IMG/VR virus record: IMGVR_UViG_3300020045_001097
Location: 1-35,392 of that record
Reading direction: 5' to 3' (one strand)
Origin: a virus
Taxonomy: Duplodnaviria; Caudoviricetes
Length of the DNA: 35,392 nucleotides
Shown here: positions 1-35,392 of the stretch, piece by piece
Layout: each line of letters starts with the position of its first letter
Position numbering within the stretch: position 1 is the first letter of the stretch
Notes under the pieces: generated by a model
The model's input: only the letters and a program-made list of their open reading frames with translations
The model's database searches: none
What the model was told of the DNA's origin: nothing
Made by a program: the position numbers and the translations under genes

Positions 1-102
1 AGAGTAATTGTATTAGATCCTTCAATGTTTCTGCCATTTCCATGGAGAGTTACATTGTTTGTAGTCAAATTACCAGATACATCGCATACCCCAAGCCTTG
101 CC
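1..102. repeat. 102-bp perfect inverted copy of 708-809 (probable contig-end chimera)
   Basis: Position i pairs with 810-i for i=1..102 with no mismatch; identity stops abruptly at 103. Confidence 0.9.
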
Positions 103-390
103 TTTAATCCCCACACTCTGTTCAATCACCGCGATAGCTTTTGCGCGATCAATCACAATATCAAGCAATTCGTCAGCTTCGGTTTTAACTTTTGGCGTGG
201 GTTTAGGACGCAAAAACAAAAGTGTCGCAACTATTCCTAGCGATGAACATAATACCGCTAGAGTGAATGTATAAGCGTACTGCACCATGTTTTTATTATC
301 CTTATGTGGGTTATGCCACATCCTGCTGTGGTGATTGGGATGTGCGGCGGTAGCTTTCTGTCGTAATACAAATAACGTTAAGGAGAAACA

Positions 391-1170
391 ATGACTACGG
401 TTACTCAAATTATAACAGACGCCTACAGGCAGAGTAACCTGCTGGCTATTAATAGTTCTCCAACTGATCCTCAGCTCGCTGAAGGTCTTAGGTACTACAA
501 TCGAATTGTTAACTCCGTGTTAGGGAATGAGGCTGGGGAAAATCTCCAACCCTTCCCTATCGGACGTAATAACATTTCTCGTCCATCTGGGTATCCTTGG
601 GCTGGCACTACCCCTAGTTTCGATTGGTTTGTTCCTCTTAACACTCGACTGATGTTTAACTTAACTGAGAGTGCAGACATATACCTTTCACCGGTTCCTG
701 AAGATGGGGCAAGGCTTGGGGTATGCGATGTATCTGGTAATTTGACTACAAACAATGTAACTCTCCATGGAAATGGCAGAAACATTGAAGGATCTAATAC
801 AATTACTCTTTCTACAGACGGGCTAGAACGAGAGTGGTTTTTCCGAGAAGACCTTGGGGATTGGGTACGAGCTGTTCCTCTTACGTACACAGATGAGTCA
901 CCTTTCCCAACAGAATTTGATGATATGTTTATCAGTATGTTGGCAATGCGGCTCAATCCTTCGTACGGGGTACAAATGGATGCACAGACTGCTGAAATCT
1001 TTCGTAGAGCTAGGTCACAGTTTAGAGCTCGTTATCACAACACTATTGAAGTTCATTCAGAGGATGGGTTGATTCGTCTTCCTCGTACGTCAACAGATCG
1101 TTATCTATGGGGTACTCGCTACGGCATGTATGACCCACAGGGAGCGTTTAACAGAGGATATCCTTGGTGA
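391..1170 (+). CDS. P22 gp4-like head-tail adaptor / DNA stabilisation protein with an inserted beta domain
   Basis: RBS AAGGAG before ATG. N-terminus TVTQIITDAYRQSNLL...PTDPQLAEGLRYYN and C-terminal LAMRLNPSYG resemble the gp4 family; it lies upstream of a gp10-like gene. Confidence 0.7.
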   Translation: MTTVTQIITDAYRQSNLLAINSSPTDPQLAEGLRYYNRIVNSVLGNEAGENLQPFPIGRNNISRPSGYPWAGTTPSFDWFVPLNTRLMFNLTESADIYLSPVPEDGARLGVCDVSGNLTTNNVTLHGNGRNIEGSNTITLSTDGLEREWFFREDLGDWVRAVPLTYTDESPFPTEFDDMFISMLAMRLNPSYGVQMDAQTAEIFRRARSQFRARYHNTIEVHSEDGLIRLPRTSTDRYLWGTRYGMYDPQGAFNRGYPW

Positions 1171-2441
1171 CTAGCACACGAATTTTATACGACTCGCTAA
1201 CGTTTGAAGACACTTTAGATAAGTACTTAGGAATTAACGCTGGAGCAGGTTCTGTAGGATTTTCTCCCACTGTTACTTACTCGGTTAACACAGTAGGTTA
1301 CAATCTAAATCGTTTCTTTAACTTTACTAATTCGTCTTTTTCTTTGACAAGCCTTGGGTCTACTGTACCAGCTAATGGTGTTTATATGGGCGCGGGCGGT
1401 AACTCGCTGTCGTTCTTCACACTGGTTTCCAGCCCCTCCGACGGTGCAGAGTTTGACAACCAGCGCGGCACGTTGCTTGTTCGCGCGGTCACGTCTGACG
1501 ATGGCAACAGCGAAGAACAATCGCTTTGCGTCCTGACGACGATTGAGACGGGGTATACAACAGCTTGGGCAGCCAGCACAGTTTATTCAACGCTCGGCAC
1601 GAACGTGAACAACGGCGGCAACACGTACCGGCTTATTCAGGCTGGCACATCTGCGTCTTCTGGCGGACCGACTGGCAAGACCACGAACATTCTTGATGGC
1701 ACATGCCGCTGGATGTGGATCAACGATAGCGCGATCAATGCCAAGTGCGGCGGTTATATCGAGACGCTGGTTAAGCCCGGTGCTGGGTCAAGCTGGGGCA
1801 TTGCGGTCAACACCGAGATTAATGCCGGCGTTTTGGCAAGCTTCATCGTCAGCCAAGAAACGGACCTGACCAATAACTGCGGCGTTGATAGCACCATCGG
1901 CGGGTTGAACAAATACAACACGTATTTGCAGAACAACGGCGGGAATGTCAGTTCAAGTGTTCTCGACATTGGCAGCAGCAATAGCACGAACTTCTCGTCC
2001 ATCTGGGGCCTGCACCTGACCGGCGCAAAGTTGGCGTCCAACTCGGTTATCGGTATTGACGCCAGTTCAGCCAACGGTATTGGCATTGGCACAGGTTTTG
2101 GTGGTGCGGTCAATCCGACATTCACCACGGCGGCGATTGGCGATAGCTCTACCGCGCCTAAAGGTGTTTCAATCACGGGGGAGAAGTCGGTTGCAGGTAT
2201 TGAGGTAACGGCAACCACGCCTGCATCGTTTGTATCGGGTGGTACCAAGACACTTGCGGGCTTCTTTGACGTGTCCACTGCACCACGCGGGCTGTTGCTT
2301 GAAGGCACGTATTCCAAGTCGCCTATCCGCATGACTAGCCTGCCGCCTTCCTACGCTGATGACGCGGCTGCGGCTTCTGGGGGCCTGCTGATTGGCGACG
2401 TTTATCGAACTGGTTCAACTTTAAAAATACGTGTAGCGTAA
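1167..2441 (+). CDS. Tail fibre / spike (receptor-binding) protein
   Basis: G/S/T/A-rich beta-type sequence, a WAASTVY...GGNTY...GPT...DGTCRW module, and a C-terminal YADDAAAASGGLLIGDVYRTG motif typical of fibres. GTG start overlaps the upstream TGA (ORF track start 1164 TTG). Confidence 0.65.
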   Translation: MTSTRILYDSLTFEDTLDKYLGINAGAGSVGFSPTVTYSVNTVGYNLNRFFNFTNSSFSLTSLGSTVPANGVYMGAGGNSLSFFTLVSSPSDGAEFDNQRGTLLVRAVTSDDGNSEEQSLCVLTTIETGYTTAWAASTVYSTLGTNVNNGGNTYRLIQAGTSASSGGPTGKTTNILDGTCRWMWINDSAINAKCGGYIETLVKPGAGSSWGIAVNTEINAGVLASFIVSQETDLTNNCGVDSTIGGLNKYNTYLQNNGGNVSSSVLDIGSSNSTNFSSIWGLHLTGAKLASNSVIGIDASSANGIGIGTGFGGAVNPTFTTAAIGDSSTAPKGVSITGEKSVAGIEVTATTPASFVSGGTKTLAGFFDVSTAPRGLLLEGTYSKSPIRMTSLPPSYADDAAAASGGLLIGDVYRTGSTLKIRVA

Positions 2442-2469
2442 TTGGTACACTTTAATAAAGGATAAATAA

Positions 2470-4527
2470 ATGGCAACTTTACCTCTGGTGAAATCTGATT
2501 GGAGACGAGATACAGCAGAAGAGCCAGTAGGTAAAGTCCTTAATAGGTTCTTTGAAGAAAACCCTATGAATCTTTCAGAGGGTACTGCTATGATTGTGCG
2601 CCCCGGTTTGCGTAGGTGGGTCTATTTAGACGGTTCGTCTATCTTGGGTCTTTATTCACAAGACGGCGCTTTTGATAATCATTTGTTTGCCATTCAAAGT
2701 AACAAAGTTCGTAGGATTCGACCTGATGGGACTTTTACAGGAAACTTAACTACTGCTTTTACAGATCGAATTACTTCTAATAATAGAGGTTGTTTCTCAA
2801 ATGCAATTGGCGCGATTCCTTCTTATTTCTTTTTCGTACGGGAAGGAATCCTTGATTGCTACTGTAATTCACCGGTAGCCACCGCTTCTTTAGTATTTAC
2901 TGGTACTCCTGAGAACAATTCTATTGTTACTATAGGTGGTATTTACTATAAGTTTACTAATGCGACTGTTGATACAGGAACACCTGACGGTTCTTCAAGC
3001 AGTCCCTACTTAGTAGCAATTGGAACGTTTCTTTCAGACTCTATATCTAATCTAAGTAAAGCTGTGAATGGAACAGGCACCCCCGGGACAGACTACTCTA
3101 CAGCAACTGTAAAGAATACACTAGCTAACGCTAACATTCTTACAGCAGACACTATCCAGTTTTACGCTACGGTAGGTGGTGTAGTAGGTAACTCTACCGC
3201 AGTTACGGTATCTGCCACGACAGTTATGACTTGGAGTAGTTCAACACTAGTGGGTGGTTCAAATACAGGTGAAGAAACTAAAGCGTATCCTGTACCATTG
3301 CCAGCAGATGAAAGTGATCTTTTCCTTAGAGAGATTGAAGTAAACCAAGTAGTAAGTATTGGTTCTTATGTCCTAGTAACAGTGAACTCCAGATACAATG
3401 GAACTTCAGGGAGATTCTACTGGATTAATCCCGGAGAGACTTGGATTGATCCCCTCTCGTACGCAACTGCTGAAAGTAACCCTGACAGTATTGTTTCCAT
3501 ACGAGTAGTTGGAGATAAAGTCTGGTTCCTTGGAAGAGACTCGATTGAGGTCTGGACTATTACTGGAGACCCCTTCTTACCATTCAATAAGATTGCTGGG
3601 TTAACGATTAACTTTGGGTCGCTTGAAGGCACAGACGTTACACTTAATAACACTCTTATCTTTGCTGAACCAACTGGAGTTGTGTACGCTGTAAACAATG
3701 GTCTTCAACGAATTTCTACTAATTCAATTGAAGAACGTATTAGAGTGTTTCAACAAGGGTTGAACTTCTATAATGAAACAGACATAGCTAATCAGTTTAG
3801 AGCGTGGACTCTTCAAGCCGATGGTCACATGTTCTACGTACTAAGTCTTGGAAGGCAAGAAACGCTTGTGTATGACATGTCTACTCAACAGTGGGCATCT
3901 TGGGCAAACTTTAATTCAGCATTCTTCAGACAGCACTCAGGTGTTAAAGTGTTTGATACAGTTGAAGTAGACTACCCAGATTTAACTCTTAATGTTAGCA
4001 ATCAAACTATTGTAGGTGATATTGATTCTGGAAGACTTTGGGTTGTTTCCCCTAACTATAGGTTTGACGATCAATACAACGATGAAGAGAAAACTTTTGT
4101 TATTCAAACCCAAATAACTTGCGGGGTTCCTGCAAGAATGAGAGATACTGTTAAATGTAACGAAATCTTTCTCACTGGTTCGATTGGGGCACCTTCCGCA
4201 GATATGGAAGTTTTCTTCCTTAAAGATGGTGACACAGGAGCGCAACTTACAGACGGGGAAGGTGGTCCATTCTTGTACGAAGTAGACGATCAGTTTACTC
4301 CACAGGGATTGCTTATTCAAGGTGAGCCTACCGCAGTTGTAGGTCTTGAAGTAAGTGATGATAACGGTCGTACGTGGGGTAATATGGGTTTTGTTCAGCT
4401 TGTGTCTGGTCAGTGGAACACTGAGGTTGTGTGGCGTAGTCTAGGCGTTATTCAAGCTCCCGGCAGGGTGTTTAGGTTTACAGACTACGGTTCAATGACT
4501 CGTATTGATGGAGTTGATATGCGATGA
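2470..4527 (+). CDS. P22 gp10-like tail hub / packaged DNA stabilisation protein
   Basis: Motifs YATAESNPDSIV...VWFLGRDSIEVW, ISTNSIEERI, QADGHMFYVL, TLVYDMSTQQW and LEVSDDNGRTW...VVWRSLG match gp10-like hubs; RBS AAGGA. Confidence 0.85.
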   Translation: MATLPLVKSDWRRDTAEEPVGKVLNRFFEENPMNLSEGTAMIVRPGLRRWVYLDGSSILGLYSQDGAFDNHLFAIQSNKVRRIRPDGTFTGNLTTAFTDRITSNNRGCFSNAIGAIPSYFFFVREGILDCYCNSPVATASLVFTGTPENNSIVTIGGIYYKFTNATVDTGTPDGSSSSPYLVAIGTFLSDSISNLSKAVNGTGTPGTDYSTATVKNTLANANILTADTIQFYATVGGVVGNSTAVTVSATTVMTWSSSTLVGGSNTGEETKAYPVPLPADESDLFLREIEVNQVVSIGSYVLVTVNSRYNGTSGRFYWINPGETWIDPLSYATAESNPDSIVSIRVVGDKVWFLGRDSIEVWTITGDPFLPFNKIAGLTINFGSLEGTDVTLNNTLIFAEPTGVVYAVNNGLQRISTNSIEERIRVFQQGLNFYNETDIANQFRAWTLQADGHMFYVLSLGRQETLVYDMSTQQWASWANFNSAFFRQHSGVKVFDTVEVDYPDLTLNVSNQTIVGDIDSGRLWVVSPNYRFDDQYNDEEKTFVIQTQITCGVPARMRDTVKCNEIFLTGSIGAPSADMEVFFLKDGDTGAQLTDGEGGPFLYEVDDQFTPQGLLIQGEPTAVVGLEVSDDNGRTWGNMGFVQLVSGQWNTEVVWRSLGVIQAPGRVFRFTDYGSMTRIDGVDMR

Positions 4528-4721
4528 AACCATTAAATAAGTTTTCTCAAAACATTCAATTAATCAATACAGACACAGGAACACCAACAGAGTTTTTCGT
4601 AATTCTATGGCAAGACTTGTTGACTAAAGTTGAAAGTATTGATTTGCCAGATAACCCTGCTGATGGCAGTACTCTTACGTTAACCTATGACGCAGCCCGA
4701 AGGAAGTGGATTGGAACTTGA
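4524..4721 (+). CDS. Small tail protein (tail needle/plug position)
   Basis: ATGA overlap with the gp10-like stop; N-terminal LINTDTGTPTEFFVILWQ resembles small proteins that follow gp10-like genes. Confidence 0.5.
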   Translation: MKPLNKFSQNIQLINTDTGTPTEFFVILWQDLLTKVESIDLPDNPADGSTLTLTYDAARRKWIGT

Positions 4722-5128
4722 TAGAAAGAACCTACGATCTGGATGTAATCCTGAAAGCTGTTTCTCAGTATCGAGAGAACATTGTCGGGTTCTATCCAGA
4801 GGATTGGATCAATGATACTCGCAATCTCGCTTTTGTTAATGAGTTCGGGGATATTGCTCTATTTGAGTGGAATTATGAAGGAGTGTACACAGGTCATTAT
4901 TTCTTCTTCAGTAGAGGTAAAGAAGCCTTGGCCCACGCTCGACAAATTCTTTCTCTAGTCTTCCCCTCGTACGAGGCGAAAGCAATTAGAGGTATTGTCA
5001 AATTAACTCACTTAGGAGCGAGATGGATGACTAAGAAGTTGGGATTTAAATCATACGGAATAGTCCATACGCCCAACGGCCCAGAGGAACTATTCGTTCT
5101 TACAAAAGATGAATGGGAGAATAAATAA
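4706..5128 (+). CDS. GNAT-fold virion assembly protein (P22 gp14/DUF2824-like)
   Basis: GVYTGHYFF..RGKEAL and A.WMTKKLGFKSYG are GNAT-like; sits between hub and ejection genes. Start uncertain (GTG 4706 or TTG 4718). Confidence 0.6.
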   Translation: MDWNLIERTYDLDVILKAVSQYRENIVGFYPEDWINDTRNLAFVNEFGDIALFEWNYEGVYTGHYFFFSRGKEALAHARQILSLVFPSYEAKAIRGIVKLTHLGARWMTKKLGFKSYGIVHTPNGPEELFVLTKDEWENK

Positions 5129-5796
5129 TGGGCGGTATTTTTGGTGGTAAATCAAAAAGCAAATCTGAATCTGGTAACCTAGCATATCCCGCTATAAGTC
5201 AAGCTACTCAAGGCAGCCTTGGAAATATCCAGAAGTCTAGCGACCTTATGAACGCGTTTCTTAATGGGGATACTTCTGGGTTTGAGACTTACCAAAAGAA
5301 CAGTGGCTTCTTTTCAAAACTTAGTGAGGCTCTTAAACGACAGTCAGCAGGTGGCGCAGCAGGTGGTTTCCTTAACAGCGGGGCCACTGGCCGTAACCTA
5401 GTGCGTGTCGGTAATGAACAAACTCAACAGTCTGCTAGTGATTATTGGCAGAAGCTTACAGGGCTTGGCTCTCAAGGTTCCGCAGCCGGAGCTCTTGCTA
5501 CTAGTGCTGGTCAATACAATAAGAGTAATTCTCAAGACGGTGGTAAAAGCGGTCTTGGCAATGCTTTGTCTCTTGGCGCTAATATGATTGCTTTGTCTGA
5601 CCCTAAGTTGAAAACTAACGTTGTTCGCATTGGTGAAACCCCTGAGGGTATTCCTACGTACGAGTATGAGTATCTTTGGAGCAAGGACAAACACATTGGT
5701 GTTATGGCTGATGAAGTTGCTGAGATTAAACCAGAAGCCCTTGGTCCTACAGTAGCGGGCTATATGTCTGTTGACTACAGTAAACTGGAGGTCTAA
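5128..5796 (+). CDS. DNA ejection protein (P22 gp7-like) with C-terminal peptidase S74-like chaperone domain
   Basis: MGGIFGG start and G/S/A/Q-rich body; C-terminal SDPKLKTNV..IG...YEYEY...IGVMADEV...PEA...VDYSKL is an S74 intramolecular-chaperone signature. Confidence 0.75.
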   Translation: MGGIFGGKSKSKSESGNLAYPAISQATQGSLGNIQKSSDLMNAFLNGDTSGFETYQKNSGFFSKLSEALKRQSAGGAAGGFLNSGATGRNLVRVGNEQTQQSASDYWQKLTGLGSQGSAAGALATSAGQYNKSNSQDGGKSGLGNALSLGANMIALSDPKLKTNVVRIGETPEGIPTYEYEYLWSKDKHIGVMADEVAEIKPEALGPTVAGYMSVDYSKLEV

Positions 5797-6695
5797 TGTC
5801 AAACATCTTTCAACTTCTAGGAATGCTAGGGCAGGGGGCTCCAACTAGTGGGACTTTTAACCCTTCCCCTTCTTACAACACTCCTCCAATACACAATCCT
5901 AATCAAGGGCAGTCAGAAGTAATTCCAGAGACTATTGGTACTCCTATTACTGTTGATCCTGCTCCTGAACACAAAGGTCTCTTTGGAGTCAAGGGGACTC
6001 TCCGAGACATGCTTGGTATGGCAGGAGACTTCCGCGCCAACATGCAAGGACGTACTGGTAGGTACGAACAGTTGAAGCAGAGAGAAGGCCTCTCAGACGC
6101 TATGCGAGGGTACAAAGACGACCCTATGACGGCTATCCGTAGGACGTTTGGAGTTGATCCTAAGCTTGGTCAAGACATGCTTGAGCAGTACCAAGAGCAA
6201 GAAGCTAAACAACGACTAGAAGCTCAGAAGCGTATGGACCTTGGAAGAGGTATTGTACAGAGTATGGCTGGTACTATTAAAGATGATGCAACGTACCAAA
6301 AGATGATGCCACTGCTTAAGCAGACTGCTAAAAGGTATGGAGTGCCAGATGATGAGTTGTCACCATTCTTCGGCGACAAATACGATAAAGACACACTTGC
6401 TGCTTATAGATACCAAGGTTTTCCTGTAGATAAACAAATGTCTGCTGAAGAAACTGCTAGGTATCATGATCTCCAAGATGAGAACGCTGATCAACGGACT
6501 GGATTGCAAGCTAGTAGAGTTGCTGCTCAGAATTCTCAAGGTGCCGCTCGTACTTCAGCGTACGTAAAGAATACAGAGAATCAAATTGAACGCCGTAACA
6601 ATCCTGTAGCTAAACCTAAAGCAGGTGGTGGAACTCCTCGTCCAGCAGGAGTAAAACCTCCTCCCGGCTTTAAGCTAGGCAAGAAACTCAACTAA
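5796..6695 (+). CDS. DNA ejection / internal virion protein (gp20 position)
   Basis: TAATG coupling, helical Q/E/K-rich sequence, located between the gp7-like gene and the large internal protein. Confidence 0.55.
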   Translation: MSNIFQLLGMLGQGAPTSGTFNPSPSYNTPPIHNPNQGQSEVIPETIGTPITVDPAPEHKGLFGVKGTLRDMLGMAGDFRANMQGRTGRYEQLKQREGLSDAMRGYKDDPMTAIRRTFGVDPKLGQDMLEQYQEQEAKQRLEAQKRMDLGRGIVQSMAGTIKDDATYQKMMPLLKQTAKRYGVPDDELSPFFGDKYDKDTLAAYRYQGFPVDKQMSAEETARYHDLQDENADQRTGLQASRVAAQNSQGAARTSAYVKNTENQIERRNNPVAKPKAGGGTPRPAGVKPPPGFKLGKKLN

Positions 6696-6705
6696 AGGAC
6701 CTTTC

Positions 6706-9700
6706 ATGGCAAATCCCCAGACTTGGACAGACCCTGCTACTGGCAGCACGTATGAGCTTATCCCTGATACCGCACCAGCACCAAAGACTTGGACTGACCC
6801 CAGCTCTGGGGATACTTATGAGTTGATTCCGGACACTGCTCCTGCGGCTCCTAAGAAGACTGCTAAAGACCTACCCCTCTCAGAGGGATTAGCTGCTGGA
6901 TACCGTGTAGCTAAAGATGAAATCCCTTATGTTCAGTCTCGTCGTAAGTTTGATACGTACGTAGACCTTGCTAACAAGATGGGTAAGAATGTAGTTAAAG
7001 ACTACTTTTCTATGAAGGCGCTTGTTCCCGGTCGTGAGATGTTGGGGATTGACAGCTATGATTATGATAGCCTGTTTAATGACGCTAAGAAGGCGGGTCT
7101 CGTACAAGGAGATCGTGAATCGTTTGAGAAGTCTTTCCTAGAGCGTGGTGCTGACCGCGGCATTGACCAGAATACGATGAGCGAGAACCCTATTAGTGGT
7201 TTCTTCGGTGGTATTGGTTCACTTGTCAATGACCCTCTTAATGTGGGCGCAGGGATCGCTACAGGCGGTGCCTCAGCAGGAAGATCAGTTCTTGGTACGA
7301 TGGGTATCGAGGGTGGTGTTAATGCTCTCACAGAAGCTCTCCAGCTTCCCTTTACAGACGATGCCCTAGAGAACCTTGGTCAAGATATGGACCTTGGGGA
7401 CATGGCTACTCGTGTCGCTATGGCTGGTGGCTTTGGTGCTGCTCTTGGAGGTGCTGGTCGCCTGCTTAAAGGCGAAACTCCTGCTGCTCCTCGTACGGAC
7501 TGGACTGATGAGATCAAGTCAGAAGTTCAAACTCTTGTAGACCAAGGAGCTTCTGTAGCACAGATCAGAGAAGCATACCCGCAAATTACAAGTCCTGGAC
7601 AGATTCAGGCTCTTGAGTGGTACGTTGCTAATCGTGAACAAGGTGGTGCTGAACCTATTAAGTTCACTGAGGAAACTCCTGAACCTGCTGCTCCTAAAAT
7701 TGATGAAGCAGTTGACGAAGAGGCTCTTCCTTTTGAAGCCCCTGACTTTCTTCGCGCAACTCCTCGCAAGAACAGTAAGGTTGTAATACCTGAACCTGTA
7801 GCTAAACCTGACGTGTCGGTAGACCAAGCAGTCACTCATATCAACGATATGACTAAAGACTGGAAGGGAGCTCCTGAGTTTTCTGTAGCAGGCAAGCTTG
7901 ATGACCTGCCTGATGATGTACGTCAGAGCGTCATTGAGGATGGTGCTGAAGACGCTAAGGGCTTTGTACGGGATGGTAAGGTGTACATCCTTAGCCATAA
8001 CATTAAGAACCCTGAAGAGCTATCGGCTGTTACCTTCCACGAAGGTCTTGGTCACGTAGGACTTGATCGTATGTTCCGTGAACGGTTGGACACTGTACTC
8101 GAACAGATGTACAAGACTAATGAGATGGTTCGTCAGACGGCTGACGCTTGGCTTGCTAAGAATACAACACAAGCTCCTAACCCTCTGGCACACGCTGTGG
8201 AAGAAATCCTCGCTCAGACTTCTGAGGGGGGCAATATTCCTGCGTCTGTAATCCAGAAGGTCAAAGCTTTCCTTAAGCAGTATGCTCGTCGTGTTCCCGG
8301 ATTGAAGAATCTGAAGTACACAGATAAAGAAGTCATAACTATCCTGTCTATGGCTCACCAGAAAGTAATTGATGGAGCTAGTTCACAGGGTCGTGCTGGC
8401 AACCGTTACATGCGTCTGTTTGATAAACCTAAGTCAGCTAACGACAATGTAGATCAGGCTCGTGTATCAGAGATCATTGATCGTGAAGCTGAGTTCTTTG
8501 GTATTAAAAATATCAATAAGGCTCTTCAAGAACGAGACTTTCGTGCTGACGTACGAGCTGCTCTTGAAAAGGAAGGTCTTGATCAGGACGCTATCAACCT
8601 CGATCCAAGAGTTATTAACAAGTACTCTAAACCAGATGGCGAAGAGCCTCGTACAAGAGGTCTCAACGTTAAGAAGATTCAGGGCAAGAACGATACATTT
8701 AACAGTAAGTTCATTCGTGAGCTTGAGAAGGACTTGCCTGAAAAGAATCGTCAGACTTGGGAAGAGACTGAAGCACTTGCTTCTAAGCTTGGTATGAACG
8801 TTAAGAAGATGGAAACTCTTCGTAAAGGTCCTGCTGCTGAAGAGATTGAAGCGGGTCGTATGTTTACTCTTGGTAAGCTTAACCTTATCTCTGACCTGCA
8901 AGAGAAGATCAACAACGGGACTGCAACTGTAAAAGAAAAAGATCAGTTCCTTATTCATCTTCGTCAGTTTGTAGACATGATGGAAATCATGGATGAAGTA
9001 GGGACAACTGCTGGTCGTAACCTTAACATTCTTCGTAAGATGGTTGTTAATAATAAGGCTGCGGTAAACAATGTTCGCTATGCTCTTAACCAAGCAGGTG
9101 ACAACATGCTTGATCCTACTCGTAGTAAGCTATTGCTAGACGCTCTTGACGATCTTAAGAAGAATCCTAAGGACTCGTCTTCAAGAGATAACTCTAAGGC
9201 TTACGATTTCTTCATTAATGTGATAAACATTCCTCGTACGATTATGTCATCGTTGGATTTGTCTGCTCCTCTACGTCAGGGTATCTTTCTTATCAATAGG
9301 AAAGAGTTCTGGAAAAGTTGGGGCCACATGTTGAAGAGCTTTGGCAGTGAGAAGGTGTACCAAGAAAGTCTCGCAGAGATTCGTGCTCGTCCATCGTTTG
9401 ATCTAATGGAGAAAGCTGGTCTTTATATCGCTGATGTTGACAATGAGTTGACTAAGCGTGAGGAAGCGTTCATGTCAGGGTTTGCTGCAAGGCTTCCCGG
9501 TGTACGCCAATCAGAGCGAGCTTACTTAGGCTTCCTTAATAAGGTTCGTGCAGATGTCTTTGACACGATACTTAAGCAGAGTCAAGAAGCGGGCGTTGAC
9601 CTTAAAGAAGGTGCAAAGGGCCTAAAAGACATTGGTAACTTCATCAACAACGCTACTGGTCGTGGTAGCATTAAACATATTGATGAATCAATGCCAATTC

Positions 9701-10656
9701 TTAATGCTTTGTTCTTCTCACCTCGTCTGATTGCTTCTCGTCTCCAGATGCTTAATCCTTTCTACTATGCAAAGCTTTCGCCTGTCGTACGGAAGGAAGC
9801 CCTTAAGTCTGCTATGACTCTTGGAGCGCTTGCTATGACGATTGGTGCATTAGCAGAAGCAGGTGGTGCAAGTGTTGAATCTGATCCACGGTCTTCAGAT
9901 TTTATGAAGATTCGCACAGGTGATACTCGTTATGATATCCTTGGTGGATTTGGTCAGTACATCACCCTCGGCGCTCGTCTAATGACTAACGAAAAGAAGA
10001 CTGGTTCAGGTGAAATCAAGAAGTATGGGTCTAAGTTTGGTGAAGAGAATCGTCTTGACGCAATTGAGAAGTTCTTCGAGAACAAGTTTAGTCCTGTTGC
10101 TTCGTTTGTAGCGGACTACTTCCGTGGTACGGATGCTGTAGGTAAAGAGTTTAAAGCGGAGGAAGGTGCTGCCAAACGCATGGTCCCTCTGTTCCTTCAG
10201 GATGCGTACGAGATAACTAAAGAACAAGGACTTCTTAAGGGAGCTGCCATGGCAGCTCCGGGCCTGTTTGGTGTTGGCACACAAACCTATAGCGATGATA
10301 GGGGTGGTGCTGAAGTTAAGAATCGGTATACTGATGATCCTGCATTTAAGGAGATTCAGCGTCTAGGGGGTGATAAAAATATCGTCTCTGTGGGCGATAA
10401 GAACGATGCTAAAACCTTGGGTATTCCTGAACTTGAGGAAACTCAATTGAAAGAGTACCGAGACTACTCTGCTGAACTAATCTCTGCTGCTACTAAAGAA
10501 GCAATGGAGACACCTGAATGGCAACAGTCTTCTGATGAAGAGAAAGTCAAATGGGTAAAACAGATCGGCAAAGATATGCGTAAGATGGCTAGGGAAGACC
10601 TCTTTGGGTCTACAGAAGAGGAGGAACAACCTGAGGACGAATATGACACACAGTGA
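6706..10656 (+). CDS. Large internal virion / ejection protein (gp16 position) with zincin-like metallopeptidase motif
   Basis: 1316 aa, RBS AAAGGA. VTFHEGLGHVGL followed by AVEEILA; C-terminal DLSAPLRQG...DPRSSDFMKIRTGDTRYD region is typical of large phage ejection proteins. Confidence 0.7.
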   Translation: MANPQTWTDPATGSTYELIPDTAPAPKTWTDPSSGDTYELIPDTAPAAPKKTAKDLPLSEGLAAGYRVAKDEIPYVQSRRKFDTYVDLANKMGKNVVKDYFSMKALVPGREMLGIDSYDYDSLFNDAKKAGLVQGDRESFEKSFLERGADRGIDQNTMSENPISGFFGGIGSLVNDPLNVGAGIATGGASAGRSVLGTMGIEGGVNALTEALQLPFTDDALENLGQDMDLGDMATRVAMAGGFGAALGGAGRLLKGETPAAPRTDWTDEIKSEVQTLVDQGASVAQIREAYPQITSPGQIQALEWYVANREQGGAEPIKFTEETPEPAAPKIDEAVDEEALPFEAPDFLRATPRKNSKVVIPEPVAKPDVSVDQAVTHINDMTKDWKGAPEFSVAGKLDDLPDDVRQSVIEDGAEDAKGFVRDGKVYILSHNIKNPEELSAVTFHEGLGHVGLDRMFRERLDTVLEQMYKTNEMVRQTADAWLAKNTTQAPNPLAHAVEEILAQTSEGGNIPASVIQKVKAFLKQYARRVPGLKNLKYTDKEVITILSMAHQKVIDGASSQGRAGNRYMRLFDKPKSANDNVDQARVSEIIDREAEFFGIKNINKALQERDFRADVRAALEKEGLDQDAINLDPRVINKYSKPDGEEPRTRGLNVKKIQGKNDTFNSKFIRELEKDLPEKNRQTWEETEALASKLGMNVKKMETLRKGPAAEEIEAGRMFTLGKLNLISDLQEKINNGTATVKEKDQFLIHLRQFVDMMEIMDEVGTTAGRNLNILRKMVVNNKAAVNNVRYALNQAGDNMLDPTRSKLLLDALDDLKKNPKDSSSRDNSKAYDFFINVINIPRTIMSSLDLSAPLRQGIFLINRKEFWKSWGHMLKSFGSEKVYQESLAEIRARPSFDLMEKAGLYIADVDNELTKREEAFMSGFAARLPGVRQSERAYLGFLNKVRADVFDTILKQSQEAGVDLKEGAKGLKDIGNFINNATGRGSIKHIDESMPILNALFFSPRLIASRLQMLNPFYYAKLSPVVRKEALKSAMTLGALAMTIGALAEAGGASVESDPRSSDFMKIRTGDTRYDILGGFGQYITLGARLMTNEKKTGSGEIKKYGSKFGEENRLDAIEKFFENKFSPVASFVADYFRGTDAVGKEFKAEEGAAKRMVPLFLQDAYEITKEQGLLKGAAMAAPGLFGVGTQTYSDDRGGAEVKNRYTDDPAFKEIQRLGGDKNIVSVGDKNDAKTLGIPELEETQLKEYRDYSAELISAATKEAMETPEWQQSSDEEKVKWVKQIGKDMRKMAREDLFGSTEEEEQPEDEYDTQ
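6721..6855 (+). repeat. Two tandem ~22-aa repeats at the N-terminus of the large internal protein
   Basis: TWTDPATGSTYELIPDTAPAPK and TWTDPSSGDTYELIPDTAPAAPK; the DNA copies differ mostly at synonymous sites. Confidence 0.9.
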
Positions 10657-10849
10657 GATTGAGAGAATCACTGCGCTGGAAGTCCAGATGCAACATCTTA
10701 CAGATATTGTAGTTAAGCAGAATGAAAAACTCGATGACCTTCTCGGTCTCAGAAACAGAGGTGTGGGGGCGTTCTGGTTAGCCAGCGCCCTCGCAGGCAC
10801 CGGTATAATTGGTGTAGTTATTTCTCTTATTGAATGGATAAAAGCATAA
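10643..10849 (+). CDS. Small coiled-coil plus single-TM protein (XhlA/holin-like lysis accessory)
   Basis: RBS GAGGA then ATG 10643; ERITALE coiled coil followed by a hydrophobic C-terminal helix; directly upstream of the endolysin. Confidence 0.55.
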   Translation: MTHSEIERITALEVQMQHLTDIVVKQNEKLDDLLGLRNRGVGAFWLASALAGTGIIGVVISLIEWIKA

Positions 10850-11535
10850 TGCTGCCCGGTGTAGAACAGGCTCTAACAGACCTGCTTAAACAGCTTCAGG
10901 AGATTCTTTCAGAAATTGAAGAAGCTTCTACTGAAGATCAGAAAAGAGCAATTGATCTTACTGTCTTCTTTGCTGAAGTCCGTAAGAGTTTGTTTAACAA
11001 CAAGCTAACCGAAACTCAAGTTGCTGGTATGGAAGCTAAAATTAAAGCTTTCCAAGAGGCAGGGTTCCCTCTTTCTTGGGCAGCCTACGCTATGGCTACT
11101 TCGTACCATGAAACAGCTAAGCGGATGGTTCCTGTACGAGAAGGACTAAGCGTTAGTGACGCTTGGCGCAGGAAAAATCTAAGGTACTACCCTTGGTACG
11201 GGCGAGGGGATGTACAGCTTACGTGGGAAGAGAACTATAAGAAAGCTGATAAGAAGCTTGGGTTAAATGGTAAACTTGTAAACAACCTTGATCTAGCTCT
11301 TGACAATGAAATCTCTGCTAAGATCATGGTTCTTGGTATGAAAGAAGGCTGGTTTTCTAGTGACTCACAAGGTCGGCATACACTAGCTAGGCACCTTCCT
11401 AACGCAGAAGAGTCTGTGGGTAGGTTCACTAATGCCAGACGTATTATCAATCTAATGGACAAAGCAATGCTTATTGCTACGTACGCAGTAAAATTCCAAG
11501 AAGCTCTTAAGGCTGCTGGATACGGGAGGATTTAA
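10849..11535 (+). CDS. Endolysin, glycoside hydrolase family 19 (lysozyme/chitinase-like)
   Basis: AYAMATSYHET, PVRE, WYGRGDVQLTWEENY and ARRIIN motifs. Start taken at the TAATG overlap (ORF track 10834). Confidence 0.85.
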   Translation: MLPGVEQALTDLLKQLQEILSEIEEASTEDQKRAIDLTVFFAEVRKSLFNNKLTETQVAGMEAKIKAFQEAGFPLSWAAYAMATSYHETAKRMVPVREGLSVSDAWRRKNLRYYPWYGRGDVQLTWEENYKKADKKLGLNGKLVNNLDLALDNEISAKIMVLGMKEGWFSSDSQGRHTLARHLPNAEESVGRFTNARRIINLMDKAMLIATYAVKFQEALKAAGYGRI

Positions 11536-11972
11536 TGGGTATACCAATTATAGGTGATATCATTGGGGCTGTTAAAGACCTCGCTGGTAAGGCTATCGTA
11601 GATAAAGATAAGAAGAATGAAATCCTCTACAAGCTTCAAGAGCTAGAGGATAAAGCTGATCAACGCTTTCACGATGAACTAATGGGTCAGATTGAAACCA
11701 ATAAGATTGAAGCTTCCCACTCTAGTATCTTTGTTGCCGGTTGGCGACCGTTTATTGGATGGGTAGGCGGAGTAGGCTTGGCTTATACTTTTGTACTTTC
11801 TCCGTTCATCGAACTAATTGCTAGAGCAAGAGGGTTTGTAGGAGAGATGCCAATGCCTGATGCCAATCAATTGATGACTTTGATTACTGCCATGCTTGGT
11901 GTAGGTGCTATGCGAAGTTATGAGAAAGTCAAAGGTGTTGCAACTAATGACATGACGACTAAAAACAAATAG
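11535..11972 (+). CDS. Holin (3TM, GTA-holin family)
   Basis: NKIEASHSSIFVAGWRPFIGWV and LGVGAMRSYEKVKGV signature; hydrophobic helices; follows the endolysin. Confidence 0.85.
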   Translation: MGIPIIGDIIGAVKDLAGKAIVDKDKKNEILYKLQELEDKADQRFHDELMGQIETNKIEASHSSIFVAGWRPFIGWVGGVGLAYTFVLSPFIELIARARGFVGEMPMPDANQLMTLITAMLGVGAMRSYEKVKGVATNDMTTKNK

Positions 11973-11981
11973 TGTAGACAT

Positions 11982-12023
11982 AAAAATAGGCCCTCCTAGC
12001 AATCGCCGGGAGGGCCTTTTCTT
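11982..12023. terminator. Bidirectional intrinsic terminator between the two converging arms
   Basis: Stem AGGCCCTCC (11988-11996) / GGAGGGCCT (12009-12017), flanked by AAAAA upstream and TTTT downstream. Confidence 0.85.
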
Positions 12024-12026
12024 GTA

Positions 12027-13973
12027 TTAACCGTCTAAGACGTTACCAATTGTAACAATCTCACAAGAACCACCTGTGCAGGCAAGCTCTTGACTTCCGG
12101 TAGTCATATCTTCAGTCTCGTAAAACCGAAGGTCATCCCAGTTGATTTCTGGCATGGGGTACTTAACTAGCCACTCGTTGTACTGTTCTTCTGTACACTC
12201 TTGGTAGGGAGCCTGCTTGTACGTTCCTCCGTCGTACGGGAGGAAGGACACTCCAGACAACATATCAAAGTGTTTGTACACCCAAGCGAACACGTCAATC
12301 CACTCTTCTTCTCGTACGTAGACTGTAGCTGATGGTTTATGTTCACACCAACTGTCTTGTAGAAGTTTCCAGAGTTCTAGAGAGCCGATAGCGGTATCGT
12401 CATCGCGCATCTTAGAGTTCTTAGGAGACTTCATAGGGAAGTAGAAGACTGTTGTATTCTCAGGCTTAGTTACGTCCGGCTCCGAATAAACTCCAGAGTC
12501 TTTGAGAAACTTAGTGATAGGGTCTTTATTGTCAGCTCGAACAGTACGCAGATAGTAAGGACTGTGCCGAGAATGTAGACCACTACCAGAATTAACAAGC
12601 TGAGAAACAGTGCCACTAGGTTTGACACAAGTAGTTGCAGCAGATTGAGGAATCCCAAGCCTTTCAGCCCATTCTTTATTTGTATCAATAACGACTTGCT
12701 TAACTTCATTCAATACCCCGTCCGTAAGTAGTTCAGGGTTATCAGCTATCCCTGTAAGACTGACCCCCAAAAGCCTTTCTTCTTCACAGTTTCGTTGCCA
12801 GATGTTTCTGAGATACTTAAAGGAAGTGAAAGTTGATTGGATTGTTCCGAGGATAGCAGCGATACGCGCCTTTCTACCAAGAGACTCCACAGTGTCGTTA
12901 TCTCTAATAACGATCTCTGTAAGATTACAAAACTCGAAAGGTCGGAGAATGATCTCTGAGCATGGGTTAGTTCCCCACTCATGGTTTGGATCGCGCCGCC
13001 CATTGCGTCCAGCAATTCGTTCACATGCGTATCTACTGAAGAACCCTCGTTCTCCGCTCTTTGAGTCATACAATGCCTTTGCTTCTGCAAGGAACAAGTC
13101 CATGTCTGGCTTACGCCGATTGTAAACAGCCGAGTTATTAGCAAGAGCTCGCTGTACGTTCTGTGCCCACCATGCTCCGGACTTAGCTCCTCGCATACGT
13201 TCGTCAGTAACATCAGACAGAGAGATCATAGCTGATCGTCGTACACCCCCAACTACAACAACTTCAGCAACCTTACACATAAGGTCGTGGGCTTCTAGTG
13301 AAGTAAGCCTACGCCCAGCGGCAGAAGTGAAGAGCCGTACTGTGAAGTGAAAAAGTTCGACAAGTGGTTCAGGTCCAGAGGCCCGTCCTCCAAATGTTTT
13401 AAGCCTTTCTCCTGCAAGACGCACAGATGATATATCCCATTTTGGGATTTGACCAGCAATAAGTAAGGAAATAAGTTCGCGAAAAGATCGCGCCCATCCC
13501 TCTTTACTATCTGCAACTCGTACGGTGGTATCTGAATCGTGAAATTGCTCGGAGATTCTGGGAAGTTTATCAACGTATTTCTCTTCTACAGAAAAGCCGA
13601 CACCCGTGCCACACATGAGGATATACATAGCTTCGTCAAAAGCTCTAGGGCTATCCACCACCAGATAGGCACAGTTATAGGCAGCCACATCACAACGGTC
13701 CAGAGCCGGTCCCGCAGCCATGAGGGCGCGCATTGACGGCATGACTTCGAGATTGTAGATAGCGTCATATAGCTCTTTTTCTTCTCCTGACGACAATCGA
13801 CTACGATTCTTAGAGCCTGTGTCAATACGGGATGAGTAGTAATTAACAAGACGTTCTACCGTCTCATCCCAGTTCTCTCGACGACCTAGATCATCACGCC
13901 ATCGGGCGTACCTGCTCTTAAAAATAAACGACTCATAGGCTGAGTCAAACGGATAGTACTTATTATTGTTCAA
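12027..13973 (-). CDS. nrdJ: Class II (adenosylcobalamin-dependent) ribonucleotide reductase
   Basis: MPSMRAL, AAYNC, GTGVGFSV, RLKTFGGRASGP, VVVGGVRRSAMI, GTNPCSEI, FCNLTE, TCVKPSGTVS and C-terminal LACTGGSC; no small-subunit gene nearby. Confidence 0.95.
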   Translation of the reverse strand: MNNNKYYPFDSAYESFIFKSRYARWRDDLGRRENWDETVERLVNYYSSRIDTGSKNRSRLSSGEEKELYDAIYNLEVMPSMRALMAAGPALDRCDVAAYNCAYLVVDSPRAFDEAMYILMCGTGVGFSVEEKYVDKLPRISEQFHDSDTTVRVADSKEGWARSFRELISLLIAGQIPKWDISSVRLAGERLKTFGGRASGPEPLVELFHFTVRLFTSAAGRRLTSLEAHDLMCKVAEVVVVGGVRRSAMISLSDVTDERMRGAKSGAWWAQNVQRALANNSAVYNRRKPDMDLFLAEAKALYDSKSGERGFFSRYACERIAGRNGRRDPNHEWGTNPCSEIILRPFEFCNLTEIVIRDNDTVESLGRKARIAAILGTIQSTFTSFKYLRNIWQRNCEEERLLGVSLTGIADNPELLTDGVLNEVKQVVIDTNKEWAERLGIPQSAATTCVKPSGTVSQLVNSGSGLHSRHSPYYLRTVRADNKDPITKFLKDSGVYSEPDVTKPENTTVFYFPMKSPKNSKMRDDDTAIGSLELWKLLQDSWCEHKPSATVYVREEEWIDVFAWVYKHFDMLSGVSFLPYDGGTYKQAPYQECTEEQYNEWLVKYPMPEINWDDLRFYETEDMTTGSQELACTGGSCEIVTIGNVLDG

Positions 13974-13974
13974 A

Positions 13975-14364
13975 TCAAAGACCTAGCATATCTGGAGCAA
14001 CGTACGTATCTGGTTTTAGGATTTTACCGTCTTCACGGAAGATAACCTTACCGTCTACAACCTTAGTCATGTTACTGTTGTGTACGCGATTGAAGGCTGC
14101 GTCAGCGGGGATGTTGAAGTAGACTGCGGCTTGCGAGACAACATACTGAAGGTCTGCCCACTCCTTACAAAGTTCGGCACGAAACTGTGGGTTGTCCTTA
14201 TCTCGTACGTAGTCTTCGCACGCGATAAAGAACTCATTAAGTTCCTCAACGATGCAAGTAGCAATAGACTCATCAACACTGCTTTCACTGCCATCGAAGT
14301 CAACCTTATCTGCTGCTTTACGGAATGCATTAACTTTTTCTTCTCGTGTCGTGTTAGGCATCAT
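13975..14364 (-). CDS. MazG-like / PRA-PH family NTP pyrophosphohydrolase
   Basis: IVEELNEF...KEWADLQYVV...FNRVHNSNMTK...REDGKILKP. Start re-called at ATG 14364 (RBS GAGGA). Confidence 0.85.
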   Translation of the reverse strand: MMPNTTREEKVNAFRKAADKVDFDGSESSVDESIATCIVEELNEFFIACEDYVRDKDNPQFRAELCKEWADLQYVVSQAAVYFNIPADAAFNRVHNSNMTKVVDGKVIFREDGKILKPDTYVAPDMLGL

Positions 14365-14482
14365 ACTCTTCATCCTCAATATCATTTGTCTTGCGCTTAG
14401 GGTAGCGTAGGTCTTTTTCCTCATGGAACTTCCTACGCACTTCCCTTTTTCTTTTATCTTCGTACTTGTTAAGACCGCTCAT
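14354..14482 (-). CDS. 42-aa highly charged hypothetical protein (not in ORF track)
   Basis: [42 protein letters not shown]; RBS GAGGA 6 nt upstream; fills the gap and overlaps both neighbours. Confidence 0.55.
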
Positions 14483-14654
14483 CCCAATCCTCTAGCGCTG
14501 CCAATGGCCAAACCTGAACAGACCCCGGCTCAAAAGAACTCTCTACACAGTACCCTTCAGGTGTGTGTTTAGTAGAATAGAAACCACAAACAGTTCCTCG
14601 CCAAGAAGAGTTAGTCTTTTTCTTTACCTTATCGCCTATATTCCATTTATTCAT
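14469..14654 (-). CDS. dfrB: Type II (R67/DfrB-like) dihydrofolate reductase homologue
   Basis: [50 protein letters not shown] aligns without gaps to the R67 core [50 protein letters not shown]. Confidence 0.85.
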
Positions 14655-14883
14655 CTATGTCTTGTCCGTACTCAAATTCAATCAATAGGTCAATATAGTG
14701 GCGGGCCTTAAGAAGGTCTTCTAGTCCACCCTTATCACGAAATCGTGTAGTATACTTAATAACATTAGACTGGCAATGATCGAGACCATTGCGCATACAG
14801 TACTCAATAGGTTGAATATCAAATGTCTTATAGTGCTCTCCGCCTACCTGTACGGAAAGAGGATCGTGACTTTCACCGGTCAT
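14647..14883 (-). CDS. DUF3310 / T7 gp1.7-like nucleotide kinase domain protein
   Basis: QVGGEHYK...IQPIEY...NVIKYTTR...[19 protein letters not shown]; start re-called at ATG 14883 with RBS GGAG. Confidence 0.85.
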
Positions 14884-15127
14884 CGTCTTCTCCAAATAGT
14901 CCATTGAACGTTGGTTCATCCAGTGTTCCATCTGCCAGATCATCGGCTTCGTCATTATCTTCAATAACCCCATAAAAGAAATAAGATTTAGGGGCAGAAG
15001 TATCAATCGTCTTCCACCGTCGATCACGTTCTTTAGAGATTGCTTGTAGGCCGTTAAACGCTTCTTGATTGACTTCTGTGGCTTCTCCGTCACTTCCCAA
15101 CCAAAAGAACATATCATTGTTCGTCAT
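14873..15127 (-). CDS. Hypothetical protein
   Basis: RBS AAGGA; overlaps neighbours in the operon; acidic C-terminus. Confidence 0.6.
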   Translation of the reverse strand: MTNNDMFFWLGSDGEATEVNQEAFNGLQAISKERDRRWKTIDTSAPKSYFFYGVIEDNDEADDLADGTLDEPTFNGLFGEDDDR

Positions 15128-15317
15128 TATTGTTATCCTTGTTTAATTGAAGTTCCTCTTCAATGTCTTCGATGTTGTCGATTATCTCTTCTTCAAGAAG
15201 CTGGACAATCCTCTCAATCGGGACATCAAGAAACTCTACCAATTCCCAACCCTCAAATCGGTCAATGAGAGCTTCTATAACCATTGGGCTGATTTCGCCC
15301 TCATCCATAAGTGCCAT
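15114..15317 (-). CDS. Small acidic hypothetical protein
   Basis: ELVEFLDVPIERIVQLLEEEI helix; follows the metallophosphoesterase; start uncertain. Confidence 0.6.
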   Translation of the reverse strand: MALMDEGEISPMVIEALIDRFEGWELVEFLDVPIERIVQLLEEEIIDNIEDIEEELQLNKDNNNDEQ

Positions 15318-15323
15318 CACTCC

Positions 15324-16073
15324 TTACCCGTACGCTCGTTTAATACGATCCATTGATACCCATTGAAAGTCAAACAGTCCATCTTGTACGTTATCCAAGA
15401 TAGCGATACCTCGTGACCACATATCATTAGCTGGTCCAGCGTATGCTGCTTCATAGTCTACGTACGACCCGCAAGCAAGTCCCATAAGAGATCGTCCGGG
15501 TGTCCTGTCAATCTTGTAGTCAGTAACATGTGAGTGTCCTACTACTGTACTCTTATTACGCTTTTTGATCAAACTCCAAGCGGGGTGAGTTCCACCGATA
15601 GGACGACCCATCAAGCCGGATGTAGCGTAGTGCATAAAGTCTACACCACCAATGTCGACAGGCTCAAGGAACGGATAAACCTCCCAAGGAAAGGCCTTGT
15701 ACCCAATGTCCTCGTTCTTAATCTTTCCTTCAAAGATTGGATGTTCAGCTACGTAGCGTTCAGGGCGAATATCGTGATTGCCTAAAGTCCACACCCAACG
15801 TGGTTGCTTTTTCTTAGACTTTCGTACGGCGTGGAAGAGCTTCTCTTGAGCGTCCTTAGCTGCGTTGCAGTCTGCTTCGTAACGTGCTCCTTCAACTTCA
15901 ATAGGTTTGCTGTGGAAACACAGAGAGGCCATATCAGCTAGGTCACCAATGTTTACTACAACATCTGGCTTAGCGTCATGGATTAACTCACCTGCCCACA
16001 AGAACCTATCGTTGTTGTAATCAGGATGTGCGTGGCTGTCTGGAAGGACAACAATCTTTAGGGGTTTAGTCAT
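15324..16073 (-). CDS. Calcineurin-like metallophosphoesterase
   Basis: All five motifs present: DSH, GDLAD, GNHD, MH, GHSH. Confidence 0.9.
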   Translation of the reverse strand: MTKPLKIVVLPDSHAHPDYNNDRFLWAGELIHDAKPDVVVNIGDLADMASLCFHSKPIEVEGARYEADCNAAKDAQEKLFHAVRKSKKKQPRWVWTLGNHDIRPERYVAEHPIFEGKIKNEDIGYKAFPWEVYPFLEPVDIGGVDFMHYATSGLMGRPIGGTHPAWSLIKKRNKSTVVGHSHVTDYKIDRTPGRSLMGLACGSYVDYEAAYAGPANDMWSRGIAILDNVQDGLFDFQWVSMDRIKRAYG

Positions 16074-16219
16074 TAAGAGTCATTCTCCAGTCCTGACAAA
16101 GCTTCTTCAAACCACTCCCAATTATCTACACCACCCGCATAAAGAGCATCTAGAGTTTTTGAAGCTTGTAGAAGTTCTCTGTATTCTGTTTCAGAAATTG
16201 TAATTGTTTCTTCAGGCAT
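16073..16219 (-). CDS. Small conserved phage hypothetical protein
   Basis: ITISETEYRELL...LDALYAGGVDNWEWF pattern is common in phages; RBS GGAGG before ATG 16219. Confidence 0.7.
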   Translation of the reverse strand: MPEETITISETEYRELLQASKTLDALYAGGVDNWEWFEEALSGLENDS

Positions 16220-16577
16220 ACCATTCCTCCGGTATTGTGGTCCCTTCACTCCAGAGGAAACCGTTGTCTTCACACCATTGCCAGTACATACGACTGTTAG
16301 GGCTTTTAGTTAGTCGGTTATTAGCCTTTTGAAATAAGAAACGAATATCGAGGCAGGGATTCTGCTTTTTAACAGCTACCATCTTTGTACGATCTTTACT
16401 CTCAAAATAACCTTTAGCTTCTACGATAACTCCGTTGCTTAAAACAAAGTCTGGAATGTACCGCTTAGTCTGTGTATATTTTACTATAGGCTCTGATGGT
16501 TCGTGTTCTGCTTTAGGATTGGCTAGCGCTACTCGCTCTTCGTACCCAGATCGGTACTTTCTTTTAGGTGACTTCAT
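16212..16577 (-). CDS. T7 endonuclease I-like Holliday junction resolvase
   Basis: YRSGYE...YIPDFVL.NGVIVEAKG...DR.KM...DIRFLFQ...YWQWC...GF...IPEEW; RBS GGAGG before ATG 16577. Confidence 0.9.
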   Translation of the reverse strand: MKSPKRKYRSGYEERVALANPKAEHEPSEPIVKYTQTKRYIPDFVLSNGVIVEAKGYFESKDRTKMVAVKKQNPCLDIRFLFQKANNRLTKSPNSRMYWQWCEDNGFLWSEGTTIPEEWYA

Positions 16578-17397
16578 AGACCTCCGGGGTTTTGACCACC
16601 TTTGTAAGATACCGGGGGCCTGTTGAATAGATAAAGGTACGAAGGTCTTTATAACATTCGTGTTTGAATGCACAATATGAACACTCCGTGCCCAGCTTCA
16701 TATTTCCACTCTTGCCGTCTGGAATATCCGAAAAGCAACGAGGTGGCGGAGTAGGTTGAGCAATAACTTCTTTCAGATGTTTGATGCGTGGCAGTGGCGG
16801 GTGGTCGGCTATGATAGATGTGCTTACATTCATCACACAAATGTCACCACTTACCTTGTCGGCTGCGAGAAAAGCTCCACCTTCTCCCGGAGTAATAGTA
16901 TCTGCGTACCCAGAGATTTGCTGGATATACCCAAAAGCGTCGTTCTCAAGAAGAGTGTTATCTTTGAATTTCTTGTACGAGAAGGGAGAAGCTGATTTGA
17001 CATCAACGACAACACCATCAATGATAGCATCGATATGCCCCTTGACACCATCCACTTCAATTTCCATCTGTTCAGCTTCAACGCTATGGCCAGCTTCCTT
17101 TGCAAGGAATAGTAGAAGTGCTTCAATAACATCGCCATAAGTAAATTTGAAGTAGGTCTTAGGTGTCATCTCTTCAGATGGGTAACCATGTGCCATATAC
17201 CACAACTGACGGTCTGGCTTACCGAGAGCAGAGAAGCGTAGAGGGTCTCGAACGTCTTCACGGGACGCTAGACGCGTACGCATAATCTGCTTCATTGTTT
17301 CCCCGAAAGCTTCTAGATTCTTTTCATCTGGTACGTGCATCTCATTTGGATTGAAAAGAGCAAAGATGTCTTCAGGGAGCGTGTCAAGAGTTTTCAT
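16564..17397 (-). CDS. PD-(D/E)xK Cas4-like exonuclease
   Basis: RFSALGKPDRQLWY, GHIDAIIDGVVVDVKSAS, YIQQISGY, CSYCAFKHEC. Confidence 0.85.
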   Translation of the reverse strand: MKTLDTLPEDIFALFNPNEMHVPDEKNLEAFGETMKQIMRTRLASREDVRDPLRFSALGKPDRQLWYMAHGYPSEEMTPKTYFKFTYGDVIEALLLFLAKEAGHSVEAEQMEIEVDGVKGHIDAIIDGVVVDVKSASPFSYKKFKDNTLLENDAFGYIQQISGYADTITPGEGGAFLAADKVSGDICVMNVSTSIIADHPPLPRIKHLKEVIAQPTPPPRCFSDIPDGKSGNMKLGTECSYCAFKHECYKDLRTFIYSTGPRYLTKVVKTPEVYEVT

Positions 17398-17596
17398 TAC
17401 TGTTATCCGGTTCTATAAAGATAGTATCAAATTCCCAATTGTCATCTGTGTAATCAACAGAGATAGGAAGTAGCTCAGCAAGCTTTAGAAGTTCTGCTTG
17501 AGACCTCCAGTCTGTCGATTCATCTACATCAACTGAGGCAGCACCTCGCATAATGAACTTACCCGTACGTTTAAATACGATATCAACTCGCTTCAC
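17384..17596 (-). CDS. Hypothetical protein
   Basis: GTG start overlapping the upstream TGA (GTGA); 70 aa. Confidence 0.55.
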   Translation of the reverse strand: MKRVDIVFKRTGKFIMRGAASVDVDESTDWRSQAELLKLAELLPISVDYTDDNWEFDTIFIEPDNSNENS

Positions 17597-17658
17597 TTAA
17601 CAGCCCAAGCAATCAAAGCAAACATCCCTAATACAATAATAACTGAACCAATGTCCAT
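17593..17658 (-). CDS. 21-aa hydrophobic micropeptide
   Basis: MDIGSVIIVLGMFALIAWAVK; coupled by TAATG upstream and GTGA downstream. Confidence 0.55.
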   Translation of the reverse strand: MDIGSVIIVLGMFALIAWAVK

Positions 17659-17741
17659 TAAGCAACAGCGATAATAAGATTACTAATAAAATTACCTACA
17701 CAGTAACAAAATGCAATCCAACCGAAAAAAGGATTATCCAT
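17658..17741 (-). CDS. 27-aa hydrophobic micropeptide
   Basis: MDNPFFGWIAFCYCVGNFISNLIIAVA; strong RBS AGGAG 6 nt upstream. Confidence 0.55.
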   Translation of the reverse strand: MDNPFFGWIAFCYCVGNFISNLIIAVA

Positions 17742-17756
17742 ATTAATCTCCTAAAG

Positions 17757-17870
17757 AAGCAGGCCTTCCACCCGCTGGGACGCTACCGGTGCGCCTCTGC
17801 ATCATCTATAGGACAGACTGCCCTGCCTACACTGGCATGATACAACCAGAGCCACCTTAGTGACTGACCT
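17757..17870 (-). ncRNA. Candidate structured RNA element (five consecutive hairpins) after the ssb gene
   Basis: On the - strand: AGUCAC/GUGGCU, CUGGU/GCCAG, UGUAGG/CCUAUA, GGCGC/GCGUC, AGCGGG/CCUGCU; every stem uses G-U pairs on this strand. Confidence 0.4.
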
Positions 17871-17872
17871 GA

Positions 17873-18433
17873 TCACATGGGGAGATCATCATCCAGATCA
17901 TCTGAATCTGACGCAAGATCAAAGTCTGCTTGGAACTCTTCATCTGCGACCTTCAAAGTATTCTGGAAGAACTCATCATCCTCACTGATTGCTGCAAAGC
18001 CTGAACCTTCGTACGGCACGAGATTGAGGACTCGAACACCACGAATGTAAACACCTGACTTCTTACCGACGCCGTAGTCAATAACAGCGAACTTAACGTC
18101 TACGTCTGAGCCGTTACCAATAAGCTTTTCATCGTCCCATGCACTACCCTTGATGTCGATTACAGGAATTGGATCGTTCTTTGTAACACCATCACGACGG
18201 TACTCAGCCTGCTTGAACGACAGGAACGGTTCACCATCAAGGTAACCTTCCTTACGCTTAATACGGTCAGCGATACCGGCAGCCTTAAGCTCCTTTAGAC
18301 TATCCTTATTCGTGATAAGCAAGTCCATCTTCCATTCCTTGCCATCCTTGTTATAGTTCAACACAGGATCGCCCAGAATCTTAGCGTAGTTAGCTTTACC
18401 ACGGATAACGAGAGTTTGGGGTTTAGCAGCCAT
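17873..18433 (-). CDS. ssb: Single-stranded DNA-binding protein (T7 gp2.5-like)
   Basis: IGNGSDVDV and GVRVLNLVPY motifs, very acidic C-terminal tail; RBS AAGGA before ATG 18433. Confidence 0.85.
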   Translation of the reverse strand: MAAKPQTLVIRGKANYAKILGDPVLNYNKDGKEWKMDLLITNKDSLKELKAAGIADRIKRKEGYLDGEPFLSFKQAEYRRDGVTKNDPIPVIDIKGSAWDDEKLIGNGSDVDVKFAVIDYGVGKKSGVYIRGVRVLNLVPYEGSGFAAISEDDEFFQNTLKVADEEFQADFDLASDSDDLDDDLPM

Positions 18434-18460
18434 TAACAATTTCCTTTCAAAGAGATAAAC

Positions 18461-18513
18461 TAGAAGGTAAGCTAATTAGTAGACCCCGAGTAACCCGAAA
18501 TCCTTACCTTCTA
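18461..18513 (-). promoter_or_regulatory. Hairpin in the ssb 5' leader
   Basis: 11-bp inverted repeat TAGAAGGTAAG/CTTACCTTCTA enclosing a G-U-rich inner stem; begins close to the predicted transcription start. Confidence 0.55.
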
Positions 18514-18518
18514 ATAGT

Positions 18519-18546
18519 ATTATAACAGATTTCTACGATTTGTCAA
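18519..18546 (-). promoter_or_regulatory. sigma70 promoter for ssb and downstream genes
   Basis: TTGACA-16 nt-TATAAT with TGn extended -10; the -35 box lies in the last codons of the HNH gene. Confidence 0.85.
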
Positions 18547-18922
18547 TATGTTTTTTCATATATTGAAAGATTTTTTCTATCTCTTCAATACTAGCGTTAT
18601 TTTTCAGAGTGTTAGCCCTGTTTGATATTACACATATATTACCTTTAACGTATCCTTTTTCAGGGATAAGACGGTCTACTGAAGGTGTATTGTCACTTCG
18701 TTTGTCTGACCAGTAAACAGGTATACCAAGAACCGGACAAAACTCAGGAATAATTAAATCTTCTTGTGAAAGATTAAAAGCAATTTCATAAAAATTACAC
18801 TTACTTTTTATAGAAGTATAAAGATTCCTGAGCCTGTTTTGTTTTCGCCATTCTCTTTGTCGTTCTGGGTAGTATGTGCTTTTTCGTGTCTTTGCAGAAT
18901 CGCCTAGATTTTTCCTTCCCAT
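18533..18922 (-). CDS. Free-standing HNH-type endonuclease
   Basis: CPVLGIP...TPSVDRLIPEKGYVKGNICVISNRANTLKN; visibly AT-rich compared with flanking core genes. Confidence 0.8.
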   Translation of the reverse strand: MGRKNLGDSAKTRKSTYYPERQREWRKQNRLRNLYTSIKSKCNFYEIAFNLSQEDLIIPEFCPVLGIPVYWSDKRSDNTPSVDRLIPEKGYVKGNICVISNRANTLKNNASIEEIEKIFQYMKKHIDKS

Positions 18923-18950
18923 TTTGTTCCTTTGTAAGTCAAGAACTATT

Positions 18951-19109
18951 TTACTCTTCTAGTGTTTTTTCTAAAAGAGTAAGAATTTTCTTTATTTGGT
19001 TGATCTTAGATACTGAAATTCCTCCATAATCTCCATACATATTTTCTACAGCATCATTAAGATCGAGAAGAAGATCACTCTGTAGTTCGACTAGTGTGTC
19101 CTTATCCAT
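18951..19109 (-). CDS. 52-aa hypothetical protein (third gene of the pol-end array; not in ORF track)
   Basis: MDKDTLVELQSDLLLDLNDAVENMYGDYGGISVSKINQIKKILTLLEKTLEE; preceded by TGGAAATTAAT. Confidence 0.6.
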   Translation of the reverse strand: MDKDTLVELQSDLLLDLNDAVENMYGDYGGISVSKINQIKKILTLLEKTLEE

Positions 19110-19110
19110 A

Positions 19111-19269
19111 TTAATTTCCATTTAATCGAGAAGAGTTGTACATATCTTCAATTTCATTAAGAAGATTTAAAATAAATTCGTCGTATACTTCGTTATCTGG
19201 CAGTTCATACCAGTCTTTACAAGCTTTCAGATGAATCTTTTCCAATTCTACTAGTGGGTCTCTGCCCAT
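19111..19269 (-). CDS. 52-aa hypothetical protein (second gene of the pol-end array; not in ORF track)
   Basis: MGRDPLVELEKIHLKACKDWYELPDNEVYDEFILNLLNEIEDMYNSSRLNGN; the ATG lies inside the duplicated WAETH* segment. Confidence 0.6.
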   Translation of the reverse strand: MGRDPLVELEKIHLKACKDWYELPDNEVYDEFILNLLNEIEDMYNSSRLNGN

Positions 19270-19454
19270 GTTAATTTCCATTTTATTTTATCTTTTTCTA
19301 GTTGTTCGATAGAACACCAAGCATTTCCGTAACCTTCTGGAAAAGTCCAAGGGTCAGGAAGATACACATAATCTTTCTCGTTTATGTTCTTAACAGTACC
19401 ATATGGTACTTCCTGCTTCCAAGGGTTGCCTTCTCTTAGTGCGTTTCTGCCCAT
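19251..19454 (-). CDS. 67-aa hypothetical protein ending in a copy of the polymerase C-terminus
   Basis: Starts inside the pol 3' end and ends LTWAETH*, identical to the last 7 aa of the polymerase. Confidence 0.6.
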   Translation of the reverse strand: MGRNALREGNPWKQEVPYGTVKNINEKDYVYLPDPWTFPEGYGNAWCSIEQLEKDKIKWKLTWAETH

Positions 19455-21271
19455 GTCAAACCAACCTTTGCATCACAAGCAATGGGAAGGTTATAACGGA
19501 AGTGCTCGCCGCTAGTGCGAAAAGCAATGGGGCATACTTCGTACGCAAATTCATCTGTGTGTTCCTTAAATACATCATTCTGCCACTCATCGTGGATATC
19601 CCCGACCTTGAGAACATCTAGACGTCTACGTCTTACTTCTAAATCTGTAAGAGCAGCAGCTTTTTTCATTATTCGTGACTCGTCCCCTTGGAGGAGATAG
19701 CCAAGGCGTGTATGTGGGGAGGAGACGATAATGGGAGTCCCGTCACAAAGGACAATTCTGCCAGCTCGCTCCACCTGTCGTTCAAGAGCATCAAGTAGAT
19801 TTTTAAGTCCTGGGAAATTGCTAATAAAGCGTGACTTGATTTCTTTGCCATCTCTTGTCGATCCCCCAATGATTTGACCGACTTTTGCATCCCCTGCTCC
19901 CAAGAGGAATGCATAGATGAAAGTTTTTGCAACAGCTCTTGTTCTAAAACCTCCAACCTCTTGGTTGTAACTGTGTGGGTCTCCTTCAAGTACTGACTCC
20001 GTAAATTTGGGGTTGTTTAGATAGTGGGCGAGTACACGTAGCTGAATACCTTTAGCGTCAACACCCACAAGACGACGTTCAGGAGAACGCACAGTCCAAA
20101 GATCACGAGCTTCGTACGTGTAAACTCCTTCATCTTTGTATAGAGGTTTTTCATCTTTTCCTACTCGTACTGCTGGTATATTTGCAGAATTAGGTTCGCT
20201 ATGGCGATACCGCAAAGTATTTGCCAACCAGAGACTGCCGTGAATACAGCCGGTTTTTTCATTGTATGCCTCGAGCCAAGTGTTAATCATGTTAGCTCTA
20301 GAGTTGTATTCGATCCAGTTAGCAATAAGTCTAACTTGTTCGTTACCTGATTTTTCTACGAACTCTGCTAGGGAAGGGCTTAGTTTTCCTTTACTGGTGG
20401 GCTGAGGCGAGCCACCCTTTGTGAACTCTTTTGGCTCCCATCCCAGTTCCAACAGTTTTTCAACTCGTTGAGGCGGGCTTCCAATGCTGAAATACACATA
20501 ATCATAGACGTCATATTCGTCGGTTCTTGTCTCGATTTTAACATACTGCTGTTGATGTCGTGTATAGTTTGCAGTAGGATTGCCATCTTTTTTATGGGGT
20601 CTCTTGAAAGTAGCGACTTTTGTAAGTTGAGGGGGCCAGAAGACATGGATTTTGTCTCTGATCTCATTTTCTTTCTCCCTTAGTGTGTTGTATAGGACAT
20701 GGGCTTCCTCAATGTTGAATGCAAAACCGTTTCTCTTCTGCTTTTGTATGAGTTGCCAAGAGCGATGCTCGATATCTAAACCATCTTCAGTAAACCCTAG
20801 CTGTCTCATACGGGTGATGAGAGCAAGGAAGACTTTACCACAAAGGATAGCGTCATTCATACAGTAGTCTTCTTGTTCTTGCGACCACTGGCTGAAGTCG
20901 TCCCACTCACCCTTAAGATGTCCGAGGCGCTTGCCCCAAGCAGCTAGAGAGTGTCCACCGTCCATAGAGGGTGAAAAGACCATAGACATAAGCATCGTAT
21001 CACATACGTCTGACACGGTAAGCTTAGAACCAATAAGAAGGTTGAGAGTATAGAAGTCGTAACCAATACCATTATGGGCAATGAACTTACAACCTTCAGC
21101 TTTCTTGTCAGCTAACCATTGCCTAATCTCTGAGTACCCTCGAAGACGCACCTCTTCCCTCGTACGAAGATTCCAAGCACACATACACCAAACTTTAGTG
21201 GAAGGAATTGGATCACCTTCAATATCAACCGCCCAATAAAGATTTAACTGCTCTTTACTAGGTAGGTACAT
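19436..21271 (-). CDS. polA: Family A DNA polymerase with 3'-5' exonuclease
   Basis: ExoI DIE, ExoII HNGIGYD, ExoIII YCMNDA; motif A VDAKGIQLRVLAHY, motif B RAVAKTFIYAFLLGAG, motif C IHDEWQ. Confidence 0.95.
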   Translation of the reverse strand: MYLPSKEQLNLYWAVDIEGDPIPSTKVWCMCAWNLRTREEVRLRGYSEIRQWLADKKAEGCKFIAHNGIGYDFYTLNLLIGSKLTVSDVCDTMLMSMVFSPSMDGGHSLAAWGKRLGHLKGEWDDFSQWSQEQEDYCMNDAILCGKVFLALITRMRQLGFTEDGLDIEHRSWQLIQKQKRNGFAFNIEEAHVLYNTLREKENEIRDKIHVFWPPQLTKVATFKRPHKKDGNPTANYTRHQQQYVKIETRTDEYDVYDYVYFSIGSPPQRVEKLLELGWEPKEFTKGGSPQPTSKGKLSPSLAEFVEKSGNEQVRLIANWIEYNSRANMINTWLEAYNEKTGCIHGSLWLANTLRYRHSEPNSANIPAVRVGKDEKPLYKDEGVYTYEARDLWTVRSPERRLVGVDAKGIQLRVLAHYLNNPKFTESVLEGDPHSYNQEVGGFRTRAVAKTFIYAFLLGAGDAKVGQIIGGSTRDGKEIKSRFISNFPGLKNLLDALERQVERAGRIVLCDGTPIIVSSPHTRLGYLLQGDESRIMKKAAALTDLEVRRRRLDVLKVGDIHDEWQNDVFKEHTDEFAYEVCPIAFRTSGEHFRYNLPIACDAKVGLTWAETH

Positions 21272-21426
21272 TAAGTTTCCTTAGTTTTTACATAAACAGG
21301 AATTGAATCTCCACTAAGGTTATACCTGTTTGCAATACCTTCGGTTTGATAAATTTTCTTAGTACCGTGTGTTTTGAAACGATCTCTAGGGTTCATCCAA
21401 CCTACTTGAATTAACAGTGTCGTCAT
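21271..21426 (-). CDS. Small hypothetical protein
   Basis: ATG 1 nt after the primase-helicase stop; TAATG coupling to pol. Confidence 0.5.
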   Translation of the reverse strand: MTTLLIQVGWMNPRDRFKTHGTKKIYQTEGIANRYNLSGDSIPVYVKTKET

Positions 21427-21427
21427 A

Positions 21428-23062
21428 TCACCAAGCCTGATCGTCGCGGATGGATTCACCACTTTCGTATAGCATAATTTGCTCCTTATCTAGTTCTGTT
21501 AGTCGCGCCGTTTCTGGGTTATACCATAGATAGCACGCCGGACCTGTATATCCACAGAATCGGTTCTTTTCAACTGTAACTTTGGTAATATTCCGTCGCC
21601 ATTCGTTAGCGTCAGTTTTATTCCTTTCGAGCCGTACGACAACATTAGATAGCTGCTCGACCCCGGCAGTCCCCCGGATTTGACCCGCACGATTAGTATG
21701 AATAACCGCCATAACTGCAACGTCAAGCTCCATTGTAAGAGTCTTGAGCTTAGTTGTAATCTCATCTAGCTGCTTTCTTTCATCACCTGATTGATCAGAT
21801 ACAACGATACTAAGGTGGTCCAGCACGATGTACCTACACCCAAGAGCAACCATGTGACGGACTTTCCCCAGTACAGCGTCAACTGAATTACTGCCGAAGT
21901 GATCCCACAAAACCATACGGTTGTTGTTAAGAAGTTCATCGTACGCTTTCCGTAGTTCTTCTGGATTGCGTTCAGTGGTAGGAAGATGATAAGGAGTAGA
22001 ATTATGTATGCTAAGCAACCCAAGAGCGGTATCACCATTTGGCTCTTCCAGATGTAAGAAACCAACTCCGTAACCATTCTTAATTACCTCTTCGTCTGTA
22101 AGGAGCTTATGCTCTACGTGTTTGAGAAAGGATGTTTTACCAACACCAGTATCAGCAGTTATTGTAACAAGCTCAGACAGACGCATACCGAAAGTCTTTT
22201 CATTCATACCCTCGAATGGATACTGAACAGTAAAAGATTCCTTTCTTGTGATGATCTCTTCCCACATGTCAGTACCAAACTTAATACCGTCTGGCTGATG
22301 TGTAGGAGCTGCCCACCACTCTCTTGAGAATGCTTCTGCTTCTTTGTTTAGAAGGTACTCATTAGCGTCTTTGAACTTGCGGGGAGTCATTACCTTGATT
22401 TTGCCGAGAGGGAAGCCGGGAACATTAGCTACTGCTTTAGCTGCCTTTTGTCCTTGCTCGTCATTATCAAATACTAGTACAATAGTTTCAAAAGAATTAA
22501 GATACTCGAAGTCTTCTCGTACGTCCCTCTCGGCTGTGCTGGAGGAGTGAATGGATACCGCAGGGTAACGGCTACCAGTCATCTGATACACTGCCATAGC
22601 GTCGTCCTGACCTTCTGTGACAGTGACGTACTTAGCACTGCCGGGAGGAAAGGCATGACGACCGAACAGACCGGGCTTAGAGCTTCGTACGTCACCCTCA
22701 AAAGCAAAACGCTTGCCCGGACTACGAACCTTGTTAGCTATATGCCTGCCAGAGATATCGTACAGAGGGTACTTGGCTTGGTACTCGGCGATTGGGCCAC
22801 CTACGTCTACTTTATACCTCTCGATTGTATCTTTTGTAAGACCTCGTTCAGCGAAACCCCGGAAGACTTTTGTGATTGGTGATAGATTAGTAACTGTTCG
22901 TTCAATAGTTTCTGTCAATACAAATCCTTTTATAGGTTCTACATTCATGTTAGGGGGTACGTTAGTGCCACACGAGAAACACTTACCCCATCCGTTGTCT
23001 TGGATAGAGTAAGCATCTGTTGAGTCGCACTTAGGACAAGGTAGATGTTGTTTACTTATCAT
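21428..23062 (-). CDS. T7 gp4-like primase-helicase
   Basis: Zn ribbon CPKC...CFSC, TOPRIM VTEGQDDAMA / FDND, Walker A ADTGVGKT, YIVLDHLSI, KNRFCG; start re-called at ATG 23062 (RBS AAGGA). Confidence 0.95.
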   Translation of the reverse strand: MISKQHLPCPKCDSTDAYSIQDNGWGKCFSCGTNVPPNMNVEPIKGFVLTETIERTVTNLSPITKVFRGFAERGLTKDTIERYKVDVGGPIAEYQAKYPLYDISGRHIANKVRSPGKRFAFEGDVRSSKPGLFGRHAFPPGSAKYVTVTEGQDDAMAVYQMTGSRYPAVSIHSSSTAERDVREDFEYLNSFETIVLVFDNDEQGQKAAKAVANVPGFPLGKIKVMTPRKFKDANEYLLNKEAEAFSREWWAAPTHQPDGIKFGTDMWEEIITRKESFTVQYPFEGMNEKTFGMRLSELVTITADTGVGKTSFLKHVEHKLLTDEEVIKNGYGVGFLHLEEPNGDTALGLLSIHNSTPYHLPTTERNPEELRKAYDELLNNNRMVLWDHFGSNSVDAVLGKVRHMVALGCRYIVLDHLSIVVSDQSGDERKQLDEITTKLKTLTMELDVAVMAVIHTNRAGQIRGTAGVEQLSNVVVRLERNKTDANEWRRNITKVTVEKNRFCGYTGPACYLWYNPETARLTELDKEQIMLYESGESIRDDQAW

Positions 23063-23793
23063 GCGTCCTTTCTGGTGAGGGTATCGGCTTGCTCTAAAGC
23101 TTGAGACACCCCGCAATCGCACTTTGCATCGGAATAATAGCGGACGGAGCAAAGCGGACCACCACGGTGATGCATAGCCCCTCGTAAGATCGCCACCGCC
23201 TCCCGCAAAGCCTGCAACTCAGCCTCAGATTGCTTGCGTCGTTCAGCTTCATCGCGGAAAGCCTTTGACCATTCCAAGCACTCGGCCTTGGTGGCTTCGT
23301 GTGCTGCATCTTTGGTATCGAGGGCTTCAGATAGCATTTGGATAACCGTGGCTGCTTCATTGCAGTACGATTGACGATCCCCCGGCTTCCATTGGCGCAA
23401 AAAGCCTATGAGTTGGGTGTATCCGTTCCAATCAGTCATAGTCGGGGCGTGGGTGGTGGGGCTTGAGACAAGAACAGCAAGTTCGCCTAAAACAGAATTA
23501 AGCGCAGACAGGGCTACATCGTAGGGGTTTCCGTCGATGTGCCCATTGATAGCCTTGCTGCGCTCAATGTCCTTATACGCCATCTGCGCGATCTGGCGGG
23601 CTTCAATTAAACCTCCAAGTGGCGTGTACCAAGCAACCGGCTCACCCTGCACAGGCACGGATGATTGGCGGTGGCGGGCGAGTAGCTCGGTCAGTTCATG
23701 CCAACGGGTCTGCGGCATTGATAAACCCAAGAGTGCTATAATTTCATCGGCGCAGCGAATATCAACCGCCTGCGTAACTTCGGTTTCGGTCAT
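23059..23793 (-). CDS. GC-rich mosaic hypothetical protein (Ead/Ea22-like accessory type)
   Basis: QGEPVAWY motif, coiled coil, C-terminal H..C...CDC; GC and codon usage clearly higher than flanks; ATGA overlaps at both ends. Confidence 0.6.
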   Translation of the reverse strand: MTETEVTQAVDIRCADEIIALLGLSMPQTRWHELTELLARHRQSSVPVQGEPVAWYTPLGGLIEARQIAQMAYKDIERSKAINGHIDGNPYDVALSALNSVLGELAVLVSSPTTHAPTMTDWNGYTQLIGFLRQWKPGDRQSYCNEAATVIQMLSEALDTKDAAHEATKAECLEWSKAFRDEAERRKQSEAELQALREAVAILRGAMHHRGGPLCSVRYYSDAKCDCGVSQALEQADTLTRKDA

Positions 23794-24005
23794 GGCTGTT
23801 TGTCCTCCTCTAAAGTCTCTTCGTCAGGACCGTAGATCAATTCCCACTCACCTTCGATCTGAGCAGTGATCTCTTCGTCACTATCGTCAGTAAAGACTTC
23901 AGAGATTTCGATAAGGCATGTAGGACAGGGGTCCCAATCTTGGTGGTCGTTATTCCACTGGATCGAGTTTTCTTTCAATTCAGAGTTACAGATAGCACAA
24001 CGCAT
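23790..24005 (-). CDS. Small zinc-finger protein
   Basis: MRCAICN...DPCPTC, acidic tail, RBS AAGGA. Confidence 0.75.
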   Translation of the reverse strand: MRCAICNSELKENSIQWNNDHQDWDPCPTCLIEISEVFTDDSDEEITAQIEGEWELIYGPDEETLEEDKQP

Positions 24006-24029
24006 TGTTAATTCCTTAGGTTACTCTTA

Positions 24030-24058
24030 ATAATACCAGCTCTTGAACATCTTGTCAA
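24030..24058 (-). promoter_or_regulatory. sigma70 promoter for the replication operon
   Basis: TTGACA-17 nt-TATTAT with TGn; the -35 box overlaps the ATP-grasp stop codon. Confidence 0.8.
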
Positions 24059-24819
24059 GCGTTATTTTGCAATTGCCCTCGGAAGTAAGTCACGTAGTCG
24101 GTAATTGTAGTGCTTTCAATACCCGGCGCGCTGTTGATTTCAAGAACATAAGCCCTCTGCTGGCGCTCATTCCAGATGACGTCAACGGCACCGAAGTCAA
24201 GGCCAGAGGCACCCAAAGCCTTGATGGACACATCTGTAACAAGTGGCGGCGGATTGCAATCACCTCGCACAAAGTTAAACCCGTTAACGTGATTGCGTAT
24301 TCGCCAGTTGGGGTCTTCGCAATCTTGACGACGGGCTTTGCGCTGCTGGCTGATGATAGATGTCGTGCCATCGTTATTCTTTCCTACATGGATACGGTAT
24401 TCGTCTTGCTTCTTAACGTACTGTACGTACAGAGAGCAGTCTACAAGTTGGTCTCTAGTATCTGCAATAACAATTCCTTCGCCGGAATGACCAGCAAGAA
24501 CAGTGCGGCAGACAATAGGAAAATCCGCATCTAGAATATCCTCTTTATTAGTCCAGAATTTTGGAATAATATCTTCATTCTCTTCTTTCATTCGATTGAA
24601 GAAGTTCAACTTATTACTGACTGTACGAATAACAGTAGGCTCGTTGAACATAATCATAGGTCCTGTGTAAGGCTCTGTACGTCCCCAGTTAATAGCCACA
24701 TCGGTGGGTCTAGGCCGAAACCTAGATCCCTCCAGACGTAGAACACGAGCGCCTAGAGCATCTGCTAGAGCACGAGCAGACCGACTACCTTGACGGTATG
24801 GTAGAATACGGATACGCAT
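24055..24819 (-). CDS. ATP-grasp peptide ligase (RimK-like, phiEco32 type)
   Basis: INWG, SNKL, FPIVCR, GHSGEGI, EYRIHV, IRNHVNG, GLDFGAVDV, VLEINSAPG. Confidence 0.9.
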   Translation of the reverse strand: MRIRILPYRQGSRSARALADALGARVLRLEGSRFRPRPTDVAINWGRTEPYTGPMIMFNEPTVIRTVSNKLNFFNRMKEENEDIIPKFWTNKEDILDADFPIVCRTVLAGHSGEGIVIADTRDQLVDCSLYVQYVKKQDEYRIHVGKNNDGTTSIISQQRKARRQDCEDPNWRIRNHVNGFNFVRGDCNPPPLVTDVSIKALGASGLDFGAVDVIWNERQQRAYVLEINSAPGIESTTITDYVTYFRGQLQNNA

Positions 24820-24833
24820 AGTATTATCCCTTA

Positions 24834-26300
24834 TTAGTGAATGAAACCAAGAGTTGAATCACCATCCCAATAGCCAGTTGCACAATCGTACCAGTAAGGA
24901 GTAGCTCCGTAGTTACGATTACCCATAACTAGGTTCTGATCTGCTACAATCTGCACTCGATTACCATCAACTGAAATCGACACAATAATAGCCTTAGCTA
25001 CTCGCATGGCATTATTACCATAGAATGAAAGCATTTCGCCCTTAAGACTCAAACGCTCAATTGCAAGCCCTCTTGGCCCTGTCTGGTATGGGTTGTACGG
25101 TACATTGTCTTGTCCGACGAGGGTTTCCCTATGCCGTGCAATACTAAAATTAGGATTAACCCACGCCCCACGCCTCATGACAAAGTGGTCTGGGACATAA
25201 GCTGGACGTGCATCTGGTGCAGGCGGTGCAGCAGGTACCGCAGGAGCTGTGGCCCAAATACGTTCAATACGAGGGTCGATTGCGCCATCTCTAAGGTCTA
25301 CATCAAAATCCAGCATAGTTGCATCAAACGTCTGTTTCTTCTTAGACTTCTTACCAAAAGGGTCCTCTACGTAAGGTTTAGTGCATTCTTCGTACCATTC
25401 GTGCCATGGGAACCCACCGATAAGGGGTTGCGCCCGACGAAACCCATTAAGAACTGTCGAGTTCATGTCTTGTACAGTATCCATAACACCGGTAACAAAA
25501 GAAGGAGATACGTTAGCTTTCTCACAGATTTCCAAGAAGAGTTCACGACCACCACGTTCTGACATACTGTATGACATAGTGGCTGGATTTGCAAACGTAT
25601 CACCTGCGTAACGGGTAAGCTCATACACGAACTTAGTCCAGTCAACAATACGTTGAGAATCCTCAGAAGCGTTCATCACACGGTATTCAAGCGAACCAAA
25701 TCGATAAAGTGTAAGGATATTCAAAGAGCTATACTTAAGGTTCTCATTGAAATCTGCACGACCAGTACGAAGGAATGAACGCCAAGCTGCGATAGTACCA
25801 GCGTTACAATCTTTAGAACCTAAGCAAAAGTGATTGTTAACACGCTCTTCGCCTGCCCAAAGTGTCAAGGGTTCTTCAAAAGCTGTCCACAAAGCCAGCG
25901 CAGAAGTAATTTCATTAACTTTCTTGCCACCCATATTGACGTGTACGTGAGTTGAACAACGGTTTGTCAACAAAAGATTTGTATTGTTAGTCTTAAACGA
26001 ATCATACAACCCTTCAACAAGAACATCTACTTCGTCAATTTTACAAGGTGTAGCGAGAACATACTCAAGGGCTTCTCCACGTAGTGAACCATCGGCTTTA
26101 GTAAGCCAAGAAGCTGAAGAAGTTTTACCTACAACCTTTGCAAGTTTACCAGCAGAGGGAAGATTTTCTCCTTCGATTTCAAGTTCAAGACCCACATCAG
26201 CCAAACCGTTAGTAGGCACATAAGGTTGGTTCATTACGAAATTAGGAATACCAACAGAAGGTTTCTCAATTTTTTCGTATTCTTCCATGAACGCAGGCAT
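24834..26300 (-). CDS. Putative amidoligase (glutamine synthetase/glutamate-cysteine ligase-like fold) with C-terminal extension
   Basis: VGLELEIEG, DGSLRG..LEYV, RCSTHVHVN, KYSSLN, GSLEYR; start re-called at ATG 26300 (RBS AAGGAG). Confidence 0.85.
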   Translation of the reverse strand: MPAFMEEYEKIEKPSVGIPNFVMNQPYVPTNGLADVGLELEIEGENLPSAGKLAKVVGKTSSASWLTKADGSLRGEALEYVLATPCKIDEVDVLVEGLYDSFKTNNTNLLLTNRCSTHVHVNMGGKKVNEITSALALWTAFEEPLTLWAGEERVNNHFCLGSKDCNAGTIAAWRSFLRTGRADFNENLKYSSLNILTLYRFGSLEYRVMNASEDSQRIVDWTKFVYELTRYAGDTFANPATMSYSMSERGGRELFLEICEKANVSPSFVTGVMDTVQDMNSTVLNGFRRAQPLIGGFPWHEWYEECTKPYVEDPFGKKSKKKQTFDATMLDFDVDLRDGAIDPRIERIWATAPAVPAAPPAPDARPAYVPDHFVMRRGAWVNPNFSIARHRETLVGQDNVPYNPYQTGPRGLAIERLSLKGEMLSFYGNNAMRVAKAIIVSISVDGNRVQIVADQNLVMGNRNYGATPYWYDCATGYWDGDSTLGFIH

Positions 26301-26304
26301 TGTA

Positions 26305-26961
26305 TTAGAACTCCTTAATAGTGGAAATTTTAAAGGCAGGGGTTTCCATAATTTGCTCTTTAGCGTACGTATATTCGCTTGTAAGCAAGAGTGTATCGCT
26401 ATCAACAAATAGTCCAACCTTATCGGCATTAAAGTACAACCATCGAATGCCGTTAGCTTCTCGTTTGATAGCCATTTCAGGACAGATGGCCACTGCTGTC
26501 TTCACTTTGATCTTGTTAAGCACTTCATCGATAGATGGGAACTCACCTTTAACAGCCGCCGCGTATTGAGCATCTTTAGCAATTGTCTCAAACGAGTAAT
26601 CACTAGACGCACCAAAGTCCATATCATGACCTAGAAAAGTCATGGTGGAGATATTACTACGACTAAAACCGTGTTGTCGTGATCGTACAGGTCGACGCTG
26701 TAGGTAACATGCCCGGCGAGAAGCAAGATTGTTGACCCAGCCGATAGGGAGTGGTGTCCGGAAACGGCCAAACCCTTTATCAGACAATTGTATTTCACGA
26801 CCCTTGCCCTCTGGGTACACAGTCAGTACGGCTTTAGGCTCGCCTCTGTTGCTACGAATCTCATGAATGAAGACAGGTTTGTCTTCGTACAAGATAAAAG
26901 TATTAGAAAGCCTTTCGCTTGCTTGGTCACGGTCTGTCCAGAAGAAGTCTGTTTTAAGCAA
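26305..26961 (-). CDS. Hypothetical protein within the amidoligase cluster
   Basis: PIGWVN...YLQRRPVRSRQHG pattern; TTG start with RBS AAGGA; lies between the two ligases. Confidence 0.65.
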   Translation of the reverse strand: MLKTDFFWTDRDQASERLSNTFILYEDKPVFIHEIRSNRGEPKAVLTVYPEGKGREIQLSDKGFGRFRTPLPIGWVNNLASRRACYLQRRPVRSRQHGFSRSNISTMTFLGHDMDFGASSDYSFETIAKDAQYAAAVKGEFPSIDEVLNKIKVKTAVAICPEMAIKREANGIRWLYFNADKVGLFVDSDTLLLTSEYTYAKEQIMETPAFKISTIKEF

Positions 26962-27949
26962 TTTTCATTCCTTTTACAACTTCTGCTTGTACGATATGAT
27001 CGTGAGGGCGAACGGTTTTATCCATACGCTTAAGCTCAGTCTTCAGCAAAGCGGCAACAATCTCGCCGTCCCAACCAGTCTGGCTAAAAACGTTCTTAAG
27101 AATCTGCAGTGCTATGTCCTTGTCACCCTTGTCGATGGTCTCTTGGACAAGAGATTGGGCTTCAGCTGCAGTCGCAGCCTTCATGGACTTTACCTGAGTA
27201 TCCCACTTACAACCGTTGACATAGGATTGAAACTGACCCCCTGAACTGTTGATCTTAATTGCGATGTTGACGAGATGATAGATTACCTTGCGACGATTGA
27301 CATGTGTAAGCCAAAGGTTAGAAGGTGTGCGGTACTCTACGCCGTATGGCTTAGGGCGGAACGCACCTGCCTTACCATACAACTCACGACGACGAGGATC
27401 GGTATCGATCAATGTCATGAACATACCTACTGTAGCATCCATGCACTTGATAAAGTCACAGCAAATATCAATATGGTTAGGATGCTCTACAGGAATGTCT
27501 GCCCCCCAACCTACGTGAATGTGGCCGCTGGCCGTACGAAAGGTAACGTCGCCGTCAGGGCGTGGATTAGGGGCTTTGGTATATGCACTCCAGTCAGGGT
27601 CACAGCCAAGCTCCTTGGCCTCTTCAGGCTGCTGTGCCATGATCTCTTCGCCAAAGTCCTGCACAGGTACGATGTTAAATCGAGCGGACTTGTAACCAGC
27701 TGCCTTAACGTCTTCTTTAAGACGCTTGATAACTGTTGTGATGTTGCGATTGAATACATCAAATTGGTTTTTAACAGGAACAGGATCGGTATTGAACTCA
27801 AGAGCCATACCATCTACTTGGTAGGCTCCGTTCTCAACTTTAAACGGTTCCTTCTTAGTTCCTTGTACGACACCATACGCGCTCATAGGTGAGCCATCAC
27901 GCTTGATAAGGAACAGTTCTGGATCACAACCAATAGTAAAAGCAGTCAT
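26954..27949 (-). CDS. phiEco32-like COOH-NH2 ligase type 2
   Basis: TIGCDPELF, QVDGMALEFN, LGCDPD, RTASGHIHVG, RRELYGKAGAFRPKPYGVEYRTPSN. Confidence 0.9.
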   Translation of the reverse strand: MTAFTIGCDPELFLIKRDGSPMSAYGVVQGTKKEPFKVENGAYQVDGMALEFNTDPVPVKNQFDVFNRNITTVIKRLKEDVKAAGYKSARFNIVPVQDFGEEIMAQQPEEAKELGCDPDWSAYTKAPNPRPDGDVTFRTASGHIHVGWGADIPVEHPNHIDICCDFIKCMDATVGMFMTLIDTDPRRRELYGKAGAFRPKPYGVEYRTPSNLWLTHVNRRKVIYHLVNIAIKINSSGGQFQSYVNGCKWDTQVKSMKAATAAEAQSLVQETIDKGDKDIALQILKNVFSQTGWDGEIVAALLKTELKRMDKTVRPHDHIVQAEVVKGMKIA

Positions 27950-27960
27950 GGGGTTTCCTT

Positions 27961-29322
27961 TTAGTTATAGCCAGATGCTACAAGCATCGGGTTGGGTTCA
28001 ATGCAAGTGTTGCAGATAAAAGTTATTTGATCGGGTTTAAAAGGTCGATCATCCGAGTGAACAAAGATTTCGTTAACGTCTGTAACGTCTCCGATAGGTT
28101 TCTTACAGAAAGTACAGCAACCACCTGTGAGTTGATCGAAGCGCGCTTCTGCGAGCTCAAGGCCTGTCTTATTGTCCGTGATGAACGGTATGTTCGCGAG
28201 GGTACGAAAGGATACTTTCGGCTTTTCGTAACTCTCCGTAATCTCGCTGCATTTTTTTGCAGTGTTTACGTTGTTTACCGGCGGAGAGTCGTTTGAAGTC
28301 TTCGATACCAAGGATAGCTTTGGACGCTGCCCATTTTTCCCATCGTTCAAGTCCGTCGACAAAGCCGTATTTGGTTGTGATAAACTCGCAGGCTTGTCGA
28401 CGGTAGAAACTATAGGTGTCGACTCTGCCGGAGTCTGAGTGATCGGAGGTAGAAGTGACTGGAGCTTTTGGGGCAGTGGGTCGTCGAGCAAATCGTTCTT
28501 TAGGAAAGGGCTGGGCACTGAACCCCCGTTATTTCCACCATTGCCAAGGTTGCTTTTCTGTTGCCAGTTTCCCGAGTACTTTCGCACCTCCCCTTTTACG
28601 TCATTTGTAACCTTAACAGAGAAGATTTCGCTAGGCTTAGTCTTGCTGGCATCGATGGTGAATGATAGATGCGTCTCGATAGGAAGCTCATAGAACTTCT
28701 TACCTTCACTGTCAACATGTAATTCAATACCACGACGAGTAGCAGCAGAGAAGAACCAAGGTTCACTAGCCCACAACATAGCTGTCTGGTCTTTAGTATA
28801 AGCAAACCACAGAGGACGACGCTCATTGCGTAGGAAGTTAAGCGTCTTGGCCTTGTTGTCCCAATAGACTAGTGCCCAAGCACCTTCATTGTCCAACTGA
28901 GAGATAGTGTCCTTAAGACCATACTCATTGATATGCCAGTACAACCACTCGCTATCCACATCGAAGTCCCGCGCGCGTTCCATCGTATAATGCGAACGAA
29001 GAGTACCGTTATGGACACCAATGGTATCAGAGAACTCGAAAGGGTGGGCGTTGGCAACAATGTTCTCACCGATAGTCTTGGCGCGGCAGTGACCGATGAA
29101 AGCCTTAGCACCAAACGTCTCAATCTCCTTGTCATAGAAGCGAGTCTCCATAAGGAAGTTAGGAGTACCCAATGACTTCTTCCATTTGTAACCTCCTGCG
29201 GAGTTTACTCGTACAACACCAGTAGCGTCTGTACCACGAACCTGATTGACTGTAAGCATATCTCGGAAGGCGAGCATTAGCTTTGTGTCAATCTTACCGG
29301 CTACTCCTACAATGCCACACAT
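27961..29322 (-). CDS. Class II (Ntn) glutamine amidotransferase with C-terminal zinc ribbon
   Basis: MCGIVG, RGTDATG, IGHCRAKT, NAHPF, GVHNGTL, VDSE, RNERRPL; CTFC...CNTC after a low-complexity linker. Confidence 0.9.
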   Translation of the reverse strand: MCGIVGVAGKIDTKLMLAFRDMLTVNQVRGTDATGVVRVNSAGGYKWKKSLGTPNFLMETRFYDKEIETFGAKAFIGHCRAKTIGENIVANAHPFEFSDTIGVHNGTLRSHYTMERARDFDVDSEWLYWHINEYGLKDTISQLDNEGAWALVYWDNKAKTLNFLRNERRPLWFAYTKDQTAMLWASEPWFFSAATRRGIELHVDSEGKKFYELPIETHLSFTIDASKTKPSEIFSVKVTNDVKGEVRKYSGNWQQKSNLGNGGNNGGSVPSPFLKNDLLDDPLPQKLQSLLPPITQTPAESTPIVSTVDKPASLSQPNTALSTDLNDGKNGQRPKLSLVSKTSNDSPPVNNVNTAKKCSEITESYEKPKVSFRTLANIPFITDNKTGLELAEARFDQLTGGCCTFCKKPIGDVTDVNEIFVHSDDRPFKPDQITFICNTCIEPNPMLVASGYN

Positions 29323-29702
29323 TAGACAATAACCTTCTTCTTGACGATAACATCAATTTCTTCAATCGGAACAGGAACAAGCTTGTAAACGAAAGGGTAT
29401 CGTCCATCTTGTAGAGCTTCGTTCATATCCTCTTTATTACGAATAGGCATAGTATGTTGAGGAACCATACCGACACGAAGAGCCCTGTCGTATCGTACAA
29501 ACAGTTCAGGGTCGGGAGGAGTTAAGATAGATTTAGTGTAATCCTGCTTATTTAGAACGCCGCCAATTCCATCTTGATTGCGCACAGATACAGAACCATT
29601 TGGGTGAAGTAGCTCGACTACACAATTTTGCCAGTCACCGGCCCAAATACGGTCTATATGGGCGCTTACAATGTCACCTATTTTAACGTTAATTTCACTC
29701 AT
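29322..29702 (-). CDS. Hypothetical protein
   Basis: VKIGDIV SH3-like start; TAATG coupling to the amidotransferase. Confidence 0.6.
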   Translation of the reverse strand: MSEINVKIGDIVSAHIDRIWAGDWQNCVVELLHPNGSVSVRNQDGIGGVLNKQDYTKSILTPPDPELFVRYDRALRVGMVPQHTMPIRNKEDMNEALQDGRYPFVYKLVPVPIEEIDVIVKKKVIV

Positions 29703-29714
29703 GTCATTTTTCCC

Positions 29715-29743
29715 TTGACAACTCGTACAAAAGGTGATATAAT
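29715..29743 (+). promoter_or_regulatory. Perfect-consensus sigma70 promoter oriented antisense to the local genes
   Basis: TTGACA (29715-29720)-17 nt-TATAAT (29738-29743) with TGn extension. Confidence 0.8.
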
Positions 29744-29837
29744 CCTTATATAGAGTAGCTTCTAAAAGATAGTTTATGAAAATAGTAATTAACTATTCCT
29801 ATTAACTACCTTCTATAAGAATACTCTGTATATAAGG
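29744..29837 (-). repeat. 94-nt AT-rich imperfect inverted repeat / long hairpin
   Basis: CCTTATATA...TATATAAGG arms; inner stems TAGAAGGTAGTT/AACTATCTTTTA and GGAATAGT/ACTATTTT pair fully only on the - strand via G-U. Confidence 0.75.
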
Positions 29838-29849
29838 CCAAAACTATGT

Positions 29850-30593
29850 TTAAGCTACTTCACCCTCTAATTCTTCCGTACGAACAACAGGACCAACATG
29901 ATCCCACTCCATCATCAAATCAAAGAGCTTAGTCATTGTCCATGACCGATACTCTTCAGAGCCAATTTCAGGATGGCCTTGTACGAAGAAGCATTGCGTC
30001 ATTGGATAACAACCTGCTTCGACCTCAAGCTCTACATGAGCATCATCCCCTGTACGAGCTACATACATGGTTTTAGTATCCGTCTCGAACTTGGTTGCTA
30101 CTTGCTCGTTAGTGCAGGCAATAAGTTCCATCTTGTCGTGATAGATTAGCATCTGGTGATGAAGTGAAGTTGCTGTTACATAGACATCTTCATCAATGTC
30201 ATAGATAACATGGTCTGAACCAGCGTGGTTATTGACGTTCTGCCAGAGCTTACCACCGTTCATAGCGTGTAGGAATTGGGCACCACGGCAGATACCAAAG
30301 CATACCTTATTAAGGTCTTGAGCTTTCTTATAGAAGAACTGCTCTTGGAAGTCACGCTCGTCTGTCCAATACGATGTACGATGTGGCTTCTCGTCGTACA
30401 AGGAAGGGTTGATATCTTCACCACCGATAAAGACAACAACATCTGCTTCCTCTACCGTGTCAGCCTTCTGGAAGCCCGCCTCAGCCATCAAACCAACACA
30501 TGCGCCATAGAAGGCACCCGGAAGTACGAAGGCCTTCATGTCCTTGCAATTAGGCATTGAACGGTTGGTCCAAGCTTTAGTAATAGAAGCCAT
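29850..30593 (-). CDS. Class I glutamine amidotransferase / peptidase C26-like gamma-glutamyl hydrolase
   Basis: GGEDINPSLY, FGICRGAQ nucleophile elbow, SLHHQ, QGHPE (Cys-His-Glu triad). Confidence 0.9.
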   Translation of the reverse strand: MASITKAWTNRSMPNCKDMKAFVLPGAFYGACVGLMAEAGFQKADTVEEADVVVFIGGEDINPSLYDEKPHRTSYWTDERDFQEQFFYKKAQDLNKVCFGICRGAQFLHAMNGGKLWQNVNNHAGSDHVIYDIDEDVYVTATSLHHQMLIYHDKMELIACTNEQVATKFETDTKTMYVARTGDDAHVELEVEAGCYPMTQCFFVQGHPEIGSEEYRSWTMTKLFDLMMEWDHVGPVVRTEELEGEVA

Positions 30594-30802
30594 TATAGTT
30601 CAATCCTTTTTGTAATCCTGTTAACTTCAGGGTTGTGACCATTTACTCCACCTTCAAATTTAAAGAGTACATCGTACCTACGCTGACGAAGTTCTGCGGA
30701 CAGCATAGCAACAGTCGCTAGATGAGTACGAATAGCTCCCGCTAGGTCTTTATCAGACCATGAAGGGAAGGGATTATCGGATGCTTCAGTGTATTGCATC
30801 AT
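30593..30802 (-). CDS. Hypothetical protein
   Basis: RBS GAGGAG before ATG 30802; TAATG coupling to the next gene. Confidence 0.6.
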   Translation of the reverse strand: MMQYTEASDNPFPSWSDKDLAGAIRTHLATVAMLSAELRQRRYDVLFKFEGGVNGHNPEVNRITKRIEL

Positions 30803-31796
30803 TAAAATCTCCTCTGGCAAACAGATAAGGAATGATCACGTCGAACAGTTCCCCGTAAGTAACATCAGTTGGGCTTGGAGATGGTTGTCCGTATAGCCTA
30901 CGTGCAAATGGATTTACGATTGCAGTAATTTTATTACTGTCTCCACGATGCTCTTTCAGCATATTTTTAAATGCAGTGTCTTTTAGTAGTAGATCAGAAG
31001 CAAAACTACCCTGACCTCCTACGTTACATGTGTGGAACAGACTAGAAGTCCCGTCTGTTGAAGACAAGTCTGTGTATAACGGACTTGTCTGTTTAAGTCC
31101 TGTCGCGTTACCTGTAATGAAGTTCGTGAAGTCTTCCATGTTCTTGAACAATGGCATTACGCGGTGATTGTATTTTGGAACTACAACGGCTGTGAGAGGC
31201 TTAACACCGTAATCAGTGTTACACCCAAAGGCTACGTTAAAGGCTACTGGGTAGGCTACTGAACCGGGAATACCGACAGCTCGAAGTCTATTAAATACCT
31301 CGAACGATTCGGGACAAACCTCGTAGAAGTGCCTCGAAAGAATCATGATAGATTGCAAGATACCTGAAGGCAGTGCTGTTGACACAACAAACCCGCGCTC
31401 TACGCTATCCTTATCGTCACGATTTAGAATGAACCGACCAAAGACAGACTCGTACACAACCCAATCGAAGAAAGGTTGCATAAGTTCCGCTGTCTTACCC
31501 TCATAAGGTTTCCATGCGGCATCACTATTGTAACGACGATATGATTTGGTACTGTGTCGATTTTCTGGGTGAAGGTACGCTTCCGTGACAATTAGAGGTG
31601 TTTTATTGCGTCCGTATCCGATTGCAGCGTGACAGGCCTGAGTAATATAATCGTATGTCTCGTCAGCTACAAACGCAAAGTTAGCTGTCATAGAGAAAGG
31701 TTTACTCTTCTCAGTGTTGTCAATAAGCCACTTCTTAGCCCTCTCTAGTTGACTGTCAGTGTGTGTTGGGGTGTACGTGTAGTCATTTATCTGCAT
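30786..31796 (-). CDS. Hypothetical protein (~336 aa)
   Basis: Long ORF; start re-called at ATG 31796 (RBS AAGGG); no recognised motif. Confidence 0.65.
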   Translation of the reverse strand: MQINDYTYTPTHTDSQLERAKKWLIDNTEKSKPFSMTANFAFVADETYDYITQACHAAIGYGRNKTPLIVTEAYLHPENRHSTKSYRRYNSDAAWKPYEGKTAELMQPFFDWVVYESVFGRFILNRDDKDSVERGFVVSTALPSGILQSIMILSRHFYEVCPESFEVFNRLRAVGIPGSVAYPVAFNVAFGCNTDYGVKPLTAVVVPKYNHRVMPLFKNMEDFTNFITGNATGLKQTSPLYTDLSSTDGTSSLFHTCNVGGQGSFASDLLLKDTAFKNMLKEHRGDSNKITAIVNPFARRLYGQPSPSPTDVTYGELFDVIIPYLFARGDFNDAIH

Positions 31797-31809
31797 GAGA
31801 GTGTCCCTT

Positions 31810-32400
31810 TTAAATGTCTTCCCAAGTAATCGAACCATCTGAGAATACTGTACGCCGCTCAATACGTCGGACCAGAGGGTGTGCGTCACGTACCTCTAAA
31901 GCACTAGAATACGGGCGTCCCCGACCACTTTCGCGGAAATTAGGGAAGTATTCCACAAGGATTTCCCGCACTTCAGCACGGACAGGTGGACCGGGGACTT
32001 CTACTTCACGTACAGTAACACGGGCGGGTTGTGGGTGGTCGCCGTACAGGGTGAGAGCAGGATGGTGATAGAACACATGACAAATGTTGTCAGAGTTGCT
32101 GTTGAGGAATGATGCAACCTTCTTGAAACCTAGCTCAGCGAGAGCCTCAGGCCAGCCGTTAGTCATTTGGTTATCCGTCAAGATAACCTCTTTCACACGA
32201 CCGTTATTCAGGAGGTCATCTTCTTCTTCGTCAACTTCTCCAATAACCTCTTCATCCCAGTTGGCCATAGCCAATATGAGAGCCTGAAGAGATGTTAAAT
32301 TGGTTGTGTTGGCAAAGTAGGTGCTGGCAGCAGGGCCTGAACCCATACCGTAGATATGCTTAACACCGCAACATTCACCGCCATGATGGTTAGTGCGCAT
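31810..32400 (-). CDS. Hypothetical protein with N-terminal His/Cys cluster
   Basis: HHGGECCGVKHI; ATG directly follows the upstream stop codon. Confidence 0.65.
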   Translation of the reverse strand: MRTNHHGGECCGVKHIYGMGSGPAASTYFANTTNLTSLQALILAMANWDEEVIGEVDEEEDDLLNNGRVKEVILTDNQMTNGWPEALAELGFKKVASFLNSNSDNICHVFYHHPALTLYGDHPQPARVTVREVEVPGPPVRAEVREILVEYFPNFRESGRGRPYSSALEVRDAHPLVRRIERRTVFSDGSITWEDI

Positions 32401-32613
32401 TTAATTAACCTTTCCAGCCCAAGTATCGTAAACAATAACCAGTACTTGTGAGGCCACTAGAAATACTGGAAACATGAAGATGGTCATCCAGAATGGGATA
32501 GCATCTACAATCCAAGCCTCAAGAAACATCTTGTTGATGAACATGCAGAGCACGAACACCGACAGCATTATGATAGATGTTCCCACTTTACGGAGAAGCG
32601 TAATCGTACTCAT
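32401..32613 (-). CDS. Small two-TM membrane protein
   Basis: Two hydrophobic helices; ATGA overlap; RBS AAGGA. Confidence 0.65.
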   Translation of the reverse strand: MSTITLLRKVGTSIIMLSVFVLCMFINKMFLEAWIVDAIPFWMTIFMFPVFLVASQVLVIVYDTWAGKVN

Positions 32614-32906
32614 GCTTTAATTCCTTCGAGTTCACGTTTCTTTTCTACTTCTTTGCCTTCGATTTCCTCACCGGGGGTAACCTTGACAAAGCGATGGGCT
32701 GCCCACTCATATTTATTATCGTTGTTAGGTGGACCATCCTTAAGACGTAGAGCTAATACTGAATGTTCTATGTTGCCGAAGGTACGTGTTAACACTCCTG
32801 ACACAGTATAAAGAGCACCTGCTTTAGGCGTCTCTTTAGCAGGTGTTACAAGTGTCCCTCCCTTAACACACAGGGCTAAGTCTCCGGGTTCCCAGTTCTT
32901 GCTCAT
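32610..32906 (-). CDS. Hypothetical protein
   Basis: WEPGDLALCV start motif; ATGA overlap with the upstream 52-aa ORF. Confidence 0.65.
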   Translation of the reverse strand: MSKNWEPGDLALCVKGGTLVTPAKETPKAGALYTVSGVLTRTFGNIEHSVLALRLKDGPPNNDNKYEWAAHRFVKVTPGEEIEGKEVEKKRELEGIKA

Positions 32907-33061
32907 TGTGTCAGAGCTTCTTGGAAGTACATGAGAGTGCCTGGAATATTCACAAGGACACATATCACTTGAATGAATATGATTGCTTTAGGAGGGTTGG
33001 GCAAGTCCAATGTCACAAGCAACACGAACATACAGAAGATCAAAGATGCAACAGAAAGCAT
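32903..33061 (-). CDS. 52-aa two-TM membrane peptide (not in ORF track)
   Basis: MLSVASLIFCMFVLLVTLDLPNPPKAIIFIQVICVLVNIPGTLMYFQEALTQ; RBS AAGGG; fills the gap exactly. Confidence 0.55.
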   Translation of the reverse strand: MLSVASLIFCMFVLLVTLDLPNPPKAIIFIQVICVLVNIPGTLMYFQEALTQ

Positions 33062-33063
33062 GT

Positions 33064-33285
33064 TTAAACCCTTTTTGAAATGGTTTCACGTCTAACATAG
33101 ATAGTTAGTGGATCAGTGCAGACATCGGTCCTACCGTCACTAATAGCCGATAGTAAATCACTGACAGTCCACTCTTTGTCGTCATCCACTATAACAACAA
33201 AGGACGTTCGAGTTAATCCACGAGGTATACAACCTAATGAATTCCCTTGAACGTCGTAATATTCATGCCGCTTTGACGTGGACAT
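33064..33285 (-). CDS. Hypothetical protein
   Basis: C-terminal 73 aa of the ORF-track frame; start uncertain. Confidence 0.45.
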   Translation of the reverse strand: MSTSKRHEYYDVQGNSLGCIPRGLTRTSFVVIVDDDKEWTVSDLLSAISDGRTDVCTDPLTIYVRRETISKRV

Positions 33286-33424
33286 GACGACCATCGCCTT
33301 GAATGACTTCAATAGAAGGTTCCCGTACAAGGTGAGGGGACTTAACCAAGCCAATGTCAGCCATACGCTGACCGAGTGAGGTAGGACGGAAGGTGAAGTC
33401 GGAAGAACGGAATGCTTTAGCCAT
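33263..33424 (-). CDS. 53-aa hypothetical protein (not in ORF track)
   Basis: MAKAFRSSDFTFRPTSLGQRMADIGLVKSPHLVREPSIEVIQGDGRHVHVKAA; RBS GGAG; codon usage like other phage genes. Confidence 0.6.
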   Translation of the reverse strand: MAKAFRSSDFTFRPTSLGQRMADIGLVKSPHLVREPSIEVIQGDGRHVHVKAA

Positions 33425-33440
33425 GATAGATTACTCCGTG

Positions 33441-33498
33441 TAATCCTACAGAAGCGTAGGTGGAAGGGGACAGAATGAACCATCCCCTAACATCTGCA
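33441..33498 (-). ncRNA. Two-hairpin RNA motif, copy A
   Basis: UGCA-G-AUGUUA-GGGGAUGG/CUGUCCCC-UUCCA-CCUACG/UGUAGG-AUUA. Confidence 0.6.
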
Positions 33499-33504
33499 CT
33501 CTAG

Positions 33505-34083
33505 TTAGGCAGCAATACCCCATGAAGACGACGCAAGAACCTCGTCAGCAAGGGCAGTCATGCCATCGGTTACAGGTGTTGGCACAACCTTGCCACGGTC
33601 AGCAGCAGCCATGCGGAAGGCAGCGATATCATTAAGGACATCATCGAAGTCACCACACTCACCGGCCTTGATTTTGTCCTCGTACTTCTTCAGCACCTTC
33701 TGAAGGTCCGTACGGAAAGAATTAAGGTTGAATGCCTTAGGCGGAGCCTTCTCCTTACCGTAGTCAAGCCAATGGGTCAGCTCTGCTCCTTCGAGATTGA
33801 AGTCATTGAAAGTCTTGGCGTCACGCTCGGCGAACTTATACTTGTCGTCCTTAAGAGTCTTGCCAAGCGTTACCTTGATAGGTGAGAAGGCGGCAAAGTA
33901 GTTGACCATCTGCGATTGCTCACGCTTGCCGAGAGCACGAGTTAGGTACAGAGCACGAGAGCAGTCGCCATGCTCCTTGGCATGACGGATGATTGCAAGA
34001 GCAAGGGCTTGGGTGTTCTTGTTGTAGTTAGCACGTGATACACGAATGCCACGAATGCCAGAGTCGATTTGATTAAGAAGCAT
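33505..34083 (-). CDS. Conserved-looking early phage protein
   Basis: IIRHAKEHGDCSRA pattern; RBS GGAG before ATG 34083. Confidence 0.7.
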   Translation of the reverse strand: MLLNQIDSGIRGIRVSRANYNKNTQALALAIIRHAKEHGDCSRALYLTRALGKREQSQMVNYFAAFSPIKVTLGKTLKDDKYKFAERDAKTFNDFNLEGAELTHWLDYGKEKAPPKAFNLNSFRTDLQKVLKKYEDKIKAGECGDFDDVLNDIAAFRMAAADRGKVVPTPVTDGMTALADEVLASSSWGIAA

Positions 34084-34132
34084 GGTTAGTCTCCAGTTCC
34101 GCACCTTGCGGTGCTACGTGGCAAAGCCACTT

Positions 34133-34199
34133 TAATCCTGCATGATTACAGGTGGAAGGGCGCGCTATGATAGATTATAGACACGCCCTAACATTTGCA
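34133..34199 (-). ncRNA. Two-hairpin RNA motif, copy B
   Basis: UGCA-A-AUGUUA-GGGCGUG/CGCGCCC-UUCCA-CCUGUA/UGCAGG-AUUA; compensatory changes relative to copy A. Confidence 0.6.
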
Positions 34200-34200
34200 A

Positions 34201-34389
34201 TCAAGCTACAACGTTAGGTGTGTTATGGTTAACACGGTAGTTTCGTACAGGGAAGGATGGGCCAAGCTTCTCATTCATGTAAACATGGTTGAGGTGAGCA
34301 CGCATGGCGTCTTCAGTTGTCACACCCTGATTGATAAGGGACTCACGCAGAGAAAAGCAAGGGCGGCATGGTTTACTAAGTTGGCTCAT
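34201..34389 (-). CDS. 62-aa early hypothetical protein
   Basis: RBS GGAG, ATGA overlap; contains CRPC. Confidence 0.55.
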   Translation of the reverse strand: MSQLSKPCRPCFSLRESLINQGVTTEDAMRAHLNHVYMNEKLGPSFPVRNYRVNHNTPNVVA

Positions 34390-34481
34390 GATGTGTACTC
34401 CACAATGACGCCTAACAGCCATAGAACAGCTAGGCAGATGAATGTTAAGGTGAATGTTTGCTTGATTGTTAATTCATCCAT
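34386..34481 (-). CDS. 31-aa single-TM peptide (not in ORF track)
   Basis: MDELTIKQTFTLTFICLAVLWLLGVIVEYTS; ATG 1 nt after the upstream stop, ATGA overlap downstream. Confidence 0.5.
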   Translation of the reverse strand: MDELTIKQTFTLTFICLAVLWLLGVIVEYTS

Positions 34482-34482
34482 G

Positions 34483-34632
34483 TCACACACTCATTGCTAT
34501 GATACGTCCACAATTCATGACCTGCCCGCTTGGCATACGGTTGAATTGTAGAACACAACGGCGGTACTTACCAGCACGTTTGATAGTTCGTACAGAGTAT
34601 GGAATGCGGTGTTCTTTATCGTAATGTTGCAT
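34483..34632 (-). CDS. 49-aa basic early protein (not in ORF track)
   Basis: MQHYDKEHRIPYSVRTIKRAGKYRRCVLQFNRMPSGQVMNCGRIIAMSV; RBS AGGGA. Confidence 0.5.
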   Translation of the reverse strand: MQHYDKEHRIPYSVRTIKRAGKYRRCVLQFNRMPSGQVMNCGRIIAMSV

Positions 34633-34644
34633 AGGTTAATTCCC

Positions 34645-35188
34645 TATAGTGGCTAGAGCCACGCCATAGCGCAGCTACTAGGTTAGGATTAGTGGAACTA
34701 TTGTATTACCAATAGTCATCACAAGCCTAACGCTTGCTTGCTTGCTAACACGTTAGGGTACATACAGAGAATACAACAATCCCCTATTGTAGAGCCTAAT
34801 CGTGGGCGGTATATACATATCCCCCTGTGGTCTTAAGACACGCCCTATGCGCCATACAAAGATGGTACACAGGATTACCCTAAGCGAAAGATAGCCGGTT
34901 TTACCCGCTCCGCCGCGACCAGCCAACCGTCTCCCGGTCTGGTCATACACACGATACCTTGCGGTAGCTACAAGATTACTGACTCCCTAGCACGGTACTT
35001 GATTCCCATTGCTAGCTCATTGCCATTGCTTGCGTGCAAGTATAGTTGCCTATACAAATCCCCTACTTGTCAGGTAGAGTGTCGGACAATCCTTGGCACG
35101 TCTCCAAGGCGTCTAACTAATTGCTTTTTACGGTAAGCCACACCGATGGTCAACACGTATTACTACTTAGCCCTACCGAGCGAAGCTC
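34645..35188 (-). ncRNA. Candidate large structured non-coding RNA (~540 nt)
   Basis: No credible ORF; more than ten hairpins, two GCAA tetraloops, a canonical kink-turn (34980-35025), and a long-range helix UUAGGGUA/UACCCUAA. Confidence 0.55.
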
Positions 35189-35392
35189 TTACCCTATCAG
35201 TTGCGTTGAATCAGTATAACCTTTCCAAGCGCGTTCGATAAGCGTAGGTCGCAATCCGTTAGCTAAGTTAATCTTGACGATTGCCATAACCTTATCGCGT
35301 TGCTTGCCTTGCTTCGATGCTTCCTCTCTTACAAGGCGCATTGACAGCTTGTCAAGCATGCGTTCCTTAGCGCGTTTCTTGCGTTCATTACG
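35189..35392 (-). CDS. Basic hypothetical protein, 5'-truncated by the window edge
   Basis: Open frame RNERKKRAKERMLDKLSMRLVREE...STQLIG* running off the window. Confidence 0.55.
   Translation of the reverse strand, partial: RNERKKRAKERMLDKLSMRLVREEASKQGKQRDKVMAIVKINLANGLRPTLIERAWKGYTDSTQLIG

Follow-up and report, generated by a model that had tools for sequence, protein, structure and literature searches.

The early end of this uncultured bacterial virus raises the question of whether a 544-nt interval, which heads ~23 kb of co-oriented minus-strand genes, encodes a large structured RNA and, if so, what such an RNA would do for the phage. The window analysed here is the whole virus record, a linear sequence of 35,392 nt with an estimated completeness of 73%.

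Setting of the gene-free interval

Matches to the 35 ORFs scanned include an amidoligase cluster, a primase/helicase, a family A DNA polymerase, a ribonucleotide reductase and podophage virion proteins. Among cultured phages, Lentibacter phage ICBM1 and Roseobacter phage SIO1 match best (33-39% identity); we take both to be members of the Zobellviridae, and because of these matches we regard the window as a fragment of a Zobellviridae-like podophage. A T7-type RNA polymerase (PF00940) is matched neither in the window nor in four of four complete relatives; among the controls both Autographiviridae match (2/2), and LUZ24 and GP100 do not. The assignment to an alphaproteobacterial host is a guess, made from -10 hexamers that lack the last T (accessible text of PMC7703639). 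Nine intrinsic terminators were found, four of them on the minus strand, against 16 in shuffled sequence, and strong internal promoters are predicted at 24058 and 18546. ARAGORN detects no tRNA genes in the window. A perfect sigma70 consensus promoter (29715-29743, plus strand) is directed antisense into the amidoligase cluster. The features discussed below are as follows.

35189..35392, minus strand: first early gene, encoding a small protein with an Arg/Lys-rich N-terminal helix; the contig end cuts off ~3 codons
35125..35153, minus strand: sigma70-type promoter-like site, TTGACC-17 nt-TAAAAA, predicted source of the RNA by pattern match
35110..35115, minus strand: TAGACG, candidate -10-like sigma pause element and also the 5' strand of P1; recurs in relatives
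34682..35118, minus strand: predicted structured RNA of ~435 nt, with 15 helices and 73 pairs compared with homologue L021
35040..35117, minus strand: 5' domain, comprising irregular hairpin P1 (35117-35081), P2 with loop CUGACAA (35079-35061) and P3 (35055-35040)
34980..35025, minus strand: P4 hairpin, whose K-turn pattern is seen in this phage alone; the outer helix is kept in L021
34805..34966, minus strand: middle domain, with P6 (34944-34917), a triloop hairpin (34905-34897) and a long-range GGCGG/CCGCC pairing (34914-34910 with 34809-34805); pairings beyond these three are ambiguous
34749..34804, minus strand: P9/P10 long hairpin, with the highest sequence conservation of the element and pair probabilities of 0.83-0.88
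34732..34746, minus strand: unpaired linker made up of GCAA repeats in tandem; the L021 sequence is almost the same
34682..34731, minus strand: P11/P12, a long irregular hairpin that lacks a U tract and is predicted to be the 3' end or a processing site
34133..34197, minus strand: downstream irregular hairpin motif, copy 1 (repeat families D5 and D6), apparently RNase III-like; also in L021 and L020
33441..33499, minus strand: copy 2 of this motif, from the repeat-family search; motif also in L021 and L020
33505..34083, minus strand: phrog_1448 conserved early protein, the anchor for the homologue search

The first-pass annotation had pointed to flanking small basic proteins, and the upstream one proves to be a real conserved gene: its homologues (P0015-P0024 and a 16-member alignment) define a family of 70-110 aa with an Arg-rich N terminus. 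It has no family match in Pfam, PHROG or PDB and no usable match in the ESM Atlas; an eL39 match at E 0.43 was taken as compositional. Composition and size fit an N-type small Arg-rich protein, and the predicted model of the L021 homologue contains a helix of 44 residues (4-47) followed by a low-confidence C-terminal half (pLDDT 68.6). Within the interval, the ORF at 34753-34950 is not conserved, since its L021 counterpart has stops in all three frames and the best tblastn match has an E-value of 0.15, in agreement with the proposal that the interval is non-coding. Downstream of the RNA, the start codon of a 49-aa ORF pairs with its ribosome-binding region in a minus-strand hairpin (34647-34630) that is not seen in L021. 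The downstream irregular hairpins (34197-34133, 33499-33441; position 3892 in L021) precede early genes and have both sides of the internal loop conserved in sequence; judged by shape, they may be RNase III-like.

A fold shared with a second phage

Folding energy alone is unconvincing because neighbouring windows fold better than the interval itself. The interval had been expected to fold better than shuffles, and its minus strand does so (z -2.76, with 1 of 100 shuffles as good; plus strand z -0.75), but modestly, as z varies from +0.65 to -2.88 among 150-nt windows inside it and falls to between -4.6 and -5.3 in neighbouring windows. The homologue L021 came from searching metagenomes with the phrog_1448 alignment; its phrog_1448 protein is 57% identical to that of the window. 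The locus is syntenic, with the same first gene, a gap of ~500 nt (z -2.79), small ORFs, the same downstream hairpin motif and then phrog_1448. The strand bias of folding is strong in both phages.

In a comparison of these two sequences, for which the helices were hand-chosen after both had been seen, 72 of the 73 pairs hold: 43 are identical, four are changed on one side and 25 on both, and one is broken. Sliding the 3' strands by 1-3 positions leaves only 22-36 of the 73 paired. The 5' domain contains 12 double changes among 25 pairs and the P11/P12 hairpin seven among 13. G-U pairs and bulges are conserved, stems are not conserved in sequence, and the conserved unpaired parts (the loop, the GCAA linker and the P9 region) are ~70% conserved over 170 nt, compared with the 57% identity of the next protein. 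A covariance model of window positions 35125-35034 alone finds L021 2998-3093 with a rough E-value of 5.5e-8 in 89,885 bases (next match 0.15), a segment left unaligned by BLAST at E up to 1. A second model, R2 (34810-34681, window only), finds L021 at a similarly rough E of 3.4e-11 and nothing else in 54 loci. Neither window-only model finds a third homologue, and there is no DNA homologue of either RNA among 50,697 phage records. The whole fold rests on two sequences, those of the window and L021. Folding a crude pairwise alignment, padded with gaps, with alifold gave an out-of-register and uninformative result. In L021 a predicted long stem joins sequence preceding the promoter to the middle domain; it is not favoured in the window.

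Judged from these sequences, the compensatory changes support the view that the stretch is a real structured non-coding RNA. Rfam 15 gives no matches at gathering score (best E 7, in the window) and none in the leaders of relatives, so that the proposal of a large structured RNA absent from Rfam holds up. Cores of group I/II introns, tmRNA and RNase P are likewise absent by Rfam and ARAGORN, and the flanking genes are uninterrupted. The RNA is undescribed: we found no description of it in the published literature, and overlap with a short candidate of Fremin 2023 is possible, the candidates in the accessible text of that paper being at most 151 nt (PMC10690425).

The limits of the RNA do change. 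It likely starts near 35118, at the foot of P1, because the promoter-like site at 35153-35125 lies in the same register in L021, just after the Arg-rich gene. The RNA therefore probably runs from 35118 to 34682 on the minus strand (~435 nt), and the earlier boundaries of 34645..35188 should be moved. Terminator prediction does not score the P11/P12 hairpin as a terminator.

All 18 motif strings named in the first-pass annotation are found in place on the minus strand, but the helices built from them fare unevenly. The hairpins at 35109-35091, 35079-35061, 35055-35040 and 34944-34917, together with the outer stem of the K-turn hairpin, are kept in L021. The 8-bp long-range helix UUAGGGUA/UACCCUAA, in contrast, has a pair probability of at most 0.02 and four of its eight pairs are broken in L021; the 3' strand of this helix pairs within the conserved P9 instead (0.83-0.88). 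The helix CGGUAGG/CUUACCG has a probability of 0 and lies upstream of the likely start, and a hand alignment to L021 shows nothing that corresponds to the hairpin at 34966-34955. The K-turn pattern (35021/34985), a 3-nt bulge with tandem G.A/A.G between two helices, is present in the window but absent from the L021 hairpin. It is uncommon by chance (found in 4.6%, 1.6% and 0% of shuffles at three levels of stringency, n = 500), its outer helix has a probability of only 0.30-0.34 in the window, and a loose match occurs in one of 17 relatives. L021 has another sequence in place of the GCAA tetraloop at 35049-35046. The suggested signs of tertiary folding (K-turn, GNRA loops and 8-bp helix) are therefore either not conserved or not favoured.

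Layout and short motifs in relatives

Many relatives have a common layout, in which an Arg-rich gene and a promoter-like site are followed by a gap of 400-600 nt with U-GA-CA or U-AG-CA loops, and their folds differ. Layout and short motifs are thus common to the group, with no demonstrable common fold, because the window models find no third homologue. In many relatives a long leader occurs without the Arg-rich gene, and some have only short leaders. The pattern TTG-17-TA occurs from -40 to +130 of the Arg-rich gene's stop in 13 of 18 loci (including two pairs of close kin) versus 9 of 213 background windows; it is a loose pattern, with 17 sites in 23.4 kb of the minus strand. TAGACG lies 4-12 nt after the -10 hexamer in six of the 13 promoter-bearing loci, its frequency in downstream DNA being 0.12 per kb, and in L043 and L054 promoter-like sites have this hexamer as their -10 element. 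The gaps of relatives (417-607 nt) have z-scores of -2.1 or lower in 12 of 12 cases, which is weak evidence, as the antisense strand is as low or lower in 7 of 12, and five of 11 coding controls have z-scores no higher than -2.67 (12 shuffles each).

A hairpin with the loop N-U-GA-CA-N or N-U-AG-CA-N is present in 14 of 18 leaders of the discovery set, for which boundaries were set by hand and some loops coincide with -35 boxes. In new loci it is found in 11 of 33, versus two on the antisense strand and a shuffle maximum of six. These new loci derive from 40 of 80 terminase-anchored viral loci, after exclusion of nine that repeated earlier contigs and of those with short upstream flanks, together with L115, the only locus used from a terminase genome scan that gave mostly distant prophage matches; four near-duplicates and four loci shorter than 2,300 nt were dropped before counting. 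Nothing was found in viral scans with two proteins of the amidoligase cluster, with alignment A1 or with one DNA pattern, nor in a genome scan with alignment A2. Across 33 leaders TAGCAA occurs 31 times against 5.7 expected (10 on the other strand) and TGACAA 25 times against 4.3 (5 on the other strand). The window interval has 10 copies of GCAA, against a shuffle mean of 2.2 and a maximum of 6. The two loop types interchange in homologous stems (window/L021 and L054/L079). A search for a kissing partner of the conserved loop gave no consistent candidate.

Among more distant phages, the leaders of LUZ24 and JB8 are not unusually stable (LUZ24 z -0.64, without the loop motif), whereas that of GP100, a cultured distant relative, is (z -3.63 sense and -2.66 antisense). 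An identical 14-nt motif occurs in two uncultured relatives and cultured phage GP100 (L076 996, L102 469, L196 1370). L022 (805-1125) and L057 (~2134-2394) have the same long stem around unrelated ORFs of 60-62 aa within the leader, with a matching stem in L064. L015 (~3441-3956, minus strand) carries, relative to L025, a 171-aa reverse-strand ORF inserted in the leader, the end of which resembles the terminase promoter region. L014, L024, L026, L027, L036 and L018 form a separate leader subfamily with a common 3' domain and several homologues. Single tRNAs lie 1-2 kb downstream in L022 and L024. L021 (4953-5145) and L111 encode an early-gene ORF of Ser-Trp/Ser-Gly/Ser-Arg dipeptide repeats.

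Possible roles of the leader

To our knowledge few RNA-based antitermination systems have been described, and large phage RNAs mostly have no assigned function. In the lambda Q region the order is gene, promoter, pause-like element and long leader, and the same order is found here. Lambda N/nut and Q with the pR' leader also involve a small protein with an Arg-rich N terminus (accessible text of PMC8632103 and PMC9378689). Unlike those systems, the first gene has no sequence match to the N or Q families, the RNA lacks a U-tract terminator and many relatives have the leader but not the gene. The put RNA of lambdoid phage HK022, as described in the available text of PMC9378689, is ~70 nt long with two stems and follows an early promoter; it binds the zinc-binding domain of beta' and suppresses termination. 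It resembles the present case in being a structured RNA within the nascent early transcript, with a host-polymerase promoter upstream and a -10-like element near the start (PMC9378689). Here too the RNA follows a promoter-like site, but in place of a ~70-nt double hairpin it is, from sequence, a multi-domain element of ~435 nt with at least 10 helices. In LUZ24, gene-free units of 341-760 nt arise from five early sigma70 promoters and all end at 998 before gp1, and reads also continue into gp1/gp2 (PMC10914365, available text). LUZ24 also has a phrog_1448-type gene in the same early position. Unlike the window leader, that of LUZ24 folds no better than shuffles and is without the loop motif, so it is a precedent for transcription only.

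We favour, with a probability of roughly 0.4, a cis-acting early leader that would attenuate or antiterminate host transcription in the manner of put or Q; such an RNA would likely help host RNA polymerase to carry on into the early genes. All the functional steps that follow are inferences. Host sigma70 polymerase would initiate near 35118 and pause at the -10-like TAGACG, so that the 5' domain has time to fold. The RNA, possibly together with the Arg-rich first-gene protein bound to the loop or the GCAA linker, would then touch the polymerase, and the long untranslated transcript would be shielded from pausing or Rho. Some transcripts would end or be cut at the 34731-34682 hairpin to give a discrete ~435-nt RNA, and the remainder would read through. 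This reading draws on the conserved pairing (25 double changes, against slid controls), on the promoter-like site, which keeps its register in both phages and recurs at 13 of 18 loci, on TAGACG after the promoter, on the absence of PF00940 from the window and the complete relatives, and on the existence of LUZ24 early leaders as both discrete RNAs and read-through transcripts (PMC10914365). The order of Arg-rich gene, promoter, -10-like element, leader, hairpin and operon further parallels N, Q and put. Against it, put is six times shorter; boxA is absent, with 0 of 30 leaders within two mismatches of the consensus; there are few intrinsic terminators to overcome, and strong internal promoters at 24058 and 18546; the promoter pattern is loose; the protein partner is inconstant and some relatives have short leaders only; and the window models find no third homologue. 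Pairing within P1 could also be the reason for the conservation of TAGACG.

The main alternative, possible though somewhat doubtful, is that the RNA acts in trans, whereby it would be freed at the 3' hairpin and titrate a host RNA-binding or defence protein through short repeated motifs, namely the GCAA linkers and the U-GA-CA/U-AG-CA loops, which resemble anticodon loops. Such a decoy would account for the excess of GCAA, TAGCAA and TGACAA, the recurrence of the loop hairpin in both the first set and the new loci, the swapping of loop types, the persistence of short motifs while folds diverge and the discrete leader RNAs of LUZ24 (PMC10914365). This RNA nevertheless has one such loop only, just 13 of 164 motif occurrences fall within stems of at least four pairs, the TGACA excess is partly due to promoter -35 boxes, and a terminator is lacking. 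A passive 5' leader, with helices that stabilise the early mRNA, hide it from Rho or nucleases and provide processing sites, and with no specific partner, is unlikely. Gene-free early ends are common among podophages and ordinary as such, stems change freely, and the long stems of L022 and L057 surround small ORFs as processing brackets would, but this reading fits poorly with unpaired parts better conserved than the next protein and with the ordinary stability of the LUZ24 and JB8 leaders.

Size and number of helices recall GOLLD, ROOL and OLE, which are phage-borne, several hundred nt long and without assigned function; GOLLD and ROOL often lie beside tRNA islands and self-assemble into RNA-only cages (accessible text of PMC12286853). 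An RNA-only assembly or ribozyme of this kind would suit relatives that tolerate ORFs inside loops, as the GOLLD linker can hold tRNAs (PMC12286853), but we consider it quite improbable here: there is no Rfam match and no tRNA or tRNA island in the window, relatives do not share a conserved core or a set of pseudoknots, the conserved loop has no consistent partner and the K-turn is not conserved. Inverted repeats acting at the DNA level beside early promoters, as operators or as entry or origin signals with no RNA role, are very improbable. The antisense strand does fold as well or better in 7 of 12 relatives and some hairpins overlap -35 boxes; against this stand the strong strand bias in the window and L021, the conservation of G-U pairs and bulges, and stems that are not conserved in sequence.

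This element has support from covariation, a promoter and a 3' end that are predicted, a candidate partner protein and, in GP100, a distant relative in culture with a structured leader, and the question of cis or trans action is therefore open to direct testing. A broader proposal, which we regard as rather unlikely, is that in an uncultured Zobellviridae-like clade a new class of modular RNAs of 400-700 nt, with an interchangeable U-GA-CA/U-AG-CA loop, heads the early operon and, with an N-like Arg-rich protein, reprograms host RNA polymerase or decoys a host defence factor. If true, phages other than the lambdoid ones would possess a takeover system based on RNA and several times the size of put.
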